Positions 1 through 64,000 of a DNA stretch of 64,000 nt are shown here, in pieces (positions within the stretch are counted from its first letter, which is position 1; every line of letters starts with the position of its first letter). Source of the stretch: Chiloscyllium plagiosum (taxonomy: Eukaryota); contig NC_057721.1 in the NCBI RefSeq assembly GCF_004010195.1, positions 37,663,093 through 37,727,092 on the forward strand, read 5' to 3'. The notes beneath the pieces were generated by a model that was not told the DNA's origin, ran no database searches, and worked only from the letters and a program-made list of their open reading frames with translations. The position numbers and the translations under genes were made by a program.

Positions 1-455
1 GCGGAAGTGGCTGTGGGAGTGGCCATGATGGGGGCAGTAGTGACATCATCAATCAGCGTGGGGGTGGCAGCTGCACCAGCCGCATAGCTAATCGAGTCCA
101 AGTAGTTCCAGTGGCCGGGGGAATCTTCTGGAATGTTTGAGGAGGGCTGGTTATGGAGGTGGGTAGATAAATGTTTGTTGTACTTACAGTTTTTGATGTT
201 TGAGATGGAGTTGAAATACTGTTTGTTGAGAGTATGAATTCTCTTGAGGATGTAGTACAGAGTGGGTCCTTTGCAATTCTGAGAGTGTGGCCCTCAGCTG
301 AGGCAGAGCTGACTGTAGAGAGGTTAGGTGCCAGCGCATTGCTGCAAGCGTTGAGCGGAGGATCTTGAAGGAGAACTGTTGCTGGTGTTTTTGAATCTGC
401 AGTCTGTACTGTTTGTCCTGTTCGGGTCCAAACTCTCCTATGTTAGTGGGCTTTT
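1..455 (-). mobile_element. Penelope-like retroelement, N-terminal ORF fragment (truncated by window start)
   Basis: Minus-strand ORF FGPEQDKQYRLQIQKHQQQFSFKILRSTLAAMRWHLTSLQSALPQLRATLS resembles the N-terminus of shark Penelope RT ORFs. A similar decayed sequence lies at 36280-36620. Recognised by eye. Confidence 0.6.
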
Positions 456-559
456 GTCCAGTCATCCTGTTTCTTCATTAGTTTACTATGGAATCCCACA
501 GTGGGGAAATAAATCACTTGATATGATATAGAGTCACATAGACTAGAAATGTCCAACTG

Positions 560-2175
560 TAATTGCTAATGTATGGTGGATTGCTTTTCATTACTTAAGA
601 TGACTATGGAACCAACATAGTTAGTCTCAATGCCTGTGGACCTACAGAAGGAGAGAGTGGAGACCTGCAAATTATTCCAGAATTTATGGCGAGCGCTGGA
701 TGGTCACTAGATTCATGAAAAGGCAGGATTTAATAGTCATCAGACAACAACATTTTAAAGCACCTGCCCCCTGAACAAGATGGCAACATCATTAGATTCC
801 ACTGTTTTGTTATTCTGTGTAGAGAGGGATATATATCAATCAGCCTGCATTGGAAATATGGATGAACTCTTCATGAATCTGCAAACAAGATCATGACCAA
901 GATTGGTGATATAAACCCGTGTAAAAATTATTAGTCTTGAGAAGACATGGTTCACTGTGGCTCTGGTTTGTATCTCAGTTGGTGCAATATTAGAGCAGTT
1001 AAAGTGCAAAATTCTCCCCATACAGGAAATTTCAGAAAAGTATTGTCGTCCAAGTTCATGAAAGAGTCTGAATCAATGAAAGCAATTGTAACAAATCCAT
1101 TGAAGAAATATAGTATTTTAAACCAGGTATGTCTTGTCTAGGACAAATTTGAATCCCACCTTGTCAATGATATGGTCAGTGATGTGATATCAAACAATAT
1201 TGACGCAGGGGTTATATTTTGAGTGTCTCACCAACTCGCCATAAATAAATGTCTGGAGGACTGTTCCTGAAAGATGTGGAAGGGTGTTAGAAGGCAAAAG
1301 AAAATTCACTAAAATTTGAAATCTGTGAGCACCGTCAGGAGCAACATAAATCTGGATTATACACTGTTGCCCCATACCCCATTGTCATCTCAAGCCTGCC
1401 TTCACTCAGCCAGAGACCTGGAAACAGGGTAAGCCTTCACAGGTCAGCACCCCAAATGCCTCCCCGAATGCCTATTATGCCTGATTGGGAGTAAGATAAT
1501 GCCCTTAAGTGAGCACTCAATGCTTCTCCTGCTACTCAAGATGGCAGGCTGACAGCAGGCTCACTGCCAAATGGCGTTGTCCTATTTTGTAGCTCCACCC
1601 ACCTGCTTTCATGCCAGTTGTTGGCCCATAAAATCCAGCCTGTTCTCACAAATGAAATAGACATACAGAATGAACTTGATCCCATATTGTCAAAAAAAAT
1701 CACTTCTGAAGTGGAAAATATCGAAAGTACTTGATGGTGTAAAGGATGATAATTTGTGGATGGATAATGTCAATGTTAGTGGACCTGCCAACAATGATAA
1801 TGTTAACCACTGTGAGGAAAATCTGGATGAAAATGCCATACAACCAGGCTATTGGGGTGAATCGTTTGTTCATTTAGATAGCAATCAGTATCCTTTTGAA
1901 GGATTTCAATATGAAATGTTGTAAATCATTCATTATGGTACATAGTTATATTGTTTAAAATTTATATGATGTGTAATTTTATCAAATGTATATTAGAATT
2001 TTTATGAATTATTGAATGTTGGTTTTACTTTTATTCAATGTGACTCCTTTGGGCCCAAATAAAACATTTTTGTGTGAATTCCTGAAAATATTGCCCCATA
2101 TAATAATTGACCTCCTGATGCTTAATCTCACATGATTTGTCTCAGAAGTTCAACTTTTACATAGCTATCTGCATT
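560..2175 (+). mobile_element. Decayed pogo/Tc2-family (Tc1/mariner superfamily) DNA transposon, transposase pseudogene
   Basis: Ordered motifs with stops and frameshifts: FMASAGW/TRFMKRQDL (683-730, CENP-B-type HTH), CIGNMDE (846-866, first catalytic D), EKTWFTVALVC (939-971), VCLV*DKFESHL (1127-1162, second D), NNIDAGVIF, and KKSLLKWKISKVLDGVKDDNLW (~1694-1759). A Tc2-like terminal remnant lies at ~2090-2175. Confidence 0.8.
1352..1640. mobile_element. MITE-like insertion inside the pogo transposase
   Basis: GC-richer block bounded by imperfect inverted ends (CTGGATTATA ... CATAAAATCCAG). It interrupts the transposase motif order. Confidence 0.45.
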
Positions 2176-2633
2176 GGTTTCCTTCCTTTTCATACACGAA
2201 TGCAATCCAGGTGGGGTAATCTGTGCTTGCAAGGAAACTTCTGCCAAACTAACCTCATTCACATATACACACTGAAAAATGATGGAAATAGTCACTAGGT
2301 CTGGCAGTGTCTTTGGAGAGAGAAATTATGTTCATGGACTGGATTTTCCTAATAGACTCAGGAACTGCATGTTGGACCATTTCCCAGTGTTGTGTTCCTG
2401 AGTTCTGAATGAACCCACGCACATTAGTCCCTCCCCTCCCTACACCACCATCACCAGTTAATCAGGTGTACAGACTCAATTTCAAGTCAGCACTTTTCAA
2501 AGTAGACCTGAAGTGGATGGACATCAAGGCTAACAGATTGAAAGTCCATTGACTAGGACTTTGGCCCAGTTCGTTAGATGATTGTTAGGGACCTTAGTGT
2601 TTAACCCAATCCATACCCTCAAGTTGCCGCAAT

Positions 2634-2658
2634 ACACACACACACACACACACACACA
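2634..2658. repeat. (AC)n microsatellite
   Basis: Direct reading. Confidence 0.95.
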
Positions 2659-3621
2659 TTCCATCCTTGCCCCTCTCAATGTCCCCCATGTATCCTTAAT
2701 ATCCACTATGGACTGAATTGGAGCTCTACAGAAACACTGGAAAATCTTTCTTTTCCTTACTCACTGTCAGAACAAAAAGATTTCCTTATGAAAATATGCT
2801 ACAGGAAGGACCTATAACTTTTTATTTAGTTACACTGAAAGGCTGCAGAACTGAAATATTAATTCTGTTTCTGTCTCTGCTGATACTGCCTAACTTGCTG
2901 AATGTTTCCAGCATTTTATTAGGTTTTCCTCACTGTAGTTAACATCATCATTGTTGGCAGGTCCAGTAACATTTTATTTCAGACTCCAAGCATCCAAAGT
3001 ACTTTGCTTCTGCATCTTTTGAATGTGTTCATGCTGTTCAGACATTTATAAAATTTTGCAATTTGCCTAACATTAATCCACTTTCTCATATAAAATTGAC
3101 ATGTAAAATTTCTCTTTTATAAGGTGTATATGAATATATGCTTAAAGAAAATTTTTGGCCCTTTGATATTGCTTTGCTATTCAGTAATTTCTTCTGATAT
3201 GAATGTTGAATCTCCTTATCAGCTGTAATGGTTAAACAGAAGGGTGCAGGATGGGTCAGGCAGTATAAAAGGCACCATAGTGTGGATAATTATCCCAACC
3301 TCCGCATCTCTGACTCATTCTAAGAGACAGTGGTGATATTGCATCAGTAAATAAGCACTAAATTGGTGTGCAAGGGACTGCGGCTTTGTTGGCGGAGCAA
3401 GCAGTTTCACCTCCTTCCCAAAAACAAGGAGCTGCTTGGGAAGCTTGTGTAATTATTCTGATGTAGCAAGATTTCCATATTGTAAGATAAACATGATAAA
3501 GAATTAGAGACTATGCCCATGTAGACTTGTGTGCTCCATGGAAAAATGCTGCTAACCAGAGATGAATTGGGAAGTTCAGCTTGCTTGTTTTTTCTACCAG
3601 ACCAGGGTTAGGCATGTTAAT

Positions 3622-3832
3622 AAAAGCAGAAGTTGCTGGAAAAGCTCTGCAGATCTGGCAGCACCTGTGAAGAGAAATCAGAGTTAATATTTGGGTCCAG
3701 TGATCCTTCCTCAGAAGGAGCTGAAATGTTAACTCTGCTTTCTCGCCACAGATGCTGTCAGACCTGCTGAACTCTTCCAGCAATTTCTGTTTTTTTTTAT
3801 TTACAGCATCTGCAGTTCTTTCTGTTTTTATT
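3622..3832. mobile_element. Penelope pLTR-derived fold-back element (decayed)
   Basis: Arms ~3622-3692 and ~3724-3793 are imperfect reverse complements. Same family as 60880-61000, which is attached to a GIY-YIG C-terminus. Confidence 0.7.
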
Positions 3833-4253
3833 TGGGCAAATTAATGCTTGCATACTAGGTAGCTATCACAAAGACAGTCTATTAATCTCATTGAACTCAT
3901 AAAGTCCAATCATTTAAGCTGCATTGACAAGATGCCAATCAGTCATTTCGTGCCACTAATGACGACATTGCTGGCCAGAGACATCAGCTGACCACAGATA
4001 AACTCCAAGCAGATCATCAGACATACAAAAGTTTTCAATGCTGTCAGAACTACTATCTACATAAAATCAAGAGTACACCATTTAGTTTGCTAATATCACT
4101 CTAACAATAGATTTTTAATCTCAATTTTTGATTCCTTTTCTCTATATTATACCTCACTGTGCTACTTATTTTTGGAAAGTTTCCTGATTCATTACTAAGT
4201 GTTTGAATTGATTATGCCCTTATGACCAAGGGAAGCTAGATATTCCATACTGT

Positions 4254-4780
4254 GGGAGGCACTGGCATAGTGGTAATGTTACTAGACTAGTATCTCAGAG
4301 CTTTAGGCTAACGCAGCACTTGCCTGGATGAGTGCAACTCCAACTCAGGAAGCTTGACACCATCCAGGACAAAGCAGCTACTTGATCGGCACCACATCCA
4401 CAAATATCCATTCTCATCAATATTGATGCTCAGTAACAGCAGTGTGTACTATCTACAAGACACATGGCAGAAATTCACAAAAGATCCATAAACAGCACCT
4501 TCCAAGCCCATGACTACTTACATCTAGAAGGACCAGGGCAGCAGATATGAGAATACCACCACCTGCAAGTTCCCCTCCAAGCCACTTACCACACTGATTT
4601 GGAAATATATCACTGTTCTTTCACTGTTGCTGGATCAATATCCTGGAACTTCCTCTCTCAGGGTGTGGTGGGTTAACCCACAGTGCATGGACTACTGCAG
4701 TTCATGAAGGCAGCTCACCACTATCATCAAGGGCAACTGGGGACAGGCAATGAATGCCAGCCAGCAATGTCCATGTCCTA
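4254..4780 (+). mobile_element. tRNA-type SINE head fused to the 3' end of a CR1/L2-group LINE (family B)
   Basis: 4254-4314 has an A-box-like TGGCATAGTGG and matches the SINE head at ~63795-63840 (minus). From 4315 the sequence encodes KLDTIQDKAA-type RT C-terminal residues and the family B tail (cf. ORF 24387-24695). Confidence 0.7.
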
Positions 4781-4874
4781 TGATAAAAAGAAAGTATTGA
4801 TAATGATGAGGTAATAGATATCACACCAATTGAATTGACTGAAGACTGGCATCTGTGATCCTGGGACCACTGAC

Positions 4875-5480
4875 TGAAGGAGGCAAAGATGGATCATCCA
4901 CTTGGCACTTCTCACTGAAGATTGCTGCAAATGTCTTATCTTATAAGTCTTGTCTTTCGCATGATGGTTATGCTCTACCATAATTGATGATGGGGATATT
5001 TGTGGAACCACTTTCTCCAGTGCGTTGTTTAATTGAATCCATCCGTAACAGGATACTAGGAGTGACCCCTGCACAGTACTTGGAGAGATGAGATCCAGTG
5101 TGGTCTTTGAGGATACCTTCCACTTTGTTATGTGATCCTAATGCCATTCTAATTAGGGTAAATCTAGAATACATCAGTCAGCTCAAAACTGTGCATCATA
5201 AGGCACAATAGATCATGAACAACAGCAGAATTATACTTAACAGCACTTCTGCCACTCTACTATTACCATCATGTCTGAAGATCAACTCTGGTTCATAAAA
5301 TGTCCAGAAGAGCATGTCAGGAGCAACATCAGGCATATCTAGAAAAAAATGAGATATCAATCTGGTGAAGTTGAAAACAGGATTACTTGCATGCCAAACA
5401 GTGGAAGCAGCATGCAGTAACTGGAGCTAAATGATTCCACAACTAACAGATCAAATCTAAGCTCTGCCACGTGGACAACT
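4875..5480 (-). mobile_element. Family B LINE internal fragments (decayed)
   Basis: Similar to segments at 52595-52860 (e.g. GATGGGGATATTTGTGGA). Confidence 0.55.
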
Positions 5481-6289
5481 AAACAACAGAGTGTAGGAGG
5501 ATAATTTTCAATTACTTTTGAACTGTTTTGACAATGCAAGGATGCTTGTTTAGCAAATCAGGTCATCAACTTAACTGCAAACTTCCTGGTCCTTGCTGAT
5601 CTTCTGTGATTTGTATAATGCCTTTACCAAATGAACCATTGGGTGACCACTGGATTTATTCTTAATGCTGAATTGAATGTAAATGGTTCATTAAATATAA
5701 TCAATACTTAATTGCAAGTAGAAGAGACTTAAGCATGCAATATTAAAATGGATGATGCAAAGTCTGTTTATGAATTGTAAATTCTCCAGAAATGTTTAGG
5801 GTAGAACTAATTAGGTCAGATTTGTGTCTGCTGATGACTCATGTTTTGATGGCATTTTAATGATTTGATGTTTGAACTTGGTGCTTTCTGAAACCAAAAT
5901 AATTGCTGCTCAGTAAATGAAATATTTGTTAATCTGAATTTTAAGCAATTTATGTGTGTAGTTGGCATCTTTACAAGTTAATAACTGGCAATATATTGTC
6001 AATCTAGTGTTTTGTGCCATGGTACAGCTAGACCTGATTTGTTTTCAGTTTTTTTTTATCAAATAGCTCTTTCCAGCTTATTGCAACAGAAGCACTCCTC
6101 AGAGACACATCATACCGATTATCATCACTCAGCTACTGTTTTGTACAGAGAAAATGTCAGAAGTTTAATACATTATTTGCTTTCACTTCAACCAGAAGAA
6201 TGTCACAGTAAGCTGATGGGAAAAACTACGCCCTGACATATTTGCAGTCTGACTTAAGTGTTTTCTTACTTCAGAATAGTAGTATATTA

Positions 6290-6630
6290 ATTTGTATTTA
6301 TATAGCACCTACAGCATGTTAGAACATCCCCTGGTGCCTCATAACACTACTATCAAACAAAAGTTGGTACCGAAACTCATGAGGAGCTACAAATGCCTGA
6401 TGTTTGGTTTTAAGGAACATCTTAAAGGGGAAAGAGAGATATGGAGAGAATTCCAGAACATACAGCCTCTGCAGCTGAAGGCATTGACTGCCATTGGTGA
6501 AAGCAGTTGAAACTAGGGGAGAGCAAATTGAAGGAGCATAAACATCTCTGATGGTTGTAGGGCTGAAGGGAGTTTCAGAAAATTGATGGTCACGACAAAG
6601 GAGGGGTTTGGAAGCTAGAATGAGAGCTTA
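6290..6630 (-). mobile_element. L2-type LINE 3' fragment
   Basis: TTGTATTTATATAGCACCT tail and GAGAGAATTCCAGA...CAGCTGAAGGCA segments typical of vertebrate L2 3' ends. Confidence 0.55.
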
Positions 6631-6844
6631 ATTGAATCGTAAGAAATTAACTTACACAGACAAATTAAATACAGCCACATAATATTTCACTTATATAAAA
6701 GCAAAGAAGAATAGTCATACTTGACTCTAAATGTTAACTCTCTTTTTCTCCACACTGACAAAACTGCTGAGTTGCTCTCGCACATCTTTTCATATATTCA
6801 CTCATGGGATATGGGCAGTGCTGGTTGGCCAGCATTTTATTTAA

Positions 6845-7452
6845 AGCTGTGGTTCTGTTCGCCGAGCTGGAAGTTTTTGTTGCAAACATTTCGTCCCCTG
6901 TCTAGGTGACATCCTCAGTGCTTGGGAGCCTCCTGTGAAGCACTTCTGTGATGTTTCCTCCGGCATTTATAGTGGCCTGTCCTTGCCGCTTCCGGTTGTC
7001 AGTTTCAAACTGTCCGCTGTAGTGGCCAGTATATTGGGTCCAGGTCGATGTGTTTGTTGATGGAGTTTGTGGATGAGTGCCAAGCTTCTAGGAACACACT
7101 GCAGCACACCAGAACTGCAAAAAGAGGAAGAGGAACACCTATACAAGGTATTTGCAAAAAACGGATCCCATGCAAGGGCTGCACAAAACACTATATAGGA
7201 CAAACAGGAAGACAGCTAACAATCCGCATCCATGAACATCAACTAGCCACGAAACGACACGACCAGCTATCCCTAGTAGCCACACACGCAGACGACAAGC
7301 AACATGAATTTGACTGGGACAACACTACCATTATAGGGCAAGCCAAACAAAGAACAGCCAGGGGACGAAACGTTTGCAACAAAAACTTCCAGCTCGGCAA
7401 ACAGAACCACAGCAACGAGCACCCGAGCTACAAATCTTCTCACAAACTTTGA
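6845..7452. mobile_element. Penelope element with GIY-YIG endonuclease fragment, inverted configuration, 11-bp TSD
   Basis: ORF 7048-7452 has IPCKGCTKHYIGQTGRQLTIRIHEHQ (GIY-YIG). 6846-6900 is the reverse complement of ~7359-7413. ATTTTATTTAA is duplicated at 6834-6844 and 7453-7463. Confidence 0.9.
6882..6921 (-). ncRNA. Minimal hammerhead ribozyme motif in Penelope pLTR
   Basis: Minus strand reads GCA-CUGAGGA-U-GUCACC-UAGACA-GGGGAC-GAAA-UGUU-UGC: core boxes CUGANGA and GAAA, a stem II, and a 3-bp helix I. Confidence 0.65.
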
Positions 7453-7548
7453 ATTTTATTTAACACTTAACCTGTGGTTGGCTTATTTCCTGAAATGCAA
7501 ATCTGTGATTCAGATTCTTGAAACTCCTAATTTAGTTTCTTTAAATCA

Positions 7549-8453
7549 AGCGAAGAGGGTTACCTCAGATTACAACGGGTTCTTGAGCAGATGGGCCAAT
7601 GGGCTGAGAAGTGGCAGATGGAGTTTAATTCAGATAAATGCGAAGTGCTGCATTTTGGGAAAGCAAATCTTAGCAGGACTTATACACTTAATAGTATACA
7701 CTTAATAGGGAGTGTTGCTGAACAAAAAGACCTTGGAGTGCAGGTTCATAGCTCCTTGAAAGTGGAGTCACAGGTAGATAGGATAGTGCAGAAGGCATTT
7801 GGTATGCTTTCCTTTATTGGTGAGAAAATTGAGTACAAGACTTGGGAGGTCAAGTTGCGGCTTGGGAGGTCAAGTTGCGGCTGTACAGGATATTGCTTAG
7901 ACCAGTGTTGGAATATTGCGTGCAATTCTGGTCTCCTTTCTATCAAACAGATTTTGTGAAACTTGAAAAGGTTCAGAAAAGATTTACAAGAATTTTGCCA
8001 GGGTTGAAGGATTTGATCTATAGGGAGAGATTGAATAGGCTAGGGCTGTTTTCCCTGGAGCGTTGAAGGTTGAGGGGTGACCTTATAGAGGTTTATAAAA
8101 TCATGAGGGACATGGATAGGATAAATAGACAAAATCTTTTCCCTGGGATCGGGGAGTCCAGAACAAGCGGGCATAAGTTTAGGGTGAGAGGGGAAAGATA
8201 TGAAAGAGACCTAATGTGCAACGTTTTCACGCAGAGAGTGGTACGTGTATGGAATGAGCTGCCAGAGGAAGTGGTGGAGGCTGGTACATTTGCAACATTT
8301 AAAAGGCATTTGGATGGGTATATGAATAGGAAGGGTTTGGAGGGATATGGGCCGGGTGCTGGCAGATGGGACTAGATTGGGTTGGGATATCTCATGGGCA
8401 TGGACGAGTTGGGCCGAAGGGTCTGTTTCTGTGATGTACATCTCTATGACTCT
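7549..8453 (+). mobile_element. CR1 LINE 3' fragment (RT C-terminus and tail)
   Basis: WAEKWQMEFNSDKCEVLHFG, LEYCVQFWSP, RGDLIEVYKIM, FTQRVVRVWNELP, tail CTCTATGACTCT. Internal 20-bp tandem duplication at 7841-7880. Confidence 0.95.
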
Positions 8454-9469
8454 AAGTCATTTGATAGTTTTACATCAGTGACATTGCTGTTTTCTCTCCT
8501 GAGTTCTGTTTCAATGCCTTGACTGAGTAATATGTGCATCTTCATATTTCCCAATTGTACCCGCACGTCATTTGCAAAAGTTTGATAATTATGATATTTA
8601 GTATTTGAGTAGGTTGAAATGGGCAATGACTCCTTTTTGGCACAAGGCCAGTTTAGAGTACTGAGACAAAACTTTGTGTAATTTCCATAAAGAATAGAAT
8701 AAGGTAGTCAGCAGAAAGGTAATTTATACGTGACCAACCTTATTGAATACCATTGAAGAAGTAACAGTAAAAATGCAGAAGTAATGTATTTGAATTTTCA
8801 AATGATTTTTCATAGCTTTGAGTCTACTATATGGGGCACTACGTTGGAGCTGGTGGAAGCAGGGCAAATAGCCAAGTGGATAGCTAACTGACTATAACAC
8901 AGAAAGTAGGGAGTTGGTGTTAAAGGTAGGTGGGTGGGAGTGACTGTGACTCCCTTGGATGGGTCTCCCATGGGAGACAGGTCTGATTAGTTACCATTGA
9001 GGCAGTTTTGCCATCATTTTGTCTGCCACAGGTTTACTCGTACCTCCTTGTTGATCCTTCCAGTAATCGTAGTGGCTTTACAACTGGCTAGCCAAATGAC
9101 ATTGCGAGAAAAATCATGAGATGGCCTGAGATCTGCATGGATCAGGACACTAAGGTATCAACCCCCAAGCAGAGTTTTGTAATGGAAGGACGGAATGACC
9201 CACATCAGTCCGGATGGGAGGGAACCCGGAAAAACACCTCCCCTGGGGATGTGTTAGTTGCAGTGACTTGTACACAATGCCAATGCCACGTAAACCGCTG
9301 CTCTATAGTCATCAATGCTGAGAAAAAGTCAATTTCCCCACAGACTGAGGAAATGGGCGAAGTCCAAGAGACAAAATACAAGACAGGAATCAACTTGCAG
9401 AATAAGCATATAATTGGCAAAATAATTGCCATATAACTGGGTGTGAAGTGATGCATTTTTGTGGGATGA

Positions 9470-9940
9470 ATAAGGTCACATACAGATTGGATAATAGGAG
9501 GATGAGGTAGAAAGAAAAAAATCTATAGTTACAAGATAATAAAACTTGCAACAGGGGCTATAAAATCATACAAAAAGTATGGAAAAAAAGCACTTATGTT
9601 CAGTTCTGGAAGTGAAAATGAGTTAACGGTGAGTTAAACCTGCGTAGAACCTTGCTTGGTTCATACTTGGGAGTACTGTAAACAGTTCTAGTTACTATTA
9701 TGAAAATGATATTGAGGACGATGCTAAAGTAATTCACAAGGATACTAGAACTGAAAGGATAAGTAGTTAGCTTTCTATGATATGGGATAATATGATTCTG
9801 TTCTATGATTCTTATCGGGAAACATTGAACAGTCTGAGGCTCTTTTCTCTGGAAAAGTGAAGGTTATCAAGTAATGTGAAGATTGAGATTATGAAACATT
9901 TTGATCGGGTAAGGTATAGAGAAGGATGTTACCATGAGGA
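9470..9940 (+). mobile_element. Highly decayed CR1 fragment
   Basis: GAGTACTGTAAACAGTTCTAG and CTCTTTTCTCTGGAAAAG resemble the EYCVQFW and LFSLE segments. Confidence 0.5.
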
Positions 9941-9989
9941 GTAAGCATGAGATGGAAATTTTGTAAATTACATTTTAAAGAAAAGCCAC

Positions 9990-11240
9990 ATAAACCTCTC
10001 AGGGACAAAGGAATAGAAGGATTAGATTGGATGAAAAGGAGATCTATGTGAAGCCTAAATGCCAACCAGTAATGAGCGTGGTGTTATCCATTTTGGTCAG
10101 AAGAATAGAAAAGGCAACTTATTATCTGAATAGAGAACTGCAAAATGCTTTGGCGTGGAGGAACCTGGATGCTATCGTGCATAAATTGCAGAAAGCTAGT
10201 ATGCAGGTATAGGAAGGTACTAGGTAGGGCAAATGCAATTTTAACATTTATTGCTAAAGGGATGCAGTATAAAAGTCATAAAAAGTTGTTGCAACTATCC
10301 AAAGCACTGGTGAGACTGGAGCTGGAGTACTGTGTACAGTTTTTTTCCCCTTACTTGAGGAAGGATGTCATTTTATTGGAGGCAGTTCCGAGAAGGTTGA
10401 CTAAATTCATTCCAGAGATGAAAGTCTTGTCTTGTGAGAAGAGATTGAGCAATTTTAGTGTGATGCTGGTGCTGAGCAGTTTTAGCCTATGCTTGCTAGA
10501 GTTTAGAAGAATTAGGTATAGAACATAGAACATAGAACATAGAAGAATACAGCGCAGTACAGGGCCTTCGACCCTCGATGTTGCGCCGATCCAAGCCCAA
10601 ATAACCTACACTAGCCCACTATCCTCCATATGCCTATCCAATGCCCGCTTAAATGCCCATAATGAGGGAGAGTCCACCACTGCTACTGGCAGGGCATTCC
10701 ATGAACTCACGACTCGCTGAGTAAAGAACCTACCCCTAACATCTGTCCTATACCTACCCCCCCTTAATTTAAAGCTATGCCCCCTTGTAATAGCTGACTC
10801 CATGCGTGGAAAAAGATTCTCACTGTCGACCCTATCTAAACCTCTAATCATCTTGTAAAACCCCTAATCATCTTGTATATCAGATGCTAAAGGAGATTGA
10901 CAAAGTAGATACAGTGGATGTTTCCCCTTTTGGGGCAATCTCAAATGAGAGGTCATAGTTTTAGGCTGGGATGGCAGATTTAAACAGAGATGAGGAAGAG
11001 TTACATCTTTCAAAAGGTTATATATCTGTGGCATTCACTACCCCAGGGTGTGGTAAATGTCAGCAGACTGAATAAATTTGAGGAGATAGCTTTTAATGAA
11101 TAATGGGTTGAAGGGTTGTGAGGAGAGGACAGGAAAGTGGAGTTGAGATGAGATGAGGTCAGTCATGATTGTACTAAATGGTGGAGCAGGCTAAAGGGGC
11201 TGAATTGCCTATTCCTACTCCTGCTAGTTTTATGTTCTGT
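9990..11240 (+). mobile_element. Older CR1 fragment interrupted by a younger CR1
   Basis: KALVRLELEYCVQFFSPYLRKDV in ORF 10145-10528. It resumes after 10878 and ends at CCTATTCCTACTCC..TTATGTTCT. Confidence 0.85.
10518..10878 (-). mobile_element. Young CR1 3' end nested in older CR1
   Basis: Open ORF MIRGLDRVDSENLFP...FFTQRVVSSWNALP, (TAGAACA)n tail at ~10519-10545, retained CpGs. Confidence 0.9.
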
Positions 11241-11714
11241 TGCACTGTTTCTTTGCTGTAGACTCTCTATGGGAAAGATTTAAATGACAAGTAAATGGTT
11301 AGGTTTAAATCAGATGGGACTGTAAAATATTAAATATCTGAATCCCATTACATGCCTCATATTTATGCACTGAGCCTTGGGAAGCCTGGCAGCTATAGTA
11401 AAGTGAGAACCTATGGATTGAGAAGGAGGCAAGTTCCTTTCCACCTACCCAGTGAATCCTGTGTATTTGTCTCATCAACAGAGCAAACTCCATGACTATA
11501 TTCCATCTATTTTCCTACCAGCACTGCAACTCCTGCCCTAATAGTCTCCTCTTGATTCTCCATCCCAGGAAATCTGTCCATGACTCTGGAATACTTGTCC
11601 ATCCATGGGTGCTTCTCCACTCCTCCAACCACATATTCCAAGTGGGTCAGAAATTTCAAGTCTATCCCTATGTAACTAAAATTGCAACACAACATGGACA
11701 GATATCTCATTATC

Positions 11715-11910
11715 GAGAAAAAGTGAGGGCTGCAGATGCTGGAGATCAGAGCTGAAAATGTGTTGCTGGAAAAGCGCAGCAGGTCAGGCAGCATCCAAGG
11801 AACAGGAGAATCGACGTTTCGGGCATAGGGCTTATGCCCGAAACGTCAATTCTCCTGTTCGTTGGATGCTGCCTGACCTGATGCGCTTTTCCAGCAACAC
11901 ATTTTCAGCT
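11715..11910. mobile_element. Penelope pLTR-derived palindromic element with 16-bp TSD
   Basis: Near-perfect hairpin 11749-11911 centred on ~11830. CAGATATCTCATTATC is duplicated at 11699-11714 and 11911-11926. Confidence 0.9.
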
Positions 11911-12539
11911 CAGATATCTCATTATCTTCCAGGTTGTCATAGCTATTGCACTGTTTAACTGCTGTAGTCTTACCCCTGCCAAGAAGTTTAACTTTGAAAA
12001 CTCCAAATCAGCTTCCCTTATCCTTGAGTTATCTTTTTCACTCTCCTATTCATTTCAACTTCGGGGCATACTGCAATTCACTTAGCTTTGTAAATTTATG
12101 GTTATGATATTGCTCTGTGATAAAATGTTATCTCTTTTTAAATTATAAATGTTTATTGTCATAGAATTTCATTTATTCTTTGTGCAATTCCATTTGAATG
12201 TTTAAATATTTTAAATGTTAGGATGAATTGTGACACTTTTGGAACAAGAAATTAATTAGATATTTAGCGCTGAGATTCCTGAGGGGGAATTTGGAGGGTT
12301 GTGCATCTTAGAATTCCCTATTCAAAAAACTATGGATGCTAGTTCTAAATATATTAATGATGAGGTTGATCAATTTCTGTATGAGTGAACTAAGAGGTAG
12401 GAAGTTCCAGGTGCTTTAGCAAGTCAGCCATGAATATGTTAAATGGCTGGATATTCTCAAAAAGGAAGTTACTTATTCCTACTACTTACCTAAATATTTT
12501 GCACGGACATCTTTTTTTCATTAGTGTCTTTTTTTTCTT

Positions 12540-12752
12540 TAATTGTTCACGAGATGAGGTTGTTGCTAGCTAGGCAGCATTTATTGCTATGCCTAATTGC
12601 CCAGAGGGCAGTTAACCATTCCTGTGGTTAACTCTGCAGTCACATGTATGCCAGATCAGGTAAGGATTTCAGTTTCCTTCCCTAAAGGACCAGATGGGTT
12701 TTTCAGGCAAACAGCAGTGGATGTATGGTCATTAGACTTTTAATTCCAGATA
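12540..12752 (-). mobile_element. tRNA-type SINE (family B tail), partial
   Basis: GCATTTATTGC tail and TTTCCTTCCCTAAAGGAC core, shared with 58985-59260 and 63370-63840. Confidence 0.65.
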
Positions 12753-13699
12753 TGGATAATTAAAATTGCTGCCAAGAGATATTATCCAACTGGTCAGTCA
12801 TCTAAGAAATAATAAGAGTATTTTATGATGCTAAGTCTAAAGAGAACCGCACAAACTAAAATATTATCAGATATTCAGACCAGATTGTGACTCATAGTGA
12901 TTACCTTTGGATATGTCAACCACAATCAAGTAATTAAGTTTTAAGCTCATCTCTTTTTTATGTCTGAAGAAAAATTGGTATTTTATTTCCTGTCTCAATC
13001 TGCCTCCTCCTTCTGAGCGCAGAGTAACATTTTGCCTGACACTGACCCTGCCTTCTTCAATGGCCAAAAACAGGCCAAGCATGTGACAATAATGTGGAAT
13101 GAAAAGGAGCTAAAAAGAACTTGTAAATATTGTGGAACATGAGTTTTAAAAGTGGAACAACTTTTGCCAGCTTGTTGTGGAATACATTTATTTCTATCTT
13201 CTGTTTCCTTGAGGTTGAACCCTCTCTTTTCCAGGCGTTATTTGTAATCAAAGAGACAGTGACTACCTCTAACCTGTTTCCAGTTCTACTTGAATCCTGC
13301 AAGGTGTACAGTCATCTGGCTATAACTGAGGAAGGAACATTGCTGTGAACTTTTTGACTATATCATGTACATTTCCGAATACTGCTGCATTTTCATTCCT
13401 TCTGGAACAGCAGCCAAGCTTTATGCCATCTCTTCCCACAATGGAATGTTTAGAATTTGCTGCTAATGAGAAGAGTGGAAGTGAAGACAAACAAGAGGAG
13501 TTACAAAAAATTTGGAGAATACTCAGGTGTGCCGGCTATAGGACACCCAGCCTTATCACATAGGTAGATATGGACAGAAAAAGTGTCTTCTGACTGTCTT
13601 CTGATGGTTTTGAAGAAAAACAGGGAGAAATATAAGAATAGAGTCACCAAAGGCATGAAAAGCTATTTTGAAAAAAATTCTTGGCTTTATTTACACCAA

Positions 13700-15590
13700 A
13701 TGCTTTGGATTATAGAATGATATTAAAGCTGCGATTCTGGAAGGGGGGCAGTTCAGATTTCAACAAAGGAGAACAAAGGGATTGACTAAGAGAAAGACAA
13801 TAGAGTATGAAAGAGAGCTTGCAGAACAGCACACAAACTAATTGTAAAAGTTTCCATAGGTTTGTAAATAGAAAAGGAATTATGAAAATGATACTAATGA
13901 AGTCCCTTACAATATGAACAGGTGAAATTATAATGGGTACAAAGAGATGGCGCATCAATTAGGTATGTACTTTGGTTCTGTCTTCTTAAGGGAAGACATA
14001 AATACTGTCCCAAAAATGTTGGAGAACACAGAAACTGAAGAAAATCATTATAAGTAGAGAAATGGCATTGGGGAAATTGTAGGGCTGAAAAGCTGATAAA
14101 TCCACAAGGCCCAATATTCTACATTGCAGAGTAGAGGAACTCTAAATGACCTTAGAAATAGTGGATGCATTTGTGGTCATCTTTCAAGATTCTGTAAACG
14201 CTGGAATAATTCCTACAGATTGGTGGATAGCTAATGTAACCCCACTATTTAAAAAAGGAGATAGAGAAAACAGAATTACAAACCAATTCGCCTGGCAGTA
14301 GTGGGAAAATACTAGAGTCTGTTATAAAATATTTAATAGCAGAACACATGGAAACCAGTGACAGGATCAGACAGAGTCAGCATGGATTTACAAAAGGGAA
14401 ATAATGTTTGCAAATCTATTGGAATTCTGAGGATGTAACTAGTGGAGTTAATAACAGGGTGCCGGTGATGTATATGATCAGATGGCTTTTGATAAGGTCC
14501 CACATAAGAAGTTAGCAAGTAAAATTAAAGCACATGGGATTAAGGATAGTGTATGGATAGAGAACTGGTTGGCAGACAGGATACAAAAATTAGGAATAAA
14601 TGAGTCTTTTTCTGAGTGACTAATAGTGATTACTGGCTTTCTGCAGGAATCAGTGCTTGGACCCCAGCTATTCCCAAATTGTATTAATGATTTAGATGAG
14701 GAAACTAAATGTAATGTCTCCCAAGTTTGCAGATGACACAAAGCTAGTGAGAGGTTAATTGTGAGGAGGATGCAGAGATATTTGTGTCATTTGGATATGT
14801 TGAGTGAGTGGGCAAATGCATGGCAGATGAAGTGTAATGTGAATAAATGTGAGATTATCCACTTTAGTAGCAAAGACAGGGAGGCAGATTATTATCTGAA
14901 ATGCGAGAGATTGGGAAAGAGGATGGTGCAATGAGACTTTGTTGTCCTTGTACACCAGTTCCTGAAAGTAAACATGTAGGTGCAGCAGGTGGTAAAGAAG
15001 GCAAATGATATATTAGCATTTATAGCAAGAGGATTCAAGAATAAGAGCAGGTATATCTTTCTGCAATTGTACAGGGACTTGTGAGTTCACACCTTGAGTA
15101 TTGTGTGCGGCTTTGGTCTCCTTATCTGAGGAAGGATGATCTGGCCATAAAGGGAGTGCAGCGAAGGTTTACCCAACTGAATCCTGGTATGGCAAGATGA
15201 TGTATGAAGAGAGAATGGATTGTTTAGGGCTATATTCACTTGAGTTTAGAAGATTTATTGATTTTATTTGATTTTTTTGAGGGAGGTATCATAGAAACAT
15301 ATAAAATTCTAATAGGGCTACACAGTGTAAATGCAGAAAGGATATTCCCAGTGACTGAGGAATCCAGAACTAGGCGTTGCAGTCTAAAGGTACTGGTTAG
15401 ATCATTTAGGACTGAGATGAGGAGAAATGTCTTCACCCAGAGAGCAGTGAGTGTATAGAATTCTCTGCCATATAGAGCAGTTGAGGTCAAAACATTGAAT
15501 ATTTTCAAGAAGGAGTTGGATATAGTGATTAGGGTTAAAGGGTATGGGGAGAAAATAAAAACTGGGCACTGAGTTGATGAACAGCTGCGA
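13700..15590 (+). mobile_element. Long decayed CR1 RT fragment
   Basis: Motifs for ANVTPLFKKG, QHGFTKG, AFDKVPH, GSVLGP.LF..IND, KFADDTK, WQM, EYCV..WSP and FTQR, with many stops. Confidence 0.9.
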
Positions 15591-15591
15591 T

Positions 15592-15722
15592 CATAGATTC
15601 ATGGAGTCATACAGCACAGAAACAGACCCTTCGGTCCAACCAGTCCATGCCAAACACAATCCCAAACTAAACTAGTCCCACCTGTCTGCTCCAGGCCCAT
15701 ATTCTTCCAAACCTTTCCTGTT
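15592..15722 (-). mobile_element. CR1 3' tail fragment
   Basis: AACAGACCCTTCGGTCCAAC...CTAGTCCCACCTG is the reverse complement of the CR1 tail at 8350-8450. Confidence 0.8.
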
Positions 15723-15742
15723 CGTGTATTTTATGTTTCTAT

Positions 15743-16095
15743 GCCACTGGACTAGTAATTGAGCGACCCAGGTCCAGGCTTTTGCATTGGGAATATGAGT
15801 TCAAATCCTCCCTCAGGATCTTGGAATTTAAGTTCAATTAATAAATCCTGAATATAAAGCTAGTCTCAATATTCTATCCATGAAAACAAACATTAATTTC
15901 TGTGAAAGTCGATTTGGTTCTCTCTAGCCATCTAAGAAAGGAAATTTGGCATCCATTTCCAGCATGACTTACATGTATTCCAAACCCGCACAGAGTGGCT
16001 GACATATAACTGGCCTTTGCAAGACCTAGCAAGCCATTCTGGCATATGTCAATTAGGGATGGGCAAGAAATGCTAATCTTGCCAGTGATGCCAAG
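15743..16095 (+). mobile_element. tRNA-type SINE with family B LINE tail
   Basis: B-box-like GAGTTCAAATCC, core GGAAATTTGGCATCC, tail TAGGGATGGGCAAGAAATGCT. Confidence 0.7.
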
Positions 16096-16394
16096 GGAGG
16101 ATAAAAATGTGGTCAACAACCCCAGGGATTTAGTCAGCTGTCTTAACATTTAGACAACATGAATATAAAGTACTGTTTGCGAAACATTTTGAAGGTGCTT
16201 TTAAAGTACGGAGGTGAGGTAGTAATATAAAGCCTTTTGGGAAGGTTTTTCCTGAGAGTGGAGGTCTAGCAATTCATGGCTGTGCCAGCATTGTAGGACA
16301 GAAGGAACAAGCTCGCATATCAATGAAGTAATGATTTTTAAACAATTGATGCATGCTGTAAAAAGTTGAAAATCACGAATGACTTATGCGGTCA

Positions 16395-16710
16395 TAATCA
16401 TACAGTACAAAAATAGACCTTTTAGTCCAACCAGTCCATGCCAAACATAATCCCAAACTAAACTAGTCCCACCTTCTTACTTCTGGCCCATGTCTCTCCA
16501 AACCTTTCCTATTCATTTACTTATCCAAATGTCTTTTGAACATTGTAATATTACCCAGACCCATCACTTTCTCTGGAAGTGATTCCACACATGAGCCATC
16601 CTCTGTGTAAATCTCTTTCCGAACACTGTAAAAATGCATCCCCTAGTCTTGAAATCCCCCATCCTAGGGAAAAGGCAACTAGCATGAACTCCATCTATAC
16701 CCTCATTATT
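16395..16710 (-). mobile_element. CR1 3' fragment
   Basis: LFPRMGDFKTRG...FTQRMAHVWN on the minus strand plus CR1 tail. Confidence 0.85.
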
Positions 16711-17184
16711 AATGCAAATATAACTTGTTTCAAAGGACCAGTGAGTTAAACTGTGGGTATGTCCACCATTCTTGCCCAAGTATGGTAAAGAAAAATAGAT
16801 AACCGCCAAAATTTCTGCATGAAGATGTAAAAGGATAATGGCACAAACATAGCCTTTGTCATCATTTGTTTCTCCTTCTTCCATCCCTTCCCCCATGCTA
16901 AATGATCCTTGTGAATTGTCATAGACAATACAAGTGAATCAAGTCATTATAATGCTACTGGGAATGCTTGTCCTTAAGAATTTTAATGTATGGCAGTGAA
17001 GCAGACAGAACCACGTTTATTAGCTTCAGTAAACAGGATAAAACAGTGCAGAGAATTGTAACAATGGAATTCAGTACCTTAGGAGACACGGAGCCAATGA
17101 TGATTGCCAAGAAAAAGACACTGTTTACTAAACTGTGTGGTTGTATGGTCCCAGCAACCATGAATGTGCTGTGCAAGGAACAAA

Positions 17185-17281
17185 CAATGTTCCCTTTCTA
17201 ACATGCGCAACTGCACAGCAAAATTGCATGGTGCAACAACCAGATTGCGCACACTAAAGAGAAATTAGAGGGAGGACATTG
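17185..17281. mobile_element. Small hAT-like MITE remnant
   Basis: Imperfect inverted ends CAATGTTCCCTTTCTAA / TTAGAGGGAGGACATTG. No TSD visible. Confidence 0.4.
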
Positions 17282-18214
17282 ATTATGAACGCATTGAACT
17301 AGTGTCTCACAGGATAAAAGTAGTGGGACTGATTATGAATTATAGCCTTTGAAGGATGATGTGGGGATGTGAGTGCAGGAGCTATTTTCTCCAGCAACTA
17401 GTAAAGTTAAGGACAGAGTTAGCTTGAAATGGAAAGTCTTTTCAAAGGTTTGGATATGGGTTTTTGAATGATTCAGAATCGAAATATGACACCATAATTC
17501 CAACCTGAATAACAAGAAGAATAGAATTGGCACTAAGTGTCTCATACTGAATAGAATGACTGTAATCTTGTCTTTCTTTATACTGCATGCAAAATGTTTT
17601 GGTTAATTCAGTGCCAACTTAACTAACACTGCCAGTGCCTCAGAATAAGAAGCAAATAACACTGATTGCAGGATAAAATATTAAAGGGATCAGGGAATAC
17701 AGTCAAATTTGGAACTGTTTTGTTACAATATGGTTACACTGGCATATTAGTTAGCATTTGTGATTCTGGAGCTTTATTAACTTGGTTCAATCGCCACAGT
17801 TGCTGCAAAATGAGTTTAACTGTTAGCATGAATTTGAGGACGTAATGGCAGTCATTAGGCTAAGCCTTTTGAATTGGAACTTGGATATCTTCAGTTAAAT
17901 AATTTTTCTTGTTTGTGTTTTCCTAACTTGGATACCTTCTCAACAATGAGCTTTCATTCTCACAGTTTGTCTTTTGAGCTGTTGTTGTTTTGTGAAAACA
18001 TGTTTTCATATTGTGGATGTCTGGTTGCACAGCACACTGCTGCACGTGAAGTGCTAATTTTCATATCTCTCTCTCTCCCTTATTTATAGAATGCAAAACA
18101 AAGGCTGCAGCAGCTGTGATCAGAAATGTTTTTTCTCTCTTTCTTTCACACATATTTTCATTGCTTTTCCATAAAGCATTTTATTAATTTTGTCTCAATT
18201 ATAAACAGTTTATT

Positions 18215-18380
18215 TTTCATCATCATATTACTGTTGGGAGTTGTGTGTACATAATTTGGCTGCTGCATTTCTACGTTACAACAATAACTACATTTGGAAA
18301 GTATTTCACTTGCTATAAAGTGCTTGGGAACATCTGGTGGTCATGAAAGACACAATATAATTGCAAGTCTTTCCTTCCTT
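18215..18380 (+). mobile_element. DeuSINE (AmnSINE1/SacSINE1-type) 3' portion
   Basis: TTGGCTGCTGCATTTCTACGTTACAACA...AAAGTATTTCACTTGCTATAAAGTGCTTGGGAACATC...TGCAAGTCTTTC resembles the Deu domain plus L2-like tail as I recall it. Confidence 0.7.
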
Positions 18381-18635
18381 CCTTTATTGTGACCAGGTGA
18401 AGAGGGGTGAATCAGCTAACCTCTTTTAAATCTCCTCAGTTAGCAACGTCAAAGATTTATGTTTATAGTACAAGGCTGTACTTCTGTCTAATAAATTGTA
18501 GTTACCAAAGTCTACAGTATCAGTAAGGAGCCAATTTCAGTATTTTCTTGTGAAAGAGCAATTTAACTGTGTGTATAAATGTTAGGATTTAGATTATACA
18601 AATAATAGCGTACATTTATACACAGTTTCTCAAAT

Positions 18636-19044
18636 AAAAGGAGCAAATTACTGCAGATGCTGGAATCTGTACTGAAAATGAAAAATGCTGTAGATCACAG
18701 TGGGTCAGGTAGCATCCTTGGGGAGAAAGAACAAGCTAAAGTTTTAAGTCTAGATGACTCTTCATCAGAGCCAGAGTGACATGTTCAAGGGACAGTATTT
18801 ATTGCAGACGTCGATGGGTGAGAAAGGATGTTGACAGTTCACTTAATTGGATCATTTAATCTGAACTATCAACATCCTTTCTCCCCTAGCAGTCCACCAC
18901 TCCCCCCACATTGCATAAATGCTGCTTCCTCCACACTTCATTTTAGCTCTAATGAAGAGTCATCTAGACTCAAAACGTTAGCTTGCTTTCTCTCCATGGA
19001 TGCTGCCTGACCCGCTGTGATCTCCAGCTTTTTTTGTTTTCACT
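18636..19044. mobile_element. Penelope pLTR-derived fold-back element (~370-bp imperfect palindrome)
   Basis: Outer arms ~18672-18771 / ~18946-19044 and inner palindrome ~18816-18886. Decayed hammerhead GCTCTAATGAAGAGTCATCTAGACTCAAAACGTTAGC at 18946-18982. Confidence 0.8.
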
Positions 19045-19484
19045 GAAATAACTAGGTCAGATGCTCCTTTCAGAACGACCGATGAACTAATCCAATATGC
19101 ATCAGAAAGCAGGGCCCCTGTAGTGTTAATGGAAAGTTGTTTTTACTAGTTTACATAAATGCCATTAGCTGGCTTTTGGTTCAAAATAATGAAGGATTGA
19201 AGTTAGTTTAGAAACTCAAGATGGAAAGATTTTCTACTGCTTTGAAAAGACCTGACTGAGTTAGATGCAAATATAGTTTGAACAGTTAAAATATTGAACA
19301 GTTCAGGGAAAGTACTGTTACCTGCAGAAAAATATAGTTTTTGTAACTTCCAAAACATGAGTGCTAGGTTATAAATCTGCAGGTTAATTAAAACTGATTT
19401 GGAGATGCCAGTGTTGGACTGGGGTGTACAAAGTTAAAAATCACACAGCACCAGTTTATAGTCCAACAGGTTTAATTGGAAGCA

Positions 19485-19520
19485 CACTAGCTTTCGGAGC
19501 GCCACTCCTTCATCAGGTGA
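19485..19520 (-). ncRNA. Minimal hammerhead ribozyme motif (minus-strand copy)
   Basis: Exact reverse complement of 19528-19563. Confidence 0.7.
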
Positions 19521-19527
19521 GTCACAA

Positions 19528-19563
19528 TCACCTGATGAAGGAGTGGCGCTCCGAAAGCTAGTG
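19528..19563 (+). ncRNA. Minimal hammerhead ribozyme motif
   Basis: UCAC-CUGAUGA-A-GGAG-UGGCG-CUCC-GAAA-GC-UA-GUG: intact core, 4-bp stem II, helix I CAC/GUG, palindromic AGCU in place of helix III. Confidence 0.75.
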
Positions 19564-20384
19564 TGCTTCCAATTAAACCTGTTGTATAACCTGGTGATGT
19601 GTGATTTTTAAAATTAAAACTGAGAAAGTCTAAACTTTTAATTGTATGAGGACTAATGTAAGAAAACCTCACAATTCATGGGAAGGAACTGAGGAGAATC
19701 AGTTAAATTGAACTTCAAGGTCTGAAGTAGAGTGGTAATGTCTCTGGATTTGCATCTCTGGAATGGACAGTGTTGGGAAATGGGATGGGACTTTGTTTTG
19801 CAATGTGTTTTAAATCTTTCAAACTATGTTTATATTTGGTTTGTATATTTTGTTTTCTTTCTTTTGTGTAATAAACTTCTCTTTTGCTGTTAAAGAAACT
19901 CAACAGTCTCATGTGACTATTTATTCAGTGAAATAAACCTCACATTAACTAAAAATGAAAAAAACACAAGCCAGGTTTCACTTATGGATTGGACTTGTCC
20001 ATTGGTAGCATCAGCTGGGGTCATAACATCAGTTAACCCTGAGAAAATAAAATAAAGAAATAACATCCAACATATGTAGATACAAATACAAATAATTAGA
20101 GAGGATGGTGACCAGTACAAAAGCAAATAAAAAGGATATGCCTTCGGGTTTCCTTAAGATGTAGAGGTTTTAACCTGAGACCATGGTTTTAAAGTGTTAT
20201 CTTGCATCCTCAGAACTAGTAGATATCACAGATCTTTAAGTTCTCAGTGTCCTAATGTTTCTCTCCAACACATTTATCATTGGTAGCCTTCCTGTTCAAG
20301 AAACTAGAGAGCACTGTCTCCAACTGGTTCAAGCCACAAATCCATCTTGCAACTTCTGTCAGAAACAGCTCCCCCGAAGTACAA

Positions 20385-21045
20385 CTGGAAACACAATATA
20401 ATCAAGAAAGCTAATGGAATGCTGGCTTGTATGTCTAGAGGACTGGTGCACAAGGACACAGAAGTCATGCTGCAGTTATACAAAACTCTAGTTAGATCCC
20501 ATTTGAAGTACAGTGAGCAGATCTGGGCAACACACCTTAGGAAGGATATATTGGACTTGAAGGTTGTCCAATGTAGATTTACAAAAATGATACTTGGACT
20601 TCAAGGGTTAAGTTATGAGGAGAAATTATACAAATGAGACCTGTTTTCACTAGAATTGAAAAGGTTAAGATATTCAAGAAGTCTTCAAGATTTTAACAGG
20701 AAAAGACAGGGTAGATAAAAGATAAACTATGTTCACTGGTTGGGGATTCTACAGTTAGGGAATATAGTCCGAGAGTTAAGTCTGTACTGTTCAGGAGAGG
20801 TGTTAGGAAGCACTTCTACACACAAAGGGTGGTAGATGTTTGGAATTCTTTTCCACAAATGGCAGTGTATGCTGGATTAGTTTTTACTTTTAAGTCTGAG
20901 ATAGATAATTTTTATTAAGCAAAGATATTAAGCGATGTGGGTTTAAAGGCAGGTATATGGAGTTAGGCCACAGATCAACCCTAATCTCATTGAATGGTAG
21001 AATAGGTTTGAGAGGCTGATTGGCCTACCCTTGTTCCTATGTTCT
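20385..21045 (+). mobile_element. CR1 3' fragment
   Basis: KKANGML...QLYKTLVRSHLKYSEQIW and tail GGCCTACCCTTGTTCCTATGTT. Confidence 0.9.
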
Positions 21046-21499
21046 CAAGAAGTGCAAGATCTTAAACAGTGAGGTCACAGATCTCTGCAACTCTACTGTT
21101 AGGTACTCACATCTCCTGCAGCAGTTGGGTCACACTGCATAATTGCAGTTTAACTTCTGCATCCTTATATATCGGCCCTCTAAGTACAAAGGCCATTTCT
21201 GATTATTTTCTATTCGTGTTTGTGCCATTTTAAATATCTATGTACCTGAAGCCCCAAGTCTTTTTGGACATACACTGGATTGTAACTTCATGCCATCTAA
21301 AAAATACCCTGATCTATCCTTTTCCAGTTCAAAATTGTTTGGTCAAGCTGTAAAAAAAAAGTCTTTCAAAAAAAGCACTCATAAATGGACAGTATTATTC
21401 CAATTATTAAAGTGAAAAGGTCAAAGGCTGAGGCAGAGTTCAAACTATCAGGTTTGAATTAAAAACAAATTTTTGTTGTGCAAGCAAAAATTGTCTTAA

Positions 21500-22900
21500 T
21501 GGCCAAAAAATTGCATTGATGCTTTTTATTTCTTTTAAAAAGGCACAAATCTCCAGACATGAAGCAGTAGGAGTGTAGGCTCTCCATATTGTTAAAAATC
21601 ATAGAAAACTTACTAAGAAGAAAAAGATAGTGTACATTTACAGTTTTTTCCTCCGTCTTGTAAAAGAAAAAAGTGCAAAATTTCCTTATTTTATAGTACT
21701 TTGGTGATCTCTAAATGCTTGAAGATGGTTATTTTTAGCAGCAATAGAATGATAACACTGAAAATGTAAATCTATTGCACAAATTTAATGTTTCAAATGT
21801 ATAGTTTTAAAAAATGTACAAACAGAGTCAATGTCCAGCATTATCACAAGAGTGCAACTTTTGTAAGAAAATGTGACATTTTCTGAAAATGTGCAAAGGT
21901 TAACAACAACCCCTGAGCCATAGACCTAATAATGCTTTCTTGCACTCAGGTTAACATCTTAACACAAGCATCTTTGGGAGAAATCCCAAAAACCAAGGCA
22001 TGTTTTGATTAGAATACACATATTAATTTGATGATATGGCATCTTTGGAAAATACAACACAAGTATTCCTAAGGGTAATTGGTTCACATCTGAACAAGAC
22101 ATGACTGACATACAGGTTAAATGTCATCCAATTCATTTTAAACTTGACACGAGAGCAAGTCTCACTCTATTAGCTGAACCTACCCATTCTAGAGGTGAAT
22201 GAAACCACAATTTTCTGACTGAGAACTGCATGGAGTAATCAGAAAACCATTCAACATCTAAGGACTGCTGGGAATAGTTGTAAAAAAAGTTGGAAGAGTT
22301 ATACTAATCAAAACCCAACACTTCTCACTTCTGAGAAGAAACGTGTTTCAGTCTGAAAATTCTACAGCATTTAAAAGAACTTCACATAATTCAGAAGCCA
22401 AATACCAGTGATCAACATAACTTTATTTAACTAAAGGAAGGCTTCATGGCTGTCAAAATAATGCCCTGAACCCGAGAGAAAGTATACACCACTTGAGAAT
22501 CATTACAGGGGTTGTTGACAACTTGTTATGACTGAGATCAGAAGACAAAACTTACTTGACAGCTTTGTATGAATTATTCAATTGTCTTCCAACTGCAAAT
22601 AAATCTTCAAAATCTGATCATCCAACATCCTTGAAACCACAACCAACATGAGTTAGTAGTTGACTCTCTACAGTCAGCTATTTAGGAAAATTAGTACCAA
22701 AACATCACAGTCACCTTTACTGTCTGTGATTGAACCTGAAAAAATTATGTGGTTCTAAATTAATATACATGAGGATGGAAGGATAATTTACAAGTCTACC
22801 CCATTACAACACCAAAGGGAGAAGATTAGTTCCTTCAGAAACACAACTATCTTCTCTGATACAATTTGAGGAAAATATACACTCTCCAAACATTCAACAG
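21500..22900 (+). mobile_element. Fossil Ty3/Gypsy LTR retrotransposon internal region
   Basis: Gag zinc knuckle CPALSQECNFCKKM*HFLKMC (21832-21894), protease IQVKCHPIHFKLDTRASLTLL (22110-22172, cf. FKLDTGA), and weaker integrase-tail YTPLENHY..QLVM (22483-22530). Boundaries are approximate. Confidence 0.75.
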
Positions 22901-22947
22901 TAACATTCACGCCAGAACACATCCTCCACAAATGGCATTTGGGAAAT

Positions 22948-23460
22948 GGGTGTAGGACCATTCGGCGCAGCCACTTTGGCGCGACCCATTTCGGCGCAAG
23001 CGATTCGGCGCAGCTCTTATTTATTCCTTTTCAGGCTTACTTACAAGCATTAATGAAAGCAATAAACAGAAAAATAATGTTTATCCTCTTCAGTAAAAAT
23101 GTTTAAAAGAAAATAAAAATGAAAGAAATAAGACAAATACAAAATTGTTGATGGTATTTTAACAGGTTTTATTTTATTTTAATAATTTGTATATTAATAT
23201 GTTTTATTTTAATATTTTAATAATTTTAATAATAATAGTTTAATAACTACTACTGAATAAGTACAAAACAGTTCTCGGCAAATGGGTCTGCACCGAAATA
23301 TACTTTATTTTAATATATTTTAATAATTTTATTAATTTAACTATTTTAATAACAACTACTGAATAACTACAAAACAGTTCTGCGCCAAATGGGTCTGCAC
23401 CAAAATGGGTCGCTCCAAACCGGCCGCGCCAAAGTGGCTGCGCTGAATGGTCCCACTCCG
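22948..23460. mobile_element. Mutator (MULE)/foldback-like non-autonomous DNA transposon
   Basis: About 35-bp TIRs (GGACCATTCGGCGCAGCCACTTTGGCGCG / CGCGCCAAAGTGGCTGCGCTGAATGGTCC), subterminal TTCGGCGCA repeats, AT-rich core, and 9-bp TSD TTGGGAAAT at 22939-22947 and 23461-23469. Confidence 0.85.
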
Positions 23461-24151
23461 TTGGGAAATGACAGGTCCATCAACATTACAGTGAAATAAT
23501 GAACTAAACTTGAATGTTTTGTCCTCTAGCAGGCTTCTAACCTGACCAAGTTGTCAACCATTTGTAAAACCAAAGACCTGTGGGGAGATTGGATAGTTGT
23601 AAACCTACTTTACTTATTTGAAGCTAATGTATAAAGAATGTAAAAAGAAAACTGGGAAAAGAAAAACTGGGACGGAGATGTTGTATAAGTCAACCAGTAT
23701 CTGAAAGAGTTAACTGACATCACAAGATAAGTTGCATTCATTAGGATACAGAGGACTGTAGAGGAAGCAGCAAACCAGATTTCTCAGTACCAGTTTCTAA
23801 ATTTTAAAGTTAGTGCAGCTAAGCAGTAACATCACATGTCTAGCTCGAGATTTCACAGGAAACTTAACTCTGCTTTAATGTACCTATTAAGTACTAAACA
23901 ATAAATCTTCTCAATGAGTCTGAGACTCTCATCTGCTTAAGGTTTGATGTTGACATCCTTTCTGCATTTGATATCAGTAAATTAAATGAGTACAACAAGA
24001 AGGATGGTGGTTTCAAATCTACACATAACATTTCATGTAGCACCAAAGGATACCAATTAATATTAATAAATTTCTATAGCTACAATACTCAGTTCAGTCA
24101 TACCAACTGATGTATCTAATCATTAAGCTATTAGGAATCCATATGCATTTG

Positions 24152-25382
24152 ATTTTTATTCATGAGTATTGGTTGGCTGGCAAGCATTTATTGCCCATCC
24201 CTAGTTAACCTTGATAAGGTTGTGGTGAAATTCTGCCTTGAACCGCTGCAGTCCTAATGCTATAAGTGGGCCACAATGCCCTGAGGGATGGAATACCAGG
24301 ATTTTGACACAGCAACTGTGAAAGAATAGCAATACATTTCCAAGTCAGGGTGGTGAGTGGCTTGGAGGGGAACTTATCTGTTGCCCTTATCCTTCTAAAT
24401 GGAAATGGTTGTGGGTTTCAAAGGTGCTGTAGAAGGACTCTTGGTCAATTTCTGCAGCGCATCTTGTAGATAATACGCACTGCTGCCACTGAACAATGAT
24501 GGTGGAGGGAGTGGAGCTTGTGGATGTGGTGCTAATCAAGTGGGCTGCTTTGTCCTGAATGATGTCAAGCTTCTTAAATCTTGTTGGAGCTGCATGCACC
24601 CAGGCAAATGGGGAATATTCCATCACTATTCTGACTTGTACCTTATAGATGGTGGACAGGCTTTGAGGAGTCAGGAGATGAGTTACTCGCTGCAATATTC
24701 CTAGCCTGACTGGCTCTCAAAGCCACTGTATTTATATGGAGACTCTGATTGAGTTTCTGGTCAATGGTTACCACCATGATGCTGATAGTGGGGGATTCAG
24801 TGATAGTAAAGCCATTGAATGTCCAGGGGTGGTGGTTAGAGAGTGTCTTATTGGACATGGTCATTGCCTACATTTGTGTGGGACAAATGTCACTTGCCAC
24901 TTGTCAGCCCAAGGCAGGATATTATCCAGATCTTTTTTGCATTTGAACACGGACTACTTCACTATCTGAGGATTGATGAATAGTGCTGAACATTGTACAA
25001 TCATCTCTGAACATCCCCAATTATATCTTTATGATGGAGGGAAGGTCATTGATGAAACAGCTGGAGATGGTTGGGCCTAAGACACTACCCTGAGGAGCTC
25101 CTGCAGAGATGTCATGGAGCTGAGAGGACTGACCTCCAACAATCACAACTTTCTTCCTATATGCCAGGTGTGACTTCAGCAGAAACATTGCTCCCAATTC
25201 CCATTGATTCTAGTTTGCTAGGATTTCTTGATGCTGCACTTGGTGGAATATGGCCTTGATGTCTAGGCTGTCACCCAGCACCTCTGGAATTCAGCTTTAT
25301 TGTCCATGTTTGAACCAAGGCTGTAATGAGGTCAGGAGCTGAGTGCCCTGGCAGAACCCATTCGGGCATCAGTGGCAGGGTT
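24152..25382 (-). mobile_element. Family B LINE (CR1/L2 group) 3' fragment
   Basis: LLTPQSLSTIYKVQVRIVMEYSPFAW..KKLDIIQDKAA, decayed RT motifs further right, tail GCATTTATTGCCCATCCCTA. Confidence 0.9.
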
Positions 25383-26558
25383 AAATTCTTTAAACTGAGA
25401 AACAAGTACTAGTTTTATATTTTACAAATGATACAAAATTTCTTCCCATCTCAAAGCTGTGTTTATACTTTCTTGGGAACAGAAAGCTAGAAGCTTATTT
25501 TCTGGCTGAGTTAGCTGTTATCAGGTGGAGCACTGCTGCAGTTTTCTCTGACTTCCCCAAGTGTGAAAATAATTACCCAAGACTATATTCCTACTTACTA
25601 TTCTGTGGTTCAAGTATATAAATACTAAATGGATGCAGAGTTGATGAACAGAGCCCGCTCCAATGCCCAGTATTACACTGAAAATTGGAATCTGAATGTA
25701 ATATTGAAGGGTCAAAAAGATAAAGAATAGTTGTTTTTTAAGGATAGAAGTGTTAAGCAGAGCAAATTTCTGTCGAAAGTTAACAAATGCCGAAAAGTTA
25801 TGACGGTATTCATCATTAGCTAATTAAAACTGGAAATGTAGAAGCTATTAGACATGTGGAGTATAACTGCAGTACTTTGTATCTTATATTTTGCCAATGT
25901 TAAAATCACACCTCATGAATGCAAGTGAGACAGTATGTTTGTACTGCAGTGGTGTGATGCCGGGATAGATGTTATATTCTGCAATGTTCTTACTGAACGA
26001 AAAACTCAACTTGAAATCTCACTAAGCCCACTGTTTTAACCATGCTCCTGTCAATCTGAGCCATGGTCAGATCAAGGTCAGATGCTTTTTTTTTCAAAAT
26101 GAAATGCACTTTAGAGTGAGAATTGTTTTGCCAGAAGGAGATGATGCAGCAGAGGTTTAAATTGGTAGACATGCCTTTATTTGAATAACAAATTTGGTTT
26201 GATGCAAGCGTGCTTAATAGAAGCTCTCTGTAGACATGCTTATAGTAGAATTGGTTTTACTATACAGCCCATCAAGTTATTGCAAACACAAAACATCCAG
26301 GTGTTTTTTTTGGTCTGGAAACGAATGATCTCCACTTTATTGTAGACTGAAGTAATCTTGAAAGATTTGTGTGCTACAGTAAAGGCAAAATTCTGAAATT
26401 CTAATTAGAAACCTTAATTCCTATCATGATGAAAAACAAATCCCCAAATGGACAAAGTTTGTCCTTTTGTTTTGCTCCAATATTTGTCCATTTGAGGAGC
26501 ATGGTGTTCCATTATGTATTGTATAAACTGTATTTAAGTCTGCAGCCATTGCATCTTA

Positions 26559-26879
26559 TTAGATTAAATTACTTACAGTGTGGAAACAGACCCTTCGGCC
26601 CAACAAGTCCACACTGACCTGCCGAAGCGCAACCCACCTAGACCCATTCCCCTACATTTACCCCTTCACCTAACACTACAGGCAATTTAGCATGGCCAAT
26701 TCACCTAACCTACACACTTTTGGATTGTGGGAGGAAACCGGAGCACCCGGAGGAAACCCACGCAGACATGGGGAGAATGTGCAAACTCCACACAGTGAGT
26801 CGCCTGAGGCGAGAATTGAACCCAGGTCTCTGGCGCTGTGAGGCAGCAGTGCTAACCACTGTGCCACCGTGCCGCCCAC
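26559..26879 (-). mobile_element. HE1-type V-SINE (tRNA-derived, CR1-like tail)
   Basis: A/B boxes (GGTGGCACAGTGGTTAGC, GGTTCAATTC), V-domain TGTGTGGAGTTTGCAC..GGGTTTCCTCCGGGTGCTCCGGTTTCCTCCCAC, tail GGCCGAAGGGTCTGTTTCC and (TAATC)n. Confidence 0.95.
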
Positions 26880-27829
26880 AAATAATATCAATTAAGCTTC
26901 GGCCTTCCTCGTCTCCTTCTTAATAATCCCATCTCCCCCAATCACCTCACCACATTTCCCCTGTCTCTGTAACAGATAACCATGCCAGTTTAGTCCGTCT
27001 TTGATACTTCCACATTGTTCTTTGGCCTTTTGATATGTTAGTTGCACATCTGAGAAATTAACCAAAGTTAATTCATTATTTAATTTCCTTTTCCATACTT
27101 TCATTTTCCACCACCACTGATCCTAGGCAGTCAGTTTCTGCAGGTCTCCATCTATAACATTTACACCATTATTTCAATTTTCTTTCCTTGGTTCAAGCTT
27201 AGTTCATATACTCGGTCTACTGACTATCAAACTCCCATAATTGAATGCAGTTTTCTGTATTCTTGATAGGCAGTTGTGTACTTATTATTCACATCACAGT
27301 TTTTAATATTACTTACAAAAATAATTGACTATGGCACATGAATTGCTGCCTGATGCCTATGTATGTTTGTTAATGACAAAAACATTTTTTCCTCTCCTAA
27401 GGTCACCAAGAACAGACCAGATATTAAATCTAAATATTACTGATCTGAATAAGTCAGCACCTGTGTTTCCTGTTGTGTTGCTTTACAAAAGGTTTGGTAC
27501 AACACTTTGTATTGTTTTGTGATCATTGCTGCAGACACAATACGACTGACCATTCATCTGCTGCATTTCTATTCATCTATGTAATTCTGGATATAAACAA
27601 AACTTTTACCAAACAAAGAAGTTTCTGATTGTGAGACTCGCATGCTGCACATGGTTAATACCAACTTGTATATCTTGGAATTCAAATGAAATACAAAAAT
27701 TCTTCAAATATTAGCAAAGGAAATTCCCTTCTGACACAAGAATAGAAAGGAATATAAAATATTTTTTCACATGATGCATTCTTTAGATAGCATTGATAAG
27801 TTTTATTTTGAATTTCTTAAACTTTAATG

Positions 27830-27932
27830 TTCCGAAGATGAATCATATCAAACTTAAAATGTTAACTAGGTTTTTTTGTTGTCCACAGATGCTGCCAGAT
27901 TTTCTGAGTTTCTCCAGCACTTTCTGTTTTTG
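27830..27932 (+). mobile_element. Penelope pLTR fragment (decayed)
   Basis: CCACAGATGCTGCCAGA...TTCTCCAGCACTTTCTGTTTT matches other pLTR copies in the window. Confidence 0.55.
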
Positions 27933-29589
27933 TATGGGTTACCTACTGGTCTTGCCCTGAAAAGATGATACTGGACCTTCTACTTGACTTAGTAGTCTGC
28001 TCATGGGGAAAGTACACCTATAATGATATTGTATGAGGAATTCCAAGGTCATAGCTTAATGATGAGGAAGTTGAAGCCTAGATGATGTGTGACTTGTGAA
28101 CAAAATTTGTAGTTAGACTTCATTTGTTGTAACTTTAAGCCTTAGTCTTTTTGTAGTAATGATTTGCAAGACAATGCAGTTACTTATTTTTGGGATGTTT
28201 CAATGATATTTGAAAAATGATAAATGAAAGCCAGGGTCATGGAGGACTAGAGTTACTAGTCAGTATATCTGTCTTCCCATGTGGCTCACTAGTAACTCTG
28301 GTCCTCCATGACCCTGGCTTTCATTTTCATGAGCAACAGAGAGTCATAGAGATAAAAGTAAAGCAAACTAAGATATCAGCATTTATGTATAAATGTAGGA
28401 AACTTCAAACTTTTTAATGCACGTTTTAGCTCTTGCATTTGCAACAGCTGCATTTCAGGTCCTCAAACAAGAGCACAGGCTTCATCTTGTTTTAAATGAC
28501 CTGCCGATTAACACATTTCTTGCAACCTGAGCTCTCAATGAATGATTTATTCATTTCAAGAATGCAGAACATTGCTCAAAAAAAATTTCAGTTTAGTTAA
28601 TACAATTTTATTGTGACTTCCCATGGTGTTTTTCATGCTAATGTAAAAAAGTATATTATCAATCTTCCACTGCATTGCACATAAGAAGCAAAGACCGAGA
28701 CATACAAAGTGAGTTACCAAGTAGAGGATAGTGGATGAGAGAATACTAGCGTACATCGGTCTCAATTTTAAAGTTTTATCTCTGATCCAGTTTTATACAA
28801 CACTCTGACTTGATGTGATCATTTGTACTTGAATATCAAAACCTGTGGTAATTTGGTAAAGTCAGCCTAGTTGAAGTATGCATTTCTTACAGCAAAGCCA
28901 GAGAAACAGAAAACAAAATTCCGGTGTGAGACATCAGAAACGCTAAGAAAAGATATTTGCAGTTTGCAAGGGAACTTAAGTTGCTTTCATGATCAGATGT
29001 TGAATAGGAACTTGTACCGGGGAATACAGTTTGAGATGGAAGTATGGTTTTCGGGGCATGAAATGTGCAACAGACGTTACTAGATGCACAGAAGGCATTA
29101 AAACAATGTTCAGTTGTGAGACAAGCTTATGGAGCAGAGTTATCAACATCAGTAGTTAAAGAATTTCTCATTTACTTGACATTATATGCAAATTCACTTA
29201 AACTTACCACAACAGAGATTGTTCAGGAATTGGGAGTTTGAGGGCTAAAATTAGATGCACAAATTTTAATTGAATATGTATCCTAACTCTACTTTACCTA
29301 GCAGGTTTTTGTTTTAGTTTTAAACAAAAGATTCACATTTAGCTTTTAAAAAAACTGGGTGCGGTTTAAACAAAATTGGCTGCAAGAATACCTTCCTACT
29401 TAGCTAAAGACTTTCTCCAGAAGGTTCCAGCCATCAAACTTGAAAATGTCAAAAGTATTTTAAAATATAGAAAGCTAAGAAATGTTTGCTTTTCCTTTCT
29501 CTGACATTCAGCTTTCAACCATATGTTAATCTTCAAGATTTATTAATTAAACCATTAAAGTACAAATCATGTCACACAGAAATGACAAT

Positions 29590-29712
29590 GATGCGGAGAT
29601 GCCACTGTTGGACTGGAGTGGAGAACGTCAGAAATCACATGATACCAGGATACAGTCCAACAGGTTTATTTGAAATTGCAAGCTTCCAGAGTGCTGCTCC
29701 TTGGTCAGATGA
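29590..29712 (-). mobile_element. Penelope pLTR fragment
   Basis: Diverged copy of 40899-41025. Confidence 0.75.
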
Positions 29713-30182
29713 AGTCTTGTAAATAACAATACAGGGCAAGCCATTTCGGTTAATGATTACCATCCAATCAAGCAGTTGTCCTCATCCTACATAGCTAGAT
29801 GGCTCCCATATCTCCTATTTCACTGTTAATTGAACTCAGCGATTGTTTACACATTTTGTCAAGACATTGATGGTGAGTGATCTTAAAGAGCCAGGGCATA
29901 TTTGCATCTGAATGTCAAAAATGTTCCATATTCCATGTTATTCATGAGGAATAGCACAGGATATCATCATGGCAACAGAGTTTCTCATTTCGTCATACGG
30001 AAACAATTTCCCTCCATTGAGATTGAGATCCAAAAGTTTGGCAAAAATGTTTTCAATTAAACATTGCACTGTGATAATCAAGCATGCTGTCTGGTCTCAG
30101 AAACAACCAAGGGAAACTGTCCAATGTCAGATTGCTCCTATAGGTTTAATATGTGACTGTTTATCTTTCTCCCTTTCTTAAG

Positions 30183-30276
30183 CTGCATTTTGGAAAACCA
30201 AATCAGAGCAGGATTTATACACTTAATAGTAAGGTCCTGGAGAGTGTTGCTGAACAAAGAGATCTTGGAGTGCAAG
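30183..30276 (+). mobile_element. Short CR1 fragment
   Basis: Matches 7648-7745. Confidence 0.8.
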
Positions 30277-31328
30277 CAACCACATATAATTTGAAAGCAC
30301 TGAGATATTAGGAGTGCACTGTTTCTCTTATTGTTTTATCCAATTTCTGATATGGCTATTTGTATCCATTATCTATATTGGATTTAGAATCAAAAGAACC
30401 TTTAACCAGGTTTCTTTAATAAACACAAAATGGGTTTATTACTTAAAAAAACTTATACTGCAAGGATTCGGAATTTGTTAATACGCCTAGTTATAATATC
30501 CAAATGTAAATACTTACCCCTCTAAATAACCCAAAACGCACACATATCAGACAAAGGAAAATCAAAAAAAACTTCCTTTCTTAAAAAATAAGCATTCTGG
30601 GTCAATAAATGTTGAAGACAAAAATGAGAAGTCCAGTGATGCATAGAATGTCATCAGTATTCTTTCCTGCGCACACAAAGATAACGTTCCTGAACACTGA
30701 GGACTTTTGCAGATTCTGTCATTCAAGAAATGTAGACAAATTCTTCAAGGTGTTTCTCATGCAACAACAGCTGGACCAGGATTCCTGGTTACCACACTGA
30801 ACCCAGTACAAGCATCTTTGCAGAAACAAGAAACCTAAACTTGAAACTTCCTTCACTAGGTCGGATATCACTAAGAATACCCAAAGCAGACACTACAACC
30901 TGACTATTATAAATCTAGACAGAGGGTTTCTAGTATCCAAGCAGTTATCACAAGGCATATGATCACCATGAAGTGTGTTATTAAAATAAGTTCCAGTGTC
31001 TTTTCATTAACCTCTTTTAAAATGAAATAACCCAGGTATCCATTATCCTTCAAACTCAAGTTTGCAAACAATATTAAATACGAAACCTTTGCAATATATT
31101 TATTATATCGCATAGTCTTAATATATCAAAAATGTTCCATGTATTTGAAGAAGATTGCACCCATTTGCTAATGGTTCTATATAAATATAAAAATTACTAC
31201 TTTGACACAGTGCATGTAAGTATTTTAGTATGTCTTTGTTTCAAATTGCATATTTGTTCTCATGTTAATTTCAATTCTTATTTCCTGAATATCCTTTTTG
31301 TTTTGCAAATCCTCAGCATTTAGCATGT

Positions 31329-31653
31329 TTAGATTAGATTAGATTAGATTAGATTTACAGTGTGGAAACAGGCCCTTCGGCCCAACAAGTCCACACCGAC
31401 CCGCCGAAGCGCAACCCACCCATACCCCTATATTTACCCCTTTACCTAACACTAAGGGCAATTTAGCATGGCCAATTCACCTGACCTGCACATCTTTGGA
31501 CTGTGGGAGGAAACCGGAGCACCCGGAGGAAACCCACGCAGACACGGGAAGAACGTGCAAACTCCACACAGTCAGTCGCCTGAGTCGGGAATTGAACCCG
31601 GGTCTCTGGTGCTGTGAGGCAGCAGTGCTAACCACTGTGCCACCGTGCCGCCC
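31329..31653 (-). mobile_element. HE1-type V-SINE, full length
   Basis: As for 26559-26879. (AGATT)n tail, CpGs retained. Confidence 0.95.
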
Positions 31654-32789
31654 TAAACATGTTGTGGTCATCATAAATTGAATTTACATTACAATGTGAT
31701 CCTGATCTATTTTATGACAAGCGACATACAATGGTAGGTGGGATGACTTTGGCAGCTGTTCATGTTGTGTTTGGGAAAAGGAAAAGGAGGAGAGAAGAGC
31801 TTTTTAAACATTATTGCATGGACTAGTCAGTTTCCTCTTTTGATGCTGAGTTTCCTTTTCTTCATGGTTCCTGTATGATATCTCTTGTTGGTGTTTTGTT
31901 CATGAATGGGGAATATTACAGAGATATTAGTAAAAATGAGAGGTTCTCATGAAAAATTCTCCTTCTCAAGCTGTCAGCTGACCTGAGGTGTGGTCACTCT
32001 CAGGCTGGCCACTTCTATCTAAATCAACCAAACGGTCTAGTAAGACTATGATGACTTTTACCATTACTTTAACCTATCTTAAACCTAGTTAATCTAAGTA
32101 GAAATTATACCATGAATAGTTTCTTCTAGTTTAACTTGCAGTGAGTACATGATTTCTTTGAATTGAGCCATTTTTCAAAGACTAATGATAATCAGCGCTT
32201 CTTTAAGAAATTTATCTAGGATTGTTTCAGTGTAATGTGAGAGGAAGTCTGTGGCATTGCCAGGAGATGTCCTAGGAAATTCTTATATAAAATTATATTC
32301 CTGCAGCCAAATTACGCTTAATAAATATTATGCTATATACAGATATTTATATCTTAAATGTTTATGGTTCTTGATGTAATAGATTCACAAATATCTTCTT
32401 GGAAATATAGAGATGACAAATGTGTGCTCATGCTATTTATACATGGCAGTGTTCTGAGTTTGAAATTGATGTCACTGTTAGAACCCATGTGTTAGTCCGT
32501 TGTGGGTTTCACCAAAAATCAGCTTTGTCTGATCTGATCACTTCCAAGCGCAGAAGTAAGTACATGAATATCTTCTATCTCTCTTGGCTCATTTTGAACA
32601 GTCCATCTAGGTGTTTTATAAGCAGTGATCCTTCTGCACTTGTCAATTTTTATTAACAAAGTACTCATCTCAAACTTGATTTTTTTCCTCTTTTTTTTTT
32701 GCAACCCTCAACTGATTATTTCCCCAGTATGGCCTCTTATTTTAAGCTCATGGATAAGGACTTGAATTGGATGCACAATTCATTTGACC

Positions 32790-33130
32790 ATTATTATAAA
32801 ATCATGAGTGGCATGGATAGGGTCTCTTCACTGGGTTGGGGAGAGTCCAGAACTAGAGGGCATAGGTTTAGGGTGAAAGGGGAAAGAATTAAAAGGGACC
32901 AAAGGGGCAACTTTTTCATGCAGAGAGTGGTGCATGTGTGGAATGAGCTGCCAGAGGAAGTGGTAGAGGCTAGTACAATTACAACATTTAAAAAGATGGG
33001 TACATGAAAAGGAAGGGTTTAGAGGGATATGGGCCAAGTGGCAAATGGGACTTGATTAATTTAGGATATCTGGTCAGCATGGATGAGTTGGACTGAAGGG
33101 TCTGCTTCCATTCTATACATTATGACTCTG
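32790..33130 (+). mobile_element. CR1 3' fragment
   Basis: YKIMSGMDRV..SRTRGHRFRV..QRVVHVWNELPEEVV plus tail. Confidence 0.9.
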
Positions 33131-33565
33131 TGGTCTAAACCACAAGCAGAATCAGATTATACAGTATCCTAGTAAAACTTCCACTCCTCTATTCATTGAA
33201 AGTGATTTAATTAACACTAATTAATAAAAGGATTGTGGAGATTAGAAGCAGTTAGTTAGGTCTGTCACAAAATGTAGCTTTCGCTACCCTCACCATGTTC
33301 CTCTAACTTTCTGGGTAGGACTGCTTACTGTTGGGAAAGAAGGAATCCATAGGCAAAATTTGAATTGTTGCCTCGTGATTTCAATTTCCTTCTAGCTTCA
33401 GTCCTGAGAAAATTTCACTCCTAACCTACATGAGAAAGATAGAAGGAGCGAGAGTATGTAGGTCTATGGCCCAAGACATTTTCTGCCACTTAAAGTAAAT
33501 GTTACACTTAAAATGTTACAATAATATAATATACAGAAAAGCTAAAATGTGGCAATAAAAATGTT

Positions 33566-33651
33566 AAGTGGTCAGGTTCATAATAAATATATAAAGTAGT
33601 AGAACAAAGTGGTCAGGTTCATAATAAATATATAAAGTAGTAGAACAAAGT
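33566..33651. repeat. Perfect 41-bp tandem duplication
   Basis: AAGTGGTCAGGTTCATAATAAATATATAAAGTAGTAGAACA occurs twice, followed by AAGT. Confidence 0.95.
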
Positions 33652-34551
33652 AGTAGTTTTTTTCTGGTGGCTTGCAACTCAGTGCCTTTGGCAATGAAGC
33701 AGAACAATTAGTTTGGAAACCTTTTTCGATAAAACCCTCCTAAAACACCAGCTGCTACAAAAATTATTTTTTGTGTGAAAAATAGAATTGCCAAGTGTCA
33801 TATACATTAAAAATAGAAAGAAAAGGGAGGCATGCATACCCTTCACCATAAAATAAGTTTTGCGTCTTAGAAATTTGGATTGGATTTGTGTTGTTGCAGA
33901 TTATGGGACCACATTATAAATGGATGAAGCTGGACCAGAACAGGATTTTCAGTCAAAATATCACAGGGCTACTTATGAACTGATACAATTTTTTTTTCTA
34001 AGACTGTAAGATTTCTTTTGAAGTCAGCTTCACTATTTTCCTAGATTAGCATGTAAGCAATTCATTCAGTTTAACCAAATTAATCAACAATTCCAAATGT
34101 TTTGAACATTAATGATTTGGCATGTTGCCTCTGTTGGATTGTTTTCTGTGAGTTAACGCATTGACATTCCCTGGGGAACGGATCATGCTGTAGCTTTTGT
34201 GGAGAATGATGAGTACCATGTTGTTGTGTATATAGCCTGAGGGGCACTTGCAACTTCATTAATGACCCTAACCTCGAGAAAAATTGTCAACTCCAATAAC
34301 ATGTTTGTTCAATTTTGCTTGCACTCATCTGGGCTGTGGCAAAGGATTGCAGGATGCACTTAAACAAAGCATTGCCCTGGAGGGCAAGGCTGCTAATTGT
34401 AAGCAACATGAAGACTGGGATGCATGCTAGGAATTTTCAGAAATTCATGAAATTATCGGGAGTGGCCAGGTAGAAGTTAGAATTTTGGGTTGTTTATAGT
34501 GTCTCTCTTGTAAATTTATATTTCTTATAATGTTGAGTTGTCTCTGTGTTG

Positions 34552-34690
34552 TAGAATCATAGAGATATAAAACATGGAAACAGACCCTTCGGTTCAACTC
34601 ATCCGTGCTGACCAGATATCCTAAATTAATAAAGTCCCATTTGCCAGCTTGAAACCTGTACCCTCCAATTTTGGACTCCCCTGCCCTGTG
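34552..34690 (-). mobile_element. CR1 3' tail fragment
   Basis: CATGGAAACAGACCCTTCGG...GTCCCATTTGCCAGC. Confidence 0.8.
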
Positions 34691-34864
34691 ATCTGTATTC
34701 TAAAACAAATCTTTCAGAGATAACCAAAGCCACTGGGATGTGATGATCACTAAACAATTACTGAAATGAAGAACCCAAAACAATCCTCTTAAATTAAAGA
34801 ATTACTCAAGTGAAAATTGCAAATTAACATAATGATTCAATGAAGTTGATGGGATGGGGTTTTT

Positions 34865-35415
34865 TTGCATCTATCCTTTGGATGTGGACTTCACTGGCTG
34901 GGCCGTTCTTTATTGTCATCCCTTATTGCCTTGGACAAGGTGGTACAGAAGTATGCCTTGAACTGTTACAGTCCCTGACCTTCAAGTACACCCACAGTAC
35001 TGTCAGGGAGAGAGTTGTAGAAATATGACTCTATGATAGTGAAGTGGTAACAATATCATTTCAAGTCAGGATGATGCTTGTGGGTGAGTTTGCAATTGGT
35101 GGTGTTCCCATGTATCTGCTGCCTTTCACCTTCCAGATGGTGGAGTCATGGATTTAGAAAGCACTGTCTAAATTGATGAGTTACTGCAGGGCATCTTGGA
35201 GAGGGTACACATTGCTGCCAATATGTGTCAGTAGGGAAGAGAGTAAACATTGAATGTTATGGACAGGATGCCAGTCAGAGGGCTGCTTTGTTCTGGGTTG
35301 CATTGAGCTGCTTGAATGTTGTTGGAGCTGCACTCATCCAGACCTCTGGGGATAGTATTCCAATACACTTCTCATTTGTGTTTTATAGTTGGGGAAAGTG
35401 CATCCAGGAGAGAAA
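34865..35415 (-). mobile_element. Family B LINE 3' fragment (decayed)
   Basis: Colinear with 24160-24620. Confidence 0.75.
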
Positions 35416-36189
35416 TTTCCTGAAAAGAAACTAATTTAAAGCAGCAGCAGCAGAAGAAGGAGCTTTAGCACTGAAACAGGGGTAGCCCATCATTAAGGTA
35501 TATGTGCCTGTAAGATTGCTGTGGAAGTAAAAGGATTCAATTTTTTTTCTGATATTTGTATTAAGACTATTTCAAATAGTTCTTATAGAGTAAACACTGA
35601 GACCAGAAGAGAATTCCTCCATACTGTCATGCTTGATGCAAAAAATCATTAGCAGTCTAACTTTGCAATAAAAATCTAAAACTCTAGAGCGGGATTATAT
35701 TTTTGGTTAGTGCCTGGGAGGAATGTTCCTCCTGTGAGGTTTCTACATGAAGTTTTGCTGTTGCAAAGCACCAAGTGGAAATAAACAAGTGGACTAAGTT
35801 AGGATAGCTGACAAAGAGTAGACATTAACAAATGTTAGTTCTGAGAAAACTGCTTTGAAACTGCCAGCTTAGTTGCAATTTTTTCAAGAGGGAAATCAAG
35901 AGTTACGAATAATTTGCAGAAAGGTTTCTCCGGAATGCTGCCAGCCTGTCCTTACCCAACATGCGGTTTCTACCAGAGCTACTAATATTTTTGGCCTATC
36001 GAGATACTGATATTTTGTGATATCTAGAATTCGTTCCTCAGATGTACTCCTCTCCTTTGTGTCATGGGGATTTCTTTTACTCATATTAAAAGATCAAGAG
36101 ACAGAAAGTTGATGTTGGAAATATAACAAAAATGTATTGAGTTTATGAATACTGCGGATGTTTCGAGTGGTGGAGAAATGGCAGGATAG

Positions 36190-36620
36190 GATGTTGTGGA
36201 GGTGTCGGTGTTGGACTGGGGTGGACAAAGTTGAAAATCACACAACACCAGGTTATAGTCCAACACGTTTATTTGTGGATGGGATAAATGTAATGGAATG
36301 GTGTGAATGATTCGTAGAATGAATAGACTGTGCATTTGATAGCATGTGAAAAGGAATGAGATAGTGAGTAAGAGAAACATTAATTGTGCCCTGTGGTAGG
36401 AAGCAGAAGAATGTGTTGAAAAGGAGGAAAGTGCTCTGAGTGTAGTGGGAAGATGATGAAAGGAATGTGGTAAAGCACTGCTGAGAGGTGCAGAGATGAA
36501 GTGCATGCATTGTTCCTGCTCTGTGCAGGTTATGGACCAAACTCATTGTATGGTATCTATGAAGTGATGCTTTATAAGATCTGTTTAGCATTCGGATTTC
36601 AATTCATCCCTGTCAATCAC
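36190..36620 (-). mobile_element. Penelope pLTR fragment adjoining decayed N-terminal ORF
   Basis: 36190-36275 matches the 40899 pLTR. 36280-36620 (FILRIIH) resembles the 1-455 element. Confidence 0.6.
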
Positions 36621-37934
36621 CAAACAAATCATGAGTATTGTAGCTTTATGAGCTGCATAGTTTCAGGTTATAACCAACAATCCTACATATGAATTACAGG
36701 TGCCATTAGAGCACCTTTCAGGAAGGCATTTGCTTACTTGTTGTAAGTATAGAGGCAAAGTGACTCTGTTTCTGTCACAATACTATGCAACAATGTCAGT
36801 TTATAAATGATAATATCACAACAAAACTGACATTAGGTTTTCTTTTTAACATTTGCAAAATTATTAGTTATTCAGCTTTTCCTTCCTAAATATCTCAGCT
36901 GATAAAGGGACCATCCAGTATAGTCAAGTTATCCTTGAGCAAGTCAGTTCGACTAGGATGGTGGTTTGATGCTACAAGTGATGTGAGAACACTTACGCTG
37001 AGGTCAAAAAATTTTGAGGATTTCTATTCACAATCACTATCTAGCGTACCCCAGCTGGAAAATTGGAATAAGATTAAACTGAGTTGTGAAGTCTGTGAAA
37101 TTCTTGAGGTCAGGAGAACTGCAAATAGGTGTGGATCTTGTACCTCAGGAAGAGGATCTCCCCTCAGTAAAACAGGGAGGATAAAGAAGGGGGAAATAAA
37201 AGCACTTTAACTTTAAGTATATATTGCAAAGTTTTACTGATTCTATCATAGTTTTAATCCAGTAAACATAGTGCTCTTAAATCAATTGTAGACATTTTGT
37301 GCTATTTATTGTAGATTCAATGAAAATAACTCCCTTTTGTTCAGAAAACTAAACCAGGAGTTTCCTTACAAACTGTCCCTATTTATTGAGTTCCCAGGGG
37401 CTGTTGGTGCTTTGTCATTGAGCCAGAAATACTATAATTGGAAATGTTGCATCAGTGCCACATTAATGAGTTAAAATGAGTAAAGTTTAATTTTTCTAAG
37501 ATTATCAAATTATTTGAATGCACATGTATGCAGTTCCTGGGGTGAGAAATATATTTCAAATAATTTGGTGTTTAAATATGATCAGTATCAAACAATTATT
37601 TCATAATGTAATTATAATTGAACACGAATATTTATCTCTTTATTTGCTTTAACAATAATTCCTTTTTTTATTCAACTTATCACAATTTAACATGTTAGTC
37701 CTGGTTGTTGGAAATAAAAACAGCCAAATAACTTAAGCTTTGGATATCTGATAAGCTTTATTTTATCCATTTGTGTAACATTTACTTGCATCAATTCAAT
37801 TTGTATAATTTCAAAGCAGTATTTGGCAAACATAGAAGTGTGACAAGTTTATTATGTAAAGATGCATTGAGTAGGAATTGCTGACCTAACATCTCAACAT
37901 CTGTTAAGTGGTTGCTCCAACAAAAGTCTTAACT

Positions 37935-38345
37935 GTCACCAACCTCATTACCTTCAGAGGACTATCACTGACCTCATTACCTCCGGAGATCTGTTTCCCA
38001 CTGCCTCTAACCCAGTCGTCTCTCAACTCCGGGCAGCCCATTTCTACCTCCTTCCCAAAATCCACAAACCAGACTGCCCTGGTAGGCCCATCTTACCAGC
38101 CTGTTACTGCTCCACTGAGCTCATTTCCTCCTACCTTGACTCCATCCTCTCTCCACTTACATCCCTGATTTCTCTGATGCCCTCCTCTGTATTGACAATT
38201 TCCACTTCCCTGACCCTAACTGCCTCCTGTTCACCATGGATGTCCAATCCCTCTATATCTTCATTCCCCATCAGGATGGTCTGAGAGTTCTCGGCTTCTT
38301 CCTCGACCAGGGGCCTGAACACTCCCACCCACCCCCACTTTCCTC
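37935..38345 (+). mobile_element. Penelope reverse transcriptase fragment
   Basis: FYLLPKIHKPDCPGRPI, ELISSYLDSILSPL, LLFTMDVQSLY.IPHQDGL. Confidence 0.9.
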
Positions 38346-38989
38346 CATCAAGTTTTTAATCAACCATCCAATTTTCTTGTTCTGTTACCTAGTGTTGACT
38401 TTTGTTCAAGTTCTTTTTTCTCTGTGTCATACCTTTGAATGTTTTTGTTCAACTTTTGAATAATGATGAATGGTCCATGTCCTAGTTTATTCTTCACAGG
38501 AATATCTCAAGTTGCCTATCTCCCTGAATTTAGTTCAACCGGTACAGATTTCTATTTTAAAACGTTGTGACATTGCTCCAAAACAGCTGCTCAATTCTGA
38601 TGCAGGACAAGGACGTGGGGGAATAGGGACATAGAAAGATATGCAGATGGAGTGAGATCAGAGAAAGTTACTGTGAAACATAAAGTTGGCACTGACCCAG
38701 TTTGGCCTCTGGTCTGTTTATGTACTCGACTTGGATTTTGATTTTTGCAATTTCATGTGCAATAGGTTAATGTCAATGTCTGCATCAGGTATTTGAAAGT
38801 ATTCCACTGGTTTATACTTGTTCAGTATGGATGCCAGCACCTTTCCAGTTTGAAATATTTGTGTGCTTCTTCTAGTGGAAGCTTAAGAAGTCAAAGAGCA
38901 GCTAAAGAATGCTGCGACGTAGCCCATTTTGGAGTTAACATAGTCCATTTTTTCTCTAAATAATTTTAATGGTCAGTTTAATCTCAGAT

Positions 38990-39150
38990 CGGTTTTTAAT
39001 TTTAAATCTGAGAAAGATAGTTTTTTTTTTGTTAAGCAGAAGTATTAAAGGATATGAGCCAAAGGCAGATTTCTGGAGTTAGACCACAAGTCAGCCATGA
39101 TCTCATGAACAGGCATGAGGGGCTGTATGACCTACTCCTGTTCCTATGAT
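38990..39150 (+). mobile_element. CR1 3' tail fragment
   Basis: Matches 20880-21045. Confidence 0.7.
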
Positions 39151-40898
39151 CTTATCTCCTTATGATCTCATGATGCAGGGCAATGAGAATTAATTAAAAA
39201 TAGTGAGATCACTGATGTCAGAGAAAGCAGCATAAAAATGCGAAACAAATAACAAACTAAAGGCACAAGAGACCAAAATTAAAGTCAGTCAGAAAAACAA
39301 AGGGTTTAAAAAATAGAGAGAGAGAAATGAAAAGTGCAGAAAGATGGAAAACTAGTTTTAAAAAAATCCAGCAATAAACTGTATCGGGATTGCCTATAGT
39401 GAAGTAATATTGGATTGAATAGTGAATTACAAATATTATATTGCATTAACCTTGCATTTAAAAAAATCTGAATGCACACAAGTACAGGTGCACGTAGGAC
39501 AAAATTGTTTCATCAGTTGGAAGGAGATCATACAATAATATGGGAAAGTGGTACTTACAGTCTGTTTTGGACATTGAGGTACAAACACCATGATTGGTAA
39601 CAACAGTTGGTACAAAGCATTACATTTAATAATGCTCAAATCAGCACAATATAGACCCAGGAGATTTTAATTGCTTTTTATTAGACCCAGTTCTCATATT
39701 GAAGTCACGTGTCATGAAAATCAAATAAGGTGCAGCTATTTTGTATGTAGCTAGCAGCAGGTGGAGGTGGATGAGGATGAGTCATCCATGCAGTTACTTT
39801 TGTAAAGAACAAAACACTCTGTTTTCACAGCTCGTTGTGGGAGGACATTAGGACATTAAATTGGGCAACTGAAAAGCTAATTCCATCTAATGCTGGTTTG
39901 TGCAATTGATAGAATATAATTAATCATTTTAATCATGTAAATTTTGTTTATGTTCCACACATAACTGACATCTGAATGTTCTTGTCTGGAGAAGTGTCAA
40001 ACTACAGCTTTATTTTCATACTCAGTGTTCATGCTTCCTGTTTTGTTATGTCAGATATTTTATTTTGGTTAATATTTTGGTTAATAAATGGAGTTGTGTC
40101 AACCACAGACCACGTATCTCCATATAGTATCAATGGCGACATGATTTGCAATTGTGAACTGTTTAGTTCCTGTTTTAGTACCTGATGTATCTGCATAAGA
40201 ATTGAAGGACAATGACAAAGGACTGAAAATGCATCAGACACTATGGGATAAGATAGATAACCTAATATTATAGTGGGAATTCAACTTAATTTGATGGAGT
40301 GAATTTGTAGGTAGAAATGTATTACTCATACCCTGACTAGAACAGTCAATGAGCAGTTCGCTAAATTTTGAAAAGGAGAGGCAAGCACACAATAATACAC
40401 TTGGACAGCCTTAATAAAATGGACATGGCATTTTCATCCCAACTTGATTACCGCTGGTTGAGCAATGCCAGAACACGATAATGACCACGAGTGAAACTGC
40501 AAGGAAGCCCTAAGAAGTTGAGACACAATACCAGAGTTGGTGTTCTTGCTCAGAGATTGATACCCCTTGTGAGAGGGCATTTGGAGTTTGGACACCAGAG
40601 GTCAACAATGGAAGCCACAAAGGGGGAATTATCTCCAACAAACACAGGGATCTCCGAAGGAAGATACCTCACTTCCTTCCTGCATTTTCCTGCATAATGG
40701 CCTTTATAGATCTTTCAAGCAGCCTTCAATGGTCTGCTCCAAACAACTTTACCGCTTTGTATCTTTGACACATATTTCAATCTCTTCAAATGTGCACCTG
40801 GCAATTACTGGTGAGATGAAAATCATCATGTCTATTATATGCTCTGACATGTGAAAATATATGGAGAGCAACAAGGTTAACTTCACTTATTTCAGTTA

Positions 40899-41540
40899 TG
40901 ATTTGGAGATGCCAGTGTTGGACTGGGGTGTACAAAGTTAAAAATCACACAACACCAGGTTATTGTCCAACAGGTTTAATTGGAAGCACACTAGCTTTCG
41001 GAGCGTCGCTCCTTCATCAGGTGATAGTGGAGGGCTCAATCCTAACACACAGAATTTATAGCAATGATTTACAGGGTGATGTAACTGAAATTATACATTG
41101 AAAAATTGATTGTCTGTTAAGTCTTTCATCTATTTGATTACCATGATAGTTTCACTTCTTTCATTTGTAAATCACAAAACCTTTTTTAAAAAAGTTGCAT
41201 TCTCAGTTAGCTGTTAAAAATGGTGATAGCTAGACAATATGTTGAAGGTGTTAGCCCCCTGTGTTCTATGTCTATGCCATGATGTTTAGATTGATTCTAA
41301 TCTAAAGAGTGAGATAACGGAGTTTTACATGAATTCATATAGTTTTTGAGCAAAGTATAATGTAACCCTGCAAGTACAAATTCACCCCACAAAATATATG
41401 TGTGCATGTGGGTCTGTGTGTGTGTGTGTGCGTGCATAGTGCAATGGTGGTCACCTATAATGTGACATGAACCCAAGGTCCCGGTTGAGGCCCTCCTTAT
41501 GGGTACCGAACTTGGCTAACAGCCTCTGCTTGGCTCTCCT
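40899..41540 (-). mobile_element. Penelope 3' end (GIY-YIG C-terminus, UTR, pLTR) with 13-bp TSD
   Basis: Minus strand AKQRLLAKFGTHKEGLNRDLGFMSHY. CTTATTTCAGTTA is duplicated at 40886-40898 and 41541-41553. Confidence 0.9.
40989..41024 (-). ncRNA. Minimal hammerhead ribozyme motif in Penelope pLTR
   Basis: UCAC-CUGAUGA-A-GGAGC-GAC-GCUCC-GAAA-GC-UA-GUG: intact core with 5-bp stem II. Confidence 0.75.
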
Positions 41541-42509
41541 CTTATTTCAGTTAGTTCAACTTAGCTTTACACAATAATGCCAAAAAAAACGTAATACTGT
41601 GCTTCCCTATAGCAAGTGGGTTTTCTTCTTTGACATAAAGTACTTTAGCTGTGGTTCTGTAATGCTGAAAGCTTTCTTAGATTTAATTGTCCTCATAATT
41701 CTCCTTAATGTACATAAGAAAAAACATTGGACTTTTTCCTCAAAACCTAGACAAGATGGAGAAGCATTTGTTAATTGCCAAGAAAAGATGGTAAATTATT
41801 TAACAATTCGAACTCTTGAGGCAACCTCATCAAAGAATGCTTATTTGCATTTTGATCTCAGTATCTTCTTTTAAACTTGTGTGGTGGTGTGCATCATGTA
41901 TGAATATTGAAAAAGTACTTTTTTTTTCAAATTCTTTCATTTGAAATGTATTAATGAAAGCCTATTAGCACCATTGGCACCAATAAATTAGAAATGCATC
42001 TGTTCAAAAATCTATTTCACTGCTGTTTGTGTCCCAAGCTGCTGCTGTTTTAACTTTTGGGGAGCAGAGTTTGATTGAATGTGTAATGAAGGTGTGTATC
42101 TTTACCATACAACACTACAGAGAGCAGGGCATTAAAGTCATGAATCTAAAGCACTAGGGCATGAAAATGTTATTTTCATGAAGTTTAATTTTACCATTTG
42201 CAATGATGTACTCTGGTTCCCCTTTACTTTAATCGGAAAAAATAAATTCAGAAGTTGTTTTTTCTCTAAAACTAGTTTCACCAAATGTCTCCCCAGTCAA
42301 TGTGCAGATTTTCTTTTCTGTGGTACATTTAAATCCCACTTTGGTGTACAAAAATAGCATAGGTTCATTTGATAATTTTTCTTCACCCCAGGGTGAAATA
42401 CATCATCCATTCCCAGGAGCCTATTGCCTTAGTGTAGATAAGGTTCCAAGCTTCCCACTATTCACAGCCATTGGCAGAGGAGCTGCATTCATTTGACAGT
42501 CATATTGTA

Positions 42510-43410
42510 TCATAAAGTCACACAGACCCTTCAGTCTAACTAGTCCATGCAGACCATGTTCCCAAACTAAACTAGTTCCACCTGCCTGAGTTTGGCCCAT
42601 ATCCCTCCAAATCTTTCCTATTTATGTGCTTATCCAAATGTCTTTTAAACATTGTAACTATACATGCATTCACCACTTCCTCTGCCAGATCATTCCACAT
42701 GCTAACCATTCTCTGTGTAAAAATGTTGCCTTTCATATCTTGCATAAAACCTTCTCTCAACTTAAAAATATGTCCCCTAGTTTTGATTTCCCACTCCTTA
42801 GGGAAAAGATCTTTGCTTGTCACCTTATCTATGTCCCTCATGATTTTATAAACCTCTAGAAGGTCTTCCCTCAACCTCCTACACTCCAGTGAAAAAACGT
42901 CCTAGCCTATCCAGCCTATTTTTATATCCTCCATTTCCAGTGACATCCTGATAAATCTTGCCTGAACACTCTGCAGTTAAATGATATCCTTCCTTTTGGC
43001 AGGGTGACCACACTGCATACACTACTCCAGAACAGGCCTCACCAACATCCTGTAAAACCTCAGCATGACATCCCAACTCCTATATTAAAAGGTCTGAGCA
43101 ATGAAGGCAAACATGCTAAACGCTTTCTTAACCACCCTGTCTACATGTGACGTAAATTTCAAAGAATTATGAATCTGAACCCCTGGATCTCTCTGTTCTA
43201 CATTACCCAAGGCCCTACCACTAATTGTATAAGTCCTGCCTTTGTTTGTTTTACCTAGCATTTATCTCAATTAAACTCCATTTACCACTCCTCCGCCCAT
43301 TGGTGCAATTGATCAAGATCTGTTTGTACTCTTAGATAATCTTCTGCACTGTCCACTATACCACCAATTTTGGTGTCATCTACAAATTTACTAACCGCGC
43401 CTGCTATATT
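42510..43410 (-). mobile_element. CR1 3' fragment
   Basis: MREDLLEVYKIMRDIDKV...FTQRMVSMWNDL, and KFVDDTKIGG at the right end. Confidence 0.9.
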
Positions 43411-43659
43411 TTATATACAATACTGACTTTGCCAGCGATACCTACATCCCATAAAAAGAATAATCAAACTTTAGAAAACAATTTGTTAAATGATTAAATA
43501 AAAGTCTTTGACAACTTACTAAAGCATTTTACAGCCAATCCAGTACTTGAAATGCAATCACTGAAGTATAGAAAACTCATCACTGGGCACATCCTTCCAA
43601 TTAATTGGATACACCTCCCATTGTCATTGTTTTGCTTTTGAGAGGTAGAGAGAGAAATC

Positions 43660-43832
43660 AAATAGCAAAGTGCTTCAGAAACAAAAACACAAACTGTTGG
43701 GAAATTCAGCAGGTCTGCCAGCATCCGTGCTATAGTATTTCTCCCCAGATGCTGACACACCAGCTGAATATTTCCAGCAATTTCTGTCTTTGTTTCTGAT
43801 TTCCAGCATCTGCAATTCTGTGAGATTTGTTT
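43660..43832. mobile_element. Penelope pLTR-derived fold-back element (decayed)
   Basis: CAGAAACAAAAACACAAACTGTTGGGAAATTCAGCAGGTCTGCCAGCATC pairs imperfectly with GATGCTGACACACCAGCTGAATATTTCCAGCAATTTCTGTCTTTGTTTCTG. Confidence 0.65.
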
Positions 43833-44612
43833 TGTTTAGCAATGTGCTTTACCCCAGATTTACCACACACCCCATCCCCTTCTCAAACTCCCCAGCATAT
43901 CCTACTCACTTTTTGCAAATATTAACTCTCCCAACTCAAATGCAGAATAAATTGCCATTCAACCAACTCAAGCAGCTTGCCTCAGCTCTAACCTCAGAAG
44001 GATAATCCTTAGTAAACAATTGGACATTCTTCCTATATTTTTCTACACCAGTGATCCTCTGGTCTTTAGAAGTGGAGTTAGTGCCAATTTAGGGACTGGA
44101 ACTTGCTGTGGGCATGCACCCAGAATTTGTTATTGGTTGCATTTGACATGGATCCATGTTGACAGTGAATATACAAAATGTTCAGCCTACATTTGAGATG
44201 GATATGGGTAGACCAGTGCCTCATTCATTTGAGTCACATAGTTTTTAATATACTTTTCTGTTCACAAACCATTTGACACATCAAAATAAATACTTTCACT
44301 TTAAATTAGCTTACTAAATAAAAATATTTTGGGAGTGAGCCAATTCTGTATTATCAAGCATAGAGTCATAACTTACTCCTCAGGCAATTTGACAGAATAT
44401 TAACATTTTAGTCACCTTGTTAAAATAATAACTTATAAAATATATCACATCCAGGATTACTGATTTGTTGTTATGACAAGCTACTATTTTATTTTAACAT
44501 GTTTTACCACTATTAAAGACATACTAGGCTCAACTTTTACTGAGCTAGTTCATGGATATTAATGAAGTTCAACAATATATGTTATTGACTTAACTTCTGT
44601 TTTTATTTTCAG

Positions 44613-45148
<536 letters not shown>

Positions 45149-46557
45149 TGAGTGGTCTTTTGGAGGAAATGATTGTCTACAATTTGATGGAAACAGAAGA
45201 ACTTGAACCATAAACAAGAATTCACAAAGCAGCACAAAGTAACTTGTGATTAATATACCTTTCGTAAATGGGAAAGAAAAGTGAATAGATGCTGCTAGGC
45301 CTCATGTTTGCATAGTTTTCTTCATGTGGGAAATTCTGGATCTCATCTGAGACCTAAGGGATGAACCTTCAAATAACAAGAAAAGCAGCAAATATCTGGT
45401 ATGGGGGGAAAATGTAAAATCTATTGTTATAGAGGTGCATGTATTGGATTCAGCAATTCCTAATTGCTGCCTGCTTTTGTTGGAGAAGTTATGTTCACAA
45501 GACAAATTATGCTTGACTTATTGTAAAGTCTTTTATTTCAGAGGCATCAGTCTAAAATCACTTGATATATTTCAATTTTTTAATTGATTCCATTGCAGGA
45601 AATAATAATTTTTTACATAATTAATGGATGTGTAAAACCTACAGAGACAACTCTGCTCCATTAGCACTGGTAGCCGGCAGTTGCACAGAAATTACTATGA
45701 AATATTTTGTTTTATGGTATGCTAGAAATTTGCTAGCATGTAGACTAAACTAATTCTGTTCCAATGATAGTTCCTATATATATTTGGTTTGAACTCTGTG
45801 AAAAATAACCAGTATAATCTTTAAAATGCACAAATCATTTTGATTGAGTATTTAGTACTATTGTAGCATTCATTTTTTCTTTGATTCTGTTGTAATCCCA
45901 GCAGATGGTATTGCTAGACAAGTGAAATCCCAAAATTAAAATCTGTCTGGTTTTTTTTGTTTTGGTTAATGGAATTATCATTCATTGAAACATTTGAGAG
46001 GAGCATAGCAATGGATATTGTTTCTTACTTACATGCCGAAATATGGATGTTTCCGCATTTCCACAGGATCTGTGAGGGCCAAGATCCTGCCTACACAATG
46101 GGTGAGGAGCCGAATTTTGGGCACCACAACACCAATCCTGGGTCTTTTGGCCTGATTATGGACCGATTTCGTTTTGAATGAAAGGGGATGAATGAGATGA
46201 AAATGACACGTGTTAATGGTGGTGCAGATTGTGGTGGGGTGGGTGGGGGTGGGTGTGTGGTGGGGAGTGATAAGATTTCCCTGGTGAGTAATGGATGAAG
46301 AATGAGAGCACAGAAGCTATGCAGTGTTAATGGAGTGGGAGAGAACCACTGAGCTAGATTTAACATACAGTAATGAAAGTGGTAGAGCATGAGCCATGGT
46401 GGCAGGTAGGTGCAGAAGCAGAGAGTGAGTGAGGTAGTAGAGAAGAGACATTGGCACTTACCCTGGTAGAGTGGAGAAGGTTATGGTCTCCACTATCAAT
46501 CCTGGGGAAGACAATGGCGCTCCTTTGCACCACCCTGTCTACCAGGACCTCCAGGTC

Positions 46558-46795
46558 CCTGTGAAACTTGAAAGGGTTCAGAAAAGATTTACAAGGATGT
46601 TGCCAAGGTTGGAGAGTTTGAGCTGCAGGGAGACAATTGCAACATTTAAGAGGCATTTGAATGGGTATATGAATAGGAAGGGTTTGGAGGGATATGGGCC
46701 GGGTGCTGGCAGGTGGGATTAGATTGGGTTGGGATATCTGGTCGACATGGAAGGTTGGACCGAAGGGTCTGTTTCCATGCTGTACATCTCTATGA
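46558..46795 (+). mobile_element. Internally deleted CR1 3' fragment
   Basis: VKLERVQKRFTRMLP is joined directly to ATFKRHLNGYMNRKG and the tail. Confidence 0.9.
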
Positions 46796-47689
46796 CAGGG
46801 TGCATGACAGCTGATACCAGGGATTCCAGGATATTTTGGCAGTGGTGGGGATTTCTGCCTGTGGCAAATAAGAGAGTTGGGCTAGTGTTGGCTGGCTGAG
46901 AAGCTGTGGGGCTGCGATGCATAGTTACTGAGGCAAGTTTGGAGCAATAGTGTAAGAAAACTCACCAGGCCTTGTGTAAATAAACTCTCCATGAAACTTG
47001 ATGAAGAATGACACCTATCTGAGTTTTGTTAAGATTCACCGCACAAGGGGTTTCCTCCTCTTTTTCAATTGCAACCTACCAACCTTTTATTCTAGACTGA
47101 TATGAAAATAAATAAATCTCCTTTTTACAAGCTATTTTTTATTATTCAGATTTTGATTTGGAAAACTAGGAATGGTGATTACATGGGTTTTGGGAAGAGA
47201 ACAAATGAGAGATGTAAACAATTGAAAGAATATTTATTCAAGACAACTTTGTATTGTTTTCAAAGAATAAGGAATAAGCTATCCTTATATTTTAAATTAA
47301 TTTATAAGAAATAGGTTTATTGTTCACACTCATTTATTTATATTCAAATAACACAGCAGTTTTTTTTTGATTGAATATTATTCTTTGTGTCAAAAATAAA
47401 ATAGTTTGCATCAACAGCCTGGTGAAACCATTGACCACCCAAATTGGACCTTTCTGGCAGATTACAAAAATTGTAACATCTTAGCAGTGCCTGCTCTTAA
47501 AAATTGTGGTGCTATTTTCTCTTGATCTTTGAATAAGTCATCACTTTCCAAATTAATGTCTATTTGCAGTACAACACTTTTTATTTGAACCTGCCTGGCA
47601 GTGTCAAAATAGCTTCGGCCACAGTCACAAACAACATTACCTGTGAATTTAAACATGGTTCATTATTGCTATTCATTCTCCATATCTTG

Positions 47690-48030
47690 TATCACTTTGA
47701 CCACTGTTAGTTACACCAGTATGTACTAAACCTCTCTTCTGTTATTGAACTCAGTGGGACTCTCTTCACTTGCTTCCGTTGGTATGTATCACATCATAGC
47801 CAAAGCATCTCTAACTCTCACATCATCACCATGGGAATACCCAGAATCATCCCAGGTACCCAATTCTACCTCTCCCACCTCTGTCCCAATATCCAGCCTT
47901 GGGTGAATCGCAACTTCTTCCAATAAATATTGTGAAGTCCAAACCTATTATTTTTAAGCACTGACTCCATCCTGTTTCCCAGTCAGATGAGTTAGACCAT
48001 TTACAACCTCAACATTTTACTTGACCAAAC
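47690..48030 (+). mobile_element. Decayed L2-type fragment
   Basis: Pyrimidine-rich sequence with GVPQGS-like (GGAATACCCAGAATC) and W...NFFQ-like segments. Confidence 0.4.
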
Positions 48031-48656
48031 TGAGCTTCCAACTCCTTATCAAAAGGCAGCACTAAAGGGTCACCTGCCAATGTAACATCAAAGACTTCTG
48101 GCCTCCCGTAGTTCATTATCTTTGGAAAACCATCTTTGTTGCCCCCTTTCTCCCAGCTAAACTGTTTGAGTACAGCCACAATGAGGCATCTGTCTGGCAA
48201 AGTGAAACACTGGGTATATCCTGTCCACAACAAAGACAAATCTAAGTTGGTTAATTACTAGCACTTCAAATCATCAGCAGTGTTGTTTCTCGTCAAGATT
48301 GACTGTGGTCTATGTGTGGTTGCGTTGAGCTTTATCCGAGCTAAAGACAGCTGTAACACATTTGAAACGTTGAATGTCCTGCTCCTCGGATACTGGCTGT
48401 GCTTTTCCAGCACCACACTTTTCGACACAGAAGCATAACTGTGACAAGTAAGCCATCCGAGTCCAAATCTGAACGTGTGAATATCTCTTCTTGTTTTCCT
48501 CCCTTCAGTATGGTACCTGCTCATGATTCTTCAAAGTTCCCAAGACCATTAGGATAAAGTCAGCATTAATCTATTTCCTTCGACCACATGCTGTAACACA
48601 TCATCCTGAACTATTGTATGCTTTTGAGGATAGACCTGAGGTTCATAATATCAACC

Positions 48657-48948
48657 GTGGGCGGCACGGTGGCACAGTGGTTAGCACTCACAGCGCCAGA
48701 GACCCGGGTTCAATTCCCGCTTCAGGCAACTGACTGTGTGGAGTTTGCACGTTATCCCCATGTCTGCGTGGGTTTCCTCCAGGTGCTCTGGTTTCCTCCC
48801 ACAGTCCAAAGATGTGCAGGTTAGGTGAATTGGCCATGCTAAATTGCCCGTAGTGTTAGGTCAGGGGGAATGGGTGGGTTGCACTTCGGCGGGTCGGTGT
48901 GGACTTGTTGGGCCGAAGGGCCTGTTTCCACATTGTAATGTAATCTAA
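48657..48948 (+). mobile_element. HE1-type V-SINE
   Basis: As other copies, with a small deletion in the head. Confidence 0.95.
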
Positions 48949-50939
48949 ACATCTCAATATTTTATAGAGGTTCCCCTTAATAAAATGTATATTTTAAGTT
49001 CATTTTATAGCTATGAAGTGAGAGTTTACATCTTATATCGCTCGCTCTCTATAACCTCGAGACAGTCTTTACATGCTTAAGCAATTATATCCCTGCAGAA
49101 TGTTAGGGACTGTTTGCAATTCTTGTCTCATACTGTTCCCATGGCTGTTTCAAATCCCTTATGACACACATGTCCAACCTTCAGACTTACTCATTTGAGA
49201 CTTGCTTTCTTTGTGCTTCTGGTTATCGGTTGTTTATGCCTAGGGCTATTCACAAGGTCAACCAACTGAACATCTAATTCCTCAGCAGACTTTCGAAACA
49301 TAGCATGAGTCACTCCTTTCACTAAAGTAACATACTGATTAAGTTCAGCAAGCTTCTTTTTAAAGCAAGATTAAAACACAGTCCTAACTGCCTTATAACA
49401 ATGTTATTTATTAATGCATCTTGCAGTTCTGGCCCCTTTCCTGGGCTAACTGTCCTTACTTGAAAATAATCATTCCTGGCTTTGTTTCTAAAGAAAGGAA
49501 ATTTGACTATGAATCTAATGTTTTTCAATGAAAAGCTCACTATTTTGTGTATATATGAATATTTGGATAGATATACATTGTATATAATTTATAATAGACC
49601 AGCATATTTATAAATTCTGTCACTTTGCTGTTATAATTTATTGTTAACAGTTCAATCAAGTGGTACTTACGCAACAATAACCAACAATTGAATATTAGAA
49701 ATAACTAATTTAGATTCCATCAGGACCATTGAGGGTCAAGACCTCATTATTGTCTTAGTCCAAGCAGGGACAAAATGCTTACATTCCGGAGGTGAGGAGA
49801 GAGAAAGATTCCCTTGATATCAGGACAGCATTTGACTGACTGTGCTATCCAGAATCTCCAGCAAAATTTAAATCATTGGGAATCCAGGGGGACTGTCTTG
49901 CCACTGATCACAAAGAAAAAGCTGCCCAGTAGTCCCTGATAGAAAGCATCCATATGGATGTTCGATATCAGCTAATTCAGGCTGACTGCAATGTTCAATA
50001 TTCATTATCTTGAATCATATGCAGAGTGTATATAGAGATTAGGAGTGAACTATACCAAACAAATACAGTGAAATCCTGATGTGTTAAATCCTAGCAGATC
50101 TACACTTAAATTTGTGTAAAGCAGAGCCCCTGTGTAAGCTGACTTGCCTATAAATGCACTCTTTGTCAAACTCATGCCAAAGAAAGTTTCAATAAAGCCA
50201 TAAATGTGTGAAAATGTGTTTATTTAATTTTATTCAAATCTTTCAATGGCTTGACCTTGTAAAAAACAAACATGAAAGACTTAACTCCCGGAAAATTCAG
50301 TAATTTTTATCTGCTGCATGTGCTGCCTTTGGACAGTCTGCTATAACATCAACACAATCAAACATGTCATCAATGTTTTGGGGTTTGGACTGTCACCAGT
50401 AACGAGGGAAACAATGGATGAATGGCAAGTGTTCATCAAACTATTCAGGGTCACTAACCTCTTCAGTCTCCTTGGCTGAAGAACATACTGCATCTATAAC
50501 GACATTAGCTGTCAGTGCTGTTGTGCATCAAGCAGTGTTGTCCATCACAATGCATGTTTCCACCATGATCTCTGCTGGAATTTCCATGCCAGCCTCCCGA
50601 AGGCAAGTGAAATCCTCATCATCCTCGGTCGGGCAAGCTTCACTTTGCTCATACCTTTGAACCTAGAAAGGTGGATGCAGTTGACACTGTGTCTGCTGTC
50701 ACCATCTGCCATATTCTTGTCATTGTGAGCATGACTTTGAATACAGTAGTGTTGGATTCCCGCTTCAAAGCAATGGCCTTGATAACATGAGGAATCAGCC
50801 ATGATTGGTAGCGTGTTCAGGTTTCTCATCACCGTTGACCCTTTGGCTGGAACTCATCATGATATTGGGATGCAATGATGTCAACTTCATGCTTGAGGCT
50901 GGCAATGTCAGTGTGCATAAGGCAGTTGTCTGTAATTTT

Positions 50940-52860
50940 TCTTCATTCATTCATGGAAAGTGAACATCGCTGTGTGGGTCAGCATTCATTGCCCATCCTT
51001 AGCTGCCCTTGAGAAGATGGGAGTGATCTGCCTTTTTTTGGATTGTTGAATTCCATTGTGTAGGGAAATTCTTCAGGAAGGTGACAAGTGGAGAGTATTT
51101 CATCACAGTGTTGATATGTGCTTTGTAGATAGTAGATGGACTTTGAGGAATCAGGAAGGTGAATTACCCACCACAGGATTCCTAGCCTATAGCATGCTAC
51201 ATATAGCTTGATTTTTTTTGGCTAGTCCAGTCCAGTTTCTGGTCAATGGTAACCTCCAGGATGTTGGATTATGGGGAATCCAGTGAAGGCAATGTTATTA
51301 AACATCAAGGAGTGATGGTTGGATTCTGACTTTTTGGGTATGGTGATTGCCTGGTATTTCTGTAGCACAAATGTTACTTGCCACTTTTGAGCTCAATTAT
51401 TATCCAAATATTTTGGACATGGACTGCTTCAGTATCTGAGGAGTTACAAATGATGCAGAACATTGTGCAATCATCAGCAAACATCCCCAGTTCTGACTTT
51501 ATGATGGAGGGAAAGGGATTGATGAAAGCAACTAAAGCTGGATGTTACCCTGAGGAACTCCTGCAGAGATTTCCTGGGCCTAAAATGATTCACCTCCAAC
51601 AATCGCAATAAGCTTCCTCTGTGCCAGGTATTACTTCAAGCAGCAGAGAGCTTTCTCCCTAATTGCCATTGATTCCAGTTTTGCTAGGGCTCCTTAATGC
51701 CACACTCAGTCAAATGCAGCCTCGATATCAATGGCTATCGCTCTCAACTCATCTCTGGCATTTGGCTCTAATGTCCATGTTGAACCAAGGCTGTAATGAG
51801 GTCAGGGGCTGAATGGCCCTGGCAGAACCCAAACTGAATGTCACTGAGCAGGTTATTGCTGAGCAGGTGCTGCTTGATAGCATTGTTAATGACACCTTCC
51901 ATCACTTCATTAATAATCGATAGGAGACTGATGGGGTGGTAATTGGCCAAGTTGGAATTGCCCTGCTTTTTGTGTACAGGACATACTTGAGAAATTCTTG
52001 ATATTTTCAGGTAGATGTCAATGTTGTAGCTGAAACAGCTTGGCTAGGAGAGTGGCAAGTTTTCTTTCTATTAGACTATAAAATGATAAAATATGGAAAC
52101 AGCCCATCAAATCTGCTCCACCACTTGATCATGGCTGATATGTTTCTCAATCCCATTCACCTGCCCTCTTCCCTAACCCTTGATCCTCTTACTAATAAAG
52201 AACCTATCTATCTCTGTCTTAAATACACCTTCAACAGCAATGAGTTCTACACCGTCTGGCTGAAGAAATGTCTCCTCACCTCAGCTCTAAAGAGTCATAC
52301 TTCCACTCTGAGATTGTGCCCTCAGTCCTGGTCTCTCCTATTAGTGACAACATCTTCTCCAAGTCCTCTTTATCCAGGCCTCTCAGTATTCTGTAGGTTA
52401 CAATGAGATCTCTCTACATCCTTCTAAACTCCAATGAGTGCAGATCCAGTGACCCCAACTGCTGCTCACATGAAAAGCCCTTCATCACTGGGATCATTCT
52501 TGTAAACTTCCTCTGGAGTTCCTCCAATGTCAGATACAGGGCGGAAAACAGCTCTTAATATTCCAAATGTGGTCTAACCAGAGCCTTGTACAGTCTAACA
52601 ATTGAGGATGGGGATATTTGTGGAGCTGCTTCCTCCAGTGAGTTGTTCAATTGTCCGCCACCTCTCATGACTATATGTGGCAGCACTACAGACCCTACAA
52701 CTTATCTGTTAGTTGTGCAATCATTTAGCGATATCATTGACACCTCATTTTTAGATATACATCGTGCTGCTCTTGGCATCCCTCTTGATTCCTTGATTTG
52801 ATTGTAATAGTAGAGTGAGGTATATACCAGACCATGAGGTTGCAGATTGTGTTGGGGTAC
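50940..52860 (-). mobile_element. Family B LINE fragments interrupted by a CR1
   Basis: ANYHPISLLSII.EVMEGVIN...QFGFCQGHSAPDLITALVQ (ORF 51768-51950), tail near 50945-51010, resumes at ~52595. Confidence 0.85.
52075..52590 (-). mobile_element. CR1 3' fragment nested in family B LINE
   Basis: Reverse-complement CR1 tail and LYKALVRPHLEY segment (CCAAATGTGGTCTAACCAGAGCCTTGTACAG). Confidence 0.8.
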
Positions 52861-53204
52861 CTCATGGATGCCTAGTTTTTGCTTGTATTTCAAAAAGACT
52901 GACAAAATCAATGGTGAAATCTCCATCTTCTTTGTGACGTCCATTTATTGCTTTATGCCATGATTTACAACTTGCTGCATCGATTTTACCTTCTCTTTGA
53001 CCACATCTTTAACTTTCTCACAAACCTAGGTATAGCCACAGGCTTTGTACATTTAATGCCATACACAGTGCTCTATGATTTCACACCCTTGTGGGGCCTA
53101 GCTGCATTCTGGTTTGTTGGCATAGTCAGATGACAAGCTTCAAAAAGTTTGGCCAATCCAGAGCTGGAATTATGGAACTTTGGCTTGTTATGGGCATAAT
53201 TTAA

Positions 53205-53895
53205 GGCATTCGACAACGTTCCCCAAGGGAGACTGATTAGCAAGGTTATATCTCATGGAATACAGGGAGAACTAGCCATTTGGATACAGAACTGGCTCAA
53301 AGGTAGAAGACAGAGGGTGGCGGTGGAGGGTTGTTTTTCAGACTGGAGGCCTATGACCAGTGGAGTGCCACAAGGATCGGTGCTGGGCCCCCTACTTTTT
53401 GTCATTTACATAAATGATTTGGATGCGAGCATAAGAGGTACAGTTTGTAAGTTTGCAGATGACACCAAAATTGAAGGTGTAGTGGACAGCAAAGAGGGTT
53501 ACCTCAGATTACAACAGGATCTNNNNNNNNNNNNNNNNNNNNNNNNNNNNNNNNNNNNNNNNNNNNNNNNNNNNNNNNNNNNNNNNNNNNNNNNNNNNNN
53601 NNNNNNNNNNNNNNNNNNNNNNNNNNNNNNNNNNNNNNNNNNNNNNNNNNNNNNNNNNNNNNNNNNNNNNNNNNNNNNNNNNNNNNNNNNCAGAGTATTG
53701 AGTACAGGAGTTGGGAGGTCATGTTGCGGCTGTACAGGACATTGGTTAGGCCACTGTTGGAATATTGCATGCAATTCTGGTCTCCTTCCTATCGGAAAGA
53801 TGTTGTGAAACTTGAAAGGGTTCAGAAAAGATTTACAAGGATGTTGCCAGGGTTGGAGGATTTGAGCTAAAGGGAGAAGCTGAACAGGCTAGGGC
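53205..53895 (+). mobile_element. Young CR1 RT fragment spanning assembly gap
   Basis: SGVPQGSVLGPLLFVIYINDLD..KFADDTK, then EYCMQFWSP after the gap. Confidence 0.95.
53523..53690. other. Assembly gap (168 N)
   Basis: Run of N. Confidence 1.
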
Positions 53896-55319
53896 CACAA
53901 CAGGAATGGCTAATGACTTCCAACACTTCCAGGGTGTTGCAATATCTGAATTTAACTCATCGCAATTTTACTGTTAAAATTGATATTCATGTTTCAGTAA
54001 TGAACTATTCCTTTGAAGGTTTATTATGAAAAAAAATTTCAGCCATTAACCAGAAAAGGTTTCTCAGTGGATAAATGAATTGTATAAATTACATAAATTA
54101 CAATCTACATGGAATTACAATGTGCCTTCATATGGTAAGACCCTTCACATGCCAAGTATCTACAATATTATTTGCTTGAATATGAGGCAAATCTTCTTCT
54201 ATAATGTCATTAGTGAAATATTGAGTGCTTTAGTGTTTAAAGGAAGGTGTGTAAATGATACCTCAAAGTATCAAAAACTTGCACTTTTTACTTGTTTAGT
54301 CAATGCAAATAATGAAACAAATTTAGTTTGTAAAGATCAAAATATCTAATGCTATCTCATAAGGGATCCGTTTCCTGCTATATAATTTCAAAAAACTGTT
54401 CAAATACACACACAAACAGAATATCACAGCTGTGAAAAAGTAAAGAAAACTGCAAAACACAACTAGTTTTTCATCAAATAAATGCATAAGAGCTGAAACC
54501 TGAAGTTCTCCTCCCTTACCAGGTTACTTGATGATGTCGTAGTTCTTTCTCTCTTGACTGATTATAAAAATAAATGTCTATAGATTTTTGGGAGGTAAAT
54601 GGGTTTACGATTTATGGGGATAGCATGAAAAGGTAATGTTGAAGTGAAAGATTGGCCAAGGGTTTCCTGAATGGTAGTTTGAACTCTGGAAAGTATACTA
54701 TAAATATATAAGCAATATGGGTTTAAGACAATATTTTACAGTTCAGAGTGTTTGTTGTTGATTAAATAACATTTAGTTGATGTTGTTTTTAGTTTCTTTG
54801 ACATAGTAAAAGTCTCAAAACTTGAAATCTTGTGTAATTCCTTAAACTTGGTCAGTGTGCATTGAAATATCTTTTTTTCAAAGTTAACTGTGTGCAGATC
54901 ATGAATCAGTGAATGCACTTGATTTTATCACCTTTGATATCTTCAAAGACCTTGTTTTATATATATATATCGTTACTTCTGCTTCTGAGATGCTTACATG
55001 TGGTGATACACATGAACAAATGGCAAGGATCTATCTGATCATCATTTCTTCAAAGCTCTCACTCTGTCCATGCCTCAGCAGATGCCCTTCATTTCAGATT
55101 TCCCCACAGTGCCCCACTTTTCTGGGATCTTGACATCATGCAGCATAATTATCACTCTGTTGGCTTCTCCAGGGAGGACATTCCATCTGAGGATGCTTGT
55201 TGTGTAGTTGACTCATTGATAAATGGTTTTCTTTAGTTGATTCATGACGCATCACAGTAACTCATCCCATATACAAAGACCCTCCTCCTAATTCAGCTGT
55301 TCATTATTAGTAAGGAATT

Positions 55320-55635
55320 TTAGATTAGATTACTTACAGTGTGGAAACAGGCCATTCACCCCAACAAGTCCACGCCAACCCTCCAAAGAGAAACCCAACC
55401 CCCTATATTTACCCCTGATTAATCTACTAACACTACAGGCAATTTAGCATGGTCAATTCACCTAACCTGCACATCTTTGGACTGTGGGAGGAAAACGGAG
55501 CACCCGGAGGAAACCCACGCAGACACGGGGAGAATGTGCAAACTCCACACAGACAGTTGCCCGAGGTGGGAATTGAACCCGGGGCCCTGGCACTGTGAGG
55601 CAGTAGTGCTAACCACTGAGCCACCGTGCCGCCCC
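55320..55635 (-). mobile_element. HE1-type V-SINE
   Basis: As other copies. Confidence 0.95.
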
Positions 55636-56424
55636 TTGTGAAGATCAACCAGCCCACTGTCCCTCTTGAGCCTTCTCCCATTATGCAATAGACATACATA
55701 TGTCTGCACTCCCTCCAAACCCAAATTAAGCATGATCGTCATGTCCACGTGACTTTTAACCCTCTGATTATTGAAACCACTATTATTTTATCTTTAGAGA
55801 AGCCACCCTCCCCACCCACCACACCATCCAGCAATCCACTTCCTACATCTGACTCTGAAATTTCACTCTACCTTGCTAACTCTGGCTTCTCACTGTCACT
55901 ATCCCAGCTACTTTCCAGCACTGATCATTTAATTCCTAGGACCCTGCTGTTGAAACCACCAACCTTCCCTTTAGATACAATGTTTGACGACTATTGCTGC
56001 ATCTTAAACTTCTCCCACCTACAGCAGCACCAGTCACATTCACATGCAAACCTTGGTTAGCCTCCTTACCCCATGCTCATTACACTGTGGCCTCCCTCTT
56101 TTAGCCATCCTCTGAACCCTGTGCAACTTAACCTACTGCTATCTTATCCCAACAATGGCTTGGCATTGATGTATACTCTCCAAAGAAGGAGGGGTCCAAG
56201 AGCACAGGGTGGGTGGTCAGGGCATTGGGCAGCCAGATTTTTAGGGAATAATATATGAAAGGAAAGGTGTGATCCAGTAAAACCACTAATATATCCATCC
56301 CCTCAAAATAATTTGTTCAATTATGGTACAGTCCCCTCCTTGATTTCTATACCTGTACCATCCTTCTGTATGATGAATATAGATGCAATGTGCTAATTTA
56401 AAATCTCACCTAGATCTTCTGACT

Positions 56425-56425
<1 letters not shown>

Positions 56426-56464
<39 letters not shown>
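56426..56464. repeat. (CA)n microsatellite
   Basis: Direct reading. Confidence 0.95.
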
Positions 56465-56468
<4 letters not shown>

Positions 56469-56898
56469 GTCACCGATAGGCCGTACACCTACTCTGGTTA
56501 TCCTCTTGCCCCAATATCCTCATAAAACACCTTTGGATTTCCCTATGTTTTATCTACCAGTAAGTTTTCATTCCTCCTCTTTAATATATTTTAAAGGTAA
56601 TCTCATGCACTTTTTAAACTCCTCCAGGGCTTCATCCATTTGGACCCCTCAGTATCTGCCATAAGCTTTCTTTTTACTTCTTATCAAATCCTGCACATCC
56701 CTTGACATCTAAATTCTCTCCATTTTTTCGCCTCACCCTTCACATTTACAGGAACATGTTGGCCTGCACTCTCACTATCTCCTTTTTGAATGACTCCTAC
56801 CACTCTGATGTGGGTTTACCAGCAAGTAGGTGCTCCCAGTCCACTTTAGCCAGATCCTGTCTTATATCAAAATTGGCTTTCCTCCACTATATGGTATA

Positions 56899-57056
56899 CA
56901 GAACAACCTCAGTTATGCAAATGTCAATTATCCAAATTTCAGATTATCCAAACAAGATCTCAAGGTCCCATAAAAAAGTTATCCATTATCCGAACAATCG
57001 GTTCCCCGAACAAAATACTCCCCGCCTGTCTCGTTCGCATATGCGAGGTTGTTCTG
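56899..57056. mobile_element. Tigger/pogo-like MITE with TA TSD
   Basis: TA-CAGAACAACCTC ... GAGGTTGTTCTG-TA, with internal ATTATCC(A/G)AA repeats. Confidence 0.85.
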
Positions 57057-57058
57057 TA

Positions 57059-57230
57059 TACCAAGGTCAGCCTCACAACTGTCTTGTAGATGCTTTCTTT
57101 CATTTTTAGCAGTATGTTTCTATCACACAACTCTGCTGCACTTATCCACCTGCTGAAATCAGAGCTAATTTGTTGCTTAGTTCCCTTTTCCATATGTCCA
57201 TCTGCAGCCACCATTGAACACAACTCTTCA
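57059..57230 (-). mobile_element. RTE-clade LINE remnant
   Basis: LCDRNILLKMKESIYKTVVRLTLVY resembles the RTE motif LCDR.IP.KLKGKIYKTVVRP.LLYG. Confidence 0.55.
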
Positions 57231-57269
57231 AATTTTACATCTTTAGTCTGATTCTCTTGCCTAGGCTAA

Positions 57270-57960
57270 ATCTTGGAGTGCAGATTCATAGCTGTTTGAA
57301 AGTAAAGTTGCAGGTAGACAGGGTAGTGAAGAAGGCATTTGGTGTGCTTGCCTTTAAGGGTCAGTGCAATGAGTTGGGAGGTCAATTCACGGCTGTACAA
57401 GTCATTGGTTAGGCCACTTTTGGAATATTGTGTACAGTTCTGGTCTCCCTCCTATGGGAAGGATATTGTGAAACTTGAAAGGGTGCAGAAAAGATTTGCA
57501 AGGATGTTGCCAGGGTTGGGGTGTTTGAGCTATAGGAAGAGGGTGAATCGGTAGAGGCTGTTTTCCCTAGAGTATCAGATGCTGAGGGAAGACCTTATAG
57601 AGGTTTATAAAACCATGAGGAGCATGGATAGGGTAAATAGACAAGGCCTTTTCCCTGTGTTGGGGGTGGGGTCCAGAACTAGAGGACATAGGTTTAGGGT
57701 AAGAGGGGAAATATTTAAAAGGAGCCTTAGCGGCAACTTTTTCACGCAGAGGGTGGTGCGTGTATGGAATGGGCTGCCAGAGTATGGAGCTTGGTACCAT
57801 TACAACATTTAAAAGGCATCTGGATGGATGTCTGAAAGGGTTTAGAGGGATATGGGCCAAATGCTGGCAAATGGGAGAGATTGATTTAGGATATCTGATC
57901 AACATGGCTAAATTGGACCAAAGAGTCTGTTTCCATGCTGTACATCTATATGATTCTATG
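57270..57960 (+). mobile_element. CR1 3' fragment
   Basis: LYKSLVRPLLEYCVQFWSP, DLIEVYK, FFTQRVVRVWN, tail. Confidence 0.95.
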
Positions 57961-58984
57961 TTGGTGCCATTTTTAGTCCTTCAGTTTGTAACAGAGATCT
58001 TTTTCCTTAGAATTCAAAGCAAAACCACAGTATTTCAAATGATTGTTGGTGTGCTGGGAATGGTTGTTCATACTGAGAAGATTTTTGTTTTCATGACCTT
58101 TCCATACTCGAGGTCACCAGGTTGTTGCAATCATTTTTAGTTTGAGAAACGGCTGCATTTGATATGAAAATGTGAGAGTCAGGTTTATATTGAATGGCCA
58201 GGCAAAGGACTGATTAAAACACGCAGTCAATTCACCATCGCTGAAGACAGATTTCTCCCCCAGAGCATCGTTTTGAAATGAACTTTAAAAGCAGCGTAAG
58301 CAGTTGTTATTTGGTCAAGCTGCACTTTATTCCTTTTATAATTAGGTCCTGAATAATTTTGTTCATCTCTACTTAATGGGAATGTTTGAAATTGCTTTGT
58401 AGTACTCAATCCAATAAACTTATTCAAACAATGGAATGGAATTTAAGCAAACACTTGAAAGGCAAATTGCTTATTATAATCAAGATTGTCATTTCCACTT
58501 GCTCTACTCACAGACTTCCATTGCATTTCAACTGGAGACAAAATCATTATTTTGTGCCTTGTGGACACAATAAAGTACTTATGGAAAGCGAGGCTAGCTG
58601 TCGGAGAAAGTAACCATCAAGAGGTTGAATGACGTTAAAGATTACAGTGTACTAGGTACTGATTGAATCAATAGTGAACTAAGGAAGCTGAAGAGTTTCA
58701 TCAGAGTTCAGTAATGATTTTTCAAGTAAGATGATAGAAACTGGGCAAATGCAAGATTGGAAAATAATGCATTTTGCTTTGAGTCCTTCTAAATGAAAAT
58801 CATTTTGGCAACCATACAGCAATCCTCTGACAAGCGGAAGAACATTTTTCAGGTTATTTTCGGTACAAGGTACAAGTAGCCCCATCCTACTTAGCTCTTC
58901 TTGGTGTCAGAAGGGACAAAAACATCTATCATGATTGCATAGTCAAAGTGTGTGCAGCCATTTTAGTGTGAAGCAATTTTTTTC

Positions 58985-59260
58985 ATTCTTGGTAGTGAGC
59001 ATCATGAGCAAGAACAACGTTTATTGACTAGCCTCAATTGCCCTCTGAGTGGCTTGCTAGACTATTTCAGATGGCATTTATGAGTTGACCACATTGCTGT
59101 GGCTCTGGAATCACATATAGACTAGAACTAGGTAAGAGTATCAGATTTCCTCCTCTATAGGTTATTAGTGAACTAGGCAGGTTTATATAACAACCCTTTG
59201 TTTTCTATGAAAAAGAGGAGCTTTTCATTCCACATCTATTAATTAACTGAATGTAAACAC
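58985..59260 (-). mobile_element. tRNA-type SINE (family B tail), decayed
   Basis: Reverse complement resembles 15830-16095. Confidence 0.65.
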
Positions 59261-60221
59261 CATACTTTGATACACAAGGAGATTGTTGTGAGGAGAGAGA
59301 TCCTTGAACAGAGCCTGTTGTGCAGAATTTGTAACCCATGTGTCATTGCAGTGCCTGTGGCAGTGAAAATTCACTGTATTTCTTGTGATTCATGAAAAAC
59401 ATGCAGGTTTTTAGCATCCATCAGTATGGAATCCATTCCTGCATCATGTAGGCTACAATCTCATTCTTCTCAAAAGCTCATGTCTGTTTCAAAGTACTCC
59501 TGGCCATTGGGGTGCAGGAAGGGCTGTGGGACTTACAGCCAGTTATGCAGAATGTGACAGATGACAGTAATGAGCCAGGACCTTCCTTTTAGGTCAATGA
59601 TGTCCTGAGATTGCAGATGAAACATTGTTGTGCCTTTTCAATTTTGACATTCCAGCAATAGAGGATTCAAACTGAAATGTGAGGGGTATAGTCAAACACA
59701 ATAAATGTTTGTTGAGAAATGTGCCACTGCAGAAATTTCTGACCCAAAAGAGTTTCCTTCTCAAGAGATCAGTGTAATATTTGGTGATATTTCAAACCAT
59801 GCTTTGTAATGAACTCTGTGGTGGGATTGTCCAGTTCCAGAAGTAGCAAGAAAAATGCGTATGGATTGACTTCCAAATGACTGTTTAGTCTGGGGGAGAG
59901 AAGGATATCGGTGGTAGTGGACGACATGATGTCCTTAGAAAATATCTCACCATGTTTCTATTAGAGCACATAGTGTGAGACTAAGCACTGAGTTATACAT
60001 TTAAAAATATTCTTCAATGACAAAATGATGGAATCAACCACTAAGCAAAACAGACCAAAGTTATGTTTTGATTCCTAGCTTATACAGTCAGCTGATCTTG
60101 ACCACAGACTAAATTAAGGCACTCCTTACCCCGAACTGCTGAGGCAAATATCATCCAGGGTTTCAGTACCTTTTTTTGCTATGTGTTGTGTCCTACTCAA
60201 AAGTTTATTGCATGATTAGCA

Positions 60222-60520
60222 TCGGCCCAACAAGTCCACACCGATCCTCTGAAGAGTAACCCACCCAAATCAATTTCTCTCTGATTAATGCACCTAACAC
60301 AATGAACCATTTAGCATGGCTAATTCACCTGACCTGCACATCTTTGGACTGTGGGAGGAAACTGGAGCACCCGGAGGAAATCCATACAAACACAGGGAAA
60401 ATGTGCAAACTCCACATAGACAGTCGCCCGAGGCTGGAATCGAACCCGTGTCCCTGGCACTGTGAGGCAGCAGGGCTAACCACTGAGCCACCGTGCAGCC
60501 CCCTGAGCCACCATACTGCC
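60222..60520 (-). mobile_element. HE1-type V-SINE with partially duplicated 5' end
   Basis: As other copies. CTGAGCCACC is repeated at 60483 and 60503. Confidence 0.9.
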
Positions 60521-60879
60521 ATGTAAATATTAAAAAAGAACCCAATCAGCTAGTCTGTGACTCAAGTCATGGCAATAAAGTCCGTGAACAGTCAGTCACT
60601 ATATTCTCTAATGGTGAATGAACATTTGTGCTAGATATTCTAAAGTATTCATCAGCTTTGAAGCCAAGTCACACTGATTCGATGCTCACCAAAAATGGTA
60701 AAAGTCAAGGAACATAAGATTGATGACAACAAAAAATTGAGTCCGAGTTTGCATTCACTTGTCTTGTAGAATAGGTTATTCCAATCCAACCAAGTCAAAT
60801 TGAAATAGTTTTCTTTCTCACAATTGCTCCACCTTCTAGACACGCTGAAGCAACTTGTAATAATATGCAGCAAAGGACT

Positions 60880-61440
60880 TTGAATGCTAGGAATTTGAAA
60901 TAAAAATAGAAATTGCTGGAGAAACTCAGCAGGTCTGGCAGCGTCTGTGGCGAAAAAGTAGAGTTAACGTTTTAGGTCCAGTGACCCTTCATCAGAACTG
61001 ATGGTAGCTAAGAAAAGATTGGTGCATCTGCTGAAGACAGGGGTTGGGGTGGGGGAAGTTAAAGGAGTAAGTGGTAAGTGGAGACAGAGCCCAAATGGAG
61101 AAACGGACAGTTAGGCAGACAAAGGGAGTGGTAATGATGAGCCAGAGGGAAAGAAGAGCTGCTAATGGGAACCATAAGAATGTGAAAATGTGTTGGCTGT
61201 GCTGAAAGAGCAGCCCATGTCATTTTAGGGTGTGGGTGGGTAAAGGACATGGGAGAATGTGCTCAGGTCCTAAAGTTATTGAACTCAATATTGAGTCCTG
61301 AAGGCTGTAGGTCCCCAATCAAATTTGAGACACTGTTCTTCTAAGCTTGTCACTAGAAGCCTGAGACAGAAATGTTGGCCAGGGAACATGGTGATGTGTT
61401 GAAGTAGCAGGCAACTGGAAGCTCAGGGTCATTTTTGTGG
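60880..61440 (-). mobile_element. Penelope 3' end (GIY-YIG C-terminus plus pLTR)
   Basis: Minus strand LQPSGLNIEFNNF, and pLTR with decayed hammerhead AGTT-CTGATGA-A-GGGTC-ACTG-GACCT-AAAA-CGTT-AACT at ~60962-60999. Confidence 0.85.
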
Positions 61441-62109
61441 ATTTATAATAATGTTTAATTACAGTTTCTAGCCCTATTGTGGATATAAGGTAACATCACT
61501 GAATACTTTGCTTATTGGTACTGTGACATTTTCAGTATTCATGGGTTAAAGACTGCTTATTCTAGACAACTGGTTTACAATATATGTCCATTATTTTAAT
61601 ATGTTCTTATCTAATTTTGAACAGTTGCTTGCCAAGTTATTTTGCAGAATTGCTATTTTGTGTAATCAATATTTTAATCTATGCATCTATTGTATCAATA
61701 TATCTGTAATTTAATCAAGTTATATTCTCTCTCTTGTGTGATGTCTCAGTTCATGCAATTGGTGTCATATTGTGAGAATTTCTCACACTATGGATCAGGC
61801 CTTTTGTTTCTACAGGCCATGTATAATTTGCAACTCCACATTGTTGAATATGTTTCCTAGTCTAGTGAGATACCAGAATATGCATAGATTTGACTTTGGA
61901 ATAGATTCTGAACTGATGCCCTGCCCTCAGTTTGCATCAGTGGGACAGCAATGACCAATTCCTACAAACCTCCATTCCCCCATTAAGACAGAAATATTTA
62001 TCCAATTAAATTCAAAGATGGTAAGCAATTCCCTCAGCCTCTTTGTCAGACTCCATTTGTGCCCATCTCCAACAGTTTTATTTTCTCTCCAGTATTGCGT
62101 GTGAATAGG

Positions 62110-63350
62110 TTTTGGGTAGTCAGGAGATGAGTTACTTGCTGCAGGATTCCTAGCCGATGATCTGCTTTTATAGCCGCTGTGCTATATGGCTGGTTCACTT
62201 CAGTTTCTGGTTAATGGTTCCCTCCAGGATGCTGTTATTGGGGATTTATTGATTGCAATGATGTTGAACATCAAAGAGGGATGGTTAGATTCTCTCTTGT
62301 TCGTCATAGTCATTGACTGGCACTTATGTGATATGAATGTTGCTTGCCACTTACGATGTCATGGTGCCTTTGGGCAGAGACTGCTCCAATATCTGAACAG
62401 TGATGAATGCTCCTGAGCATTGAGCAATCACCAGCAAGCATCCCCACATCTGACTTTAAGAGGAGAGAAGGTCATTGATGAAGCAGCTGAGGGTTGGGCC
62501 TAGCACATTTTGCTGAGGAACCCCTGCAGAGAAGTCCTGAGACTGAGATAATTGACCTCTAGCACCCCACAACTAATTTTCTTTGTTGTGGGTATGATTA
62601 CAGCCATCAGAGAATTTTCCCCCGATTCTCATTTGACTCCAGTTCTGATTGGAATCCTTAATGTTATACAGAGTCAAATGTTGCCTTGTTGCCAAAGGCA
62701 GTTACCTCCACATCCCCTGTGGAGTTCAGCTCTTTCCTTCATGTTTTGGCTATCATTGTAATGAGGCCAGGAGTTGAGTGAACCTGGATTTTTCCATTGT
62801 GTTGTTTCTTTCACTACCTGCTGTAGACCCAGTCCAACAGCTATGTTGTTTAGGACTTGGCTAGCTTCATCAACCATGGTACTACTGAGCCATTCTTACT
62901 GATGGGCATTGGTGTGTACAGAATATATTCTGTGCCCTCGCCATTTCTAGATAACTTATTTGATTTCTAATCAAGTATTGGTAGAAATGGCCACCAAATA
63001 GTTCTTGTGGAGACAAAGTCTCATCCTCACATTTAGAATGATTTGCAGGAAATCTTCCTCCTGACTGCGTACCACTGCGTTATCACCTCTGGTGGGTTTA
63101 TCCTGCTGGTAGATCAGAACATATCCAGTGATAGTGATTGTGATAGTGGTGTTCAGGGACATAGTCTATAAATGTATGATTCTGTGAGTATGACTATGTC
63201 AGGCTATTTCTCAAACAATCTGCAAGGCAGCTCTCTCAATTTTAGCACAAGGTCCTAGATGTTAGTGAGGAGGAGTCTGCTGTCTTAACAGAGCTGGATT
63301 TGTCATTGTTGTCTGGTGCCTGGGTTGATGCCATACAGTTCATGTGCAGC
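62110..63350 (-). mobile_element. Family B LINE fragments (RT and endonuclease parts)
   Basis: Colinear with 24660-25340. ITITGYVLIYQQDKPTRG is an APE-endonuclease segment. Confidence 0.8.
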
Positions 63351-63369
63351 CATTCCTTTCTTTTGATCA

Positions 63370-63840
63370 TAGTGATTTACTGCAACCAACTAGCTTTTTA
63401 GGCATTTCTGAGAGCATTTAAGAGTCAATCACAATGCCGAGGTTCTGATGTCACACTTTGCCCAACCTGAGAAGGACATTAGTGAACTAGATGCATTTTT
63501 ACAACAATCAACATTGTTTCATGGTCACTATTTGGCTAGTTCTTCATTCCAAATTTAATAAATGAATTCAAATATGACGATTTGCTATGGTGTGATTTTA
63601 ACCCCTGTTAACTGTGCATTAGCCTGAGTCTCTGGATTACTAGGAGAAAGTGAGGACTGCAGATGCTTGAGATCAGAGCTGAAAATGTGTTGCTGGGTCA
63701 GGCTGCATCCAAGGAGCAGGAGAATCGACGTTTCGGGTATGAGCCCTTCTTCGGCCCTCCTGAAGAAGGGCTCATGCCCGAAACATCAATTCTCTGGATT
63801 ACTAACCTCGTGATATTACCACTGCATTACAACCCTCCCC
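63370..63840 (-). mobile_element. tRNA-type SINE (family B partner) interrupted by Penelope pLTR
   Basis: GAAGGACATTAGTGAACTAGATG core, head at 63795-63840. Confidence 0.7.
63643..63790. mobile_element. Penelope pLTR-derived element with partial palindrome and 14-bp TSD
   Basis: TCTCTGGATTACTA at 63629-63642 and 63791-63804. Hammerhead-like CTGAAGA-A-GGGC-TCAT-GCCC-GAAA at 63760-63783, inverted against ~63728-63753. Same family as 11715-11910. Confidence 0.9.
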
Positions 63841-63852
63841 ATTTTGGCTGTA

Positions 63853-64000
63853 GAGGGGTACTCCTGTACCCGTGAGGGTTACGTTCCAAGACCTACCGCA
63901 GAAGCCTGAAACTGCGGATAGGAGCGAACCCATTCATTTAAATGGGAAATTTACCTTCCCGGCAGCCCCCTGGTCTCTGGTTCCAGAAGGTTCCCTATAA
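63853..64000. mobile_element. Tigger-like DNA transposon end (runs off window)
   Basis: After TA: TACGTTCCAAGACC...GCCTGAAACTGCGGATAG..GAACCC resembles the MER44/Tigger7-type terminus as I recall it. Confidence 0.6.

What the first reader, a model, noticed from the sequence alone, without database searches (positions are those of the whole stretch)
19398..19611. Palindromic Penelope mini-element with an intact hammerhead ribozyme motif on each strand
Seen: a 214-bp TSD-flanked insertion folds into a ~85-bp hairpin and has an identical intact CUGAUGA/stem II/GAAA..UA motif on both strands. Whichever strand is transcribed contains one ribozyme plus its exact antisense. Known: Penelope pLTRs carry minimal hammerheads that cleave mainly as dimers (Cervera and de la Pena). 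Inference: the fold-back may mask the ribozyme and make such insertions tolerated in transcribed regions, or the unit may be a non-autonomous retrozyme-like element.
Basis: partly seen in the sequence, partly recalled or inferred. Interest (0 to 1): 0.7.

Follow-up and report, generated by a model that had tools for sequence, protein, structure and literature searches.

The report
Cap-ended Penelope palindrome, not a retrozyme
This 214-base mirror-image insert is one of thousands of short stubs of a Penelope-type jumping gene in what is likely a shark genome, each likely built on landing from two short DNA copies of the start of the element's RNA joined head to head, so its two ribozyme motifs are likely idle passengers and not a self-spreading unit.

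Summary
In detail: 12-bp TSD, 82-bp hairpin, 36-nt one-sided tail, and a minimal hammerhead core on both strands. The insert is the terminal repeat (pLTR) of a Neptune-like Penelope element; its tail ends at the start codon of an RT/GIY-YIG ORF found elsewhere in the genome. It is not a propagating unit. The genome holds at least 3,411 such palindromes, 46 of 50 sampled junctions differ, and the centre closest to this one occurs only 50 times, with the tail on either side. Arm ends pile up just before the hammerhead, 30-32 nt behind a TATA box, with a 10-fold excess of one non-templated base, as expected from copying a capped RNA start. They do not pile up at the cut site. Best reading (0.75): both nicked target strands prime short cDNAs that run off the uncut RNA's 5' end and are joined. 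Fold-back masking holds thermodynamically but is probably unnecessary. Family RNA reads show a used poly(A) site just behind the ribozyme. The architecture is in print; I did not find the cap and two-ended reading in print. This scan has reached the same reading many times at other loci of this genome.

The parts
19386..19397 (.). Left target-site duplication, 12 bp; its last 3 nt overlap the element's terminus (possible primer-template microhomology, inferred)
   Evidence: (D7)
19398..19433 (-). 36-nt one-sided Penelope 'tail'; in the parent element it ends at the ORF start codon
   Evidence: 95% to L213:7133-7210, ATG at L213:7210
19434..19522 (-). Tail-bearing arm (element sense on -); likely reaches the inferred RNA start (+1 at 19522) with a 2-nt deletion near its end
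19471..19476 (-). ATTAAA poly(A) signal of the tailed arm; family RNA reads carry poly(A) about 11-16 nt downstream (near 19455-19460)
   Evidence: (817 of 1808 laid reads with poly(T) loose ends at 19455)
19485..19519 (-). Minimal type I hammerhead motif, 3-bp stem I, predicted cut after 19488
19523..19523 (+). Single C at the centre: likely the non-templated base opposite the RNA cap (in this one copy it could also be the tail-less arm's genomic -1 base)
19524..19611 (+). Tail-less arm (element sense on +) from the inferred RNA start (+1 = 19524); 3-nt deletion after 19584
19525..19565 (+). Minimal type I hammerhead: core 19532-19538, extra A 19539, stem II 19540-43/19549-52, GAAA 19553-56, palindromic AGCU, predicted cut after 19560
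   Evidence: criteria from PMC4209133
19572..19577 (+). ATTAAA poly(A) signal of the tail-less arm, paired inside the hairpin
19612..19623 (.). Right target-site duplication, 12 bp
40898..41520 (-). Longer non-palindromic copy of the same family: tail, hammerhead, and upstream pLTR with TATAAA at 41060-41055, 32 nt before the inferred start at 41028

Best explanation
This is a dead-end insertion of a Neptune-like Penelope retroelement, likely made in one event in which both strands of the cut target primed short DNA copies of the 5' end of the element's capped, uncut RNA, and the two copies were then likely joined head to head. Shown: the family, the one-sided tail, the TSD, the varied junctions, the pile-up of arm ends at one position behind a TATA box, the non-templated base there, and poly(A) addition behind the ribozyme in family transcripts. 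Inferred: (1) the endonuclease makes staggered nicks about 12 nt apart, leaving two 3' ends; (2) reverse transcription starts internally at two sites 36 nt apart, one at the ORF start codon (tailed arm) and one upstream (tail-less arm); (3) both copies run about 90-125 nt to the cap and often add a C opposite it; (4) the two 3' ends are joined, often after trimming to a microhomology; (5) because poly(A) is added before the two start sites, a normal transcript carries them only at its 5' end, which would make such stubs the default product and long copies the product of read-through RNA. The hammerheads are inherited passengers and would be locked in the hairpin on either strand.
For: Family and parent: the tail is 95% identical to the sequence just before the ATG of a broken RT + Cys-linker + GIY-YIG ORF (L213), whose 3' pLTR is 93% identical to the arm (L119). 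Homologs carry RVT_1, and one carries GIY-YIG above cut-off. Independence: exact palindromes number 693, 2472 and 246 in three gap bins; 46 distinct junctions in 50; shared centre 50 copies, tail left 5 and right 5 of 10. Defined RNA start: 79 of 106 arms at risk end in +15..-3 (0.039 per nt) against 0.002-0.010 in five other bins. TATAAA lies at -30 to -32 in 42 of 59 long-arm hits (some loci counted twice). After +1 (template G) the next base is C 2744, A/T 1227, G 18403; one base further it is C 569, A/T 2671, G 15163, a 10.5-fold shift. All 30 of 30 such loci leave the parent sequence after the C. An extra G marks capping in L1 (PMC11702581, passage). Two cDNAs: in 30 of 58 palindromes the tail-less arm reaches at least 4 nt further 5' than the tailed arm, so neither arm contains the other. 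Arms differ at a 2-nt subfamily indel in 6 of 50 and at the loop II centre in 11 of 44 (8 not by micro-inversion), against 3.7% background. Purified Anolis PLE protein nicks and extends both strands, starts at two internal sites that define the tail, and uses uncut RNA (PMC11167929). Uncut template: two-base departures at the cut site number 116, against 140 and 244 at the neighbouring positions; true ends were 15, 18 and 11 of 30. Poly(A): 941 of 3772 and 817 of 1808 laid reads of one polyA single-cell run.
Against: No 5'-end RNA data: the start site and cap are inferred from DNA. 15,163 of 22,374 arms that reach +1 run on into upstream sequence, so stubs are not the only product. Many arms end 2-15 nt short of +1, which needs trimming. 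The arms are more alike than random pairs: 9 minor alleles are shared by both arms against 0.8 in permutations (39 pairs), and both arms pass +1 together more often than chance (6 both, 5 one, 47 neither; p 5e-5). In this copy the inner 57 bp are perfectly symmetric and share a loop/indel combination seen in only 3 of 93 arms. These facts fit one RNA used twice, later arm-to-arm conversion, or snap-back. Deletions at a cruciform tip after insertion could also create unequal arms. The in vitro support comes from a different clade (Poseidon), whose start sites lie inside the ORF. The RNA reads are family-level (mostly 85-99% identity) from one sample.
Confidence: 0.75

Rival explanations
1. Snap-back or self-priming: one cDNA (or an antisense template, as Arkhipova et al. 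2013 proposed) folds back at the RNA's 5' end and copies itself, and the tail arises when the endonuclease resolves the second end.
For: Arms share minor alleles above chance (9 vs 0.8). Arm lengths correlate (rho 0.32). This copy's inner 57 bp are perfectly symmetric. Self-priming is the published proposal (PMC3846280, passage), and Craig 2021 attributes the tail to endonuclease resolution.
Against: In 30 of 58 palindromes the tail-less arm has 5' sequence that the tailed arm lacks, while the tailed arm has the tail. Subfamily markers differ between arms (6 of 50; 11 of 44). The extra base occurs on both arm types and in solos. Tail-less solos exist.
Confidence: 0.15
2. A non-autonomous palindromic unit (retrozyme-like or SINE-like) that is transcribed and re-inserted whole from one or a few master copies.
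For: The 39 best DNA matches besides the copy itself are 91-94% identical over nearly the whole length, and many of the 30 aligned share the centre, but these were chosen by similarity to the query. Four junction strings recur twice in 50.
Against: 46 of 50 junctions are distinct. The shared centre occurs in 50 copies against 2472 palindromes of that size class, with the tail on either side 5:5. There are no head-to-tail units. A core on both strands survives in only 16 of 50.
Confidence: 0.04
3. The fold-back is favoured by the host because it hides the ribozyme (or the poly(A) signal) in transcribed regions, so palindromes survive where solos are purged.
For: The hairpin outcompetes the hammerhead by 67-73 kcal/mol, and the antisense arm is made first on both strands. 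The poly(A) signal is used in family RNA and lies inside the stem. 60 of 90 tail-bearing copies are palindromic.
Against: The palindrome follows from the insertion chemistry without selection. Copies without an adjacent inverted arm are common (30 of 90). Minimal hammerheads cleaved weakly even as dimers. The one raw RNA run laid on this locus had no reads on the flanks adjoining the element (2% of the run read).
Confidence: 0.06

Closest known systems
Typical insertion unit of endonuclease-bearing Penelope-like elements (Pen2a_Av, PMC3846280; general scheme, PMC8557442; passages seen)
   Same: Inverted 5'-truncated pLTR, 30-40-bp tail at one end, TSD, head-to-head palindromic junction.
   Different: Here both arms are only the pLTR's first ~90-125 nt with no ORF, in thousands of copies. 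The arm ends share a position and an extra base. Those papers propose self-priming or endonuclease resolution.
[quoted passage not shown]
   Same: Conserved core, extra nucleotide between 9 and 10.1, G10.1-C11.1, palindromic 15.2-16.2, short helix I. The paper already notes dual motifs ~100-700 bp apart on opposite strands.
   Different: Helix II is 4 bp here (7-8 bp in Schistosoma). The two motifs are 15 nt apart and fully base-paired with each other's antisense.
PAc/Poseidon of Anolis in vitro (Frangieh et al. 2024, PMC11167929; parts 1-2 of 4 read)
   Same: Two internal start sites that define the tail; both target strands nicked and extended; uncut RNA is the template.
   Different: Different clade. 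Its start sites lie inside the ORF, while here they lie at and before the ATG. In the parts I read it does not explain inverted insertions or report a cap base.
L1 twin priming and cap-derived extra G (PMC11702581, passages)
   Same: Both target ends prime cDNA, discrete TSD, end-joined inversion junction, extra G at full-length 5' ends.
   Different: In L1 the second primer starts internally near where the first cDNA stops, so the pieces do not overlap. Here both copy the same RNA stretch, which gives a palindrome.
Animal non-LTR retrozymes (bioRxiv 10.64898/2026.07.22.740005, part 1 and passages; PMC7229834 seen as search listing only)
   Same: Non-coding, type I hammerhead, derived from PLE pLTRs.
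   Different: Retrozymes are head-to-tail tandem units with a ribozyme in each. This is head-to-head with variable junctions and does not spread as a unit.

Membership tests
EN+ Penelope-like element (Neptune/Nematis type) | pLTR linked to a single ORF with RT and C-terminal GIY-YIG endonuclease | tested here: met
   Met for the family, not for this ORF-less copy. Broken ORF in L213 7165-9832 starts at the tail's end and is followed by the same pLTR. Homologs carry RVT_1 and GIY-YIG. The L213 pieces themselves pass no Pfam cut-off.
EN+ Penelope-like element (Neptune/Nematis type) | CX2-5CxxC motif in the RT-EN linker (PMC8557442) | tested here: met
   A C-x2-C-x2-C run precedes the GIY-YIG-like motif in L213:8891-9832.
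EN+ Penelope-like element (Neptune/Nematis type) | Placement in the Neptune clade by RT phylogeny | not tested
   No tree built; Neptune and Nematis were not told apart.
EN+ Penelope-like element (Neptune/Nematis type) | Inverted 5'-truncated copy, 30-40-bp tail at one end, TSD | tested here: met
   36-nt tail, inverted arm, 12-bp TSD. The modal perfect TSD is 12 bp, in 10 of 35 scorable of 50 palindromes.
Minimal type I hammerhead (min-HHR) | CUGANGA and GAAA boxes, UH triplet, extra nt after 9, G10.1-C11.1, palindromic helix III | tested here: met
   All present on both strands (criteria). A second family in the window shows different, still complementary stems.
Minimal type I hammerhead (min-HHR) | Match to a curated Rfam hammerhead model | tested here: not met
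   Searches gave no hammerhead family; such minimal motifs were defined with a relaxed descriptor.
Minimal type I hammerhead (min-HHR) | Self-cleavage as a dimer | not testable with these tools
   Needs an assay. The genome shows no pile-up of copy ends at the cut site.
Non-LTR retrozyme | Head-to-tail tandem units, each with a hammerhead | tested here: not met
   Head-to-head arrangement.
Non-LTR retrozyme | Spreads as a unit with shared ends and internal junction | tested here: not met
Non-LTR retrozyme | Circular RNA intermediate | not testable with these tools
   The only raw RNA run with laid reads is a polyA single-cell library.
MITE / fold-back DNA transposon | Terminal inverted repeats at both ends and fixed internal structure | tested here: not met
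   One end carries a 36-nt tail outside the repeat; centres and tail-less ends vary.

The most novel reading that the evidence does not exclude
Penelope-like elements integrate by obligatory two-ended priming. A protein dimer primes both nicked strands at two start sites near the RNA's 5' end, sometimes on two different RNA molecules, and the pLTR works like a true LTR (TATA, capped start, ribozyme, poly(A) site, then the priming sites). Capped run-off palindromes are therefore the default product, and only read-through transcripts give long copies. This would explain the inverted ends, the one-sided tail and the need for tandems in one scheme.
Probability: 0.55. Interest if true: 0.7.

Novelty: new member of a known kind. 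Interest (0 to 1): 0.42.

Why it matters
As an element it is ordinary: one of thousands of stubs with a published architecture. The copies together bear on an open question, how Penelope-like elements make their inverted ends and tail. They give sharp, testable predictions: a capped start 8 nt before the hammerhead core, an extra base opposite the cap, an uncut template, and two separately primed arms. The family also scatters a poly(A) signal that is used in RNA over many thousands of sites. That signal may matter more to host transcripts than the ribozyme does.

Tried and rejected
Rfam found no hammerhead; the miRNA hits are generic hairpin matches far below their gathering scores. The shared centre among the best DNA hits first suggested a master copy; I rejected this as query bias after position-ordered samples. 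Ribozyme-cut RNA as the template: one event with both arms ending at the cut site (L298, duplicated as L299), but no genome-wide peak. The indel tally used wrong offsets and was redone. Pfam on the four broken ORF pieces was empty. L214 held no parent ORF. No RNA holder was listed for this stretch. X20 laid nothing. No contig spans the locus or shows an empty site in relatives. Host gene context was not resolved: 62 stop-to-stop frames of 90 aa or more were listed but not scanned. Lunse et al. (PMC5785218) is not held; it is known here only through the review PMC6765202 (passages). I read no supplements; they, and subscription papers such as Arkhipova 2006, may already describe these junction features.

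Full report
Observation. The insert at 19398-19611 is flanked by a perfect 12-bp duplication. It folds into a hairpin with an 82-bp long stem, -156.1 kcal/mol, z -21.9; the first 36 nt lie outside that stem. The same hammerhead core lies on both strands, with the predicted cut after 19560 on + and after 19488 on -. Stem I differs between the two (3+2 bp versus 3 bp). Rfam has no matching hammerhead model, but all sequence criteria of the minimal hammerheads of Cervera and de la Pena are met (PMC4209133, parts 1-2 read). That paper already mentions dual motifs on opposite strands.

Family. The window lies in a 3.56-Gb assembly. The best named homologs of the linked protein are from sharks, so a shark is likely. 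Three more copies lie in the window. The tail's exact 32-mer occurs 13,579 times. Walking out from a long copy led to a broken ORF in L213 with RT motifs, a Cys linker and a GIY-YIG-like motif. Its ATG directly follows a sequence 95% identical to the tail, and downstream lies a pLTR 93% identical to the arm. One piece is 59% identical over 197 aa to an 881-aa RVT_1 protein. The linker motif points to the Neptune/Nematis type (PMC8557442, passages); I built no tree. Inverted pLTR, one-sided tail, TSD and palindromic junction are the published Penelope architecture (PMC3846280, passages).

Is it a unit? The best DNA hits looked uniform, but they were selected by similarity. In 864 kb sampled without regard to the element (800 kb plus the window) there were 25 clusters, and the 6 short palindromes had 6 different centres. 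Exact patterns count 693, 2472 and 246 palindromes with gaps of 1-31, 32-62 and 63-92 nt. The first 50 of the middle class along contig 1 have 46 distinct junctions, and 16 keep the core on both strands. The centre nearest to this copy occurs exactly 50 times; in the first 10 the tail is left in 5 and right in 5. These are recurrent independent events, not descendants of a master.

Where arms end. Of the first 90 exact tail matches along contig 1, 60 have an adjacent inverted arm; 1 gave no call, and L143 and L299 were dropped as duplicates for the statistics. Taking +1 as the A 8 nt before CUGAUGA, 79 of 106 arms at risk end between +15 and -3, 4 to 20 times the per-base rate of the other bins. 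The caller is a local alignment to 7 natural copies and tends to stop a few bases early. Long copies have TATAAA at -30 to -32 in 42 of 59 hits (some loci counted twice). Genome-wide, the base after +1 on the cDNA strand is the template G in 18,403 arms, C in 2,744 and A or T in 1,227. One base further it is G 15,163, C 569, A or T 2,671. The C excess is 10.5-fold higher at the first position than at the second. All 30 inspected loci leave the parent sequence after the C, in tailed arms, tail-less arms and solos. An extra G is the known mark of cap copying in L1 (PMC11702581, passage). I infer a capped RNA start; no 5'-end reads were available. In this copy both arms appear to reach +1 with one C between them, the tailed arm with a 2-nt deletion.

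Role of the ribozyme. Copy ends do not pile up at the cut site: 116 two-base departures there against 140 and 244 at its neighbours, about half of them true ends. The template was therefore mostly uncut, as for the Anolis element in vitro (PMC11167929, parts 1-2 read). On either strand the antisense arm is transcribed first, and forcing the hammerhead stems costs 67-73 kcal/mol, so masking is predicted. It is probably not needed: a single motif of this class did not cleave in vitro, and copies without an adjacent inverted arm are common.

One cDNA or two. In 30 of 58 palindromes the tail-less arm reaches at least 4 nt further 5' than the tailed arm; in 20 the reverse holds, and 8 are level. 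A single folded-back cDNA cannot give the first class without later deletion. Arms differ at a 2-nt subfamily indel in 6 of 50 and at the loop II centre in 11 of 44, against a 3.7% background and 45-53% for random pairs. Against a strict two-RNA model: shared minor alleles (9 vs 0.8 expected in 39 pairs after 7 skipped for indels or truncation and 4 not parsed), correlated read-through, and this copy's perfect inner 57 bp with a rare loop variant. Two primings, usually on one RNA or one source locus and sometimes on two, with some later conversion, fits all of this. The Anolis protein extends both target strands from two start sites that define the tail.

RNA. In one polyA single-cell run (2% read), 941 of 3772 reads laid on the long copy and 817 of 1808 laid on this locus carry poly(T) loose ends about 9-19 nt past the ATTAAA signal. 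The downstream sequence is GU-rich, not A-rich, which argues against internal priming. These are family-level reads. None lay on the flanks adjoining this element, so its own transcription is not shown. The poly(A) site lies before both priming sites. A normal transcript would then carry them only at its 5' end, which would explain the flood of stubs (inference).

Novelty. The architecture and the motif are in print. Seven literature searches and the passages read (also PMC2377424; PMC6765202; the 2026 retrozyme preprint) showed no account of cap-marked run-off arms or of a pLTR poly(A) site; subscription papers and supplements were not seen. My reading was recorded before I consulted the scan's notes. 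Those notes report the same reading, including the poly(A) site, at many other loci of this genome; they are unchecked and not independent support. Verdict: a real, ordinary Penelope insertion and not a retrozyme-like unit, useful as one of many footprints of the insertion mechanism. Interest 0.42.

Noticed in passing
window 18673-19042: Older inverted-repeat insertion of another family, with a decayed hammerhead-like motif at about 18949-18988 whose stems differ from this family's but still pair; 350 nt left of the finding.
   Followed up: partly
window 11715-11911 and 63644-63794: A palindrome of a third family with a 15-bp TSD (11700-11714 / 11912-11926), whose arms meet inside stem II so that the CUGANGA box is lost; a relative at 63760 keeps the box.
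   Followed up: partly
window 6846-6903 / 7356-7413, motif at 6918 (-): 58-bp inverted repeat about 450 nt apart with a hammerhead-like motif beside it.
   Followed up: no
L230, L231, L232 and other matches: Junctions hold 2-3 tandem re-copies of the few bases at the inferred RNA start, resembling telomerase-like reiteration or templated insertions of end-joining.
   Followed up: no
L298 and L299 (contig 1, 13 kb apart): Both arms end at the predicted ribozyme cut site, with a short templated filler between; likely one event duplicated.
   Followed up: partly
P0007, P0008, P0009, P0012: Shark host-gene models (NOXP20-like, PPP1R12A-like, septin 5a, XRCC5 isoforms) contain pieces 60-81% identical to this element's ORF: exonised copies or annotation errors.
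   Followed up: no
stem II loop, window 19544-19548: In most copies stem II and its loop form a 13-nt near-perfect palindrome, and the central base is T, G or A; T/A swaps may be micro-inversions.
   Followed up: partly
window 19227-19411: A 185-nt contig of run X1 matches the left flank and junction with no difference, so the insertion is present in that sample too; whether the run is RNA is a guess.
   Followed up: no
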